From the NCBI GenBank assembly GCA_003553905.1, contig PWEA01000025.1, positions 1-55,624 of the forward strand: a stretch of 55,624 nucleotides of DNA, given 5' to 3'. Shown one piece after another: positions 1 to 55,624 of this stretch (positions within the stretch are counted from its first letter, which is position 1; the number at the start of each line of letters is the position of its first letter). Source of the DNA: Candidatus Aenigmatarchaeota archaeon. GTDB lineage: Archaea > Aenigmatarchaeota > Aenigmatarchaeia > PWEA01. The position numbers and the translations under genes are program-made. Under the pieces are notes generated by a model. The model saw nothing but the letters and a program-made list of their open reading frames with translations, searched no databases and was not told the origin of the DNA.

Positions 1-349
1 CTTCGCCTTCGTTACATATAGAATCATCGTCGATCTCTACATCTAGATACATACCATCTCCTCTGGCCTCTTCGCTCACCATATAAATAAAATCCTCCAG
101 ATTTCTCTTCCTGGGCTGGTTGTTGTCTGTTCCGTATTCACAGTCGCTGTTTTCTACTGTATCGTAGATACCTTCCTTTACGCTTCTAAAAATTCTCTCC
201 TCTCGCTGCATATAAGCACCGGTAAGACTCATATCCTCGTATGCTCTGATGAATCCTAAAAGACCTCCCAAAGATATGGCTATTATGACTATAGATATGA
301 CAAAGAACTGGCCCTTACCACCGATATCAAATCCTGACCATCTGAGCAT
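1..349 (-). CDS. Pilin-like/class III signal peptide protein, partial (runs off left edge)
   Basis: Not in ORF track. Hand translation gives MLRWSGFDIGGKGQFFVISIVIIAISLGGLLGFIRAYE..., open to position 1. KG|QF plus a hydrophobic stretch is a class III prepilin signal. Start codon uncertain. Confidence 0.6.
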   Translation of the reverse strand, partial: MLRWSGFDIGGKGQFFVISIVIIAISLGGLLGFIRAYEDMSLTGAYMQREERIFRSVKEGIYDTVENSDCEYGTDNNQPRKRNLEDFIYMVSEEARGDGMYLDVEIDDDSICNEGE

Positions 350-620
350 GATCAACACCGTCTATTTTTAATATTTTTTCTTGATCAAAAAAACCATTTT
401 CGATTAGAAATGAAACCACATCGCCGCCGACTGCATTTATTATAGTACTCTTCTTGGCCTTTTTCAGAAGTTCATCCTTTTGTATAGACTGGGTACCATA
501 GAAACTTTCGCTCACTTTGAATGACATCTTTTCGTCTTCTAAAAGTTTTCCGAGTAAATTTTTGTCACAGACTGCAAGAACTACATGGTCCTCTGTTTCC
601 GTAAAGTTATGGTAAAACAT
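327..620 (-). CDS. DUF424 family protein
   Basis: LAVCDxxLLGK, VSESFYG, INAVG and IDGVxHAQ motifs; usual neighbour of aIF2-beta. Confidence 0.85.
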   Translation of the reverse strand: MFYHNFTETEDHVVLAVCDKNLLGKLLEDEKMSFKVSESFYGTQSIQKDELLKKAKKSTIINAVGGDVVSFLIENGFFDQEKILKIDGVDHAQMVRI

Positions 621-1022
621 CTAAAACTGCCTTACAGCCTGTTTAGTACCACAGGCCTCGCATTTTATTTTCTTTATCCTGTCCTCCTCCACAAGTTCAG
701 TGTCGGCTTTATCACAGGCAGGACATATCACAAACTCGTCTATATACTGGCTAAACTTTTCTGAAACCTTTCTTTCGGTTATCCGTCCTTGGAAAATCGC
801 TCTGGAACCATCCGCCTTCCCGGGCACACCCAGCTCTCTACGAAGAAAGTTCATTATATGATCAGGAGATCTCCTCAGTTTATCGGTTATCTTGGAGAAG
901 TTTTTAACTATCGTTTTCTCCCCTTCGTTCATTATATCAGGATCCGGAACTTCGAATCTATCCTGGTCCACGGACTCTGATATCTTCTCCTTTGCCCTGT
1001 CGTAAAGTTCATCGTAATCCAT
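621..1022 (-). CDS. eif2b: Translation initiation factor aIF-2 beta subunit
   Basis: RFEVP, KTIVKNF, LRRELG motifs and C-terminal CPAC...CEACG Zn ribbon. Start moved to ATG 1022 (MDYDELY). Confidence 0.95.
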   Translation of the reverse strand: MDYDELYDRAKEKISESVDQDRFEVPDPDIMNEGEKTIVKNFSKITDKLRRSPDHIMNFLRRELGVPGKADGSRAIFQGRITERKVSEKFSQYIDEFVICPACDKADTELVEEDRIKKIKCEACGTKQAVRQF

Positions 1023-1047
1023 AAAATCGCCTGCATTATCATGTATT

Positions 1048-1803
1048 TTAAAGCTTCTTAATCTTACCGGGTCGTGGTTCAAAGCAGGTACCTTCGGTAA
1101 GTAGATCGTTAACCACATTATCTATCTCGTTTTCTTCTGCATCAACATTATCTATTATATCCTGATAGGATGCCCCTTCACCCTCGTCTATATTTTCTAT
1201 AGCCTCCATAACCTCCTTCCTCAGTTCGCTCTTATCCTCTTCCTCTGCTTCATCATCAAAGCTATCCTTTCCCAGGTCTTCGGCCTTAATTATAGCTTCC
1301 GCCCTTTGGATACCAACTTCCTCAGCAAAGACTTCTTCACTGTTATCTGGGTGCTTTTCTCTCAACTCTTCAAGCCTCTCCTTGTCCTTCTTAATAGACT
1401 TAAGCTGCTCTGCAACCTCGGATAGATTGAGGGTCATCATGTTAGGATCATCAGCCTTCCTTAGGACCTCGGAGTTTATGTATATCTCACCCTCGTACTC
1501 CTGTACTTTACCTATGCATATAACAAGATCTCCTTCCTCAACTTTCTTATAGTCATCCAGGTCCTGGAAAAATTTTGCTCTTATAGTCTCAGAACCGTCG
1601 TCAAGAACTATGAATGCATAGCTTTCATCGTCATTCACAAACTTTGTAGTTACTGTGGCAACCAGTTTAACTCTGCTGATTCTCTGCCCCCGTGGCGTAA
1701 CCAAGTAATTGCTTTTGAATCCCTCGCGTCGAAAGTACCTACCGCTAACCAAATCTTCAAAAAGGGCCCTCTTTGCGGTCAATCTCTCCTGTTTTCCGTT
1801 CAT
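1048..1803 (-). CDS. RPA32-like OB-fold single-stranded DNA-binding protein with C-terminal winged helix
   Basis: ISRVKLVATV, LDDGSETIRAKFF and IGKVQEYEGE OB-fold motifs; C-terminal LLTEGTCFEPRPG winged-helix tail. Confidence 0.85.
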   Translation of the reverse strand: MNGKQERLTAKRALFEDLVSGRYFRREGFKSNYLVTPRGQRISRVKLVATVTTKFVNDDESYAFIVLDDGSETIRAKFFQDLDDYKKVEEGDLVICIGKVQEYEGEIYINSEVLRKADDPNMMTLNLSEVAEQLKSIKKDKERLEELREKHPDNSEEVFAEEVGIQRAEAIIKAEDLGKDSFDDEAEEEDKSELRKEVMEAIENIDEGEGASYQDIIDNVDAEENEIDNVVNDLLTEGTCFEPRPGKIKKL

Positions 1804-1807
1804 CGTA

Positions 1808-2137
1808 TCATCCTATATAGGTTGGTTCTTCTGCATCGTCGGCTTCTACTTCCTTTTCATTCTTTTCCTTTTCGATAATCTCTATCTCACCGAACTTATC
1901 CTCGTACTTCTCTACATTTTTTTCAAGAATCCTGAGTATCTTCTTGGCCAGGACGGGATCCATAACAATGGGCCTGTGCCATACAACTGATTCAACTTTC
2001 CTACCATCCTGGGAAGTACTTACCTTTGGTGTTGACTGCTTAAAGTCGAACACAAACTTATGGGGATTGAACAGGACAGAAAACGAATCACTGAAAAAAC
2101 CTTCCGATTCCTTTTCCTTTTTCTTTTCTTTAACCAT
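1808..2137 (-). CDS. DUF3467-like protein
   Basis: FSDSFSV..FVFDFKQ..IVMDPVLAKKILRILEKNVEKYEDKFGEI pattern. Start moved to ATG 2137, just after the mcm stop. Confidence 0.7.
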   Translation of the reverse strand: MVKEKKKEKESEGFFSDSFSVLFNPHKFVFDFKQSTPKVSTSQDGRKVESVVWHRPIVMDPVLAKKILRILEKNVEKYEDKFGEIEIIEKEKNEKEVEADDAEEPTYIG

Positions 2138-2141
2138 ATAA

Positions 2142-4142
2142 TCACACCTTCTGAACATGACCGGGTCGTGGTTCGAATATCATACCTTTGTTCTTCATCT
2201 CTTTTATTAGCTTGTCTGGTTTACTTAAACCTTCCTCCTCCAAGGCCGAAAGGAGATCCTCTTCTGGTATATTGTTACCAAGGTCTTCCTCCAGTTGGTC
2301 CAGTACATCCATAACCTTGCTCATCTTCGATCTCTCTGAAGCAGGTGTACCCCCTTCTGCTCTATCTATATCTATCTCATGTGTTTCCGGATCCATTCCA
2401 AGCTGCTTTATCGAATGCTTCATAAGTTTTATAGCCCTCTGAGCATCCTGCTTTTGAACTACATCGGCAAGCCTGACCTTTGCTGAAGCCTCGGCAAGCC
2501 TTTGGAGTGCCTCGTACTGCCTGAGAGTTATAGGAACTGTATCGCTATCGACGTCGACGTACTTGTTACGAAGATCGACATAAAAGTTCTTGAGCGTAGA
2601 TGCAGCCTTCTTTGTCATCTCAGGCCTGCAGTTCCTTCTTGCATATGATATATACTTTTTGAGAAAGTCTATCTCTATAACCGGTTCTGCGTCGCTTTCG
2701 TCTCCTATCCTGGAGCCTATTATATGATTCACGATATTTTCGTCTCTTTCCCTATCTGGAACGTCTCTGAGGGCAAACTTAAGATCGAAACGGGAGAGAA
2801 GTGTATCAGGAATGTCTATCTGCTCGGCTATGGGTCTGTATGGATCGAAACGGGAGAACTTGGGATTTGCACCACCTATTATAGATGTCTGGGCAGGTAA
2901 AGTAGCCTGTATTGTCGCCTTTGATATAGATACGGTCTGCGTAGACATCGCCTCATGTAGGTTCACCTGATCTTCCTTCGACATCTTATCGAACTCGTCT
3001 ATACACAGAACACCTTTGTTTGCAAGCACAAGAGCACCTGCTTCCAGTACCCATCCACCCATAAGCTCCTCGTCTCTGACAACGGTAGCAGTAAGACCTG
3101 CAGCCGTAGTTCCCTTACCCGAAGCATACTTACCACGGGGAAGCATATCCGCAGCCAGTTTGAGAAGCTGCGTCTTTCCTGCACTTGGATCACCGACAAA
3201 AAGTATGTGTATATCACCCCGTATCCTCGTGCTATCCGGAAGCCTGTGAGGTACACCACCAAATAGCTGTAGAACTATAGACTCCTTCTCCTTCTCAAGT
3301 CCGTACATGGAAGGAGCAAGCGATTTGATCAGTTTCTCGTATATCTTATCATCATTAGCAAGTTCCTTTATCTTTTCCTCTTCCTCCTCGGTTACTTCCA
3401 TCTCTTCAAAGGTAACCTCTTTGGGATTCAGCCAGTTGGCCTCGATAAAGATATCCAACTGTCTTGTCTTCTTACCCTGTATACGTTTGGGCATCTCCCT
3501 GACTATACCTGTAAGTTCAAGTCTCGTACCAGGATCAGTTCTTCTCTGCATCTTCGGAGTTGTAAGACCGTCCTTCAGATAAACAGCCACTTCACCGGGC
3601 TTCTCACCTGAAACCTTTTCAAAGAGATCCTCTACATGTATCCATCTCGCATCACTCAGCTCCCTGTCGACCTGGTTGAAACCACGTTTTCTCCCGCAGT
3701 CACAACGAGACGGATACGACATCCTCTTTTTGAGCTGTGGTATTTCCATGGTCTCACCACAGTCCGGGCATTCAAATATAACGACTTCCAGTTCCGGCTT
3801 GACCTCCGAGGCCCTGTTAACGGTACCCTCTATCTTCAAGAACTTACCCAGATGGTTGCTCCTGAGATCCTTTATCCTTGTTCTCTCGTCGTCGGGTATG
3901 TTTTCAACACGAACATTAAGATTTACCTCTTTGTCTGTACCAAGATCTATCTCATCTATAGCATCTTCAGCAGCGTCGAAGAAATCCTTGGGGTTCTCCA
4001 AAAGCTCTTCTGTCAGCTCATGGCCTGCATACTTATCTAACACTTTAAAATCTATAAGAACAAAGCTTCTGTCCTCTCGCACAGCCTCCAGAAGATCCTC
4101 TTCGTAGAACTTCCTGAAAAATTCCTCAAGCTCTTCAATCAT
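2142..4142 (-). CDS. mcm: MCM replicative helicase
   Basis: Walker A GDPSAGKT, Walker B CIDEFDKM, arginine finger SRFD, CPDC/CDC Zn finger, C-terminal winged helix; no intein visible. Confidence 0.97.
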   Translation of the reverse strand: MIEELEEFFRKFYEEDLLEAVREDRSFVLIDFKVLDKYAGHELTEELLENPKDFFDAAEDAIDEIDLGTDKEVNLNVRVENIPDDERTRIKDLRSNHLGKFLKIEGTVNRASEVKPELEVVIFECPDCGETMEIPQLKKRMSYPSRCDCGRKRGFNQVDRELSDARWIHVEDLFEKVSGEKPGEVAVYLKDGLTTPKMQRRTDPGTRLELTGIVREMPKRIQGKKTRQLDIFIEANWLNPKEVTFEEMEVTEEEEEKIKELANDDKIYEKLIKSLAPSMYGLEKEKESIVLQLFGGVPHRLPDSTRIRGDIHILFVGDPSAGKTQLLKLAADMLPRGKYASGKGTTAAGLTATVVRDEELMGGWVLEAGALVLANKGVLCIDEFDKMSKEDQVNLHEAMSTQTVSISKATIQATLPAQTSIIGGANPKFSRFDPYRPIAEQIDIPDTLLSRFDLKFALRDVPDRERDENIVNHIIGSRIGDESDAEPVIEIDFLKKYISYARRNCRPEMTKKAASTLKNFYVDLRNKYVDVDSDTVPITLRQYEALQRLAEASAKVRLADVVQKQDAQRAIKLMKHSIKQLGMDPETHEIDIDRAEGGTPASERSKMSKVMDVLDQLEEDLGNNIPEEDLLSALEEEGLSKPDKLIKEMKNKGMIFEPRPGHVQKV

Positions 4143-4260
4143 ACCCAACAAACCCCGTACTAAATAATCCCCAACTCTACTTAAATTTAACCCGGGCTAG
4201 ATTATCATAAAAAGAATTATCCACAACAGCAAACAAAGACATTAATCCGTCATCGAATTT

Positions 4261-5985
4261 TTATAATTTCGGACAACAGAAGGCGTAGGCGTAAATATCC
4301 CCTCCGTCAGTCCTTTTGCACCTCCAACCGTCAGGATAATCAGCATTAGAAGCACTCGGTTCAGGAGCATTTCGTGAGATAGCTTCATCATCAGTATGTG
4401 TATTACAACCTCCTGCAATCAACCTCATACCACTATCACAATCAATTGAATTAAAGCCATCATCGTAGTTTTGCTCATAGGTACATTCATCCCAATCAAA
4501 GCCCGTGTCCTTCAACCTTGCTGCATCATCCTCCTCTTCAGGCTCACCCAAATCTGTTATTCTATTGTTGTTCACGTCGAGGTCGCCGCCGCTTTGTATT
4601 GTGACTCTTTCATTAAACCCTCCTGTATAAAAACTCATCCCACCTTCTGTTCTATACCTTATTCCATCTTCATTGCTTATATAGTCACCAGTACTACTAT
4701 CCCCGTCCAAATGAATTCTTTCCCCATCTGCTATCACGACATCCCCATCCACGTCCAGCTTAGCATCCGGACTCGTCGTCCCGATGCCGACGTTTTGATC
4801 AGGATCAACGGTCAACGCATTGGTCCCCGAAGTCCTCAAAGAAAGCTCATTACTTTCCCCCGTACCTGTACCTGTGTGTTCCCCTATATACAGACCCGTA
4901 GTTCCACTGCCTTTATTGTTTGCCTCAATAGCATTCGTGTATACCCAAGGAGTTTCGATATAGCCTTCGCCGTCTAATGGGCCTTCTGACTGGAAATGAC
5001 CCTGGATCGAATTAGCTCCCCAATTGTCATCATATCCAGACAATTCGTTTCCAAAAATGGCAAAACCATCGTCAACGTGCAGATCAGCTTCCGGACTCGT
5101 CGTCCCAATGCCGAAATCGCCGTCGCTGGTCATTCTATGCTCTATATCACCATCACCGCCACCACCAGGCCTGAATCTTATGTGGTTGTTTGCATCGATT
5201 CCCATATTAGAGGATCCCCAGAACACGTTTCCCTCGGGCCCGTATATCCTACGAGTAGAAGAACCTGTGAAAGTCAAATGATTATCCATGTAAGTTTCTC
5301 CATCAATATGAAGCTTCGCCCCAGGACTCGTCGTCCCGATGCCGAAGTTACCGTAATTTATATAGCTATCACTCGGCCCTCCTCGCAGCCAAATATCTCT
5401 ATTACCATCCTCATCAGTCAATTCTAATAACGCTCCTACACCATCACCACTCACTGCACCACGCATACGTGCTAGTGAACCTGTTACTTCGCCCTTAGAC
5501 ATAATATTTGGTCCATGCCCCGAATCCGTGTAAGCAGTTATATGCCCTCCCGAAACCTCCAGTTTATCATCCGGAGTCGTCGTACCGATGCCTATGTTGC
5601 CTCCGCTTTGGTAAATGTTTGAAGTAGAGAGTGTATTGCTGTCATCGAACCTGGGTATGTAGTTCTCTTGTCCTTCCCCGCCTATTGCTCCAAGATCATC
5701 TGAAATGTGTTTACACACATATTCACCATCGGAACCTATGCGAACAACCACTTCATCTTCGTTGCACTCATCACCAAAAAAGCCGGATAGTTCTCCTATA
5801 TCTTCTATATTTTTTCCGCTCATATTGAGATCCTGGTGTGCACCCGAACCCAAGTCTATCTCCTCGAGTGGATGGCCCTGGTAAATATCACTTGCACCGA
5901 CAAGACCCGAAAAAGAAACAAATAGAACTGCTGCCAATGTAATTACAAGAAAACAGTTCTTTCCAAAAACAAAACGTGTACTCAT
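4261..5985 (-). CDS. Secreted/surface fibre-like protein with four GIGTT(S/T)P repeats and a Cys-rich C-terminal domain
   Basis: N-terminal signal peptide; GNIGIGTTTP, GNFGIGTTSP, GDFGIGTTSP, QNVGIGTTSP; C-terminal C..G..IAGGC...GWRC...YAYAFCC. Confidence 0.75.
   Translation of the reverse strand: MSTRFVFGKNCFLVITLAAVLFVSFSGLVGASDIYQGHPLEEIDLGSGAHQDLNMSGKNIEDIGELSGFFGDECNEDEVVVRIGSDGEYVCKHISDDLGAIGGEGQENYIPRFDDSNTLSTSNIYQSGGNIGIGTTTPDDKLEVSGGHITAYTDSGHGPNIMSKGEVTGSLARMRGAVSGDGVGALLELTDEDGNRDIWLRGGPSDSYINYGNFGIGTTSPGAKLHIDGETYMDNHLTFTGSSTRRIYGPEGNVFWGSSNMGIDANNHIRFRPGGGGDGDIEHRMTSDGDFGIGTTSPEADLHVDDGFAIFGNELSGYDDNWGANSIQGHFQSEGPLDGEGYIETPWVYTNAIEANNKGSGTTGLYIGEHTGTGTGESNELSLRTSGTNALTVDPDQNVGIGTTSPDAKLDVDGDVVIADGERIHLDGDSSTGDYISNEDGIRYRTEGGMSFYTGGFNERVTIQSGGDLDVNNNRITDLGEPEEEDDAARLKDTGFDWDECTYEQNYDDGFNSIDCDSGMRLIAGGCNTHTDDEAISRNAPEPSASNADYPDGWRCKRTDGGDIYAYAFCCPKL
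4769..5594. repeat. Four 22-bp direct repeats (GGACTCGTCGTCCCGATGCCGA) separated by unique spacers
   Basis: Copies at 4769-4790, 5093-5114 (1 mismatch), 5324-5345 (exact) and 5573-5594 (3 mismatches). Confidence 0.9.
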
Positions 5986-6086
5986 TAAGGCTTAATTACT
6001 TTCTGTAGTATAAAAACCTTTTGAGAACTCTGGATCAACAGGCAGCAACTTTTAATAATATGTCTTTCGTAAACTAGGCAGGATAG

Positions 6087-6716
6087 GTGTATAAGTTGAA
6101 GGTAAATAAAAATACCGGGAAAATTCTATTCGTCCTTGTTTCAGGAATTGTCCTGGGTTTGATTACAGGAATGGTTTTAGGACTACCCGAATACGATCCT
6201 ACAGCCGCCGATAGCCGAGAAGAAACCCTGGAAAGGGTTGTCGAAACCTACAGGAAAGCCAATCCCGGGACCCAGATAGAGGCGATGAGCATAGAAGAGT
6301 TTAGCGGTTTATATAGAATTAGGCTGTCCTCTGGTGGGGACGAAGGAACCTATCAGACTGTATACACAACGAAGGACGGTAAATTCCTAACAGAGATATT
6401 AACAAATATAACGGAGTTCAGGACTTTCACTGAAAATAGGTTAAGCTTCATAGACTGTCTTGAAGAAGAAGATGTGATCGTATTCGGTGCCCTGGGTACA
6501 GAAAATGAAGAGATAAGGCAGGCCACGGAACTTCAGCTACAGTTGCTGGGAGGTCCCGAATACCTTGAAAGAGTGTATATAGACTGCACAGAGGATCTGG
6601 AATGGTGTGCAGAACAGGGCGTAGAGGTAGTACCATCGGTGAAACACGGCGAAGATATATATGGCGGAGTTAAAACATACGAATGGTTCGAAGAAGTAGT
6701 TGGTTGCACAATCTGA
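6087..6716 (+). CDS. Membrane-anchored thioredoxin-fold-like protein lacking CXXC
   Basis: N-terminal TM helix; DsbC-N-like VYTTKDGKFL; C-terminal CLEE..YIDC..WCAEQGVEVVPS resembles a Trx-fold with cis-Pro. Confidence 0.5.
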   Translation: MYKLKVNKNTGKILFVLVSGIVLGLITGMVLGLPEYDPTAADSREETLERVVETYRKANPGTQIEAMSIEEFSGLYRIRLSSGGDEGTYQTVYTTKDGKFLTEILTNITEFRTFTENRLSFIDCLEEEDVIVFGALGTENEEIRQATELQLQLLGGPEYLERVYIDCTEDLEWCAEQGVEVVPSVKHGEDIYGGVKTYEWFEEVVGCTI

Positions 6717-6740
6717 CTAGATAAAATAAAAATAAGAGGT

Positions 6741-7283
6741 TTAGAGGGCGTCTATCTCTTTGAGGTCTTCTTCTACCTTCTCTACTGCTTTTTCAACATC
6801 CTCTATCGAGCGCCCTCCGGTGCAGACGATCTTTCCTGATCCGAAAAGTAGAAAGGCCGCCGCGGGTTCCTCGATCCTGTACACAAGACCTGGGAACTGC
6901 TCCGGTTCATACTCGGCATTCCTGAGGGTGAATGCTATTTCGTTAAGCCTTAGTTTTCCGTCAAGCTGCGCCGATGCAACTATGTTCTGGATCTTTATGT
7001 CCTTGACTTCGTCGACGTCTATCCCTGTTTCTCTAACACCTTCAAGAACCTTGTCTATCGCTTCCCTAGCTCCCTCCGGGGAGTTTGCACCAGTACATAC
7101 TATCTTCCCTGAATTGAATATCAAGGCCGCTGCATTTGGATCGTTCATCCTGTACACAAGACCTGGGAACTGCTCCGGTTCATACTCTGTGCCAGGAAGA
7201 TGTGCAACTACCTTATTCAGGGGGATTTTTGCACTAAGCGTGGCTGAAGCGACAACGTTCTCTATTTTAAGTTCATCAACCAT
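6741..7283 (-). CDS. tbp: TATA-box binding protein
   Basis: Two repeats of NxVASA / EYEPEQFPGLVYR / GKIVCTG. Confidence 0.98.
   Translation of the reverse strand: MVDELKIENVVASATLSAKIPLNKVVAHLPGTEYEPEQFPGLVYRMNDPNAAALIFNSGKIVCTGANSPEGAREAIDKVLEGVRETGIDVDEVKDIKIQNIVASAQLDGKLRLNEIAFTLRNAEYEPEQFPGLVYRIEEPAAAFLLFGSGKIVCTGGRSIEDVEKAVEKVEEDLKEIDAL
6874..7187. repeat. 41-bp exact direct repeat inside tbp (6874-6914 and 7147-7187)
   Basis: ATCCTGTACACAAGACCTGGGAACTGCTCCGGTTCATACTC read in both places, 273 bp apart. Confidence 0.95.
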
Positions 7284-7400
7284 ATAGAATCACCTGGTTT
7301 TTAAACCAACACTTTACATATTGTTAAGGGGTATTTAAAAAGGTTTTATAAATGAATGGTATATTTTTATACAATGAGTTAAAGAGGTAAACTGGGGTCT

Positions 7401-8162
7401 ATGTCTGATGTAATATCAATAGTTTCCGGAAAAGGTGGAACAGGCAAAACGTTCACCGCAGCAAACCTTTCCCTCGCTCTCCAGAAATTTGGTAATCAGG
7501 TTGTATGTCTAGATACAGATCTTGACTCACCAAACCTAGCTATGCAGCTAGGCCATATACCGGAAGACAAAACCATAGAAGACGTTCTAAGGGGAGACAT
7601 AAACGAACTTAAAGCTGTCAATGTACATGGTTCCGGACTTATGTTCATACCTTCCTCCCTTCCCCTTACAAACGAAAGGATAACAGAAGGGAAAATAAAA
7701 AAGATGGTAGATAGATTCTCGGGGTTCGCTGACCACACCGTTATAGATGCTCCGCCTGGGTTCAGAGAAGGCTTCTACAACAGCATGAAAGTATCTGACA
7801 GAATGATTGTGGTAACCAATCCGGAGTTTCAGGCCATACAGGACGTAAGAAAAATAGCCGACGAGGCTAGAAAACACAACGTAAAGATAGAAGGAGTTGT
7901 TCTAAACAAGGTAGAAGGTATACTTGAGGAAGCTAGCAGACATGAGATAGAAAAGATCACAGGTCTTGATGTAATACAGACCATACCTCACCACAATGAA
8001 GTAAGAAAAAGCATACATAAGATGCAACCTCTGGTAGCAGACAAACATTCAAAGATCGGACATAGCTTCAGAGAACTTGCAGCTGATCTCACAGGTAAAA
8101 GGTTCAGGGCTCCGTGGTATTCAAAAATCATCAGAAGCCTTAGAAAACTTAAGGGGGAATAA
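7401..8162 (+). CDS. minD: MinD/ParA family ATPase
   Basis: Deviant Walker A SGKGGTGKT, IDAPPG and VVLNKV; basic/amphipathic C-terminus. Confidence 0.85.
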   Translation: MSDVISIVSGKGGTGKTFTAANLSLALQKFGNQVVCLDTDLDSPNLAMQLGHIPEDKTIEDVLRGDINELKAVNVHGSGLMFIPSSLPLTNERITEGKIKKMVDRFSGFADHTVIDAPPGFREGFYNSMKVSDRMIVVTNPEFQAIQDVRKIADEARKHNVKIEGVVLNKVEGILEEASRHEIEKITGLDVIQTIPHHNEVRKSIHKMQPLVADKHSKIGHSFRELAADLTGKRFRAPWYSKIIRSLRKLKGE

Positions 8163-8165
8163 ACA

Positions 8166-10175
8166 ATGAAAGTTGAGACCGACAAAGAGTTTAGATTCGC
8201 ATTCCCACAGGAAGAAAATCCTGACTGGAACTACGGCAGAAACAAGTCCTTCGCTCTAAAAAGGACGGATTCCTGTTGGAGTTCATCCCTTTCTTCAGTT
8301 GAAAGAGATGGTTTCGTAATGCCAAACAGAGACTATCCACAACAGGGAGTTGTTGTGAAAGTATCCGGAAAGTATACAAAGTTCCTCGATGCCCCTGCAT
8401 TCAAGCTTATTCATGATAAAAAAACCCTGAAGCTCGAAAAAGAGGACGTTGAACTAACACCATGGGAAGCTACATACACATATAGATCAGGGAACACTGT
8501 TCTAAGGGTTTCATACTATCTATCGAAATCTACCATGAAAAACAAGTACGGCGGATGGATAAAGTTCGATATTGATTCGGAACTAGACGACCTGAGACTG
8601 GTCCTTTGTCCCCTTGTCGATATAAGAAAAATAGAAGAAGACAGTCCACCCGTCGATGAATACAACGTAGAAGCAAAAGATCATATCTTAAGAGTTCAAA
8701 GGGGGGGAAAAGATATTATCTTCGGGTCTTCGGATGAAACTGAAGTTAAACCAGAAGAAGAAAGATGGACTTACAAACTCGGCCTTGGGTACAGAGAGAA
8801 GAAAAACGACATAAGGTTTAAAGAAATAAACAGAAAACCTATACGGACAGGGATTTTGACCTACCGGGTATCAGGAAAAGATTCTATAAAGGTTGGGTTC
8901 GCATGCGGAAAGGATATAGATAAATCTGATATACAGTTCTTCAAAGGTACAGATACACAAAAGGACTTAGAAAAAGCAAGGAAAATGCTTGACATATTTA
9001 GTTTCCCGAACAACGATATCGAAAGGAGATTTATGAAGGCAAGACTATTAAGTTTTTTCAGGTTCTCAGTCAAAGAAGGCGGCATGGAGATACCCGGGGC
9101 CGGGGAATGGTGGTTAAAGGATGTGTATTTCAGAGATCTTTTTGAATCAATATTCCATAACATGGAAGTCTATAGACAGGTAAAGGGAGATGAATGGTTG
9201 AAAAAAATACTCACATGGGCCAGAATATACTTGGAAGATGGATCGATGGCTATAAAAGTAACAGAGGGAGAACCTTCATACAATTCGACAGACGCTTTAT
9301 TACTTTATCTTCTATGCGCCGCCAAGTTCTACGAAAAAACAGGAGATAAAAACTTCAAAAAGAGCATGAGAAAAACATTTGAATCTGTTGTTGGAAGCTT
9401 AAATGAGTATGATGACGGCTTAATTAGATGCAGACCGGACTGTTCACGCATAGACTCAAAAATTGATGGTAGATCAACCAGAATACCTGACAACTGGGAT
9501 GTGGAAGAGAACGGTGGCTTTTTGCTACCCGAGGTAAACGCCCTTTGGATAAGGGTTCTAGAAAAATACAACAAGATTTATGGCACAGGGATCGACATAA
9601 CAAAGATATGGAAATCTTACAAGAACACGTTCTGGGATGGGAAAAAAGGTTTCCTATATCAAATAGTATACAAAGAAGATGGGAAGAACCTAGAAGACCG
9701 AAGAGAAAGCTCAGTTGCAGTGGTTTCCCTTGCGCTACTTAAAGATCACTTCTTTGGTTATGAAATACACAAGGCCTGGAAGGTAATCGAAGAAAGGCTT
9801 CTCGTGGGAAGAAAACCAGTATTCTTTGACTGTGGTCACATGCCATTCGGAATACTAACCAAAAACAGCAGGGAAAATATATATCTCGATGACGACCAGC
9901 GCCACGAAGCCGTTGTATGGCCCAGAGACTGTCCCTATCTATTTAAAATCCTCGAGAAGATAGGAAGAGAAAAGGTAAAAAAACAGATAATAAAAAATAT
10001 GCTAGATCACCAGATGTCGGAAGGAGCTGTGTTTTACAACCATGGGCTGTTCTCGCTTCCCGAAGGCGAAAATCCACACGAAACCTCTCTTTCTTCCAAC
10101 CCTATTCCTGTGAGAAATCCCATAAAGCTTGCACCACATTTTTTATCGGGAGACATAGAAGTAAAGGAAAGATAA
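8166..10175 (+). CDS. Amylo-alpha-1,6-glucosidase (glycogen debranching enzyme)-like protein, motifs degenerate
   Basis: AGEWW..FRD, NSTDALLLY, PEVNALW and VVWP correspond to (alpha/alpha)6 debranching-enzyme motifs. Confidence 0.7.
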   Translation: MKVETDKEFRFAFPQEENPDWNYGRNKSFALKRTDSCWSSSLSSVERDGFVMPNRDYPQQGVVVKVSGKYTKFLDAPAFKLIHDKKTLKLEKEDVELTPWEATYTYRSGNTVLRVSYYLSKSTMKNKYGGWIKFDIDSELDDLRLVLCPLVDIRKIEEDSPPVDEYNVEAKDHILRVQRGGKDIIFGSSDETEVKPEEERWTYKLGLGYREKKNDIRFKEINRKPIRTGILTYRVSGKDSIKVGFACGKDIDKSDIQFFKGTDTQKDLEKARKMLDIFSFPNNDIERRFMKARLLSFFRFSVKEGGMEIPGAGEWWLKDVYFRDLFESIFHNMEVYRQVKGDEWLKKILTWARIYLEDGSMAIKVTEGEPSYNSTDALLLYLLCAAKFYEKTGDKNFKKSMRKTFESVVGSLNEYDDGLIRCRPDCSRIDSKIDGRSTRIPDNWDVEENGGFLLPEVNALWIRVLEKYNKIYGTGIDITKIWKSYKNTFWDGKKGFLYQIVYKEDGKNLEDRRESSVAVVSLALLKDHFFGYEIHKAWKVIEERLLVGRKPVFFDCGHMPFGILTKNSRENIYLDDDQRHEAVVWPRDCPYLFKILEKIGREKVKKQIIKNMLDHQMSEGAVFYNHGLFSLPEGENPHETSLSSNPIPVRNPIKLAPHFLSGDIEVKER

Positions 10176-10207
10176 AAAAATAAGAGATATTTGGGAGTCC
10201 AGGTTTC

Positions 10208-10378
10208 CTAAACTGTTATGGCATCCACAGGACATACACTCTCGGCCTGTTTTGCTTCTTCCGTGTCCTCGTCCTTGATTACTTCTGCCTTCCCGGCTTC
10301 ATTCATCTCGAATATATCAGGAGCTACGGAAACACAAGACCCGCAACCTATACACGCATCCTCATCTACTTCGACCAT
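10208..10378 (-). CDS. fdx: Monocluster [4Fe-4S]/[3Fe-4S] ferredoxin (56 aa)
   Basis: Not in ORF track. MVEVDEDACIGCGSCVSVAPDIFEM...VCPVDAITV has CxxCxxC...CP. Confidence 0.95.
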   Translation of the reverse strand: MVEVDEDACIGCGSCVSVAPDIFEMNEAGKAEVIKDEDTEEAKQAESVCPVDAITV

Positions 10379-10441
10379 GTTACCACAAGATTCATAGGCA
10401 CCTCTGTGTATTTAATATTTTGGATTAGTTCTGCCGGTGGA

Positions 10442-10528
10442 TCAAACTACATAGCGGTACCTGAGAAAAAATCCTACAGCTATCAGGACAAGGAAGATGA
10501 CTATCAAAAGTTTAGTTTCCTTTGACAT
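10442..10528 (-). CDS. Putative 28-aa single-pass membrane peptide
   Basis: MSKETKLLIVIFLVLIAVGFFLRYRYVV; its ATG overlaps the TGA of the upstream DUF59 gene (TGATG). Confidence 0.55.
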   Translation of the reverse strand: MSKETKLLIVIFLVLIAVGFFLRYRYVV

Positions 10529-10827
10529 CATTCCATCCCAAGTTCTTTCCTAGCCTTTTCTGACAGTCTATCGGGAGACCATGGTGGATCAAAAACAACA
10601 TCAACTTCAACCCTTTCAACACCTTCTAGATCCCCTATGCCTTCCTCGACCTTCTTTACAAATACCTTATGCATAGGACAACCAGGTGAAGTAAGAGTCA
10701 TTTCCACTTTTACATCTTTCTCTTCTACTTCAACATCATAGATAAAACCCATATTGACTATATCTATCTTCGTCTCAGGATCGTATATCTCCCCTAGTTT
10801 CTCCATCACATCATCTTCTGAAACCAT
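10528..10827 (-). CDS. Metal-sulfur cluster assembly factor (DUF59/SufT-like)
   Basis: DPE..DIVNMGFIY, MTLTSPGCP and FDPPWS motifs. Confidence 0.93.
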   Translation of the reverse strand: MVSEDDVMEKLGEIYDPETKIDIVNMGFIYDVEVEEKDVKVEMTLTSPGCPMHKVFVKKVEEGIGDLEGVERVEVDVVFDPPWSPDRLSEKARKELGME

Positions 10828-10877
10828 GACAACAACTTAGTAGTTCAATCTTTTTTAAACTAAAAGGTTTACTATGA

Positions 10878-11294
10878 ATGTGTAACCGGGCTTCAGAATA
10901 CAAGTCTAGACCAAAACCACAGAAAAAACTCGGGGTGCCCAACATCAAAATATTTCACAAAAACGAAAGGTTTCTAAACGTAGAAAAGACCGAAAGCTTA
11001 TTCGGATCAATGAGAGGTCTGATGTTCAAAAAGCTCAGGGAAGGACATGGACTGTTGATGGACTTTCCTTACGTGGCTCGGTGGAGTATCTGGATGCCCT
11101 TCGTTCCACAGGACATAGCTGTATTTTTTATCGATAAAAACAATACCGTGGTGGATAAAAAGCTTGCAAAAAGACTGACCATGGATCCACGGACCTGGAA
11201 GGTTTATAAGCCTCAGGAAGGATGCAAATATGTATTAGAATGCAGGAGCGAAAGGTTTGACGATATAGAGATAGATGAAAAAATTGTATGGTAA
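10878..11294 (+). CDS. DUF192 family protein
   Basis: RGLMF, GLLM, IWMPFV..DIAVFFID and YVLE motifs; true start may be GTG 10935. Confidence 0.8.
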   Translation: MCNRASEYKSRPKPQKKLGVPNIKIFHKNERFLNVEKTESLFGSMRGLMFKKLREGHGLLMDFPYVARWSIWMPFVPQDIAVFFIDKNNTVVDKKLAKRLTMDPRTWKVYKPQEGCKYVLECRSERFDDIEIDEKIVW

Positions 11295-11295
11295 T

Positions 11296-12186
11296 ATGGA
11301 AGAAGAGATATTGAAAAAGTATAGGAAGGCCGGAAAAATAGCGGCGAAAGCCAGAGATTTCGGTAAGGAGATGATAGACGAAGGAGTTTCATACGAAAAG
11401 GTAGTTGATCAAACAGAAAAAAAGATAAAAGAACTCGGTGGAAAGCTTGCATTCCCTGTGAATCTTTCAATGAACGAGGTGGGTGCACATGACACAGCAG
11501 ATATAAATGAAAAGAGGAATATAGAGCCCGGGTTAATTAAAATCGATGTGGGAGTCCATATAGACGGATATATAGGAGATACTGCAACAACAGTTCCTGT
11601 AAAAACTAAAAACAAAGAGCTTGTTGAGGCCTCTGAAAAAGCACTAGAAAAAGCCCTGGATATGATAAAACCCGGTATAAAGATATCAGAAATTTCATCA
11701 AGGATTGAAAGTACAATAAAGGACTTTGGATATAACCCGATAAGAAACTTGACAGGACATGGCCTTGGTCAATACGACCTACATGCCAAGACGAAGTTCC
11801 CAAATATTGAGACCGAGCTTGACTACAAACTAAAAGAAGGTGATGTATTTGCACTGGAGCCCTTTGCAACCGATGGAGCAGGTAAGGTAATAGAATCAAA
11901 CAGAACAATGATATTCAAATGGAATGATGAGAAACCTGTTAGATCAAGGGAAGCAAGAAAGATACTAAAAATGGCCAAAGGTAAATTCAACAAACTGCCC
12001 TTTTCAAAGCGATGGCTTGTAAATGACATATCTAAACTCAGATTAAACATGTCCCTCAGACAGCTAGAAAGTATAAACGCCCTGTACAAATATCCTGTTC
12101 TCAGAGAGGCCGAAGGAGGAATCATATCACAAGCAGAACATACGGTAATCGTGGGTAAAGACCCTGAAATAACTACAATGCTCTAA
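11296..12186 (+). CDS. map: Methionine aminopeptidase type II
   Basis: AFPVN..AHD, DVGVHIDGYIGDTA, LTGHG, EPFAT and EHTV motifs. Confidence 0.97.
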   Translation: MEEEILKKYRKAGKIAAKARDFGKEMIDEGVSYEKVVDQTEKKIKELGGKLAFPVNLSMNEVGAHDTADINEKRNIEPGLIKIDVGVHIDGYIGDTATTVPVKTKNKELVEASEKALEKALDMIKPGIKISEISSRIESTIKDFGYNPIRNLTGHGLGQYDLHAKTKFPNIETELDYKLKEGDVFALEPFATDGAGKVIESNRTMIFKWNDEKPVRSREARKILKMAKGKFNKLPFSKRWLVNDISKLRLNMSLRQLESINALYKYPVLREAEGGIISQAEHTVIVGKDPEITTML

Positions 12187-14966
12187 TCTGACCAGTACTT
12201 CTTAGTCCTAGTATACTCTTTCTCCTTTTCAAGAATTTCTTCATAAAACTTATCGCCATCCGTCTGTTGAGCCAGGATCCTTATCGCAGTTTCGGGCCCA
12301 ACACCCCTTCCGGCAAGTGCTTTTATAAACTGTCTGCCGTAGGTAAGAACTAGATCTGCCACATGCTCCATCTTATCTCTCGTAGTTTGCTCGCTTTCTG
12401 TAAGCTCCTTTCCTTCCGATAATTTTTCTAGAATCTGCTCCTTTCCCTCTTCGTATGGCTTAATGGCTGTTATCCTCCCGGAACCGCATGCAGAACATTT
12501 GATATCCTCGGGGAGATCCCTGACCTTCTTCGTAATACGATACTGTCCACATCTCATACACATGAGGCGCACCTTGGTGTTTTTTATCCTATTTTTGAAC
12601 GCTTTGAATATCTCCTCCTTGGGCTTCTCGGGTCCCATCAGTTCCTTGAACTTATGGCTTAACCCTTTCTCACCTATCTTACCACCTTCACACACCTTCA
12701 ACTCAAGATTATCCTCGTGTATACTTCTAAGAACGTTCTTGGCTCCCTCAATATCGAGTTTCTCCTGGAAAACCTCGCGTTTTGCTTCATCGTGTATAGG
12801 GGAATCGCGGTATGATCTAACGATTCCGGATATGTTTACTCTGTCCCACTTAGCGCGTTTCTCAACGGCACCAAAACGCTTTGCAGCATGTATGAAACGC
12901 CATTTGAAAAGTTGGCTCTTTTCTATCGAACTATCGAGAATCATCTCCAGGTCCTCTGGACGTGTCCTCTCAAGAACATTCTTGACCGACTGTATATCGG
13001 CACCCTGTAACATTATGCGGTAGGGATCGTTCTTAACCGCCATGGATCTTCCTTTTTCTTCCATTAGAACTGAAGCAAGGAACTTTCCAAGGGTCTGGTT
13101 GGCTAAAGTTCCGTTACATGAATGAATTACAACAAACTTTCCTTTTTTCTCCAAAAACATCTCGCCTTCGTCCGCCACCTCCTCCAAGCCTTCGTTGATA
13201 TATTCAACTATACAGTCGGCAGCACCTTTATCAACGGGATAGTTCTTCATTAGCTTATTCTTTGCCTCTTCATGATCACCATCTTGGATCCATTTTTTCA
13301 CCTTTCTTCTAAGTTCTTTGACTTCCTTTGCCACGCTCCTCGGAACAGGTATGAGCTCTCCTTCCCAGGCAGGTACAGCTGAATCCACCTCGTTAACAGG
13401 CTCGACGAGAACCTTCCCCTCATCCACCGATAGAATCCTCCAACTCCTTCCCTTCATGATAAAGGTGGTTCCTGGTTCGCCGTACTCCGCAACAAATGAT
13501 TCATCCAGTTGACCAACGTCTTGACTCTGGACTGTATCCACGACCTGATAGTTGTACACATCCGGTATTGTAGAAAGGTTTTCGTAGTAGTACTCCCATG
13601 CCTTTTTGGAACGCTTAACCTTCTCGTCTATCCATAAATAGTATAGGTTTGACATGAACCTAAGTACTTCGTAGAACTTCTGCTCCGAGAGATCTCTATA
13701 AAAATAACTCCTCGTAACGAGATCAAATATATCCTCCCACTCCAGACCGTATACATCTATACAGTATCCAACTATCTGATTAGCAAGTACATCCAAGGCG
13801 CCTTTGTGAAACTTCGTTGGTTCAAGCTTTTTTTCCAGTGCTCTTCTGGCTACAACAGCAGACTCTATGACATCATCCTCGTTCCTTGCTATTATTTTTC
13901 CATTGGATTCCGCCTGAACCTGATGGCCGCTCCTACCTACTCTCTGGAGCAGTCTTTTTACCTGCCTAGGAGATCCATACTGAACAACCCGGTCTATATG
14001 CCCTATATCTATACCAAGCTCAAGAGAAGAAGTGCATATAAGACTCTTTATCTCCCCTCCTTTGAAGCTATCCTCGTTGTTTATCCTAACGTCCTTGGAA
14101 AGAGAAGAATGGTGTATGGAGTGATCATACTCCTTTTCCAGTCTGTTGAGTCTAGAAGAAAGTACTTCGGATGCTTCTCTTGTATTGGTGAAAACAAGCG
14201 ACGAGTCACTCTCTTCTATCAGGTCGTGTATCCTTCTCAGCCTGGATGTAGATTCCTTATCTGCAAAAAGCTTTTCGCCGAGCTCCTCGTCTTTATCACC
14301 GGGTTTGGGCATCTCAACCTCTATACTGAACTCTTTGGTCTCCACAGCGCTTATAACCTCAGCATCGTCCGACAGCGTACTTGCAACCTCTTCGGGTGAA
14401 CCAACAGTAGCGGAAAGTCCTATCATCTGTGGATCACCACATAGCTCTCTAAGCCTCTCAAGACCCAGTGAAAGCTGGACACCTCTCTTAGACTCTACAA
14501 GCTCATGTATCTCGTCTATTACAACGTACTTGACATTCTTCAGATGTTCTTTCATCTTCGAACCAGGAAGTATTGCCTGAAGAGTTTCTGGAGTAGTTAC
14601 AAAAATTTGTTCTGGAAATTCTGCTTGTTTCCTTCGCTTGTAGTTCGATGTATCACCATGACGTATGGTTACCTCTATATCGAGACGGTTACACCACCAA
14701 AGAAGCCTCTTAAACATATCTCTGTTCAATGCACGGAGAGGTGTTATATACAGAAGAGCTATAGGCTCCGTGTCCTCGTTAAGAAGTCTATGAAAAAGAG
14801 GGAGCATGGCTGCCTCTGTCTTTCCTATACCGGTCTGTGCCGTAAGAAGAACATCCTTACCGGAGATGATAGGATCTATTGTCTTTTCCTGGGGCTTCGT
14901 AGGTCTATCCCAACCCTTTTCTTCTATAAGTTTTCTTATCTTTGGGTCCAGTTTTTCAAAAGACAT
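12183..14966 (-). CDS. lhr: Lhr-like SF2 DEAH helicase
   Basis: TGIGKT, PLRALNRD, DEIH, SAT, LELGID and QRVGRSGH motifs; C-terminal Zn finger. Start set to MSFEKL. Confidence 0.93.
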   Translation of the reverse strand: MSFEKLDPKIRKLIEEKGWDRPTKPQEKTIDPIISGKDVLLTAQTGIGKTEAAMLPLFHRLLNEDTEPIALLYITPLRALNRDMFKRLLWWCNRLDIEVTIRHGDTSNYKRRKQAEFPEQIFVTTPETLQAILPGSKMKEHLKNVKYVVIDEIHELVESKRGVQLSLGLERLRELCGDPQMIGLSATVGSPEEVASTLSDDAEVISAVETKEFSIEVEMPKPGDKDEELGEKLFADKESTSRLRRIHDLIEESDSSLVFTNTREASEVLSSRLNRLEKEYDHSIHHSSLSKDVRINNEDSFKGGEIKSLICTSSLELGIDIGHIDRVVQYGSPRQVKRLLQRVGRSGHQVQAESNGKIIARNEDDVIESAVVARRALEKKLEPTKFHKGALDVLANQIVGYCIDVYGLEWEDIFDLVTRSYFYRDLSEQKFYEVLRFMSNLYYLWIDEKVKRSKKAWEYYYENLSTIPDVYNYQVVDTVQSQDVGQLDESFVAEYGEPGTTFIMKGRSWRILSVDEGKVLVEPVNEVDSAVPAWEGELIPVPRSVAKEVKELRRKVKKWIQDGDHEEAKNKLMKNYPVDKGAADCIVEYINEGLEEVADEGEMFLEKKGKFVVIHSCNGTLANQTLGKFLASVLMEEKGRSMAVKNDPYRIMLQGADIQSVKNVLERTRPEDLEMILDSSIEKSQLFKWRFIHAAKRFGAVEKRAKWDRVNISGIVRSYRDSPIHDEAKREVFQEKLDIEGAKNVLRSIHEDNLELKVCEGGKIGEKGLSHKFKELMGPEKPKEEIFKAFKNRIKNTKVRLMCMRCGQYRITKKVRDLPEDIKCSACGSGRITAIKPYEEGKEQILEKLSEGKELTESEQTTRDKMEHVADLVLTYGRQFIKALAGRGVGPETAIRILAQQTDGDKFYEEILEKEKEYTRTKKYWSD

Positions 14967-15095
14967 ATATAACAGCGTTATACCCATATTTGTGAGTTTT
15001 TGCATGAAATTATTGTTTACAATGTCTTAAAAATCTATAACAAAGAAATAATTGAAACTTTTAAAAACTAGTAAAACTTAATAGTAGTCGATAAA

Positions 15096-16283
15096 ATGAA
15101 AGGTCTCACTATTACTGATGCAAACAGAGGTCCCATAGAAGACCAGAAGATAGAGCTCGTTGAAAGAAAGGGATATGGACATCCCGATACGCTTGCTGAT
15201 GGGATAGCCGAATCAATATCAAAGTCCCTGTCTAGAATGTACAGAGAAAAATACGGTAGAATTCTCCATCACAACACGGACCAGGTCGAAGTCATAGGTG
15301 GAAAGGTAAATGTGGATTTCGGTGGGGGAGAGGTCGTAGAACCTATACATATAATACTCTCTGGAAGGGCTACAACAGAAGTATCAGGTAATGAGCTACC
15401 GGTGCATGAAACGGCTATAAAAGCAGCCAAATCATTTGTAAAGGAAAAACTCAAAGAAGTATCAATGGAAAAAAACTTCGTATGGGACTCGAGAATTGGA
15501 CATGGATCCGTTGACCTTATGAGTCTTTACGAAGACGAAGAGGTGGTGAAGGCAAATGATACCTCATTTGGTGTTAGCTACGCACCTTTCAGCGAGACCG
15601 AAGAACTTGTTCTGAATACCGACAGATACATAAATTCAGAAAGATTCAAGAAAAGGTTTCCTGAGCTAGGTGAAGATGTAAAGATAATGGCCGATCGGCA
15701 CGGAAATAGAATAAATCTGACCGTAGCAGGCGCTCTTGTTGCTAGAAAGGTTCCGAATCTGGATCACTATATATCAATAAAAGAAAATGTCATTAAAGAA
15801 GTGGAAGACTTTGCCTCCAAAGAAACAGAAAGGGAAGTAGACGTCTATATGAATACCGCAGACGACCACGAGAAAGGAATAGTCTATCTGACATTAACAG
15901 GAACATCGGCCGAAGCAGGTGACGATGGCTCAGTGGGCAGAGGAAACAGAACAAATGGAATTATAACACCATGCAGACCGATGAGTCTTGAAGCGCCTGC
16001 GGGAAAGAATCCGCTTGCACATGTAGGAAAGGTCTACAATGTACTAGCAAACTTCATAGCAAAGGACATAAGCAAAAAAACAGATGTCGAGGAGGTTTCT
16101 GTCAAACTTTTATCACAGATAGGAAAGCCTATAACAGAACCAAAGGTTGTAGATATAGAAGTTGTAAAACCCGGTAACATTTCAGACGTCAGGTACGAAG
16201 CAGAAAAAATAACATCTGACTGGCTTGATAACATAGGGAAGGTAACAGAAGAAATAATACAGGGCAATCTTTATGTTTATTAG
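15096..16283 (+). CDS. mat: Archaeal S-adenosylmethionine synthetase
   Basis: ERKGxGHPD, HHNTD, ANDTS, GEDVKIM, GRGNR and GKNP motifs. Confidence 0.96.
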
Positions 16284-16408
16284 AATGGTAGATCTTCAGG
16301 TTAATTATGATTTCTATGGCTCTTGATTATAGACAACGCTAAACGACAAAAGAAAAAGAATTAAGGGTACTCCTAAGTTCTCTACAGACATTAACAAACA
16401 AAAGGGGG

Positions 16409-16780
16409 TTAGAAAGGCATTGTAACTTCTTCCTCTTCGTCCTCTTCTTGTGTAAATCCTGTATCCGTGCCTCTGGAACTGGACGGCTCCTCTACAGTTG
16501 CTTCTCTACTTGTCTGTCCCTTAACTGAATCAGAAGATATGTGTTTTATTATCACTATATCGCCTACTGCTTTGATGAACTGATAAGGGATAACTATACC
16601 CTTCTTACCTCCGAGCATCCTGGCAAGGTAGCTTCCTTTCTTTGCCTTTAATACTATGGAACCCATTCGGAACTTATCAAGATCTATCTTGACGTTCTTT
16701 ATCTGACCACAGTATTTACCTCTGTCTGTAAAAACGTCCTTCGAGAACATTCCTGAAAGTTTTTCAATATTTACAGGCAT
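16409..16780 (-). CDS. PRC-barrel protein, CdpB-like (cell-division associated)
   Basis: VFTDRGKYCGQI..VKIDL and GIVIPYQFIKAVGDIVII PRC signature; acidic tail. Confidence 0.8.
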   Translation of the reverse strand: MPVNIEKLSGMFSKDVFTDRGKYCGQIKNVKIDLDKFRMGSIVLKAKKGSYLARMLGGKKGIVIPYQFIKAVGDIVIIKHISSDSVKGQTSREATVEEPSSSRGTDTGFTQEEDEEEEVTMPF

Positions 16781-16934
16781 ATATTCACCTCTTTATTATC
16801 TTTGCGCTAGTATATAATTCTATCCAGGCATTTTTAAATCTTTATCGGACTACAACTTCTTTCACAGCTTATTGTATGTAAAAATGTATGTAAAAAGAAA
16901 TTTAAAAACCAAGATAGAATGGTAGATAGTAGAT

Positions 16935-17021
16935 GTTGGGGTGGCCGAGCGGCTCAAGGCGCAGGATTGCTAATCCTGTGGGCTCACGCCCTCGCGGGTT
17001 CAAATCCCGTCCCCAACGCCA
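16935..17021 (+). tRNA. tRNA-Ser(GCT), CCA encoded
   Basis: GTTGGGG/CCCCAAC acceptor stem, CAGGA-TTGCTAA-TCCTG anticodon arm, long variable arm, TTCAAAT T-loop. Confidence 0.97.
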
Positions 17022-17078
17022 TTCTCAGTAACTTCAAAACCTCAAACGTTTTTAACTAGAAAGTTTCAATTTAATGCT

Positions 17079-18983
17079 ATGAAGCAAAGTAAGCTCGAGG
17101 AGCTAAGGACATATCTTGAGCCCCTTAAGGAAGAAGCAGGTGAATACTTGAAGGCGGTGATGGTGGCCGGTTCTGCAGCCCGGAAGGAGATGGTAGAAGG
17201 TTCTGATATAGATATCTACGTAATTCTAGACGATACAAAGGAAGGTGCAGACAAGTCTGTGTTCATAAAAACAAAAAAGGTTTTAAAGAAAATACAGGAC
17301 GAATCTCCTGACGAGCTTGATCTTCATTTCCAGAAACCGAAGCCTCTTTCCAAATGGTGGGATTTAATCATATCAGGAGAACCGTGGGTAGTTACCTCCA
17401 TAAAGGAGGCACAGCCCCTCTACGATCCTTCCGACTACGTAACCCTAACAAAGAAGCTTGCAAACCAAGGCGATCTACATGGAACAGAGGAAAGGGCTAA
17501 GAAGTTGCTTGAAAGAGCAAGAGGTAAAATAGGGAAGGCAAAGAAAGTGCTTCTGGAAGAAATAATTACAGAAGTACTGAGGTCTATGACCGATTCAGCT
17601 CAAGCAGTCCTCATGTATAGCGGTTCTGCACCACCCTCCCCTGAAGATGTAGCAGACAAACTTGAAGAGAAGTTCATTGAAGACATGGACATACTTCCCA
17701 AGCAGGCCATAATAGACTACAAGCAGATATACAAGATCTCGGATAAGGTCAGCCATGGAACACTGACAGATATATCAGGCGAAGAGATCGAAAACTATCT
17801 CAGAAACGCCGGGAGGTTTGTAAAAACCATGGCAAGGCTATTCGATAAATTGGAGAAGGAAAAACAGGAGAACATAGTTAGCGAATCGCATGAAAAAGCT
17901 ATAGAACTTTGTAAAGAGGCACTAGCTCAAAGAGGTGCAGAAATACCCGAAAACAGAGAAAAGATTCTAGATAAATTCAGAGAAGTCTTTGTTGACAAGG
18001 GTCTTGTTAGCGAAAACTACTGGAAGCTCGTAGAGGGAATAGCAGAAAACAAAAGAAGGTTGGACAAAGAAGGTCTTGAGGAAATGTCCGAAGAAGAAGT
18101 GTACTCAACTAGGCTCTATGTCAGAGAGTTCAAATCAGCATTAGAAGGAGCAGTAATGGATGAAGAACTACCTGATCTGGAAAAAAGCATCACAGAAGAA
18201 GACGTCAAGGAAGATGAACCTGAGCTTGTTGAAGCAGCAGAAAGGGTAAGAGATAGACTGATTAAAGACCATGAAAAGGCCGTTAAGTCTATTTGGTTCT
18301 TGAGACCGGGTGAAATAAAAAGGGGTAGCAGCATGACCTTCATAATTCTTTACAACGACCTCGAGGCCGATGAAGATATAGATGATTTTGAGATGGCCGT
18401 CAAGAAAGTGGTCAAAAGTGTAAGCAACGAAAAGGGTATTGATATGGCCATTTCCTTTTACAAGCTTACAAACTACTGGAATGTTATAAGACATGGTTCT
18501 CCAATCACTTTTTCGGAAATAAGAAACGGTATATCCGTCTATGATCCTTCGGGTTTCTTCAAGCCTCTGAAAAAACTTCTGAAAAGCGGAAGGATACCAG
18601 GTTCAAAGGAGGCTATGAGGTCGCTTATAGCTACTTCACCAAGGCGTGTTTTAAAAGTAAAAAAGATTCATAAGCCCGAAGTAGTGAACCATATGTACGA
18701 TGCAGTAGTCGCCGCGGGACAAGCAGTTCTCATATCCGAGGGTGTGGCCCCACCCGTTCCAAAGAAACTTCCCGATGAGCTTAGAAAACATCTCGTGGAA
18801 TCGGACGAAATGCTTGATAAAGATGTAAAGAAGTGCGAAGAAATCATAGTAACCTGGAAAAACTATGAGCACGACAGAAAAGAAGAAATCCATGGCAAGA
18901 GGATAGATAAGCTTGTATCCATGGGCATAAGCTTCATAGATGAAGCAGAAGAGCTCATGGAGAAGAAGTTAGAGGGTATGTAA
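17079..18983 (+). CDS. Nucleotidyltransferase (MNT/Pol-beta)-HEPN-like fusion, internally duplicated
   Basis: GSAARKEMVEGSDIDIYVILDD; duplicated blocks LYDPSDY/VYDPSGF and AQAVLM..APPSP/GQAVLI..APPVP. Confidence 0.75.
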   Translation: MKQSKLEELRTYLEPLKEEAGEYLKAVMVAGSAARKEMVEGSDIDIYVILDDTKEGADKSVFIKTKKVLKKIQDESPDELDLHFQKPKPLSKWWDLIISGEPWVVTSIKEAQPLYDPSDYVTLTKKLANQGDLHGTEERAKKLLERARGKIGKAKKVLLEEIITEVLRSMTDSAQAVLMYSGSAPPSPEDVADKLEEKFIEDMDILPKQAIIDYKQIYKISDKVSHGTLTDISGEEIENYLRNAGRFVKTMARLFDKLEKEKQENIVSESHEKAIELCKEALAQRGAEIPENREKILDKFREVFVDKGLVSENYWKLVEGIAENKRRLDKEGLEEMSEEEVYSTRLYVREFKSALEGAVMDEELPDLEKSITEEDVKEDEPELVEAAERVRDRLIKDHEKAVKSIWFLRPGEIKRGSSMTFIILYNDLEADEDIDDFEMAVKKVVKSVSNEKGIDMAISFYKLTNYWNVIRHGSPITFSEIRNGISVYDPSGFFKPLKKLLKSGRIPGSKEAMRSLIATSPRRVLKVKKIHKPEVVNHMYDAVVAAGQAVLISEGVAPPVPKKLPDELRKHLVESDEMLDKDVKKCEEIIVTWKNYEHDRKEEIHGKRIDKLVSMGISFIDEAEELMEKKLEGM

Positions 18984-19096
18984 TACTTGTTCCCATCGAA
19001 GTTTGGATCGAATTCTTGTTATATTCTATAATCCTGCTACATTTTAAAAGTCGAGGTCCTAAATATTCCCTATGAAAAACTATCACTACAAGATGG

Positions 19097-19702
19097 ATGA
19101 AGCCCGTGATTCTCATGTTTGAAATACTTTTGGATCTTTACGACTTAAAGGATGAAAGAAGAACAGGATGGGAACTACGAAGAATAGAGGACCCCGAAAC
19201 TGTCGCTGGACATTCCTGGGGTGCAGCAGTTCTAACTTTTCTCTACGGCCAAAGAGAAGAAATAGACATAGATAGGGCCATTAAAATGGCCCTGGTACAC
19301 GATATGGCAGAGTACGACACAGGCGACTTTCCTATACGTGCCGATTCACAGGCAAAACAGATAGACAGAAACAGAAAGAAGAAGATGGAAAAAGAGGTAA
19401 TGAAAAGACTGGACAAAAAAATCGACAGAGAACTTGTTTTGAACCTATGGGAAGAGTACGAGAACAGTGAAACGAAGGAAGCAAGGTTCGTGAAGGATAT
19501 GGATATGGTGGATATGTGTCTTCAGGCGTTAAAGTATGAAAAAGACGGTAGATACGATAAAAACGAAGAAAACCCCAACTTCATGGAATATGAGAGGCTT
19601 GATGAGTTCTTTGCAACAACAAAAGACCGTATAAGCACCGAAACAGGGAAAAAGCTCTTCGAAGAAATAAAGAAAAGATATACGAGACTCAGGGAAAAGT
19701 AA
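19097..19702 (+). CDS. HD-domain phosphohydrolase (YfbR/HDDC2-like 5'-deoxynucleotidase)
   Basis: RTGW, ETVAGHSW, ALVHDMAE and EARFVKDMD motifs. Confidence 0.9.
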   Translation: MKPVILMFEILLDLYDLKDERRTGWELRRIEDPETVAGHSWGAAVLTFLYGQREEIDIDRAIKMALVHDMAEYDTGDFPIRADSQAKQIDRNRKKKMEKEVMKRLDKKIDRELVLNLWEEYENSETKEARFVKDMDMVDMCLQALKYEKDGRYDKNEENPNFMEYERLDEFFATTKDRISTETGKKLFEEIKKRYTRLREK

Positions 19703-19799
19703 TATCTATCTACGTGGATAAAGGCTTCCTTTGTTTCTTGCTTTAAACTTTCTTATGGAACCGGGAATTATTTTAAAGTGGGATAATAAAGAAGTATGC

Positions 19800-21080
19800 A
19801 TGAGAAAACACATCGACTTTATACGCACCCAGTCAAAGAAACACACAAAATGGTTCTCCAATTCTCTTCCTATGATAGCATCGGAAAACATAATAAGCCC
19901 TCTTGCGAGGGAAATGATGCTTTCGGACTTCCAGGACAAGTATGCAGAAGGTCCAGTGGGTGATAGATATTATGAAGGGAACGAATACGTAGACAACGTA
20001 GAGAGAAGAGTGAAAAAGCTTGCAAGAGAGACCTTTGATGTGGATTACGCAGACGTAAGGCCGCTTTCAGGAACAAATGCTAACCAGGCTGTTCTCATGG
20101 CCCTCGGAGGCCCAAATAAAAAGATAACAGCGCCGGATGTATCCGATGGAGCGCATATCAGTAGTGCTAAGTTTGGATCCGTAGGATTCCGAGGCATGGA
20201 ACCGGAAACGTATCCGTTTGATGTCGACGAAATGAATCTGGACATAGAAGGAACCAAGAAGCTGATAAGAAAGGAAAGGCCTGATATAGCACTTTTCGGA
20301 CGATCGGTTTTTCTCTTTCCTCCACCACTAGACGAGCTAAAAGACGTGTTTGAGGAAGTTGGATGTAAAGTATGGTACGATGGAGCGCATGTACTGGGCC
20401 TTATAGCCGCTGGAAAGTTCCAGAAGCCTATGGAGGAGGGGGTAGATATAATGACAGGGAGCACCCATAAAACGCTACCGGGACCACAGAAGGGAGTTGT
20501 ACTTGCAAATCCTGCAAATGAGGAAGAGAAGGAAAAGCTTTCGGCTGGTGTTTTCCCGGGTGTTCTTTCCAACCACCACATGCACTCTGTAGCCGCGCTA
20601 GGAATAACACTGGCCGAACAGAGAAAGTTCGGGGAAAAATACGCAGAACAGATAATAAAAAATGCCAAGGCCTTGGGACAGGCTTTGTACGAAAGAGGAA
20701 TAGATGTCCTATGTGAACACAAGGGATTCACAGAATCACACACACTGGCAGTGGACGTTCAGGAACATGGAGGCGGTGGAACACTTGCAGAAGCCCTGGA
20801 AGAAGCCAATATAATAGCAAACAAAAACCTTATGCCATGGGACGATGTAGAGAGCGCAAAGGAGCCGAGCGGCCTCCGATTCGGGAGCCAGGCGCTGACA
20901 CGACTCGGCATGAAGGAAGGTCATATGGAAGAAGTTGCAGAGCTCATAGAGAGGGTGGTTGTAAACAGGGAGAAGCCAGTGAAAATAAAGGAAGATGTAA
21001 AGGCTCTGCGCGAAGATTTCCAAGAGATTCATTACTGCTTCGATGGAGGAGAGAAAGGCTTACATGGAATGGGGTATTAA
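19800..21080 (+). CDS. glyA: Serine hydroxymethyltransferase
   Basis: IASEN, RYYEG, YDGAH, STHKT (PLP lysine) and SGLRFGS motifs; start approximate. Confidence 0.96.
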   Translation: MRKHIDFIRTQSKKHTKWFSNSLPMIASENIISPLAREMMLSDFQDKYAEGPVGDRYYEGNEYVDNVERRVKKLARETFDVDYADVRPLSGTNANQAVLMALGGPNKKITAPDVSDGAHISSAKFGSVGFRGMEPETYPFDVDEMNLDIEGTKKLIRKERPDIALFGRSVFLFPPPLDELKDVFEEVGCKVWYDGAHVLGLIAAGKFQKPMEEGVDIMTGSTHKTLPGPQKGVVLANPANEEEKEKLSAGVFPGVLSNHHMHSVAALGITLAEQRKFGEKYAEQIIKNAKALGQALYERGIDVLCEHKGFTESHTLAVDVQEHGGGGTLAEALEEANIIANKNLMPWDDVESAKEPSGLRFGSQALTRLGMKEGHMEEVAELIERVVVNREKPVKIKEDVKALREDFQEIHYCFDGGEKGLHGMGY

Positions 21081-21099
21081 ATGAATTAATCTTGTGATA

Positions 21100-21939
21100 T
21101 TAGGAAGTTATATCTTCAGATTTTTCCAGTAGATCCTTAGACAGGCTTTCATAATGTTCATCGTCCTTTAAAATCTGTTCCATTTCTTTCTTGAAATGTT
21201 CCTCCTTTTCTTCCATCATTTTCTCTACTTTTTCTTCCTCAGTGCCTCTCTTTTCATCGTATTTATCTTTTAAACAACTCACATAATCTCCGATGCCTGG
21301 GGAAGAGCTTTTCCATGTTTGCTCCAAACTTTCCCAAGTATTCTCCTCCTCAAGCGACATATCATCTCTTACTAAATACCCCTTTAAACTGGCATATGCT
21401 TCGTCAAGAGTACTCATAACAATCCCACATAGATCCGCTCTAAAACCCTCTTTATAGACACCCTCAATTTCATGTTCTCTTAAGCCATCTTCATGTGTCT
21501 TCAGATGTTCATATTCGTGAGCAATATGCTCTATAATATTGTTTATATACCTTGCCTTAATTTTTTCAGCAACCTCTTCCACTTCTTTACTTCCTGAGAG
21601 ATCACCAGCCTCATAAAGCTCCATTAAAACATCAAACTCAAAGGACAATTGCGCGTTTTGTTTAGTCTGATTTCCCCTCGCCCCGTATTTATTACTTCCG
21701 GTTCCCTTGAGCCTGTGCTGACGGATCTCATTCGCTGCATCATTTTCCTCAACAATTTCAGAGCTAAGCACAGAACTGGAAATTTTAGTTTCCCTCTTTC
21801 CCAATCCCTCAAACGCATTCATCTTAGCTGTACTATGAAAGACCTTTATTTTTCCCTCTTTCCTTTTGTATATTCCGCCAACAGTTCCTTTGTATTTCTC
21901 AAAATCTTCATCTGACAAGCTTTCTCCATACATTAGCAT
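21100..21939 (-). CDS. Hypothetical protein with HExxH (zincin-like) motif
   Basis: IAHEYEH followed by a downstream EAYA; frame stays open upstream to about 22023. Confidence 0.55.
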   Translation of the reverse strand: MLMYGESLSDEDFEKYKGTVGGIYKRKEGKIKVFHSTAKMNAFEGLGKRETKISSSVLSSEIVEENDAANEIRQHRLKGTGSNKYGARGNQTKQNAQLSFEFDVLMELYEAGDLSGSKEVEEVAEKIKARYINNIIEHIAHEYEHLKTHEDGLREHEIEGVYKEGFRADLCGIVMSTLDEAYASLKGYLVRDDMSLEEENTWESLEQTWKSSSPGIGDYVSCLKDKYDEKRGTEEEKVEKMMEEKEEHFKKEMEQILKDDEHYESLSKDLLEKSEDITS

Positions 21940-22135
21940 TTGAAAATTCCCATCCTCTGAAATTTTCTCGTAAAAACCCTTTTTTCTCAGCTTTTCGATT
22001 ACTTCGTCATCATAGTCCGGAATGTTATCACCAAGTAATAATTACATAATATACTATTTAAAGGTTATCGTTATGGAAGATATCGATTAGTACCTTAAAC
22101 AAAGGCTTTTAAGCTAATTTCTTTAAATAAAGCCT

Positions 22136-23281
22136 ATGCTAAAACCGGATTACTCGGAAAAGTGTGTTACAAAAATAGTTCCCACAGTAAAACACATTCT
22201 AGGATTGGACTCCGAAGAAAGTTTGATAGAAGAAAGGTCTGACAAGGTTCTTCTTGTGGTTATAGACGGTCTTGGTTACGACAAACTTATGGAATTAATT
22301 GACGAGGACGAGAATCTAAAAGAAACAATAAAAATGTTCAACGAAGAAAAAATCACCACGTCCTTTCCAACATCCACTGTCCCGGGACTTTTCTCAATAC
22401 TAAGTGGTAAGCCACCGGGTAAACACGGACTTCTGGAGTGGGTTTCTTACAACAATGAGCTCGGAGTGAGATATAAACCATTACCTTTCGAAGCTGTGGA
22501 AGATGAAGATAAGGAAAAATTTGGAGAAACTGTAATGAAGGAGGATATATGGCCGGAAACTATTCAAGATATGCTGTCCGGTGAGATGGAAACTTATCAG
22601 ATACAACCCAAGAAAATAATAGACGACGAAGAGAAGTACCGGAAAGGGTATGGAAACCTTGTCGAGGCATTTGTAAAGACAAGTAAAGCTGTAAAAAAAG
22701 AAGACAAGAAATCTTTCTACTATCTCTACATAAGTGCCCTGGATACATCCAACCATGAAAACGGTCCCGATGAAGAAGAATCGGAAGAACTTGTTAAGGA
22801 GATATTCAGACTCATGGAAAAGTACATACTGAAAGAATTAGATGACTTACATGTAATTGTAACCGCGGACCACGGCTTCATGGATATACAGGACAAAGTA
22901 GACATGAAGGAAGAGGGGGAACTTTACAAAAAGATATCGCCATATTTAGAAACACATCAAGACAAGGAAATAAAACCTGTGGGGGCACCCAGAATGGTAA
23001 ATTTCCATGTAGAGAACGATAAAGTAGAAGAATTTATAGATATACTGAACGACGAAATTGACGCTGATTTTAATCTAATAAAGACAGAAAAATTACTAGA
23101 AGATGGGTTTTTCAGTGAAGGTGAATTATCAGAAAAATTTGTAGAAAGTCTTGGAAATGTGACCCTGATAATGACAGGTAACTCCATAATAACATTTGAA
23201 CCATACGACGACTACGAAGGAATGCATGGCGGTTTAACAGAAGCAGAGTTGTATGTGCCTTTCTTATCTAAGAGGCTTTAA
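22136..23281 (+). CDS. Alkaline phosphatase superfamily (nucleotide pyrophosphatase/phosphodiesterase-like)
   Basis: VVIDGLG, FPTSTVP, GxPPGKHG, DxxxH..GP, TADHG and GMHGG motifs. Confidence 0.9.
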   Translation: MLKPDYSEKCVTKIVPTVKHILGLDSEESLIEERSDKVLLVVIDGLGYDKLMELIDEDENLKETIKMFNEEKITTSFPTSTVPGLFSILSGKPPGKHGLLEWVSYNNELGVRYKPLPFEAVEDEDKEKFGETVMKEDIWPETIQDMLSGEMETYQIQPKKIIDDEEKYRKGYGNLVEAFVKTSKAVKKEDKKSFYYLYISALDTSNHENGPDEEESEELVKEIFRLMEKYILKELDDLHVIVTADHGFMDIQDKVDMKEEGELYKKISPYLETHQDKEIKPVGAPRMVNFHVENDKVEEFIDILNDEIDADFNLIKTEKLLEDGFFSEGELSEKFVESLGNVTLIMTGNSIITFEPYDDYEGMHGGLTEAELYVPFLSKRL

Positions 23282-23342
23282 TATAACATCTTAGTAAATA
23301 TTTTTAAACTCTGAAGTTCATGCATGTGGTGTAATACGAAGA

Positions 23343-23456
23343 GGGCCGGTAGTCTAGTGGCTATGACGCCACCCTTACAAGAACCCTTCAGAAAAACGTT
23401 CATTTGAGGGGAGCAAAGATAGGTGGAGATCGCAAGTTCGAATCTTGCTCGGCCCA
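23343..23456 (+). tRNA. tRNA-Val(TAC) with 41-nt canonical (37/38) intron at 23380-23420
   Basis: GGGCCGG/TCGGCCC acceptor stem; CCACC-CT-TAC-A[intron]A-GGTGG; intron hairpin CCCTTCA/TGAGGGG. Confidence 0.92.
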
Positions 23457-23477
23457 TCACAAAAGGAGGTGATCGAA

Positions 23478-23639
23478 GTGTTAATTGTTAAGAACGCTGT
23501 AAAAGAAGCTGCAGGTGACAAGAACGTTAGCTCTGACTTTTACGAAAAACTTGATGAAGAAGTAAAGGAACTCATTGGAAAAGCAGTAGATAGAGCTGAA
23601 GCAAACGGAAGGAAAACTGTACAGGCGAGGGATCTATAG
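23478..23639 (+). CDS. Small archaeal histone-fold protein (DUF1931-type, 53 aa)
   Basis: GGAGGTGA SD then GTG; LIVKNAVKE..NVSSDF..RAEANGRKTVQARDL carries the RxTxxxxD histone motif. Confidence 0.9.
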   Translation: MLIVKNAVKEAAGDKNVSSDFYEKLDEEVKELIGKAVDRAEANGRKTVQARDL

Positions 23640-23690
23640 GAGATCTCATCCCTTTCCTTTTTATTTTTTCGGTTACAGAGTTAGATGTAC

Positions 23691-23805
23691 GCTCCTGTAG
23701 TCTAGTCCGGTCAAGGATACTGGCCTTTCGATTCCGAAAGGATTGAGCCGAAATGGCGATGAAAGAAGAAAGCCAGTGACCCGGGTTCGAATCCCGGCGG
23801 GAGCA
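23691..23805 (+). tRNA. tRNA-Glu(TTC) with 40-nt canonical intron at 23731-23770
   Basis: GCTCCTG/CGGGAGC acceptor stem; CTGGC-CT-TTC-G[intron]A-GCCAG; BHB central helix CTTT/GAAG. Confidence 0.92.
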
Positions 23806-23848
23806 TTCCAGTTTAAAACTTTAATATATAGGTATTCTTAACCTACGT

Positions 23849-24283
23849 ATGGTTGAAATTCTTGATTTGGAGGATGACAGCCACAGAAAGATAATAATCA
23901 TATTAACACTGTTGATGATAGCTCTTATCCTTATCTTTTTTGCATGGAGCTACAGCATAGTAGAAAGAAATGTACTTCGCTGTAGTTGGGAAAGAATACC
24001 GCATGCAGTTCACTCCTCGGATCAAAATGTCGACTCAAACATAACCGCAAAGAATGCGTTCTTGGAATTTAAAGATGTGCCTTCGGAAGCATCTATCGAA
24101 ATTCGTGGTCTAGGTCCCTCTTTCTGGGAAATAGAAATAGTCAAGAACGACGTGATCTCTCAGAAATATGGAATCAATTCCGCGGGCAACATCTATCGAT
24201 ACGAAGAAAACTGTGTTGAAGTGAATAAAACCTTAACAGAAGGTATGGACGATATGTTCGGACGGTTTAATGAAAGTTTATAA
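23849..24283 (+). CDS. Membrane-anchored hypothetical protein
   Basis: One N-terminal TM helix; TATA-like TTTAATATATA upstream. Confidence 0.6.
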   Translation: MVEILDLEDDSHRKIIIILTLLMIALILIFFAWSYSIVERNVLRCSWERIPHAVHSSDQNVDSNITAKNAFLEFKDVPSEASIEIRGLGPSFWEIEIVKNDVISQKYGINSAGNIYRYEENCVEVNKTLTEGMDDMFGRFNESL

Positions 24284-24313
24284 AATTCAAAAACTAAGAT
24301 GTACTGTTCAAAG

Positions 24314-24419
24314 GCGGGGGTACCCAAGTGGTCAAAGGGGCTAGATTCCTGCAAAAGGAAAGCCAAGCTTAGGACCTAGTGGTTTAGTACCTTCGCAGGT
24401 TCGAATCCTGCCCCCCGCA
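24314..24419 (+). tRNA. tRNA-Leu(TAG) with 22-nt non-canonical intron at position 30/31 (24345-24366)
   Basis: Aligns with the intronless tRNA-Leu(CAG) at 32556. Removing ATTCCTGCAAAAGGAAAGCCAA restores the CTAGG/CCTAG stem. BHB motif is clear. Confidence 0.92.
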
Positions 24420-24474
24420 TATCATTCTAAGTAAGAATAAAACCAAGCGTCTAGTCTTTATAACCGATTTGTCA

Positions 24475-24792
24475 TCAAGGATATGGATAGGGTTCATCAG
24501 GAAGCTCTACTCTAACGTCGTCTAACACAAGCTCGTAGCACTCTCCATCTAATCTGATGTCTGAACCATCGCTGTAGACATCGGACTTGGCACCCAAACT
24601 CATTGTGTCTATTGTCCTTACTTCCGGATTAACATGTCCTCTATCCTCGTAGAAAATTCCTCTTTTCTCGGCCCGTAGGACTCCAAATCCAATGTCAATC
24701 TTCTCACCTTCAGTCACCCTAATAGAACGGCTCTCATTTCCTTCGGTTATTTTCACACGGTAGTCTTTTAAATCTCCATCTTTTTTCTCCAT
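24475..24792 (-). CDS. Hypothetical protein
   Basis: 105-aa ORF filling the gap, with SD-like GGGGT and an upstream TATA-like box. Confidence 0.55.
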   Translation of the reverse strand: MEKKDGDLKDYRVKITEGNESRSIRVTEGEKIDIGFGVLRAEKRGIFYEDRGHVNPEVRTIDTMSLGAKSDVYSDGSDIRLDGECYELVLDDVRVELPDEPYPYP

Positions 24793-24897
24793 TTTACTGA
24801 CCCCAAGAACTTGCTTGTGGAGAAAGCTTTTATACTTTTTCGTACTTCATAATTCCATAAATTTATATAGGTCAGGGTGAATTTTTTAACAGGTAAC

Positions 24898-25545
24898 ATG
24901 GACGTTCTAGAAGCTATATTACGGAGAAGAAGCATCAGAAGATTCAAAGAAAGAAATATAAAAAAGGAAGAGGTTGCTGAAATACTCAAAGCCGCAAGAT
25001 GGACTCCTTCCGCCGGAAACAGGCAGCCTTGGGAAATAATAGTCGTGAGGGATCGGGATTTAATCGAGGAACTCGCGGAAATATCCCTCGAACAGGACTG
25101 GATGAAATCCGCTTCTCTGATTTTCGTAGTTTGTTTAAACGAGGAGCTAGCGGAAGGTAGCTACGGCAAAAGAGGCGTAGAAGTTTATGGAATGCAGGCA
25201 ACGGGAGCTTTAATTGAAAACATGCTCCTGAGAATTACAGAAATGGGACTTGGAGCATGTTGGGTAGGATCATTCGACGAAGACCGTGTGGAGGATCTGA
25301 TAAAAACACACGAAGAAAAGGTCCGACCGGTTGCAATGATACCGGTTGGTTATCCAAAGAAAACCCCAGGCCCACCACCAAGAAGAGAAATCAATGCCTT
25401 TTCACATGTAGACGAATACAAAGGAAAAAACCTTAGAAACTGGAGAGGACTTGTAAAGTGTGTAAAGAAAGCAAAACTCGAAACTAAAAGATTTATGAAC
25501 TCTCTGAGAGAAGACTCAGAAAACAACAGCAATAATCAGGAGTAA
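24898..25545 (+). CDS. Nitroreductase family protein
   Basis: RRSIRRF, PSAGNRQPW, GLGACWVG and PVGYP motifs. Confidence 0.93.
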   Translation: MDVLEAILRRRSIRRFKERNIKKEEVAEILKAARWTPSAGNRQPWEIIVVRDRDLIEELAEISLEQDWMKSASLIFVVCLNEELAEGSYGKRGVEVYGMQATGALIENMLLRITEMGLGACWVGSFDEDRVEDLIKTHEEKVRPVAMIPVGYPKKTPGPPPRREINAFSHVDEYKGKNLRNWRGLVKCVKKAKLETKRFMNSLREDSENNSNNQE

Positions 25546-25611
25546 AGCTCCCACAGCTACAGATATTTTTCTATTGTGTTTTTGAAATCCCTTGGAGATT
25601 GTTTTTTTCAT
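25516..25611 (-). CDS. Possible 31-aa membrane peptide downstream of ftsZ
   Basis: MKKTISKGFQKHNRKISVAVGALLLIIAVVF; basic N-terminus plus hydrophobic C-terminus; overlaps the nitroreductase 3' end on the opposite strand. Confidence 0.3.
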   Translation of the reverse strand: MKKTISKGFQKHNRKISVAVGALLLIIAVVF

Positions 25612-25628
25612 GAATATCATTTAGAAGT

Positions 25629-25664
25629 AGAAAACGGAAGGGCGAACTCAGGTCCGCCCTCCCG
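25629..25664 (-). terminator. 13-bp hairpin plus U-tract after ftsZ
   Basis: Minus strand CGGGAGGGCGGAC-CUGA-GUUCGCCCUUCCG-UUUUCU; two G.U pairs form only on the minus strand. Confidence 0.7.
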
Positions 25665-25667
25665 GTT

Positions 25668-25710
25668 GTGGGGTGTGGGGGTGTGTGGAGGTGAATTAAA
25701 GTGGGGGTGT
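25668..25710 (-). repeat. C-rich ACCCC(C)AC repeats in ftsZ 3' trailer
   Basis: Plus strand GTGGGGTGTGGGGGTGTGTGGAGGTGAATTAAAGTGGGGGTGT. Confidence 0.8.
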
Positions 25711-25720
25711 TAGAAAGTGC

Positions 25721-26893
25721 TCATTTATTGAGCATCCGTATACCCAACTCGTCGGATACACCTTCGTTTTTTTGTTCTGGGTTTTTAGAAGAGTTTTTTT
25801 CCTGGGATCTTGGACCCAGTATGTAAGGCGATTTGACTCCTGTGATTATAGCTATTACTTGCATACTTCCTTCGTACTCTGGAACAACTCTGGCGCCCCA
25901 TATTACCTGTGCCTGTGGATCCAACTGCTTCGATATTGATTCACCGATTTCGTTTATCTCATCCAGTTTGAGATCCTCGCCACCAATTACCTGAATTATT
26001 GCACCATCCGCTCCCTCGTACTTCATATCAAGCAATGGATGGTTCATGGCCTTCTGTGTTGCTTCTTCTGCCCTGCTACTTGAATCCGCCTCACCTATGC
26101 CTATTGAAGCTACGCCACCGTCTTTCATTATGGTCTTGACATCGGCGTAATCCAGGTTCACGAGCGAAGGCTGGGTTATTGTTTCACTTATCCCTTTGAT
26201 CATCGTTGAGATCAGTTCGTCGGCCACAGCAAAGGCCTGTTTTACAGGTAGATCACCGGCATAGTTGAGAAGTCTCTGGTTTTCTATCGCTATAACAGTG
26301 TCTGTAACCTTTCTCATTCTTTTGAGACCTTCTTCGGCCTTGACTATTCTCGTACCTTCCATCTTGAAAGGCATCGTAACTGCTGCCAGTACTATAGCTC
26401 CTTCGTTGTTTGCCATCTCAGCAACAACCGGAGCAGCTCCTGTGCCTGTTCCTCCACCAAGACCGCATGTAATAAAGACCATATCTGCGTCCTTAAGCTC
26501 TTCGCGAATCTCTCTCTGCGACTCCTCGGCAGACTTCTTACCTACTTCTGGTTTGCCGCCGGCACCTAAGCCTTTGGTAGTCTCTCGGCCTATTAACATC
26601 TTTTTGTCAGCATTTGAGGCACTCAGGTGTGAAGCATCTGTGTTAAGTGCCAAGGTTTCGGCACCATCTATCCCCATTTCTGTAAGTGTGGTGATAGTAT
26701 TGTTACCAGCTCCGCCTACTCCTACCACCTTTATCTGAGCCTGATTAATGTCTATATCAAACTCATCCTCCACTTCCTGGTGATCTATGCCGTCAGCCCC
26801 CCTAGGCAAGTTATGCACAGAATCATTGTTTTTTTGTTCTTTTTCTGATTTTTCGAAGTTTCTTTCAAAAGCGTTTTGAATTACGGAATCCAT
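25721..26893 (-). CDS. ftsZ: Cell division protein FtsZ (FtsZ2-type)
   Basis: GVGGAGNN and GLGGGTGTG tubulin signature; ISETITQPSLVNLDYAD resembles FtsZ2 rather than FtsZ1 (LDFAD); GGAGG SD before ATG 26893. Confidence 0.97.
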   Translation of the reverse strand: MDSVIQNAFERNFEKSEKEQKNNDSVHNLPRGADGIDHQEVEDEFDIDINQAQIKVVGVGGAGNNTITTLTEMGIDGAETLALNTDASHLSASNADKKMLIGRETTKGLGAGGKPEVGKKSAEESQREIREELKDADMVFITCGLGGGTGTGAAPVVAEMANNEGAIVLAAVTMPFKMEGTRIVKAEEGLKRMRKVTDTVIAIENQRLLNYAGDLPVKQAFAVADELISTMIKGISETITQPSLVNLDYADVKTIMKDGGVASIGIGEADSSSRAEEATQKAMNHPLLDMKYEGADGAIIQVIGGEDLKLDEINEIGESISKQLDPQAQVIWGARVVPEYEGSMQVIAIITGVKSPYILGPRSQEKNSSKNPEQKNEGVSDELGIRMLNK

Positions 26894-26956
26894 TTTTTTG
26901 TTCAACCTCCTTTATTATGTTTTTTGAAATATGTTTTTCAACATCCAAATCTTTTT

Positions 26957-27122
26957 AAGGTTTCATACGAAACCTTCTATTGCCCAAGAAATAGTTTCAG
27001 ATAAGTCTAACTCGCATAAGAAATCTGGTCTGCAAACTTGCCCAAGTTTGCGTGATTTCGGTTCGAATGCCCAACTTCCAACCGATGCCCAGTCGGATGG
27101 AAAATCGACTATACGTTATTAC
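26957..27122 (-). ncRNA. Candidate structured cis-regulatory leader or small RNA upstream of ftsZ with four UGGGCA motifs
   Basis: TGCCCA at 26981, 27039, 27068 and 27086 on the plus strand, three at the apex of inverted repeats; minus-strand BRE/TATA at about 27146-27160. Confidence 0.55.
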
Positions 27123-27145
27123 TATTCTAACATTTTAAGTTATAC

Positions 27146-27161
27146 TTTATAAAGCTTTCCC
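27146..27161 (-). promoter_or_regulatory. BRE-TATA promoter pointing toward ftsZ
   Basis: Minus strand GGGAAAGC-TTTATAAA. Confidence 0.55.
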
Positions 27162-27283
27162 TTGATATCAAATAAATCAACTGTATAAAATATATGTTAA
27201 TCTATACATATCAGGGGTCTTAGAAATCGTGTTTCCATTTTTATAAATTCAGAAATCTATTTAGTAGCGAAAGGTGTGGACAA

Positions 27284-27565
27284 ATGAAAAACAATGAACT
27301 AGAAAGAATTGCTTCTGCGGCATGTATAGATCTTACAGAAAACGAAAAGAAAGGCCTCGAAGAAGATATGGAAAATATACTTGACTGGTTTTCACAACTA
27401 GATAAAATAGATACCAAAGACGTAGAACCTGCATTTCACCCAATCGACATAAAAAACGAGATGAGAGAAGATGTGGTAGAGGAGTGTCTGGACAACGAAG
27501 ATGTGTTTTTAAATACAGAAAACTACGAAGACGGTTTTTTTAAAGGACCAAGCATAGGTGATTAG
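27284..27565 (+). CDS. gatC: Asp/Glu-tRNA amidotransferase subunit C
   Basis: ILDWFSQLDKIDT..VEP, MREDV and FFKGP motifs; precedes gatA. Confidence 0.92.
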   Translation: MKNNELERIASAACIDLTENEKKGLEEDMENILDWFSQLDKIDTKDVEPAFHPIDIKNEMREDVVEECLDNEDVFLNTENYEDGFFKGPSIGD

Positions 27566-27580
27566 ATCAGATACAAGGGC

Positions 27581-28966
27581 ATGAGTGCTTCGGAATTTGT
27601 TACAGGCGAAGTAGACTTAGAAAAATTTCATAAAAAACTGGAAAAAAGAATCGATGGATTAGTTGAACTCGGATTAATAAGACCCATTGACTATGAGTAC
27701 AGTGACAAAAAGGATGGTAAACTAAATGGCCTTCCGTTTACACTTAAGGATTCCATATGCTCAAAGAATGATCCAACCTACGCCGGCTCAAAAATATTGG
27801 AAGGCTATAAACCCCCGTTCGATGCAACCGTAACCAAAAAGATAAAGGACTCTGGAGGAACTATATTTGCTAAAACACACCAGGACGAGTTTGCCTTCGG
27901 AACTGCTTCGACAAACTGTGCATTCACAACGCCAAAAAATCCATGGGATAAAGAAAGATGTTGTGGAGGCTCGTCCGGTGGGGCAGCAGGACTATCCGCA
28001 GCTCTTGATCTACCGCATATAAATCTGGGTGAGTCAACGGGTGGATCTATATCAGAACCTGCTTCTTTTACTGGTGTCGTAGGACTAACACCTACCTATG
28101 GCCTCGTATCAAGATATGGACTGATATCCTTTGCAAACTCTCTGGACAAGATAGGTCCAATCTCAAGAAAAGTAGAAGATGCAGCTTTGGGGCTTGACAT
28201 AATATCTGGAAAGGACTTCAAAGACCAAACGACGGTAAAAAAAGAAACCAACTACAGAAAATCTATATCTGAAGATCTATCTGGAATGAAGATAGGGCTG
28301 CCGACGAGTTATTTTGACATAGCACAAGACGAAGTTTCCGAAGTTGTGATGAATGCAGTAGATGATATGAGAAGCCTGGGGGCTGAAACAGAGGAAATTG
28401 AACTTGAAATGACTGAAGCTGCACTCCCAGCATATTACATAATAGCTCCTGCGGAGGCTTCGACAAACCTGGCAAAATACTGTGGAATGAGATATGGGAT
28501 GGAAGGAGAACCAGATGGCAACTTCAGGAACTACTTCTCCAAAATAAGAGGCAAAGGCTTCGGAGAAGAAGTGAAAAGAAGGATAATGCTCGGGACCTTC
28601 ACAAGGATGGCAGGTTATCGAGACAAATACTATCTAAAAGCTCTAAAGGTCAGGAAAAAGATAATAAACGATTTCAAGCGTGCATTCAAAAAGGTAGATG
28701 TCCTGGCTGCTCCGACTGCTCCCATGGTTGCCCCAAAGATAGAGGAAGTAGAAGAAATGGCTCCTGTCGAACAGTACAAACTCGACAAACTCACCGCACC
28801 TATAAATCTCGCTGGAATGCCTCAACTTTCTGTTCCGTGTGGGTTCCATAAAAAAATGCCTGTTGGTCTCCACATACTAGGTGACCATTTCCAAGAGGAA
28901 GATATACTAAGAGCCGGACATAACTACGAAAAGAGGAGAGGTAAAATAGACTATCCGGAGGCATAA
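27581..28966 (+). CDS. gatA: Asp/Glu-tRNA amidotransferase subunit A
   Basis: Amidase signature GGSSGG, STGGSI and GFGEEVKRRIMLG. Confidence 0.96.
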   Translation: MSASEFVTGEVDLEKFHKKLEKRIDGLVELGLIRPIDYEYSDKKDGKLNGLPFTLKDSICSKNDPTYAGSKILEGYKPPFDATVTKKIKDSGGTIFAKTHQDEFAFGTASTNCAFTTPKNPWDKERCCGGSSGGAAGLSAALDLPHINLGESTGGSISEPASFTGVVGLTPTYGLVSRYGLISFANSLDKIGPISRKVEDAALGLDIISGKDFKDQTTVKKETNYRKSISEDLSGMKIGLPTSYFDIAQDEVSEVVMNAVDDMRSLGAETEEIELEMTEAALPAYYIIAPAEASTNLAKYCGMRYGMEGEPDGNFRNYFSKIRGKGFGEEVKRRIMLGTFTRMAGYRDKYYLKALKVRKKIINDFKRAFKKVDVLAAPTAPMVAPKIEEVEEMAPVEQYKLDKLTAPINLAGMPQLSVPCGFHKKMPVGLHILGDHFQEEDILRAGHNYEKRRGKIDYPEA

Positions 28967-28967
28967 A

Positions 28968-30386
28968 ATGAGCGAAGAAAACGTAAAGATAGGTCTCGAG
29001 ACCCATTTGCAGCTATTAACAGACTCTAAGCTATTCTGTGGCTGCCCAACCACAGGCAACGATAATCCAAATACACGGGTTTGTCCAACGTGTTTGGGGA
29101 TGCCAGGATCAAGACCTAGAATAAACAAAAGGGCTATAGAGATGGGCATAAAGGTTGCCGCAGCACTGGGTTGTGAAACTCCCGATGAGATGAACTTTTC
29201 AAGAAAAACCTACTTCTATCCCGACATGCCTAAAAACTTCCAGATAACACAGTTCTCAATTCCTGTAGGCACAAACGGTGAAGTTACAATGGAACTAGAC
29301 AGCCAAGAAAAGACTGTAAGAATAAAAAGGGTTCATATTGAAGAAGACCCTGGTAAGCTTAAACATATCGGTGGAAATATAACTTCTTCTGACTATGTTC
29401 TTATAGACTACAACAGGAGCGGAGTACCTCTATGTGAAATAGTAACAAAACCCGACCTTAAAAGCCCCGAAGAAGCAAGAACCTTCCTGAGAAAACTATC
29501 AGAAATATTTGAATATCTCGGTGTTTACGATACAACAGGTGAGGCAACAATACGTAGCGATGCAAACATATCAACAGGTGGCGAAAGAGCTGAGGTCAAG
29601 AATATAACTGGTTTCAAGGATACGGAAAAGGCGCTTAGGTATGAAATAAGAAGACAGGTAAACCTGAAGAAACGTGGCAGAAAGGTAAAAAGAGAAACAA
29701 GAGGATACGATGATAAATCAGGGACTACGAAGCCCCTCAGAACCAAGGAACAGGAAGCTGATTACGGTTATATCTTCGAGCCGGATCTGACGAGGATAGA
29801 GCTAAGAGACAGTTGGGTAAATACACTTGAAAAAGAGATTCCCGAACTTCCACATCAAAAAAAGAGAAGGTACGTGGACGAATACCAACTATCAAAGGAA
29901 GTTGCCGCAGCGATATGTTCAGACTTTGATATGACAAAGATATTTGAAGATATAATAAACAAGGGAAAGAACGTAAGCATCGTTGCAAACATTCTCTCTG
30001 GCCCCGTTAAAAAGGTATTAAACTACAACGAAATCCGTTTGGCTGAATCAGAAATCGATGAACAAAAGATTATTAAAATAGTGGATATGGTTGAAAACAA
30101 AGAAATAACAGACAGAAATGCAGAGATGATAATAAGGGATATAGCTATCGAGGATAAGGATCCGGAAGATGTGAAGAAGGAAAAGGGTCTTGGGGCTGTA
30201 ACCGACGACAAAATAGATGACATGGTAGACGAAGTTCTGAGAGAAAACGAAGATGTGGTCGAGGACTATATGAACGGCAAAGGGGAAGCTCTAAATCACC
30301 TGGTGGGTAAGATCATGGAAAAGTCTAGAGGAAATGCAGACCCACGGAATGCAAGAGATACCCTCAAAAAGAGGATTGAAAACTAG
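28968..30386 (+). CDS. gatB: Asp/Glu-tRNA amidotransferase subunit B
   Basis: IGLETHLQL, SKLFC, YFYPDMPK, EEDPG, DYNRSGVPL and DANIS motifs. Confidence 0.97.
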   Translation: MSEENVKIGLETHLQLLTDSKLFCGCPTTGNDNPNTRVCPTCLGMPGSRPRINKRAIEMGIKVAAALGCETPDEMNFSRKTYFYPDMPKNFQITQFSIPVGTNGEVTMELDSQEKTVRIKRVHIEEDPGKLKHIGGNITSSDYVLIDYNRSGVPLCEIVTKPDLKSPEEARTFLRKLSEIFEYLGVYDTTGEATIRSDANISTGGERAEVKNITGFKDTEKALRYEIRRQVNLKKRGRKVKRETRGYDDKSGTTKPLRTKEQEADYGYIFEPDLTRIELRDSWVNTLEKEIPELPHQKKRRYVDEYQLSKEVAAAICSDFDMTKIFEDIINKGKNVSIVANILSGPVKKVLNYNEIRLAESEIDEQKIIKIVDMVENKEITDRNAEMIIRDIAIEDKDPEDVKKEKGLGAVTDDKIDDMVDEVLRENEDVVEDYMNGKGEALNHLVGKIMEKSRGNADPRNARDTLKKRIEN

Positions 30387-30992
30387 ATGCGTGAATTTAT
30401 AGTATACTCAGAAAAGGGCGCTACATCTTCCAATTTTAGTATAAAAGATCTTCCCGGGAGCGGAGGTAGAATGGATCTCATTGCAAGATGTGTTATTTCT
30501 GCGCTCTGGTTATCGAAAGACATCAGAAGAAACAGCCGCATAATCTTCTCCCTTAATGGACCGCCACAGGAGCCAGTGGCATTGGAGTTCGACGGATCAG
30601 CTCTCGAAAGAGTGACGCCCGATGAAAGAAATATAGCAATCTGGATAAAAAAATCCTTTGGAAGAAAAGAGATTGAAAAAAAGTGGAAGGAGGTACATAA
30701 AGGTATCAGAATTTCAAAGAGAAAGTTTGAAGATATAATAAAAGACAAAAAAGATAAAAAATTATACATACTGAATGAAGACGGCGATGATATAAGAAAT
30801 GTAGAAATCGATGGAGACCCTGTTTTTATACTTGGTGATCACATTGGACTCCCAAATAAAAAATTAAAGTTCGTCCAGGATCACAACGGGGAAAAGATTT
30901 CACTTGGACCGAAGAGCTACTTCACTACACATTCTATAACACTTACACACAACGAATTGGACAGACAAACCACAGCACAAGTAAATAAATAA
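30387..30992 (+). CDS. trmY: tRNA (pseudouridine54-N1)-methyltransferase
   Basis: DLPGSGGRMD, PDERN, FILGDHIG, ISLGP and HNELD SPOUT motifs. Confidence 0.95.
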   Translation: MREFIVYSEKGATSSNFSIKDLPGSGGRMDLIARCVISALWLSKDIRRNSRIIFSLNGPPQEPVALEFDGSALERVTPDERNIAIWIKKSFGRKEIEKKWKEVHKGIRISKRKFEDIIKDKKDKKLYILNEDGDDIRNVEIDGDPVFILGDHIGLPNKKLKFVQDHNGEKISLGPKSYFTTHSITLTHNELDRQTTAQVNK

Positions 30993-31050
30993 ATCCAAGT
31001 TCATTAGTTGTCAAGAAGGGTCAAATATAAAAACTATGGTGTGTAATTAT

Positions 31051-31127
31051 GGGCCCGTAGCCTAGTCAGGATTCAAGGCGGCTGGCTTCGGACCAGCAGA
31101 TCGGGGGTTCAAATCCCTCCGGGCCCG
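31051..31127 (+). tRNA. tRNA-Arg(TCG)
   Basis: GGGCCCG/CGGGCCC acceptor stem; GCTGG-CTTCGGA-CCAGC anticodon arm. Confidence 0.96.
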
Positions 31128-31160
31128 CTATACAAATCCTGGACCTGGTTATCTTTGTAA

Positions 31161-31249
31161 GCTCCCGTAGTCTAGCCCGGCCAAAGTTTTGCGGCTAAGG
31201 ATACGAGCCTCTCGAGCTCGGGACCCGGGTTCGAATCCCGGCGGGAGCA
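31161..31249 (+). tRNA. tRNA-Glu(CTC) with 14-nt non-canonical D-arm intron at position 21/22 (31185-31198)
   Basis: Aligns with tRNA-Glu(TTC) after removing AGTTTTGCGGCTAA; helix GGCC/GGCT with two AA|N bulges. Confidence 0.9.
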
Positions 31250-31351
31250 CTATTTTCATCACATACCAACAGGTAAATGCAATAAAATAAGAAAAAGAAA
31301 ATGTAAATAAGAAATTAAATCTGTTTTGTAAGAATCTCAAAGCTGAGTTCT

Positions 31352-31546
31352 CTATTCTACCTTCTTTACGTTAACAGCTCTTGGTCCTTTTTCGCTTTCC
31401 TCCTGTTCAAACTCTACTTCGTCGCCTTCGTTAAGATGACCTTCTTCCACATCGCTTGCGTGAACAAAAAGGTCCTCGTCTGCGTCTTCAGGTTCAATGA
31501 AACCGTAGTTCTTCTGTGTATTGAAGAACTTTACTGTACCTTTCAC
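31352..31546 (-). CDS. csp: Cold-shock protein (CspA family)
   Basis: KGTVKFFN..YGFI and DLFVH (RNP1/RNP2) motifs; GGAGGTGA SD then GTG 31546. Confidence 0.96.
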   Translation of the reverse strand: MKGTVKFFNTQKNYGFIEPEDADEDLFVHASDVEEGHLNEGDEVEFEQEESEKGPRAVNVKKVE

Positions 31547-31610
31547 AAAATTCACCTCCTAACTGACTTCGCTTTGAACTCCAAGTATTTAAGTGTGTTG
31601 CCTGTTGCAG

Positions 31611-32072
31611 CTATATGTCAAAACCCTTCTGATATTCGTAGCTAACAAGACCGATAGAAAGTATAGACCCACCAAAATAAGGAAGGATTCCGTATGTTCC
31701 AAAAAGATAGGCTACCATAGATGAAACATAGAAGTAGATGATAATAGCATATGGGATAATCCACCAAACGTTTTTCCAGTGATTCTTAACAATAGCTTTC
31801 TTTTCGTCGTCATCCAGTTCCCCCAAAAACATATCCTTATAGCTTGACCCGTTGGTTGAAACGCTTCTATTCCAGTTTTCCTTAACATCTTTCCAACAGT
31901 AATTAATCATAGGATATGTGGTAAGAAGCCCCAGTATGAAGACAAATATCCAGAGATTTGCCTGCCAAAGGCTTAAAACAGATGCAAGTGTATAACCAAG
32001 GATTAAAAAGCTCATACCGTAAAGTATCAAAGATATCTTCTTAGAAAACGTCACCTTGGTCAAAAAGCTCAT
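31611..32072 (-). CDS. Hypothetical membrane protein (about 4 TM)
   Basis: Four hydrophobic segments. Confidence 0.65.
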   Translation of the reverse strand: MSFLTKVTFSKKISLILYGMSFLILGYTLASVLSLWQANLWIFVFILGLLTTYPMINYCWKDVKENWNRSVSTNGSSYKDMFLGELDDDEKKAIVKNHWKNVWWIIPYAIIIYFYVSSMVAYLFGTYGILPYFGGSILSIGLVSYEYQKGFDI

Positions 32073-32130
32073 ACCAACATTTAGATATGAAGATTAATAA
32101 AATAGATGGTAAAGAAAATAGAAAGAAGTT

Positions 32131-32397
32131 CTATGCTACCTTGCTCTTCTTCTTCTCTTCGATTAGCTCGTTTATCTCCTGATTGTTTTTCTTCCAGAAC
32201 TTAAACTCTGCATCCGTCATCGCATAAGGAAGTTCGATGTTCTCGATAAGTTCGTACTTTCTTCCCTTTACCTTCTTCTTACCGTTAACTTCCACAACGT
32301 CTGCTTTAAGCCTAACCTTAGACTTCTGCTTCCCAGGTTTAACTAGGATCTTGTCTTCTGAATCTATTCTCACAATCGATGCGTGCTCGTATATCAT
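32131..32397 (-). CDS. Small basic hypothetical protein
   Basis: GGGGGTG SD; Lys-rich 88-aa ORF with its own TATA-like box upstream. Confidence 0.65.
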   Translation of the reverse strand: MIYEHASIVRIDSEDKILVKPGKQKSKVRLKADVVEVNGKKKVKGRKYELIENIELPYAMTDAEFKFWKKNNQEINELIEEKKKSKVA

Positions 32398-32555
32398 GTA
32401 ATACACCCCCTAGGAACTATCACGATTTTTAGACTTTTACGTTTCGGGACTTATAGTTTACTTTATGTTCAAACTATTTAAGTCTTTTCCCTCGTTTGTC
32501 GAACATTTGACATCAAATAAAAATATATAAACCACAGTTAGAAAATCATAACCAA

Positions 32556-32639
32556 GCGGGGATACCCGAGTGGTCAAAGGGGCTAGGTTCAGGGCCTAGT
32601 GGTTTAGTACCTTCGTCGGTTCGAATCCGACTCCCCGCA
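32556..32639 (+). tRNA. tRNA-Leu(CAG)
   Basis: GCGGGGA/TCCCCGC acceptor stem; CTAGG-TTCAGGG-CCTAG anticodon arm; long variable arm. Confidence 0.97.
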
Positions 32640-32666
32640 TAAAACAGAAAATAGAACTTTGTTTAT

Positions 32667-33023
32667 TCATCTAATTTCAAGTTCGCCGAGTTCTTTGAAA
32701 AACTTCTCGGCGGCTTCATCGGAAACCTGTTTTGCAAAAATACTATAAGCCTCAAGAATGCCATAGTCCCTGGCACCGGCCCTTATCTTTTCAACCAAAT
32801 CCTCGGATATTTCCGGCAGATCCTCCTCATCCAGGTCTATAAACAGACTCATCTCTTCATTCTCATCCATCTTTTCAAAGTCATCTGGCATAATTGTCCT
32901 AAACTCGTCCATGCCCATTGACTCCATATGATGTTTATGGGCACCACAAAAAGGACATGTATCTGGTTTTTCCGTTCCTAGATAAACTTCACCACATATT
33001 TCACATCGACATGCCTTGTACAT
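32667..33023 (-). CDS. Rubredoxin-like metal-binding domain plus short ferritin-like helical remnant
   Basis: CEICG...CPFCGA; C-terminal helices end at ELGELEIR. Confidence 0.7.
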   Translation of the reverse strand: MYKACRCEICGEVYLGTEKPDTCPFCGAHKHHMESMGMDEFRTIMPDDFEKMDENEEMSLFIDLDEEDLPEISEDLVEKIRAGARDYGILEAYSIFAKQVSDEAAEKFFKELGELEIR

Positions 33024-33148
33024 TGTATAGTGATTGGCCTGAAAACTTAAAAAGTTCAAACTCTTGTAATATCAAATTAACTACTATAGAGTTGTAAATA
33101 AGCAAAACCTTTATATACTAGGAATGTTAATTACTACTTGGTGACAAT

Positions 33149-33583
33149 ATGTCTGAATATGTTGAAATAGGTCCTGTTAATGGACTTCTAATAAAAGAAA
33201 AGGATGGTGAAAGGGAGTTTCTAGGATACGATGAAACCGATGCCATAAAGATCAAGGAAACCTACAAAGCACCAGAGGGTTCGGAAGAAGGTTATGTGGG
33301 CATTCCTAAGGAAATAAGAGACGAACTTGAGTCGGAGATCAGCATGAATATCAACGATGTTGTTGTGAGGAACGAAAAAAACGGAATGTATTCTAAACAA
33401 AAACCAGCAAAGACTGCTGAAAAGCTCACAAGCGACGGTGAATACAGCGCAGACAATCCCGAAAACCATGCAGTTATGACAGATGATCTGATAAAGTTCC
33501 TGGGACTTGAAAAGGTGGACGAGAGGGATACAGAAGAGTTCTCAGAAAAGTATGAGGGTTTCGACCTCTATATCAGCTACTGA
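33149..33583 (+). CDS. Acidic hypothetical protein
   Basis: GGTGA SD and TTTATATA promoter; YVGIPKEIRDEL is weakly AbrB-like. Confidence 0.65.
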   Translation: MSEYVEIGPVNGLLIKEKDGEREFLGYDETDAIKIKETYKAPEGSEEGYVGIPKEIRDELESEISMNINDVVVRNEKNGMYSKQKPAKTAEKLTSDGEYSADNPENHAVMTDDLIKFLGLEKVDERDTEEFSEKYEGFDLYISY

Positions 33584-33652
33584 TCCCTCAAAATTCTTTA
33601 TTTTAATGAACTAGATGACCAACATAGTTTTGACCAGAGTGAAACTGATCAG

Positions 33653-34765
33653 TCAACGACAAACCATGTCCTCAACTATGTAAGAAGCTAGACCCGTTTC
33701 CTGCATCTTATCAACAAAGCCATCATCTGCTCCGGGTGGAAGAAAATCATCACAGTCATAGACTTTTTTCAAATTTTTCCAGCCAGGGTTCTCTCCGTTT
33801 ATTTCTAAAAAAGCAAGATCACCTGTCTCGTTATCAACAAGATAGTCTATAGCAGAAACCCTTGCCCCACTTTTTTTGTGTATTAACAGTGAAACATCTT
33901 TCTGGAAGTCATCCAAATCAATGTGTTCCTTTGATTTACTGTTCTGTGCCCTGATATCACCTTCTTCTACCTCTCTTACATAAGAACCGTATATATCCTC
34001 CTCGGAGTTACCGGGGCCGACCATCTGAACTCTAAGCGAAGGAGCTTCAAACATATCCTGAACCAGGAAATCCTTTCTTTCGTAGTTGTCTATATATGAT
34101 TTATATTTGGATCCTGTATAAATTGGCATTATGCCGTTCCCTCCTCTGTCATCACACGGCTTCAATACCTGTGATTTATGGGCTCCCTGCAATCTCCTAC
34201 GTACATAGTCCTTAACGTCACTTTTTTCTTCTGGGCCGGGGTTCTTAAGGTTAAAAATCCTTGTGGTGGGTACAACATCACTCACTTTTTTATCCATTAT
34301 TTCTTCATCCCAACGCGAAATATCGATAGTAGTTAATGCCTTATCATTACAATATTCAATAGAATCTAATGTGTTGGTCATAAACCGTTCATGGTCTTCT
34401 TCTATCTCTGATAGAGCTTTCTTAGCAACGAAAACATCTATATCGGAACCCTTTGGTCTGAAGCCTCTGATTCTCAGATGATCAACATCGGAAAACTTAT
34501 CAAAAAAGTTAACATCACCCTTTTCGGATGCAGGTAACCATTTCCTTCTCTTGAAACCATCGGAATCGTCAAGGGGATAGTAATCCTTTTTCTTTCTTTC
34601 CTTGTATCTAAACTCCCCATCTTCAAAAAATATATCCTGTGGATTTATGACAAGATGTTCAACACTGTCTTGATAGTTCTCGATTTCCCAGATCTCATCC
34701 CAGAGACCTTTGCCCTTCTTTGGCTTTTTAGTACATGGAGTTACGTAACCTACAGTCGTTGTCAT
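33653..34765 (-). CDS. ATP-grasp ligase (RimK/glutathione synthetase-like)
   Basis: CNDKALT, VLKP...GGNGI, FLVQD and AIDYL...FLEINGENPG motifs. Confidence 0.8.
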   Translation of the reverse strand: MTTTVGYVTPCTKKPKKGKGLWDEIWEIENYQDSVEHLVINPQDIFFEDGEFRYKERKKKDYYPLDDSDGFKRRKWLPASEKGDVNFFDKFSDVDHLRIRGFRPKGSDIDVFVAKKALSEIEEDHERFMTNTLDSIEYCNDKALTTIDISRWDEEIMDKKVSDVVPTTRIFNLKNPGPEEKSDVKDYVRRRLQGAHKSQVLKPCDDRGGNGIMPIYTGSKYKSYIDNYERKDFLVQDMFEAPSLRVQMVGPGNSEEDIYGSYVREVEEGDIRAQNSKSKEHIDLDDFQKDVSLLIHKKSGARVSAIDYLVDNETGDLAFLEINGENPGWKNLKKVYDCDDFLPPGADDGFVDKMQETGLASYIVEDMVCR

Positions 34766-34832
34766 ACAGGTCTAAGGCTTTGTAAACAAGGATTTAAAGC
34801 TTATGGTTGGAAAAATAAATAAGAAAGGTGGT

Positions 34833-35189
34833 TTAGAGACGGTCTCTCAGCCCCTTGAGTGCCTTCTTATGCCTTTCCTCATCCTTCGCTGTTGTGATAA
34901 GATAGGCCTTCGTCTCTCCAGACTGATCCTTGGCTATCTCCATTCTGGTACTGTTGGCATCGTCTTCTCCGCCGATCATCTTCTTCAGATTTTCTTCTGT
35001 GGTTCCTACCTTTCCTGCTAATTCTGCAGCTATTCCGGCATGCTCCGCTTCAGCTAAAGCGTTCTCTCTGAACTGTCTCGCAATTTCCGGATAGCCTTCT
35101 CTCTCAGCCTGACGAGCCATAGCCATGTAGAGGCCCACTTCCTCCGTCTCATCTGCAAACCATTCCTTCAGATACTTTTCAAGTTCCAT
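34833..35189 (-). CDS. Rubrerythrin/ferritin-like di-iron protein (no rubredoxin domain)
   Basis: E..YMAMARQAEREGYPEIA..EAEHA and DEERH motifs. Confidence 0.9.
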   Translation of the reverse strand: MELEKYLKEWFADETEEVGLYMAMARQAEREGYPEIARQFRENALAEAEHAGIAAELAGKVGTTEENLKKMIGGEDDANSTRMEIAKDQSGETKAYLITTAKDEERHKKALKGLRDRL

Positions 35190-35224
35190 GTTTTTCACCT
35201 CCGTTTGATAATTTTTAATTTTTT

Positions 35225-35887
35225 CTAAGATTTTCTATGACACAACCACCAGTCGTAGCACTCAATTTCTCCTTTCTCTTCCTGTTTTCTCCTCTTCTCT
35301 ATTTCCTCTTCGCTTGACGCAGGCGGCATTATCACATCATCTCCTACAATTTCGTTTTCCGGCCAGTTAGCTGGAATCGCTACACCTTCCTCGTCGGACT
35401 TCTGGAATCCCTTGATCATTCTAACTATCTCATCCATATTTCTGCCAAGTTCCGCTGGATAGTACAGAATGGCTCTGATCTTAGATTCGGGATCCACGAT
35501 GAATACTGCTCTTACTGTAGCCGTTCCACCGTCGCTGTGAAGAAGACCAAGCCTTTCTGCTACCTTTCCGTTCCCATCAGCTATTATAGGGAACTCAATT
35601 TCTTCTCCTAGATTTTTGTTTATCCACTCCGTCCACTTCAGGTGACTGTGAACCTGATCTATGCTGAGTCCTATCAGCTCAGTGTTAAGCTCCTTGAACT
35701 CATCGTATCTCTTCTGAAAGGAGTAAAACTCGGTCGTACAGACCGGAGTAAAGTCACCGGGATGTGAGAAAAGAATAAACCACTTGCCCTTATACTCTTC
35801 GGGTAGATTTATTTCTCCGTGGCTTGTGTTTATCTTCAGATCCGGAAACTCATCGCCTATCAAAGGAATTCGGTTTTCTTGTTCCAT
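35225..35887 (-). CDS. Peroxiredoxin (archaeal Prx6/TAA-type)
   Basis: [24 protein letters not shown] and C-terminal CYDWWLC. Confidence 0.96.
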
Positions 35888-35963
35888 GTTTTTCACCCCC
35901 ATTTACGAAAAACTTTAAATATTTTCGTTGTATTATATAATATAGTTAGAAATATAAATAAAT

Positions 35964-35984
35964 TTACTTCGAAATTCGAAGTAA
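35964..35984. promoter_or_regulatory. Perfect palindrome, candidate Lrp-family operator
   Basis: TTACTTCGAA-A-TTCGAAGTAA between a TATA-like box (35951-35960) and the lrp ATG. Confidence 0.55.
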
Positions 35985-35992
35985 GTGGTATA

Positions 35993-36418
35993 ATGGACAA
36001 AAATGACAGAAAGATTATTGAACTTCTTAGATCGGATTCGAGAAGACCGTTCACCGAGATAGCAGAGAAAATAGGAGTCACAGAAGCCACGGTAAGAAAC
36101 AGGGTCAGTTCTCTGGAAAAGAGGGGTATAATAAAAAGATATACTGTGCAGGTGGACCACAAAAAGATGGGTTACAATACGAAAACTATTCTGGGTCTAG
36201 ATGTAGAGCCCGAAAATCTGATAGAAGCTGCAGAAATGATAGGTAAAATAGAGGAGGTAAGGAACGTTGCCACGTGTACTGGTGATCATATGATAATGGC
36301 TGAGGTCTGGGCCAGGGATAATTCACACCTCGGAAAAATAATGTCCGAAAAGATAGGTAGCGTAGAGGGTGTCAAGAATCTATGCCCGGCAATAGTCATG
36401 GAAGAAATAAAAGTATAG
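35993..36418 (+). CDS. Lrp/AsnC family transcription regulator (LrpA-like)
   Basis: DxxDRKIIELLRSDSRRPFTEIAEKIGVTEATVRNRV HTH and TGDHMIM; start moved to ATG 35993. Confidence 0.95.
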   Translation: MDKNDRKIIELLRSDSRRPFTEIAEKIGVTEATVRNRVSSLEKRGIIKRYTVQVDHKKMGYNTKTILGLDVEPENLIEAAEMIGKIEEVRNVATCTGDHMIMAEVWARDNSHLGKIMSEKIGSVEGVKNLCPAIVMEEIKV

Positions 36419-36434
36419 AAAGGATATAATATTT

Positions 36435-36986
36435 ATGATTGTTATTGGATTGACGGGACCAATTGGTTCTGGAAAGGATGCCGTTTCTAACTATTTAGAA
36501 GACAAACACGACTTCAAAACCTTCAGCTGCGGTGATGCGATAAGAGAGATAGCAAAGGAGGAGGACCTTGAACCTACGCGAGAAAATCTACAGATGATTG
36601 GAAAAAAATACAGGAAAAGGTGGGGAAATGGATTCCTCGGTAAAAAGGCTGCCGAAATGGTAAATGAGTCCGAAGTAGGAAAGACTGCTGTAAACGGTAT
36701 AAGAAGCCCTGAAGAGGTAGATGAACTGAGAAGCCGTCTCGGTGATTCATTCGTTCTGGTATATGTACATGCGGGCGAAAAGACGAGGTTTCAAAGGCTG
36801 AAGGAAAGAGGTAGAACAGGCGATCCCCAGACAGTAGAAGATTTTAGGAACCAGGATCGAAAGGACAAGGAAAAGTTTGGGATGGAAGAAACATTCTCAC
36901 TTGCCGATAGAACAGTTGTAAACGAACAAAGCCTCAATAAGCTATACGGAGAGGTCGAAAAGCTTCTAAAAGATATCAAGCAATAA
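36435..36986 (+). CDS. Dephospho-CoA kinase/NMP kinase-like P-loop protein
   Basis: IGLTGPIGSGKD, GIRSPEE and RLKERGR motifs. Confidence 0.8.
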   Translation: MIVIGLTGPIGSGKDAVSNYLEDKHDFKTFSCGDAIREIAKEEDLEPTRENLQMIGKKYRKRWGNGFLGKKAAEMVNESEVGKTAVNGIRSPEEVDELRSRLGDSFVLVYVHAGEKTRFQRLKERGRTGDPQTVEDFRNQDRKDKEKFGMEETFSLADRTVVNEQSLNKLYGEVEKLLKDIKQ

Positions 36987-38136
36987 ACGACATAGCAAGA
37001 GTAGAAAGTAAAAGTAAAAGTGCTATTGTTGAAACACCCTTAACTATGATATCGCTTCTCTTCGAAAAGAATCTTTCCGACAGGGATTCGAGTATAAGAC
37101 CACCGTCCAACGGTTTGACTGGAAGTAGATTCATTACCCCGATGCCTATGTTTAGTATAACCATCCATGAGAAGAGGCTCCTTAGAAAGTCCAACAAACC
37201 TCCAAAGGTGGTATCCCTGTATCTGCTATCAAGAGCATGTGTAGTAGAAACACCTGATATACCCATAAACGGTTTCCCGGGATCCTCTGGGTTTTCTACT
37301 AGCTGAAGCCTAGTTGTAGAATCCATCGTCTCAACATGTATTTCATCGCCCGGGTTGTATTCATCTAACAGTTCCCTAAAGTCCTCCAAGCTCTTTGTCC
37401 TGTGGCCCTCTATGCTCAGTATAGGACTGGTCAGATTCAATTCTTCTGCAGGAAATCTGTCGATATCGTACTCCGTTGCATCAACATATCCCATAAAACC
37501 AACGCCTTGCACGGTAAAGGCAGGTAAAAATGCAAAGGAAAGGAATATAAAAGTAACAAATGCAAGACAAAAATTAGCAAATGATCCTCCGGAATACACT
37601 TTTATCTGCTCTTTCCAGTTCTTCTTTTCTAAATCCTCCTCATCGGGTTCCACGAAGGCACCCGGAATCACAACGAAAAGAGCAAGACCAAGGCTCTTTA
37701 TATTAGACTTGACGTTTTTTACCATAATACCGTGCATACCTTCATGCACAACAACCAAAACAAGTATTGAGATTATCCATTCCCAGAACGGAACCGCTAT
37801 AACACCGGGACGTGCAGTAGCTTCACCGCTCGGTGAAGGCAGTACTAGAGCCGGACCTTCTGCCGTAGGTGGCCCGAAAATCTGCTGGGTGAATATAGAT
37901 CCTATAAAGATAAAGGCAAAAACCATTCCTATTATACCAACTGCGATTGAGACAACACCAACCTTATTCCAAAAGTTCTCGCTAAAGGAAGATATCCTTT
38001 CTATAAGCCCCCTGCCGCGCTGCGTTCTTCTCATAAAAAGAACGTAGTTGTTGACCTCTATGTTTTTCCTATCCACGATGAGGAAAATGGCCATGACTAA
38101 AAAGAAAGCAATCACAGACAGTAGATATAGATCCAT
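36976..38136 (-). CDS. Site-2 protease (M50) with PDZ-like insert
   Basis: HEGMH, GAFVEPDE, GSFAN and NLLPVKPLDGG motifs. Confidence 0.93.
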   Translation of the reverse strand: MDLYLLSVIAFFLVMAIFLIVDRKNIEVNNYVLFMRRTQRGRGLIERISSFSENFWNKVGVVSIAVGIIGMVFAFIFIGSIFTQQIFGPPTAEGPALVLPSPSGEATARPGVIAVPFWEWIISILVLVVVHEGMHGIMVKNVKSNIKSLGLALFVVIPGAFVEPDEEDLEKKNWKEQIKVYSGGSFANFCLAFVTFIFLSFAFLPAFTVQGVGFMGYVDATEYDIDRFPAEELNLTSPILSIEGHRTKSLEDFRELLDEYNPGDEIHVETMDSTTRLQLVENPEDPGKPFMGISGVSTTHALDSRYRDTTFGGLLDFLRSLFSWMVILNIGIGVMNLLPVKPLDGGLILESLSERFFSKRSDIIVKGVSTIALLLLLSTLAMSFIA

Positions 38137-38198
38137 TGTATCACGCTTCACAAAGTTATATTTTGAAGCTTATAAAAACCGATGCATAGTTATCTCTT

Positions 38199-39791
38199 AT
38201 GCCTAAACACTGGATAGATAAGCTAGTGGATAAAATAAGAAGAGAAAGGGGGGATAAAGACAGCTATGTTTTAAACTGTGGCATGTCGATATCAGGCATG
38301 ATGCATATAGGAAACCTGCGAGGTGAACTTATGATACCATCTAGGGTATCACGGGTCCTGGAAAAACATGGCAAAGATGTTTCTTTTAGAGGTGTTTACT
38401 ATACACAGGACAGATTCAAAGCAAAGGAAGGTCAGATCCAGCAGTTCGAAGACCCCGATGAAGCAAAAAAATACAAGGGATGGAGGCTTATAGACCTACC
38501 TGACCCCGATGGTTGCCACAAAAACTGGGTAGATCACTTCAACTCCACGAACCACCCGTTTCTTAAAGAGTTTGATATAGAAGTCGATCCTATAACGACT
38601 ACAGATTTCTACAAGATGAAGGAGACAAAAGAAATTGTGAAAAAATTTCTTGAAAACAAGGAAAGGGTGAGGGAGGTCATCAACAGGTTCAGAGACAGAA
38701 ATCCAAAACCAGAAGGTTGGATACCGTTTGATCCTCTTTGCAACCAATGTAATAGAATAGATACAACAGAAGCGCTTGAAATAAACTTTGAGAAGGAAAA
38801 GGTCAGGTATAGATGTAAAGACTGTGGACACGAAGGATGGTCTGACCTAAATAAGGGAAAACTAGCGTGGCGCCTAGAATGGTCTGCACTATGGCATGTT
38901 CTGGATGTTGACTTCGAACCGTTTGGAAAGGACCATGCAACCCCGGGTGGATCCAGAGACTCCTGTATAGCTATATCAAAGGAGTTCGGATTGAACTATC
39001 CCACGGGATTTTCGTTTAACTGGGTCTACTGGAAGGAAAACAACAATGTAAAGGAAATGACATCATCAGGAGACATAGGAATGACCGCAAAGGACTATCT
39101 TGACGTGGCAGAACCAGAAGTCCTCACCTATCTATATCTCTCAACAAAACCAGCAAAGGAAATATACTTTAGTCCTGAAGAAATACCAACCTATCACAGA
39201 AGATTTGATAGAGCAGAGTCTATCTACTTCGGTAGAGAAGAGGCAAGAAGTGAAAAGAGAGAAGCCAATATAAAGAGAAACTACGAACTTGCGGTTATCG
39301 ATGTCCCTGAAAAAAAGCCGGTCAGGCCACCATATGATTCTTGCTGTTTTGTAGTTCAGCTGGCTGAGGACAACGAAGAAGCAATTGAACTTCTGATGGA
39401 AACTGACCAGATACCGGACAGAATGAGCGAAAAGGACAAAGAACTATGCCTTCAGAGAGTCGAAAACGCAAAAAAATGGCTAGAAAGGTTCGAACCAGAA
39501 GACCACCTCATTCATATACAGGAGGATATATCCACCATAGAAAAAGATCTCACCGATGGACAGACAAAGGTATTGAGAGAACTGAGAAAGAGACTGAAAG
39601 AAAGAGAATGGACCGCAGAAGAACTACAGGACGAGATATATGGCATGAAAGATGAATACGATATATCCGCAGGCGATCTTTTCCGAGGGATATATACAGC
39701 TATCCTTGGAAAGAAAAGTGGTCCAAGAGCTGGTCAGTTGATTAAAGCAATCGGACAGGAAAGAGTTGTAAAAATTCTAGAAGACCTTTAA
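38199..39791 (+). CDS. lysS: Lysine--tRNA ligase, class I
   Basis: SG..HIGN, KLAWRLEW, EPFGKDH, MTSS (KMSSS-like) and GPR motifs. Confidence 0.96.
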   Translation: MPKHWIDKLVDKIRRERGDKDSYVLNCGMSISGMMHIGNLRGELMIPSRVSRVLEKHGKDVSFRGVYYTQDRFKAKEGQIQQFEDPDEAKKYKGWRLIDLPDPDGCHKNWVDHFNSTNHPFLKEFDIEVDPITTTDFYKMKETKEIVKKFLENKERVREVINRFRDRNPKPEGWIPFDPLCNQCNRIDTTEALEINFEKEKVRYRCKDCGHEGWSDLNKGKLAWRLEWSALWHVLDVDFEPFGKDHATPGGSRDSCIAISKEFGLNYPTGFSFNWVYWKENNNVKEMTSSGDIGMTAKDYLDVAEPEVLTYLYLSTKPAKEIYFSPEEIPTYHRRFDRAESIYFGREEARSEKREANIKRNYELAVIDVPEKKPVRPPYDSCCFVVQLAEDNEEAIELLMETDQIPDRMSEKDKELCLQRVENAKKWLERFEPEDHLIHIQEDISTIEKDLTDGQTKVLRELRKRLKEREWTAEELQDEIYGMKDEYDISAGDLFRGIYTAILGKKSGPRAGQLIKAIGQERVVKILEDL

Positions 39792-40045
39792 GAAGAAAGC
39801 TTTCTGAAAAAGTTATACAGAGCTGCTATCAGTGCACCTGCTATCACACCATCCACAAAAGCCCAAACAGCTCCGATGAGTATACCCAAGGCGGTCTTGT
39901 CAAAACCTATATAGATACTAGATACAAGGGGAACAAGTTCTTCTCCCCACCCAAAACTCGCAGCTACACCTAAGAAGACTACGAATATAACACATACAAT
40001 TCCAAGGGATGCACCCAGAGCCCATGGATCAATTCTCTCAGCCAT
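39788..40045 (-). CDS. Small 2-TM membrane protein (family often annotated bacteriophage holin-like)
   Basis: ALGASLG, SSIYIGF and GAVWAFVDG..LYN motifs. Confidence 0.7.
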   Translation of the reverse strand: MAERIDPWALGASLGIVCVIFVVFLGVAASFGWGEELVPLVSSIYIGFDKTALGILIGAVWAFVDGVIAGALIAALYNFFRKLSS

Positions 40046-40046
40046 T

Positions 40047-40181
40047 TTATCTCTTCTTTTCTAAGACATGTTTACAGTCCGGATTTGTGCACTTCCATTT
40101 CTCGAAAACATCCTCTCCAAAGGAGAAAGGCACTAGGACTCCTTCGTCGCACATCGGACAGTCGGGAAAAATACTTTCCAT
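40047..40181 (-). CDS. 44-aa Zn-finger microprotein
   Basis: Not in ORF track. AGGAGGTGG SD; MESIFPDCPMCDEGVLVPFSFGEDVFEKWKCTNPDCKHVLEKKR. Confidence 0.85.
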   Translation of the reverse strand: MESIFPDCPMCDEGVLVPFSFGEDVFEKWKCTNPDCKHVLEKKR

Positions 40182-40218
40182 TTAAAATCCACCTCCTGTT
40201 TAACTGATCTTTCTAAGC

Positions 40219-40632
40219 CTACATACAATCCTTTATTTCCTTTAATAAATCTTCCGCCTCGTTCTCGTCGAGTTCTTCTGCATCCCATCTGATATCGACG
40301 GAATCGCCGTGATATCTCGGAATTATATGAAAATGTATATGGAATATTTCCTGTCCTGCAACGGGATTGTTTGATTGAAGGATATTGAAACCGTCTGCAT
40401 CAGTTGCCTCGACTACAGAATCGGCTACATCCTGAACAACCTTCAATGTATGCTTTAGTTCATGGTCCGGTAGGTCCAAAAGTTCGGGGTAATGTTCCTT
40501 TGGAACTACTAAACTATGCCCTTTTGTAGCAGGATTTATATTGAGGAATGCCAGGAAATGCTCGTCTTCGTATATCTTCCAAACGGGGGCATCCCCATGT
40601 ATTATATCACAAAATATACAGTCTTGGTTCAT
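40219..40632 (-). CDS. HIT family hydrolase
   Basis: DCIFC, GHSLVVPKEH and HIHFHIIPR motifs; start moved to ATG 40632. Confidence 0.95.
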   Translation of the reverse strand: MNQDCIFCDIIHGDAPVWKIYEDEHFLAFLNINPATKGHSLVVPKEHYPELLDLPDHELKHTLKVVQDVADSVVEATDADGFNILQSNNPVAGQEIFHIHFHIIPRYHGDSVDIRWDAEELDENEAEDLLKEIKDCM

Positions 40633-40671
40633 AACTCCAATTATCTCCCGAGGGTTTAAATAAATATAGGA

Positions 40672-41021
40672 ATGCAATACAGGACCAAAAAATTAGCATC
40701 GTTATTAGTATTTTTATAGTTCCTACTGCACCTCAGGTTTCAGTAGGACCTGTAGCACATGCCGGTATTCCTCCTTACATAGAGAAATGGATCAAGAGGA
40801 GGTTCTCAGAAGGATTTACAAGGGAGCAGCTGAAGGGATCACTCAAAAGAGCTGGACAGAATCCAAACCTTATTGACATGTACGAGATGAAAATGCTTCA
40901 GGAAGAATCCGGAACGAAGGAGCAGTTGAAAGGAAAGACCAGATCTAAACCTAATACACCGAAGGAGATAAGCTGGATACTTGAAAGTCTTCGTAATGGT
41001 CTTGGTTACCGGAACAATTAG
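40672..41021 (+). pseudogene. Frameshifted gene for a small, possibly secreted helical protein
   Basis: ATG 40672 frame stops at TAG 40717-40719. The -1 frame is open from 40635 to 41021 (..WIKRRFSEGFTREQLKGSLKRAG..) with no early start codon. Confidence 0.5.
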
Positions 41022-41107
41022 ACAAATATCTCTTCATAAGCAGTCATATACAGGTAAGCTGCGTAATTAATCAAAAATATTTAAACCTCTATAGATAAAT
41101 CAGAGAT

Positions 41108-43309
41108 ATGAGGAGTTATACGTATGCCGTAATACTTTCCATTTTTTTCTTTGCAATAATCTTAGTTCCCCTAATCTTCGTAGGTGTACCCGACACGATA
41201 ACCGGTTATTTCATTGAGCCAACCGGTGATGTTGAAGAAATTTCGGACTGGCACGACCTTCACGACATGAGAAACAATCTGGATGGTGAATACGTCCTGA
41301 TGAACGACCTGACCAATGAGACAGAGGGTTACAGTGACTATAATGAAAAAGAAGAAGATTATGAAGTTACTCATGAGAAACCCGGCAGCGAGGACTGGAA
41401 GGACGGTGACACCGTAGAACTACATTTCGATGAGGAGGATTACGGTTCAATTTTATCTGTAGAGGATTATAATGATAATTCTATTAACTATACCAAGGGC
41501 AACAATAACATTACACTCGATGAAGATGTTGGGGACGATGAAGTTTACATAAAGTATGAGGATGCTTTAGTAGGTCGGGATCCAATAGGAAACAATGAAA
41601 TTCCTTTCACAGGAACTATTTGCGGTCAACAAAATAAGATAGAAGATTGGGTTATTGATAGACCCAGTGAGGACTATATTGGTCTGTTCGGTTCTACTGA
41701 TAACGCTAATATTCAGAATATCGGTTTATCTAATGTTGACGTAACCGGAGGAGATTATGTCGGTGTTTTAGTCGGAGAGAACGATGGTGGTTTTATTGAG
41801 AAAAGTTTTGTTTCTGGTGGTGTAACAGGAGGGGAAAGAGCGGGAGGTATTGTTGGATATAACGATGATGGACAAATCAAAGATTGTTATTCCAGAGGAG
41901 GACGGCGGGACGAGGAAACCCCTGATGCCCTCGATTTAATAGGGAGAAAATATGTTGGTGGTGTAGTTGGACACAATACAGGAACTGTTGAAAATTCTTA
42001 TAGTACGATGGCAACTTGGTATTTAAAGGACCCTATTGATACGAGAGGAGGTTTGATAGGATTAAATGATGAAGGTGCTGAAGTAATAGATTGCCCACGA
42101 CAAGATTGGGGGCGACGGGCCATTGGGAAAAATAATGGTCAAAAAGTTGGGAGGGTAGTAGGAGCACCTGAAGAAGATATGCAGGATATCAGATTATACA
42201 CGGAAGATGACTTTGGAGAATATCCTGATTTGAATAATCCTTGGAATATAACGAAATTAGAAGAATGGGATGGAGAAACCTGGGTTATCGATGGAGAAGG
42301 AAACATTAGTGACGGTCTTCCATTCTTTCTTTGGATAGAAGAATACGAGCTGGAAGTGGATGTTAAGGGGGAAGGAACAACCGATCCACAGACGGGAAAC
42401 CATACTTATATTGAAGGCGAAGAGGTGGATATTGAAGCCAATCCCGATGGTGGCTGGTATTTCGACGAGTGGACCGGCGATGTAGACGGTATTGAAGACC
42501 CCAAGTCACCGAATACTAAAATAACGATGAATGATGACTATTCTATTACTGCAGAGTTCGAGATCGATCGCCACGAGCTTAAAGTAGATTCCGGAGACCA
42601 TGGCCAAGTTACTAACCCAGGAGAAGGGACGTATGAATATGATTATGGAACTGTGGTAGCTCTAGAAGCCGAGGCAGATGAAGGATATGACTTTGTTGAG
42701 TGGACCGGTGATGTAGAAAATATAGAGGATACAGATTCAGCCAGCACTACTGTGACCATGGAAGATAACTACACTATAAAAGCCGGTTTTGAAATAAGCG
42801 AATATGATCTTACTGTAGATTCCACCGATGGTGGTGAGATTGTTAAACCAGAAGACGAAACAACCACACACAAACATGGAACTGTGGTAGCTCTAGAAGC
42901 CGAGGTCGATGATAATTATCACTTTGTTGGGTGGAGCGGAGGTAATAACATAGAAGATAGAGGGTCTCCAAGCACTACTGTGACCATGGAAGGTGATTAC
43001 TCCGTAACTGCAGAGTTCGAGATCGATCAATATGAGCTTACTGTAGATTCGATAGATGGCGGTGAGGTTGTTGAACCAGGAGAAGGGACGTATGAATATG
43101 ATTATGGGACTGTGGTGGAGCTTAAAGCTGAGGCAGATGAAGGATATGAGTTCTCAGGATGGATTGGTTCAATAAATTCAAAGAATATTGAAGAAACTAT
43201 AACTATGACCGAAGACAGGGAGGTTCTGGCATACTTCTCTTGGACATACTGTGTAATAAGAATATGTGGACCTGGAAATGTATGTGATGAGGTTACGGTG
43301 ATGTGTTAA
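41108..43309 (+). CDS. Cell-surface protein with GLUG motifs and about 4-5 InlB B-repeat-like domains
   Basis: N-terminal TM/signal; IGLFG, VGVLVGEN, AGGIVGYN and VGGVVGHN; repeats of GYxFxxWxGD...TITM. Confidence 0.85.
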   Translation: MRSYTYAVILSIFFFAIILVPLIFVGVPDTITGYFIEPTGDVEEISDWHDLHDMRNNLDGEYVLMNDLTNETEGYSDYNEKEEDYEVTHEKPGSEDWKDGDTVELHFDEEDYGSILSVEDYNDNSINYTKGNNNITLDEDVGDDEVYIKYEDALVGRDPIGNNEIPFTGTICGQQNKIEDWVIDRPSEDYIGLFGSTDNANIQNIGLSNVDVTGGDYVGVLVGENDGGFIEKSFVSGGVTGGERAGGIVGYNDDGQIKDCYSRGGRRDEETPDALDLIGRKYVGGVVGHNTGTVENSYSTMATWYLKDPIDTRGGLIGLNDEGAEVIDCPRQDWGRRAIGKNNGQKVGRVVGAPEEDMQDIRLYTEDDFGEYPDLNNPWNITKLEEWDGETWVIDGEGNISDGLPFFLWIEEYELEVDVKGEGTTDPQTGNHTYIEGEEVDIEANPDGGWYFDEWTGDVDGIEDPKSPNTKITMNDDYSITAEFEIDRHELKVDSGDHGQVTNPGEGTYEYDYGTVVALEAEADEGYDFVEWTGDVENIEDTDSASTTVTMEDNYTIKAGFEISEYDLTVDSTDGGEIVKPEDETTTHKHGTVVALEAEVDDNYHFVGWSGGNNIEDRGSPSTTVTMEGDYSVTAEFEIDQYELTVDSIDGGEVVEPGEGTYEYDYGTVVELKAEADEGYEFSGWIGSINSKNIEETITMTEDREVLAYFSWTYCVIRICGPGNVCDEVTVMC

Positions 43310-43310
43310 T

Positions 43311-43655
43311 ATGAAAAAAGGTTTATCTCCTGTATTGGGTTTTGTATTGGTGCTCCTCATATCTATAATACTGGCTGGATCGGTGATCGCATGGATAAGA
43401 ACCACCACGGATCAGGCCGAAAGTGAAGTCGAAGAGATGAGCCGGGATCGAAAGGTGAACTTCTATATAAGCAACGTAGAAACAGAAAACGGTGATATAA
43501 ACATAACCATAACCAACAACGGAAGATTTTCTATACCTATAGATGAAATGAGGGGATATTACAAAGATGAACCACTGGAAGAGATGGAACACATAGAGGG
43601 ACCAGACCCTATCCCACCGGGAGAAACAGCAAAGTTTAGAATAAAAGATGTTTAG
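43311..43655 (+). CDS. Archaeal type IV pilin-like protein
   Basis: MKKG|LSPVLG class III signal plus hydrophobic helix; ITNNG..IPPGET Ig-like domain. Confidence 0.85.
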   Translation: MKKGLSPVLGFVLVLLISIILAGSVIAWIRTTTDQAESEVEEMSRDRKVNFYISNVETENGDINITITNNGRFSIPIDEMRGYYKDEPLEEMEHIEGPDPIPPGETAKFRIKDV

Positions 43656-44596
43656 GAAATAGCGAACTGGGCAAGCAATGCTTCTAACTGTATCTGTTCG
43701 TCTGCTCCTTCATCGAGCCTGAACTCGTAGTCACCCATTTTTTCTATTATTCTTATCTTCCTCTTTTCGTCTATATCCAAATCATAAATCTGCCTATGTA
43801 TCTCCTTTATTACATCCATACCAGATATACCCTTTTCGAGTAATAGCTCCTGTAGTCTGTCTTTGGACTCTGTGAACTTCCCATCCAGGGCTTTCTTCAG
43901 CATAGTTTCTATAGCTTGTGGTTTTGCCTGAGAAGATATTTCGTAGACAACGTCCTCTGTAACTTCCTTATCAGTTGCAGAAACAGACTGAAGTAGGTTT
44001 ATAGACTTCCTCAAATCCCCCCTTGTAACTGAAAATATAGCATCCAGCCCGCTATCATCGTAACCAACTCCCTCCTCTTTGCATATCTTCTCCATGAGAC
44101 CCGAAGCATCTTCTTTGCTAAGCCTTGGAAATCTGAAAATGGAACAACGTGATCTTATTGGATCTATTATCTTGCTGGAGTAGTTGCATATTAGTATGAA
44201 ACGTGCCGTTTCAGTATAGTTCTCCATTGTTCTTCTCAGAGCATGCTGAGCTTCAGGTGTCAGAGCATCGGCCTCATCCAGAACTATAATCTTAAAAGGA
44301 ACATCTCCAACTGATTTCGATCTTGCAAAGTCCTTCACCTGATTTCTTATGATATTTATACCCCTGGTATCAGATGCATTCAGTTCCAGTACGTTGTTTT
44401 TCCACATGTCACCAAAAAGGTCCTTCGCTATTGCCGTAGCAGAAGCACTTTTCCCTGTTCCTGCTGGACCTGTAAAAAGTAGATGTGGCAACGACTCATC
44501 CTTAACAAATGCCTTAAGGCGTTGTATAACATGCTTGTGGTTAACTATACCATCGAGTGTATCAGGTCTATATCTTTCGGTCCAAACCTCTACCAT
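43652..44596 (-). CDS. rfcS: Replication factor C small subunit
   Basis: WTERYRP, GPAGTGKS, ELNASD, LDEAD, SRC and GDLRK motifs. Confidence 0.97.
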   Translation of the reverse strand: MVEVWTERYRPDTLDGIVNHKHVIQRLKAFVKDESLPHLLFTGPAGTGKSASATAIAKDLFGDMWKNNVLELNASDTRGINIIRNQVKDFARSKSVGDVPFKIIVLDEADALTPEAQHALRRTMENYTETARFILICNYSSKIIDPIRSRCSIFRFPRLSKEDASGLMEKICKEEGVGYDDSGLDAIFSVTRGDLRKSINLLQSVSATDKEVTEDVVYEISSQAKPQAIETMLKKALDGKFTESKDRLQELLLEKGISGMDVIKEIHRQIYDLDIDEKRKIRIIEKMGDYEFRLDEGADEQIQLEALLAQFAIS

Positions 44597-44689
44597 ATGT
44601 AATCCCTCAAAAACTTTCACGTTGTCTTTTAATAAGCTTTGTGGTTAGAAGATTTAAATCTCTAGGATGTAATTGTGTTGACAATAAAT

Positions 44690-45226
44690 ATGAAAATTGC
44701 CATCACAGGTACACCCGGAACCGGTAAAACATCGGTAGCAGAACGCCTTGCCGAACAGACGGATATGGAATATGTTTCCATAAACAAAGTAGCGAGAAAA
44801 AAGGACTGTATAATATCATACGACGAAAAAAGGAAATCGGATGTAGTAGATGTAAAATGCCTGAGAGAAAAAACAGGAGATATGGAAGACTGTATCCTAG
44901 ATGGTCATCTATCGCATTTTATGGAAAATGATATAACATTCGTCCTTAGGTGCAAACCTTCTGATCTCCGCAAGAGGTTGGAAGGGAAGAGTTGGAAGGA
45001 TCAAAAGATACAGGAAAACGTAAATGCAGAGATAACCGGTGTAATCGAAGGCGAAGCAAGAAACGGAAACGACGAAGTTTATTCCATAGACACCACCAAC
45101 AAGTCCGTAGATAGGATTGTCGAGATTGTTTCGAAAATTGCAGAGGAAGGTGGAGGGGAGGAGTACAAGGACCACTTTGACTGGATAGAAAAAGGCAAAA
45201 TAGATTTAAATGACTCTAATAGTTAA
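44690..45226 (+). CDS. Adenylate kinase family (AK6/Fap7-like)
   Basis: ITGTPGTGKT, DGHLSH and KIQENVNAE motifs. Confidence 0.9.
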   Translation: MKIAITGTPGTGKTSVAERLAEQTDMEYVSINKVARKKDCIISYDEKRKSDVVDVKCLREKTGDMEDCILDGHLSHFMENDITFVLRCKPSDLRKRLEGKSWKDQKIQENVNAEITGVIEGEARNGNDEVYSIDTTNKSVDRIVEIVSKIAEEGGGEEYKDHFDWIEKGKIDLNDSNS

Positions 45227-45821
45227 AGATTTGAACGAAAAAATTCTGGAAGAAGTAGCCAAAAGACTCAGAGAAGGAGAAAGCTGTATATATCCAACAG
45301 AAACCTGTTATGGCCTTGGAACAAATGCAGTAGAAGAAGAAGCTGTGAGAAACATATACAGTATAAAGGAAAGGAATCCAAGTAAAAAGCTTTCGTGCAT
45401 TGTCTCTTCAATTGAAAAAGCAGAAGAGTACTGCAACCTTACTGAAACTGAAAAAAGGGTCTGCGAAAGGTTTATGCCCGGTCCATTGACCCTGGTAACG
45501 GAAAAAAAGGATTCTGTTCCCGATATACTCAACAAGGACTTTGTGTTTAGAATTTCGTCAAACGAGGTCGCAAACACACTGGCCAAAAAAGCAGGTGTCC
45601 CTATAGTAGCCACGTCTGCCAACTTCTCAGGAACAAAAGGTAGATACTCAATCGATGATATTTCATTGGTCATAAGAGACCGTGTAGATGTGATACTTGA
45701 CTACGGAAAGCTCGATGTCAAAAAACCATCCACCATAGCAAAAATACACAAAGACGGCATAGATATATTCAGACAAGGACCGATTTCAAAGAAACAAATC
45801 GAAAAGTTTTTAAGTATTTAG
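45210..45821 (+). CDS. sua5: L-threonylcarbamoyladenylate synthase (Sua5/TsaC)
   Basis: YPTETCYGL, IKER, PGPLTLV, TSAN and PSTI motifs. Confidence 0.95.
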   Translation: MTLIVKDLNEKILEEVAKRLREGESCIYPTETCYGLGTNAVEEEAVRNIYSIKERNPSKKLSCIVSSIEKAEEYCNLTETEKRVCERFMPGPLTLVTEKKDSVPDILNKDFVFRISSNEVANTLAKKAGVPIVATSANFSGTKGRYSIDDISLVIRDRVDVILDYGKLDVKKPSTIAKIHKDGIDIFRQGPISKKQIEKFLSI

Positions 45822-45845
45822 TTGTGAAAGAGGTTAGGTGACTAT

Positions 45846-46013
45846 ATGCCCGAAGAAGCCGCCAGGATAAGACTTTTTGAAAACGTTTTTATATGCATGA
45901 ACTGCAAGGCCAAGAAAAGAGCTAAGCCAAGGAAGGTCAGAGACGGTAAGGTCAGATGCAGAAAGTGCGGCTCGAAAGATCTAAGGACAAAATCCAAAGA
46001 AGACAGGAGCTAG
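45846..46013 (+). CDS. rpl40e: Ribosomal protein L40e (55 aa)
   Basis: Not in ORF track. MPEEAARIRLFENVFICMNCKAK...RCRKCGSKDLRTKSKE, with GGTGA SD. Confidence 0.92.
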   Translation: MPEEAARIRLFENVFICMNCKAKKRAKPRKVRDGKVRCRKCGSKDLRTKSKEDRS

Positions 46014-46015
46014 AC

Positions 46016-46831
46016 ATGAAGCCCTTTCTCCGGCTTATCAGACCTATAAACTGCTTAATGGCATCTATAGCTGTTCTCATAGGAGCCTACTTAGGAGGCA
46101 TAACAGGATCACTTACGCCCATACTTTTTGGTATGGTAGCTGCCTTCGCTGTGTCAGGCGGCGGTATGGTGATAAACGATTACTACGACAGGGATCTGGA
46201 TATAATATACGACCACGACAAACCTATACCCAACGGAGACATATCTCTAAAGACAGCGCTTATAATTTCGTTTGTGCTTTTTTCGGTCGGTATCTATCTT
46301 TCTGCGTGGATAAACATATATGCACTTTCCATCGCCTTGATAAACTCCCTGCTCCTAGTAGGATACGCAAAGGATCTACAGAAAAGGTTTCTGCTGTCAA
46401 ATCTGGTAGTATCGTTTCTCGTTGGTTCAACGTTTGTCTTCGGTGGGATTACAGTGAGCAACTTTATGCCTTCTATACTTCTGGCAGCGATGGCCTTCTT
46501 TGCGAACACGGCAAGAGAAATAATCAAAGATATAGAAGACAAGGAAGCCGATGTCACCAAAGGTGTAAAATCCGTCCCGATAGTTCTAGGAAAAGAAAGT
46601 GCGAGGACTATATCCTCCCTGTTTGTTATAGTAGCAATTTGTATGTCCCCGCTTCCGATTATACTTGATATATTCCATATCAGGTACGGGATACTAGTAA
46701 CCTTTTCAGTAGCTGTATTCCTATGGTCCATATACCTGATAGAAAAGAAAGATGATGTATCTAAGATACAGGGCCTTTTAAAACTGGGGATGCTTCTGGG
46801 TCTGATAGCTTTTTTAGGAGGAGCATTCTAG
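46016..46831 (+). CDS. UbiA-family prenyltransferase, DGGGP synthase-like
   Basis: LIRPINC, INDYYDRDLD, PIPNG and AREIIKDIEDxxxD motifs; start moved to ATG 46016. Confidence 0.88.
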   Translation: MKPFLRLIRPINCLMASIAVLIGAYLGGITGSLTPILFGMVAAFAVSGGGMVINDYYDRDLDIIYDHDKPIPNGDISLKTALIISFVLFSVGIYLSAWINIYALSIALINSLLLVGYAKDLQKRFLLSNLVVSFLVGSTFVFGGITVSNFMPSILLAAMAFFANTAREIIKDIEDKEADVTKGVKSVPIVLGKESARTISSLFVIVAICMSPLPIILDIFHIRYGILVTFSVAVFLWSIYLIEKKDDVSKIQGLLKLGMLLGLIAFLGGAF

Positions 46832-46868
46832 GAAGATTTAAATATTCTACTCCAAAAACTCTTGTGTT

Positions 46869-47222
46869 ATGACTGAAGAACTCGATGACTCAGAAAAGGT
46901 AAAGGGAAAAGAAAATCTGAAGCTTGAAAAGATCGATGAGTTGGTAAAAAAAGGTGAGTTGGATCCTTCCAATGTGAAGTTTACTACATGGCAGGACAAG
47001 AAAAACGATGACGGAGAAATAATAGGTACTGCAAGGGTTGTCCAAGAAGAAGACGAAGAACTTGCAAAGGTCGAGTATATTTGTCCGCGATGTCAAAAAC
47101 ACGGATTCAAGGAAACGGAGTACAAGAGGCCATTCTGGGTAAAGTGTGAGGGCTGTGAGAAGAGCTTTTCAATACCAAGGCTCAAGGACAAGGTCAAAAA
47201 GAAAAAGAAACCCGATGTCTAG
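46869..47222 (+). CDS. Zn-ribbon hypothetical protein
   Basis: YICPRC...VKCEGC; basic tail. Confidence 0.7.
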   Translation: MTEELDDSEKVKGKENLKLEKIDELVKKGELDPSNVKFTTWQDKKNDDGEIIGTARVVQEEDEELAKVEYICPRCQKHGFKETEYKRPFWVKCEGCEKSFSIPRLKDKVKKKKKPDV

Positions 47223-47228
47223 AAACCA

Positions 47229-47336
47229 GCCTCGGTGGCTCAGAGGTAGAGCGCGTCCTTGGTAGGAAGACCGGGATAATCTCGAGTATTCACAGAAAGG
47301 ACGAGGTCGCGGGTTCAAATCCCGCCCGAGGCTCCA
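47229..47336 (+). tRNA. tRNA-Thr(GGT) with 33-nt canonical intron at 47265-47297, CCA encoded
   Basis: GCCTCGG/CCGAGGC acceptor stem; CGTCC-TT-GGT-A[intron]A-GGACG. Confidence 0.93.
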
Positions 47337-47404
47337 GTTATCAACCATGAACTGTCTTGTACTTAACTAATAAAAACTTCTTTGGTTAGGTGTATATAGA
47401 TAGT

Positions 47405-49594
47405 ATGCCCAAAAAGGAAACAGGCTCACGCAGGTTTGGAGCTTTTCAGGGAGTTTTTGTTCCAACATTTCTCAGTATAATAGGAGTTATACTTTTTCTG
47501 CGTCTTGGTTATGTTGTAGGCGGAGCTGGCTTAATTGGAACTATAGGCATAATAATCCTCGCAATGTCTGTTACGCTTGCAACGGGCCTATCATTGAGTT
47601 CTATAGCCAGCAACATACGGATAGGAGCCGGTGGAGCTTACTCTATTGTAACAAAAACACTGGGACTTGAAATTGGGGGAAGTATAGGAATCCCCCTCTA
47701 TCTGGCACAGGCCTTTTCTGTAGCTCTTTACATATTCGGTTTTTCTGAAGCCTGGCAGTTCGCGTTTCCAGAACACAGCATAACAACAGTAGCACTCCTA
47801 TCCTTTGCAGCTATCTTCCTTCTTACATTCATAAAAACAGACTTCGCGATGAAAATTCAGATAGGTGTTTTCAGCCTTATATGCCTAGCTCTTGTAGTTA
47901 TATTCATAGGAGGGGGCATGCAACTGGGAAATCTTTCTGTTCCCTTGGTAGGTACAGGTGAACCGGTTTTTTGGACGCTTTTTGCAATATTTTTTCCTGC
48001 TGTAACTGGCCTCATGTCAGGAATAGGTCTATCCGGTGAGCTAACTAATCCGAAGGAGCAAATATCGAAAGGAATACTTTATGGCCTCGGAACCACCACT
48101 GTAATATATCTTGCAATGGCATTCCTCCTGTCCTATACTACAACACCCGATCAGTTAATTGAAAACACACTTATACTGACTGAAATCTCACTGATACCCG
48201 AATTAGTGGTGGTCGGGATGTTAGCAGCTACCTTCTCTAGCGCCCTTACCATGTTAATAGCGGCACCACGTGTACTCCAAGCTCTGGGAAGTAAATCAAT
48301 AGTTCCCAAAGGCAGTCTCCTCTCAAAGATAAGTAAAGATGGTGAACCAAGAAACGCGATAGGTATAACAGCTTTGATTATAATACCATTGCTTGTCCTG
48401 GGCAGCCTTAACCTAGTTGCACAAGTACTTACAATGTTCTTCCTCATAACATACGCAAGTATAAACCTATCTGTTTTCCTAGAACAACAGCTTGGAATAA
48501 GAAGTTTCCGACCAACATTCAAAGTCCCGAAGGTTGTACCGTTATATGGATTCATAGCATCCCTGATGATAATGTTTGTAGTAAACCCCTACGCCGGTAT
48601 AGTAGCAACCACGTCTGTTATCATAATTTACATAGCCCTGTCAAAGAAACCGCTTGAAAGAGAACACGGGGATGTGAGATCGGGCTTGTTCAGAGCTCTT
48701 TCGGAGTGGGCTGCAGAGAAAACAAGAAGATTACCCGAATCCTCAAAACATGTTTGGAAACCAAACCTCCTTGTTCCTGTAACTACAAACAAAACGCTGA
48801 TAGGTAACTTTCCTCTTTTAAAGTCGATAGCATATCCACATGGAAGAGTAACTATACTCGGTCTCGATGTAAAGAACGAAGACAGCATACCAAAGGAAGA
48901 AACTACCGACCATAAAAACGATAAAAAACTTGAAGAAATACCGGAAACAGTCGATAGGTTTGAAAAGGACAAGATCTTTGCAACCTATTCAAATATAGAT
49001 GCTATAGACTACACCAACTCTGTTATAGTTTCCATGGAGGCAATAAGGAGCCAGGTGTTTTCTCCAAATATACTTTTCCTGCCATACGAACCAGAAGACG
49101 TGGTGGACGAAGATCTTGGAAAGATCATAGAGGCCTCCGAAGAAAACTACTGTGGAATTGCACTTCTCGATAAGGATGAAAGTGTTAGACTCGGGACTGA
49201 AGGAGATATCCATGTCTGGATATCTCCGAAGACTCTGGAAGATGATTTATTTGAAAGAAGGTATTACGACCTATCTCTTCTTATAGCGTATAGTATAAAG
49301 AAAAACTGGGTTGGAAGAATACATATATGGATGGTTGTAGACAACGAGGAACAGAGAGGTGAAGCTGAAAACTACCTAAACACGCTCGTTTACGAGTCCC
49401 GGTTTCCCAAATCAACGGATATACAGATCGTAGATGGGAAGTTTCATGATGTACTGAAGGAAGCACCTGCAGGTGATCTACACATAATACCATTCGAAGA
49501 GTCCGATACAAGTTCCCTGGCTGATATTTCAGAAATAGGTGGCAAATCTTACCTCTTTGTGCATGACTCGACAAAAGAAAGTATCCTGGCCTAG
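47405..49594 (+). CDS. Cation-chloride cotransporter (SLC12/CCC)-like APC transporter
   Basis: GVFVPTFLSIIGVILFLRLG, GGAY...LGLEIGGSIG, FAIFFPAVTG and PRVLQAL motifs; cytoplasmic WKPNLLV domain. Confidence 0.9.
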   Translation: MPKKETGSRRFGAFQGVFVPTFLSIIGVILFLRLGYVVGGAGLIGTIGIIILAMSVTLATGLSLSSIASNIRIGAGGAYSIVTKTLGLEIGGSIGIPLYLAQAFSVALYIFGFSEAWQFAFPEHSITTVALLSFAAIFLLTFIKTDFAMKIQIGVFSLICLALVVIFIGGGMQLGNLSVPLVGTGEPVFWTLFAIFFPAVTGLMSGIGLSGELTNPKEQISKGILYGLGTTTVIYLAMAFLLSYTTTPDQLIENTLILTEISLIPELVVVGMLAATFSSALTMLIAAPRVLQALGSKSIVPKGSLLSKISKDGEPRNAIGITALIIIPLLVLGSLNLVAQVLTMFFLITYASINLSVFLEQQLGIRSFRPTFKVPKVVPLYGFIASLMIMFVVNPYAGIVATTSVIIIYIALSKKPLEREHGDVRSGLFRALSEWAAEKTRRLPESSKHVWKPNLLVPVTTNKTLIGNFPLLKSIAYPHGRVTILGLDVKNEDSIPKEETTDHKNDKKLEEIPETVDRFEKDKIFATYSNIDAIDYTNSVIVSMEAIRSQVFSPNILFLPYEPEDVVDEDLGKIIEASEENYCGIALLDKDESVRLGTEGDIHVWISPKTLEDDLFERRYYDLSLLIAYSIKKNWVGRIHIWMVVDNEEQRGEAENYLNTLVYESRFPKSTDIQIVDGKFHDVLKEAPAGDLHIIPFEESDTSSLADISEIGGKSYLFVHDSTKESILA

Positions 49595-49595
49595 A

Positions 49596-51416
49596 TCAAG
49601 AGATATACACTTCTATTTCTTTATTGTTGGCAATGGCTCTCACAAGCTTTTCTCCTAGCTCAGAGTTCTTTGTAAGCTTTATCTCACCACCTTTGCCTAC
49701 TGTTGCAGTAAAGAAATACTCCTTTTCTATGTATATGTTAGCGTTTTCGCCTGAGTAGTTGTCGTCAAAGTTGAAGGTTACATATGCGCCTGTTTCGCCT
49801 ATCTCGAATTCTATCTTTTCGCCTGTAGTCTTAGTTTTAGGCTCGACATCTATATTAACACCAAGCTTGTTTTCGAGCTTCTCCACTGTTTTTCCATTCC
49901 TTCCTATTAGATGTGGGATATTGTCGTTGTCTACCTTTGCAGCTATCCTGTCCTCGGATATAAACTCTACGTCGGGGTTATCATCGAACCTCTTCAGCTC
50001 ATCTATTATCTTATCCTTGGCAAGATTGTGTATGCCCTTCTCCTCTGTTTCCTGAACCGGAACCACTATGTTTTCCTCTCCGTAGGTATAAATCTCATAT
50101 TCAAGTGCTCCTGTTTCGAAGTCCCTGATATCTATGACAGGTCTTGCGAGATCCTGTTCTTGCATCCCGGAAGGGACCTTGACCTTCATCGTAAGCGAGT
50201 AGACCTTTGCTACATCACCTGCATCTATATGTATAACAGTATCAAGAACGTGTGGTATCATACCCAGTTCGGTTCTTCCAACAAATCTTTGTACGGCGTC
50301 TATAGGATCCGATGCATGTACTACTCCTACCATCCCTGTACCGGCCAACCTCAAATCAGCAAATGTAGAGAAATCATAACCTTTCCTGACTTCGTCGTAT
50401 ATTGTGTAGTCAGGTCGAACCAGAAGAAGAACATCCGCCGAGTTGTCCATTCTGCCCTCCAACTGTGTATACTGTGTGATATCTTTAGAAACATCAAGAT
50501 CCCGAGGCGACTCCAGTGTCTTAACTATGTTTCCATTAGAGCTGTAGAACTCGGCAAGGGACTGCGCAAATGTAGTCTTGCCGCTACCTGGATTCCCGGC
50601 TATAAGTATCCCTTCTGCCTTGTTTTCAAGCCTTTTGCGAAGTTTCTCTGTGAGAGAATAATCATCCAGGGTGAGTTTGACAAGTGGCCGGACAGCAGTT
50701 ATCTCTCTTCTCAGAGAAAAGGGTGGCTTAGCTATTACAATCCTATAGTCCCTAAACTGTATTATCTCTGCGCCCTTCTTTGACATCTCTACTTCGGCAT
50801 CGTCCTTCTTTCTTGCCATATCTATTATATTTCTACTAAGTTCTTCCAGATTCTCCTTGGACAACTGTTCCTGGGATATCTCCTGGAGTTCAAAACTACC
50901 CGGAGAGCCCCTCTTTGCCTTTGGTTTACAACCCTCGACAAGATGAACACTCATAGTAGATTCATCAAAGAAGTCCTCCAAGAGGAACTTGTCTTCGTTC
51001 TCCTCTTGTTCTATAAATACAACATCGAGGCCCTCTGCTTCAGCAACCTGCGACTGTACGTAGTCTTCTGTATAAAGAACTGCGTCTTCTTCATCGACAT
51101 GGTCCTTTATCAGGGCATCTATCCTTCCCTTACTTGCAAGTTTTATCTCTTCTTCGGTCGGCCTTCTTCCTGTATGTGAAACCTTTATGCCTTCATCTTC
51201 GAAAGTCCTTAGTTTCTTTATCTCATCCAACCCTTCGAATCCTGTCTCTCTTCCCCTGTTTGCCTGTGCCTGAAGTTCGTCAACCACGGCCTCCGGAACT
51301 ATTATATCAGTATCATTGAGTTTTCCTTCTTCTACCATCTCAGAAAGCTTCTTATCTATAAGTATAGATGTATCTGGTACTATCTTCTTGTTATCTTTGT
51401 CCTGTCTTTCTTCCAT
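49596..51416 (-). CDS. PINA-type ATPase (PIN + P-loop ATPase + KH)
   Basis: VPDTS PIN domain, GNPGSGKTT, RPDYTIYDEVR and LIGRNG KH motif. Confidence 0.95.
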   Translation of the reverse strand: MEERQDKDNKKIVPDTSILIDKKLSEMVEEGKLNDTDIIVPEAVVDELQAQANRGRETGFEGLDEIKKLRTFEDEGIKVSHTGRRPTEEEIKLASKGRIDALIKDHVDEEDAVLYTEDYVQSQVAEAEGLDVVFIEQEENEDKFLLEDFFDESTMSVHLVEGCKPKAKRGSPGSFELQEISQEQLSKENLEELSRNIIDMARKKDDAEVEMSKKGAEIIQFRDYRIVIAKPPFSLRREITAVRPLVKLTLDDYSLTEKLRKRLENKAEGILIAGNPGSGKTTFAQSLAEFYSSNGNIVKTLESPRDLDVSKDITQYTQLEGRMDNSADVLLLVRPDYTIYDEVRKGYDFSTFADLRLAGTGMVGVVHASDPIDAVQRFVGRTELGMIPHVLDTVIHIDAGDVAKVYSLTMKVKVPSGMQEQDLARPVIDIRDFETGALEYEIYTYGEENIVVPVQETEEKGIHNLAKDKIIDELKRFDDNPDVEFISEDRIAAKVDNDNIPHLIGRNGKTVEKLENKLGVNIDVEPKTKTTGEKIEFEIGETGAYVTFNFDDNYSGENANIYIEKEYFFTATVGKGGEIKLTKNSELGEKLVRAIANNKEIEVYIS

Positions 51417-51541
51417 ATCTAAAACACCTTTGTACATTCTAAGTTTTCTCAGAAGGGGCCACGGATAAAATCAACATTAACCTTTATAAGTCTTTCGGCA
51501 ACCGAAACAAATAAAATTACCAAACTATAATTAGTTAGTCT

Positions 51542-51682
51542 ATGGTCAGCTACAACACAGTAGTCGAGAAAGGAAAAGAGGTGGACACATGGAAGGGTGG
51601 GAAAATATTCCAATATAAGGACAAATACTACTGGGTCAAACCTGAAGAGAAAAAAATAGCTATGGAGGGAAACTTCCTCTGA
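51542..51682 (+). CDS. 46-aa hypothetical microprotein
   Basis: Not in ORF track. MVSYNTVVEKGKEVDTWKGGKIFQYKDKYYWVKPEEKKIAMEGNFL fills the gap with host-like codon style. Confidence 0.6.
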   Translation: MVSYNTVVEKGKEVDTWKGGKIFQYKDKYYWVKPEEKKIAMEGNFL

Positions 51683-51718
51683 GTATTGTCCCTTGCTTCC
51701 ATCTGTTCAGTAAAAGGA

Positions 51719-52186
51719 TCACTTCACCTTTGCTACATCTCCTATCGTAAGATCCTTCCCCTCTTTACCATTGAACTTTTCTGGGTCTATATCCAGATCC
51801 TCGAAAAGCTCTACTTCAAACTTTCTTTTGAGTTTTTTACAAAGTTCTTCATCGGGTTTCAGTTCCCCGTGCTCCACCCTTCTGATAACTGACTCTTTTT
51901 CCGATATATCATGAGAAAGCTCTTCCATGGAAAGATCGGACTGCTCTCTGGCTTTTCTTACAACTTCACCATAGTTCTTCTTCAGTACCTTGTCTGATCC
52001 GTCAAAACTCGAGCTATGCCATGAAGAACTTTTCTTTTCGCTGGGCTTTTGGGGTTCTGCATCAACCACGACTTCCTTTGATTTTAAAGTACCGAGAGAC
52101 GAACATTCGTCACAAACTCTCATTTCACTACCCTCAACCTCGGCTATACACGATGCATCGGACGTACCACATACTTCACAGTTCAA
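51719..52186 (-). CDS. Archaeal multiprotein bridging factor aMBF1
   Basis: CEVCG..VCDEC Zn ribbon, HTH and TIGD tail; GAGGTGA SD then TTG. Confidence 0.93.
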   Translation of the reverse strand: MNCEVCGTSDASCIAEVEGSEMRVCDECSSLGTLKSKEVVVDAEPQKPSEKKSSSWHSSSFDGSDKVLKKNYGEVVRKAREQSDLSMEELSHDISEKESVIRRVEHGELKPDEELCKKLKRKFEVELFEDLDIDPEKFNGKEGKDLTIGDVAKVK

Positions 52187-52423
52187 GAAAACTCACCTCT
52201 AAAAATCTTTCTAGAATTAAGGATTTAATATGCAAGAAAATCCTCCGTGTTTGGATTTATCTCTCCCACAAGTTAAAGTTAAAATCCACGGTTTAAATAT
52301 TTTACCATTAAATATACATAAATAGGACGCAACAACTTGATTTCTAAAAAGATGTTACTGGTCAGTAATTTCAAAGTATAAATTCTTTAGGGTTAAATAC
52401 TATTTACAATTCAAAAATGAGGT

Positions 52424-54658
52424 GTGTCCAATATGACAGATAATACAAATCAGAACGAAAACAACACGAAAAACGATAGAACCAACAAATTAATGAAAAA
52501 TTACGAAAGGCTCCAGAAAAATATGGAGACCTATACAAACAACGCAGAAACAGCAATTTCCAAGCTCGAGAACCCTGAAGAAATTTCTCTAGAAGACTGG
52601 AAAAAAATCATCGATAAGAAAGAGAAGTATGAGGACAAGGTAAAGGATGTGAAAGGAAATCTTGAGAACATATACGAAAATATTGGTACATCATGGGAAG
52701 ATATGAAGGAAATGGAAGGACTTGATTATCTACCAACAGAAAAGGAGGTAGGAGAACTTGAAGAATATGTACAAAAAATAAAGGGAAAACTTGAAAACAA
52801 AGTAAACGAGTACCAGGAGGATATAGACAACTTTGCTGATATTTATGAAGGATACAGGGAAATCTCAGAAGCTGAGTGGAAGATAGATAAAATACAGGAA
52901 GAAAAGGGTCTCTCAGATGAAGATATGGAGGAAATACACGAAAAACAGAAGAAAATCAAGAAGGAAGAAGAAGAAATAAAGGAAATGGAAAAGGAGAAGA
53001 AAAGGAAAGAACTAATGAAAAAAAGAGGGGAGAAAGCTGAGGATAAAGATCAATTAGATAGAGAACTGAATGAAATTAGCAATGGAATTAAGAAGAAGTA
53101 TAATAAACTTGAAGAAAGTAAAAATCTTGCTGAAAAGTTTCCTGTCACAAAGGACGACATAGATAAAATTTACGAGAAGATGAAGGAATTGAATGAAAAG
53201 TACGACGAATATGGTGAGGTGCTGGACGTAGACGAGGAAACAAAAGAAAAAATGGATGAACTCTCAGACTTTTACAAAGACTTCCTGGGTGAGAGGGAAA
53301 AACTGGAAAGGGCAGCAAAAAACCATTATAATCTGACCAAAAAAGGTTACAATGATGACCAGATCAAAAAGTTCAGCGAGATTATGGACAAAGAAGATGG
53401 GAGTAAGTACGATGAATTCAAAGAAAAGGCGGGGATTCTTTCGGAAAAACTTGACGATACAGATATCCGAAGAGAAATGATCAAAGCAGGAAGAAAGTCC
53501 TATGATGGAGAATTTATAGGAAAAATTGGTGATTATTCCGAACTATCTCTTGGAAGTCTGGTAGGATTCCTAGAAGATCTCGAAGGCGAGGACTACGATA
53601 CAATCGACAAGGAATGGAACAAATACCTGGAACAAAGAGAAGAAAAGGATCTGCCACCGATTACAGCAGCTCTAGTAGGAAAGGCTATTGATGAGAAAGG
53701 AAATTCTGAAGCTGCAGAACATCTTATTTCAGTTGAAGGTGTCAGTGCCAAGGTGGTGGACTCAAATCAACTATCTCACCTATACGAGATGATAGACCGT
53801 TTAAACGAAATCGACGAAGAAGATGGGAAGTGGGATAGATTCAAGGAATACATGAATAAAATTGCACCTCCCGGAAGCAATCGTCACAAGGCAGCCTGTG
53901 TAGGCTTTGCCGCTGCACTACCATTAGCAGCAGGATATGGAATGGCGATGCACGAGGAAGATACCGAATTTGAAACTTCGGGAAGAGATGTAAGCTTCCC
54001 GTTCCCTACTGTAGTCAGAAGTCAAGAAAGAAACTCAACAATGTCCGGTGAAATGACATCTGACCCAATAGTAATAAGAGGTAACTTAACCGGAGATAGA
54101 ACAAACGAAGTTGAGCTTGGATTAAGGGATGTAGAAGGATCCATAGGCCTTGAAGATCAAGATGGAACTCTCTGGATAAACGAAACCAAGGGAGAAGTAG
54201 AAAGTTATCCAAGAAACAGAACGCAACTACTTAATGAAACCGATGGAACCGTACAAATAAATGAAACCGATGGAACTTTACAGATAACTGAAGGTGTTCT
54301 GGAAGGAAACTACACACAGGTCATCGATGATGATCTGGAATCGGAGCCCTTCACAGTAGATGGTAACATCGATGGACAGGTTGAATCAGAAGAAGAAAAA
54401 GAGGTATCGCTTCTTCCCTTTGCGATGGGTCTCGGTGCCCTGGGTTGGGCTTACTCCAAAAACAAGGAAAGACTCAGTAAGCTTATAGAAAATACTAAGG
54501 ATGACCATAAGGAAGACAAATACGAGGCTATCAGATACATAAACCACATGTCAGAGCTTTCGGATGAAATCGACGAGGCATATCTCGAAGACAAGAGAAA
54601 AATGAAAGACATCATGAAGGAAGCTTGGAAGGACTACGATGATATGGAATTAGATTAA
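52424..54658 (+). CDS. Large coiled-coil protein with two C-terminal hydrophobic segments
   Basis: About 480 aa of E/K-rich helices, then AACVGFAAALPLAAGYG, a beta-rich NETDG repeat region, and LLPFAMGLGALGWAY. Confidence 0.7.
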   Translation: MSNMTDNTNQNENNTKNDRTNKLMKNYERLQKNMETYTNNAETAISKLENPEEISLEDWKKIIDKKEKYEDKVKDVKGNLENIYENIGTSWEDMKEMEGLDYLPTEKEVGELEEYVQKIKGKLENKVNEYQEDIDNFADIYEGYREISEAEWKIDKIQEEKGLSDEDMEEIHEKQKKIKKEEEEIKEMEKEKKRKELMKKRGEKAEDKDQLDRELNEISNGIKKKYNKLEESKNLAEKFPVTKDDIDKIYEKMKELNEKYDEYGEVLDVDEETKEKMDELSDFYKDFLGEREKLERAAKNHYNLTKKGYNDDQIKKFSEIMDKEDGSKYDEFKEKAGILSEKLDDTDIRREMIKAGRKSYDGEFIGKIGDYSELSLGSLVGFLEDLEGEDYDTIDKEWNKYLEQREEKDLPPITAALVGKAIDEKGNSEAAEHLISVEGVSAKVVDSNQLSHLYEMIDRLNEIDEEDGKWDRFKEYMNKIAPPGSNRHKAACVGFAAALPLAAGYGMAMHEEDTEFETSGRDVSFPFPTVVRSQERNSTMSGEMTSDPIVIRGNLTGDRTNEVELGLRDVEGSIGLEDQDGTLWINETKGEVESYPRNRTQLLNETDGTVQINETDGTLQITEGVLEGNYTQVIDDDLESEPFTVDGNIDGQVESEEEKEVSLLPFAMGLGALGWAYSKNKERLSKLIENTKDDHKEDKYEAIRYINHMSELSDEIDEAYLEDKRKMKDIMKEAWKDYDDMELD

Positions 54659-54704
54659 AGCTTTGTGTCAACTGTCTCCGTACCGATTTGAGGGGGTTTA
54701 AATA

Positions 54705-55624
54705 ATGAAAATAGATTTGCCAAGAGGAGTTGCAGGAATATTATTCATATTATTTTTATGTATACCATTTTTACTTTCTGCTTCAGTTGTTGCCGATGAA
54801 ACAACTGGGAATATTGGCTGGATTCTAGAATTCAATGAAACTACAGGTGGATTTGTAAGAAATATTCAAGGAAATTTCTTGGAAGGTTCCCAAGTAAATA
54901 TATCACACCGAGATAGCAACCATTACCCAGACGATTTAATCTTCGAAACGGATGGATCAGGACACTGGATGGTGGGAGAAAAACATGAGTTCCAATACTT
55001 GGGAACGAGAGAAGTAAAAATGGATATGATTGTAGAAAAAGACAACTATATTACAAACAATACAGAACTTCTGTTTGCTTTAAATCAAGACGATGAAGGC
55101 GAAGATTATTGTTACGGACCGGACGTATGTGAAATTGAAACGATAGATAAGGATCATGATATTATATGTCATGCCCAATGTGAGTTTAACAGAACACTTC
55201 AACCCGAATACGCTTACTTTGAAGTAGACATTATTGAAACAAACTCTCCCGTGACAGAAGGCCAAGATCTTGATATCGATGTTCTTGTGAACAATTTAGG
55301 AGCCGAGGAGGACACACAAGAAATTGAACTGTACGTCTCAGGTGATTATGGAACTTTATTGGATTCCAAAGAAGTAACCTTGACAGATGATTCTGAAAAA
55401 ATAACATTAACATGGAACACAGAAATAAACGATGTGGGACACTACACAATCGAAGTATTAAGCAATGACGACCAGGATCATGAGGATATAGTTGTTGAAA
55501 AATATGAGCATGATCTTGTACTGGATTCGACGGACGGTGGTTCTGTTATTGAACCAGGAGAAGGTACATTTACATATGAACATGGAGAAACGGTGGATAT
55601 CGAAGCTGAATCAGATGGCAACTA
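54705..55624 (+). CDS. Secreted surface protein (CARDB/Ig-like plus InlB B-repeat-like), partial
   Basis: Not in ORF track. MKIDLPRGVAGILFILFLCIPFLLSASVVA signal peptide; frame open to window end; NSPVTEG..VNNLG and DSTDGGSVIEPGEGTFTY. Confidence 0.85.
   Translation, partial: MKIDLPRGVAGILFILFLCIPFLLSASVVADETTGNIGWILEFNETTGGFVRNIQGNFLEGSQVNISHRDSNHYPDDLIFETDGSGHWMVGEKHEFQYLGTREVKMDMIVEKDNYITNNTELLFALNQDDEGEDYCYGPDVCEIETIDKDHDIICHAQCEFNRTLQPEYAYFEVDIIETNSPVTEGQDLDIDVLVNNLGAEEDTQEIELYVSGDYGTLLDSKEVTLTDDSEKITLTWNTEINDVGHYTIEVLSNDDQDHEDIVVEKYEHDLVLDSTDGGSVIEPGEGTFTYEHGETVDIEAESDGN

Follow-up and report, generated by a model that had tools for sequence, protein, structure and literature searches.

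To our knowledge, CdrS is the only known dedicated regulator of ftsZ2, and very few cis-regulatory RNAs are known in archaea. Our literature searches found no archaeal cis-regulatory RNA for cell division, no RNA element reported at ftsZ2, and no account of FtsZ regulation in Aenigmatarchaeota. Iron-responsive elements represent a case in which several hairpins with one constant loop are carried by one mRNA.

According to Darnell et al. (PMC7439475), CdrS has been detected in every major archaeal group except DPANN, and a preprint (bioRxiv 10.1101/2020.06.04.133736) reports that DPANN encode both FtsZ1 and FtsZ2. Control of plasmid replication genes by countertranscripts through kissing loops is described for R1 (CopA/CopT), ColE1 (RNA I/RNA II), and pIP501 (RNAIII), with a YUNR U-turn recognition loop present in either partner (PMC4485353).

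Here we analysed a window, by which we mean the whole stretch of 55,624 nucleotides (contig PWEA01000025.1) from a Candidatus Aenigmatarchaeota archaeon whose genome is designated G000. An earlier note on this DNA had proposed that a post-transcriptional switch or a protein-sponge RNA controls cell division from a position just upstream of ftsZ2. We found that the element is a real, conserved, structured, non-coding leader dedicated to the ftsZ2-type gene. The proposal thus stands as far as it concerns a conserved, structured, ftsZ2-dedicated element with a constant loop on variable stems, but not where it likens the element to a CsrB/RsmZ sponge.

The ftsZ2 locus and its motif cluster

The leader spans about 230 nt, bounded by a putative BRE/TATA promoter on one side and by the Shine-Dalgarno sequence of the FtsZ2-type gene on the other (Table 1); its motif copies sit in a 390-nt gap between the FtsZ gene on the minus strand and the divergent gatCAB operon on the plus strand. 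Two FtsZ genes are present in G000. The second, on contig C1, precedes secE, nusG/spt5, and rpl11, and matches M. jannaschii FtsZ1 at 412.9 bits, versus 344.4 bits for the copy in the window; because the contig C1 copy is closer to FtsZ1 and DPANN are reported to have both families, the window copy was assigned, by elimination, as a probable FtsZ2-type gene. The earlier observation that cdrS is missing before ftsZ2 is correct, as no small RHH gene lies directly upstream of ftsZ2 at this locus and no RHH_1 (PF01402) gene was found in G000 (genome 87% complete). The local replacement of cdrS that this seemed to imply is not supported, since CdrS is given as undetected in DPANN in PMC7439475 and its absence here is therefore expected. 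Identity with a cdrS operon was rejected, given the lack of an RHH_1 gene in G000 and of any minus-strand ORF of at least 30 aa between positions 26905 and 27240.

Counting in the window sequence placed minus-strand TGGGCA at 26981, 27039, 27068, and 27086, all as first reported. The window as a whole shows no enrichment for TGGGCA (20 observed versus 15.5 expected), so that the clustering is the striking feature; among the 185 copies in the 702,328-bp genome, both strands counted, the ftsZ2 locus is the sole site with at least three same-strand copies in 150 bp. The stretch of the window was also found in nine DNA metagenome runs, from soda or salt lakes.

Table 1. Features of the ftsZ2 leader and its flanks (positions are those of the window).
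Feature	Position	Strand	Description	Basis
gatCAB operon	start 27284	plus	Divergent from the FtsZ gene	
Distal promoter (putative)	27145..27160	minus	BRE-like purine-rich hexamer (27155-27160) and TATA box (27145-27154)	Sequence
Hairpin 1	27076..27102	minus	10-bp stem with one U.U mismatch; 7-nt loop CUGGGCA (27086-27092)	Covariation
Motif copy 2	27068..27075	minus	GUUGGGCA, between hairpins; TGGGCA core 27068-27073	Sequence and alignment
Hairpin 3	27032..27051	minus	7-bp stem; loop UGGGCA (27039-27044)	Covariation
Decayed extra motif copy	27013..27023	minus	UUCUUAUGCG here, UUCUUGGGU in two congeners	Alignment
Motif copy 4	26977..26995	minus	UUGGGCA (26981-26987) in a weak 4-5 bp hairpin	Sequence
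Hairpin 5	26957..26976	minus	8-bp stem, GUAU loop, motif-free; abuts the A/T-rich module	Covariation
Conserved A/T-rich module	26945..26958	either	UUAAAAAGAUUUGG on the minus strand; plus-strand BRE-like hexamer, then T-rich TATA-like box	
Shine-Dalgarno	26906..26910	minus	GGAGG	Constant across lineages
FtsZ2-type cell-division gene	25721..26893	minus	390 aa; ATG 26891-26893	TIGR00065 at 410 bits

The Rfam comparison suggested in the earlier note was carried out and left the leader without a match to any family: cmscan of positions 26000–28000 against Rfam 15, at E values up to 10, returned only noise (best E = 1.9, 18.5 bits versus a threshold of 35), and the whole window gave seven tRNA matches and nothing else at gathering thresholds. 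Scans of the leader region for tRNA found none. A 73-aa plus-strand ORF (26931–27152) was considered as a conserved gene and rejected, since 4-, 6-, and 10-nt indels disrupt it in congeners; these indels leave no frame intact, and there is thus no conserved ORF on either strand. A MITE or other dispersed repeat, raised earlier as a possible identity of the region, was likewise rejected. The leader gave one BLAST match in G000 and one locus per genome in the relatives, and it is therefore a single-copy element and no MITE; its motif cluster is unique in the genome.

Conservation of the leader

By BLAST, the intergenic region was recovered from five of the seven other genomes of the genus (78–84% identity) and, with 69% identity, from another genus of the same family. 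Two blocks are conserved in the alignments, the BRE/TATA box and the sequence that begins with hairpin 1 and ends at the start codon; the approximately 40 nt separating them are not. The box, whose presence had been reported before and whose conservation is added here, is kept in all seven loci of family f1, and an equivalent box occupies the same relative place in other families; if it acts as a promoter, the long ftsZ2 leader would start near 27120–27125.

A covariance model of 216 positions and three hairpins, built from seven leaders, found matches in 15 of the order's 22 genomes and in 40 of a class-wide sample of 151. Three further loci that the model missed under strict filters (G012, G020, and G026) were recognized by their triple-motif pattern. 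The element lies directly upstream of the orthologous FtsZ gene in 45 of the 47 match genomes inspected; the two exceptions (G053 and G079) are short, weak matches with no FtsZ nearby. Of these 45 verified loci, 17 belong to the order (22 genomes) and 28 to other families of the class. All 45 show the same succession of promoter, hairpins, module, and ftsZ2, whereas their flanking genes change. Upstream of the element, for example, family f1 has gatC, f4 has a permease gene, and f3 has yet another gene; no conserved neighbouring regulator gene was found beside the element. The triple-motif pattern by itself, applied to 371 genomes, yielded outside the order mostly chance matches in GC-rich coding sequence, with one of 30 loci among the matches listed adjoining FtsZ; a pattern match in G013, near a tRNA-like region and away from ftsZ, was rejected. 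The comparison with relatives that the earlier note had called for thus extends to 45 genomes, in which the stems covary strongly and the loop, expected there to be conserved, varies by lineage.

Covariation of the stems

In an alignment of 24 leaders, which was fitted to the covariance model and so favours structure, 91.7% of cells pair, compared to a shuffle mean of 64.8%, with none of 500 shuffles as high; when partners were slid by one to three columns, pairing was at most 50.7%. Changes on both sides were found for 23 of the 26 pairs. Taken alone, the G000 leader folds modestly better than its shuffles (z = −2.09). Across 26 leaders we counted 95 motif copies, of which 69 are in hairpins with at least four Watson-Crick pairs and 26 are outside hairpins; the six copies of G066 are all unstructured.

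The individual stems differ in how well they are kept. All 11 modelled pairs of hairpin 1 change on both sides somewhere among the 24 leaders, and the hairpin 1 stems of other families share no sequence with that of G000, with pairing still perfect. In the same alignment, 100% of the cells of hairpin 3 are paired and five of its seven pairs change on both sides, as do seven of the eight pairs of hairpin 5. Compensatory changes in relatives thus substantiate two of the stems drawn in the earlier note, UUCCAuCCGA-CUGGGCA-UCGGuUGGAA (hairpin 1) and GCAAACU-UGGGCA-AGUUUGC (hairpin 3). The third stem drawn there survives in part: an inner stem of 4–5 bp is possible at the fourth motif, but the outer GGUUUC pairs with a downstream GAAACC in the covarying hairpin 5, and the upstream partner arm proposed for it, GAAACU, is not conserved within the genus. 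The stem of motif copy 4 is itself inconsistently kept within the genus. Motif copy 2, which is degenerate (CUGGGU) in one of the seven f1 genomes, is either single-stranded or paired in an alternative hairpin, for which the 3′ arm of hairpin 1 would be used a second time. Two further pairings were considered and rejected, namely an alifold pairing of motif 4 with the Shine-Dalgarno and start region, which shows no covariation and cannot be aligned in G008, and a long-range closing helix of a 5′ A-rich box with the sequence that precedes hairpin 5, which the lineages do not share consistently.

Loop motifs of different lineages

The loop motif is alike in all copies of one leader and differs by lineage, with two to six copies per leader. 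It reads UUGGGCR in the order of G000 and in G026 and G360; YCGGGCU in the six unstructured copies of G066; GGGCUU in G262 and G347; UUGGGGA or UGGGGGA in f17, f38, and f40; UGGGGACUU in G025; CUGGACA in f7, f35, and f40; UGGGACUA in f14; UUCGGCA in G024; and UUGGCG in G063, with UGGGACU also among the lineage-specific variants. In each of the six genomes tested (G000, G014, G016, G010, G066, and G207), the ftsZ2 locus is the only place with chained clusters of the local motif. The loop motif changes from lineage to lineage and the Shine-Dalgarno sequence remains GGAGG in all of them, so the loops are not Shine-Dalgarno mimics.

Among 67 motif hairpins from 27 genomes, 48 loops are 6–8 nt long and 45 present YUNR within their first five nucleotides; the loop cores are G/C-rich within an A/T-rich leader. 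Other UGGGCR hairpins of G000 lie in coding regions at approximately the frequency of controls (14 with stems of at least 5 bp, versus 9–29 for five control motifs), and a UGGGCR regulon in this genome was rejected because there is no excess over the control motifs. A cis partner was sought in 13 loci, in none of which does the leader or the gene contain a complement of the local motif.

Folding on both strands

In genus g164 (G341, G342, and G343; three of three genomes), the loops read CCCCCA in intact hairpins, with the whole architecture kept and one stem covarying between G342 and G341; CCCCCA is the complement of the UGGGGGA found in sister genera. An unbiased hairpin finder that treats G.U and A.C alike gave, for the 67 motif hairpins from 27 genomes, 478 Watson-Crick pairs, 17 G.U, 20 A.C, and seven others, and a more redundant set of 26 leaders gave 468, 16, 10, and seven, respectively. 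With 17 G.U versus 20 A.C in 522 positions, the earlier claim that G.U pairs favour the minus strand is not upheld by the unbiased count; wobbles that are rare and symmetric are as expected if both strands must fold. The alignment fitted to the covariance model, which is biased toward the modelled strand, contains 32 G.U versus eight A.C overall and nine versus one in hairpin 5, for which the unbiased count is five versus three.

Of 21 leaders, 18 have the lower raw folding energy on the sense strand; the mean fold z-score of the 21, however, is more negative for the antisense strand (−3.23) than for the sense strand (−1.72). Together, the complementary loops of g164, the symmetric wobbles, and the antisense z-scores argue that the hairpins matter on both strands. 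Both stem-loops on the two strands and a YUNR in either partner are present, with the YUNR of g164 on the antisense strand.

The conserved A/T-rich module

Immediately after hairpin 5 lies the most conserved sequence of the element across the class, an A/T-rich module that was found by regular expression in 22 of 26 leaders and as variants, by eye, in G026, G207, and G119; G012 has none. Read on the plus strand, it presents a TATA-like box 0–2 nt after the BRE-like hexamer, pointing away from ftsZ2. In several loci the module and the distal promoter of the same locus are almost identical in sequence. Elsewhere in the genome the module is rare (five loose matches), and we regard it, from its sequence, as a candidate antisense or bidirectional promoter. 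In family f1, where it is almost palindromic, it could also act as a promoter in the sense direction, having a BRE-like hexamer on its upstream side; this sense-side BRE is not conserved in family f4. A genome-wide promoter profile, made to orient the module, gave a BRE signal that was too weak for this.

At the usual spacing between TATA box and start, a plus-strand transcript would begin near 26980–26985, at the complement of motif 4, and would cross the complements of all motif hairpins. Hairpin 5 lies between the TATA-like box of the module and this predicted start; the antisense transcript would thus lack it, and only the sense RNA, which needs the distal promoter, would contain it. A run of at least five A before the first motif, which could represent the T-run at the end of an antisense transcript, occurs in 12 of 31 leaders, versus a run of at least five T in four of 31, a weak signal.

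Proposed control by a countertranscript

The best reading of these results, held tentatively since we judge it to fall just short of being probable, is control of ftsZ2 by a countertranscript through kissing loops. A canonical promoter approximately 260 nt upstream of the start codon would produce an ftsZ2 mRNA with a long leader, the first 170 nt or so of which would fold into two to six hairpins, each showing one short G/C-rich loop (here YUGGGCR); this array would be followed by the motif-free hairpin, the conserved A/T-rich module, and the ribosome-binding site. The loops may serve as docking sites for a complementary RNA, for which the simplest candidate would be a countertranscript fired from the module and carrying the complementary loops. 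Rapid kissing of the two RNAs at several identical sites would determine the translation or the survival of the long-leader ftsZ2 mRNA, and collision of the two facing promoters could add to the control; the overall logic would resemble that of plasmid copy-number control. The YUNR loops, their G/C-rich cores, the strand-symmetric stems, the flip in g164, and the facing promoter-like module would all fit control by a complementary RNA.

Several results weigh against this reading. They comprise the 26 of 95 motif copies outside hairpins, among them the six of G066, the alternative sense orientation of the module in f1 and its absence from G012, the excess of G.U over A.C in the model-fitted alignment (biased as that alignment is), and the restriction of a possible antisense terminator to 12 of 31 leaders. 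In addition, a cis-antisense RNA is complementary to its target whatever the sequence, and identical, order-wide loops are therefore left unexplained by antisense control alone. Loop identity could reflect selection against intramolecular loop-loop pairing, together with docking of any loop to any other; it could also point to a third party, either a protein or a trans-encoded RNA.

Alternative explanations

Because antisense control alone leaves loop identity unexplained, a protein-binding leader is kept as the main rival, one that we consider somewhat unlikely. An RNA-binding protein, probably oligomeric, would read the repeated loop at several sites and repress or activate ftsZ2 translation or mRNA stability, and its specificity would drift between lineages. 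Loops that are identical within a leader and kept across the order while the stems change completely speak for such a protein, as do lineage-specific variants that change in concert; some copies are single-stranded, up to the six of G066, and the restriction of chained clusters to this locus in the six genomes tested is consistent with a dedicated regulator. A protein reading a G-rich loop is harder to reconcile with all three g164 genomes, which carry the complementary C-rich loop in intact hairpins, and with the near equality of G.U and A.C, which is unusual for an RNA that folds on one strand only; these two results fit an RNA-RNA mechanism better. Moreover, no conserved neighbouring gene could encode the partner, and a search of G000 (87% complete) for CsrA (PF02599) was negative; as a control, the search was positive in three of 14 reference genomes. 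The lack of a CsrA match also bears on the sponge likened to CsrB/RsmZ, which we set aside since, in addition, the element is never apart from ftsZ2 in the 45 genomes and there is no terminator-like site within 26700–27400.

A trans-encoded RNA, such as a small RNA or another mRNA with a single complementary loop, could pair with the loops, so that the leader would titrate it or be controlled by it. This explanation would cover the uniform loops, their U-turn form, their lineage-specific change, and the swap of polarity, and we nevertheless regard it as quite unlikely: G000 has no second cluster of the motif or of its complement, and the rest of this genome contains few hairpins with complementary loops, most of them within coding sequence. 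The three candidates in non-coding DNA gave no match to Rfam or to tRNA, and a hairpin in the gatB coding region looks like a by-product of Cys-Pro codons.

Still less probable is an independent small RNA gene, for a sponge or some other RNA, in which the distal promoter would transcribe an sRNA of approximately 170 nt ending at hairpin 5 and the module would be the true sense promoter of a short-leader ftsZ2. The upstream BRE-like hexamer of the f1 module would suit such a promoter, and so would the position of the TATA box 30–50 nt from the start codon in 45 of 105 aligned promoters of the genome. However, neither a terminator-like site nor a T-run follows hairpin 5, the sense-side BRE is not kept in f4, and a separate gene does not account for an arrangement of promoter, hairpins, module, and ftsZ2 that is invariable in the 45 loci while the flanking genes change.

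An element acting in the DNA itself, with repeated transcription-factor operators or cruciforms between two promoters, appears very improbable. It would accommodate a motif that works in either orientation, as in g164, and stems under a symmetric, Watson-Crick-only constraint, but a factor that binds the duplex does not need covarying inverted repeats of variable sequence around an asymmetric 7-bp core, and the transcript predicted from the distal promoter would start upstream of every copy. Finally, an RNA G-quadruplex, suggested by exactly four GGG tracts in the G000 leader, or a ligand-binding riboswitch can hardly be upheld, given lineages whose GGAC, CGGC, or GGCG loops have no GGG tracts, the C-runs of g164, copy numbers that range from two to six with only two or three in some members, the conserved bases that flank tracts placed in the loops of stable hairpins, and, for a riboswitch, the failure to find a conserved junction or internal-loop pocket.

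Implications and comparison with described systems

The element lies outside any described family and would function like known kinds of control, whether antisense kissing loops or a protein platform of repeated loops; as a type of control element it is without earlier description for archaeal cell division. For the question of how DPANN, tiny symbionts in which CdrS has not been detected, time their division, the element offers a concrete, testable handle; its loop variants, its copy number of two to six, and its single strand flip represent a natural mutational series. If the antisense reading is true, kissing-loop control of the plasmid type operates in the core archaeal cell cycle; if the protein reading is true, the element points to a new RNA-binding regulator of division. 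Carrying the countertranscript reading further, we consider it possible, if doubtful, that the locus is a chromosomal RNA timer for archaeal division, with two facing promoters, a leader and a countertranscript that would meet through U-turn kissing loops, and an antisense threshold that would set FtsZ2 synthesis. Such a timer would be the DPANN (Aenigmatarchaeota-like) counterpart of the CdrS protein switch of other archaea. As the class radiated, its loop code would have drifted and, on one occasion, switched to the opposite strand.

Iron-responsive elements share with this leader a constant loop on covarying stems that is repeated in one untranslated region and addressed by one partner; they differ in domain of life, sequence, and partner, and the loop studied here varies by lineage and can be replaced by its complement. 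CsrA/RsmA leaders and CsrB/RsmZ sponges are similar in presenting several short GG-containing motif copies in loops and single-stranded spacers on variable stems. Unlike these systems, the loop core here is GGGC rather than GGA, which occurs only in some other lineages (CUGGACA); the Shine-Dalgarno sequence is free of the motif, lying at least 70 nt after the last copy with no copy overlapping it; the element is contiguous with the mRNA rather than a free sRNA; and g164 carries the complementary loop.

The cdrS-ftsZ2 operon (PMC7439475, PMC8406309) has in common with this locus a dedicated control device immediately upstream of ftsZ2 that is kept over a large clade; there, however, the device is a gene for a ribbon-helix-helix protein, co-transcribed with ftsZ2, whereas the leader described here has no conserved ORF on either strand. 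Plasmid countertranscripts differ from the ftsZ2 leader in that the latter is chromosomal and archaeal, stands before a cell-division gene with no plasmid or mobile context, and repeats the same loop two to six times on unrelated stems, its antisense transcript being a predicted one. In other respects the two are alike: the leader hairpins fold on both strands, and the G/C-rich loops, of 6–8 nt, place a YUNR U-turn in one of the two partners, sense or antisense (PMC4485353). In both, a promoter-like element faces the sense promoter, and changes in the loop define lineage-specific variants.

Conserved boxes upstream of the distal ftsZ2 promoter

The conserved box that directly precedes the distal BRE-like hexamer was retained in all seven f1 loci, f1 being the family of the genome that contains the window. 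This box includes a perfect 10-bp palindrome (window 27162-27171), and the palindrome's half-site also occurs ahead of it as a direct repeat. In another family, f4, this position relative to the distal BRE is occupied by a conserved box that differs from that of f1; in both families, the box may serve the ftsZ2 promoter as a transcription-factor site.

Features in the window and elsewhere in its genome (G000)
Feature	Location	Strand	Basis
Conserved box directly upstream of distal BRE	window 27162-27180	-	comparison of f1 loci
7-bp hairpin inside gatB	window about 29035-29057	+	loop is exact complement of leader loop
Intergenic hairpin, AUGGGCA loop	G000 contig C6, about 7010-7050	+	UGGGCR hairpin search of G000
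FtsZ1-like second FtsZ gene	G000 contig C1, locus L030 985-2232	-	G000 genome
tRNA	window 23343-23456	+	Rfam match, no ARAGORN report
tRNA	window 23691-23805	+	Rfam match, no ARAGORN report
tRNA	window 24314-24419	+	Rfam match, no ARAGORN report
tRNA	window 47229-47333	+	Rfam match, no ARAGORN report
tRNA-???, four-base anticodon (aagg)	window 31161-31250	+	ARAGORN

Hairpins in and beyond the leader

Leaders of family f17 (L072 and L073, from genomes G350 and G347, respectively) have an additional long hairpin (10-13 bp) in their 3′ part, in the segment from the conserved A/T-rich module to the Shine-Dalgarno site; the G000 leader lacks this hairpin. Outside its ftsZ2 leader, G000 has a single non-coding UGGGCR hairpin, which adjoins a divergent gene of 154 aa on contig C6. 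Three UGGGCA copies adjoining short hairpins were also found at about 300-380 of locus L063 (G013:C1:829400-831500), where they neighbour a tRNA-like region and not an FtsZ gene; the G013 genome is complete and belongs to the same order as G000. The gatB hairpin sits 75 nt into the coding sequence, over codons for Cys-Gly-Cys-Pro-Thr-Thr, and probably arises as a side effect of coding.

Second FtsZ gene and tRNA genes

Immediately downstream of the FtsZ1-like gene are secE, nusG/spt5, and rpl11; no cluster was reported at this gene in the TGGGCA-cluster scan of the G000 genome. Within the window, the ARAGORN call with a four-base anticodon, which is directly preceded by a tRNA-Arg (31051-31128), received no call from Rfam. 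The four tRNAs matched only by Rfam are 105-115 nt long and are probably intron-containing archaeal tRNAs.
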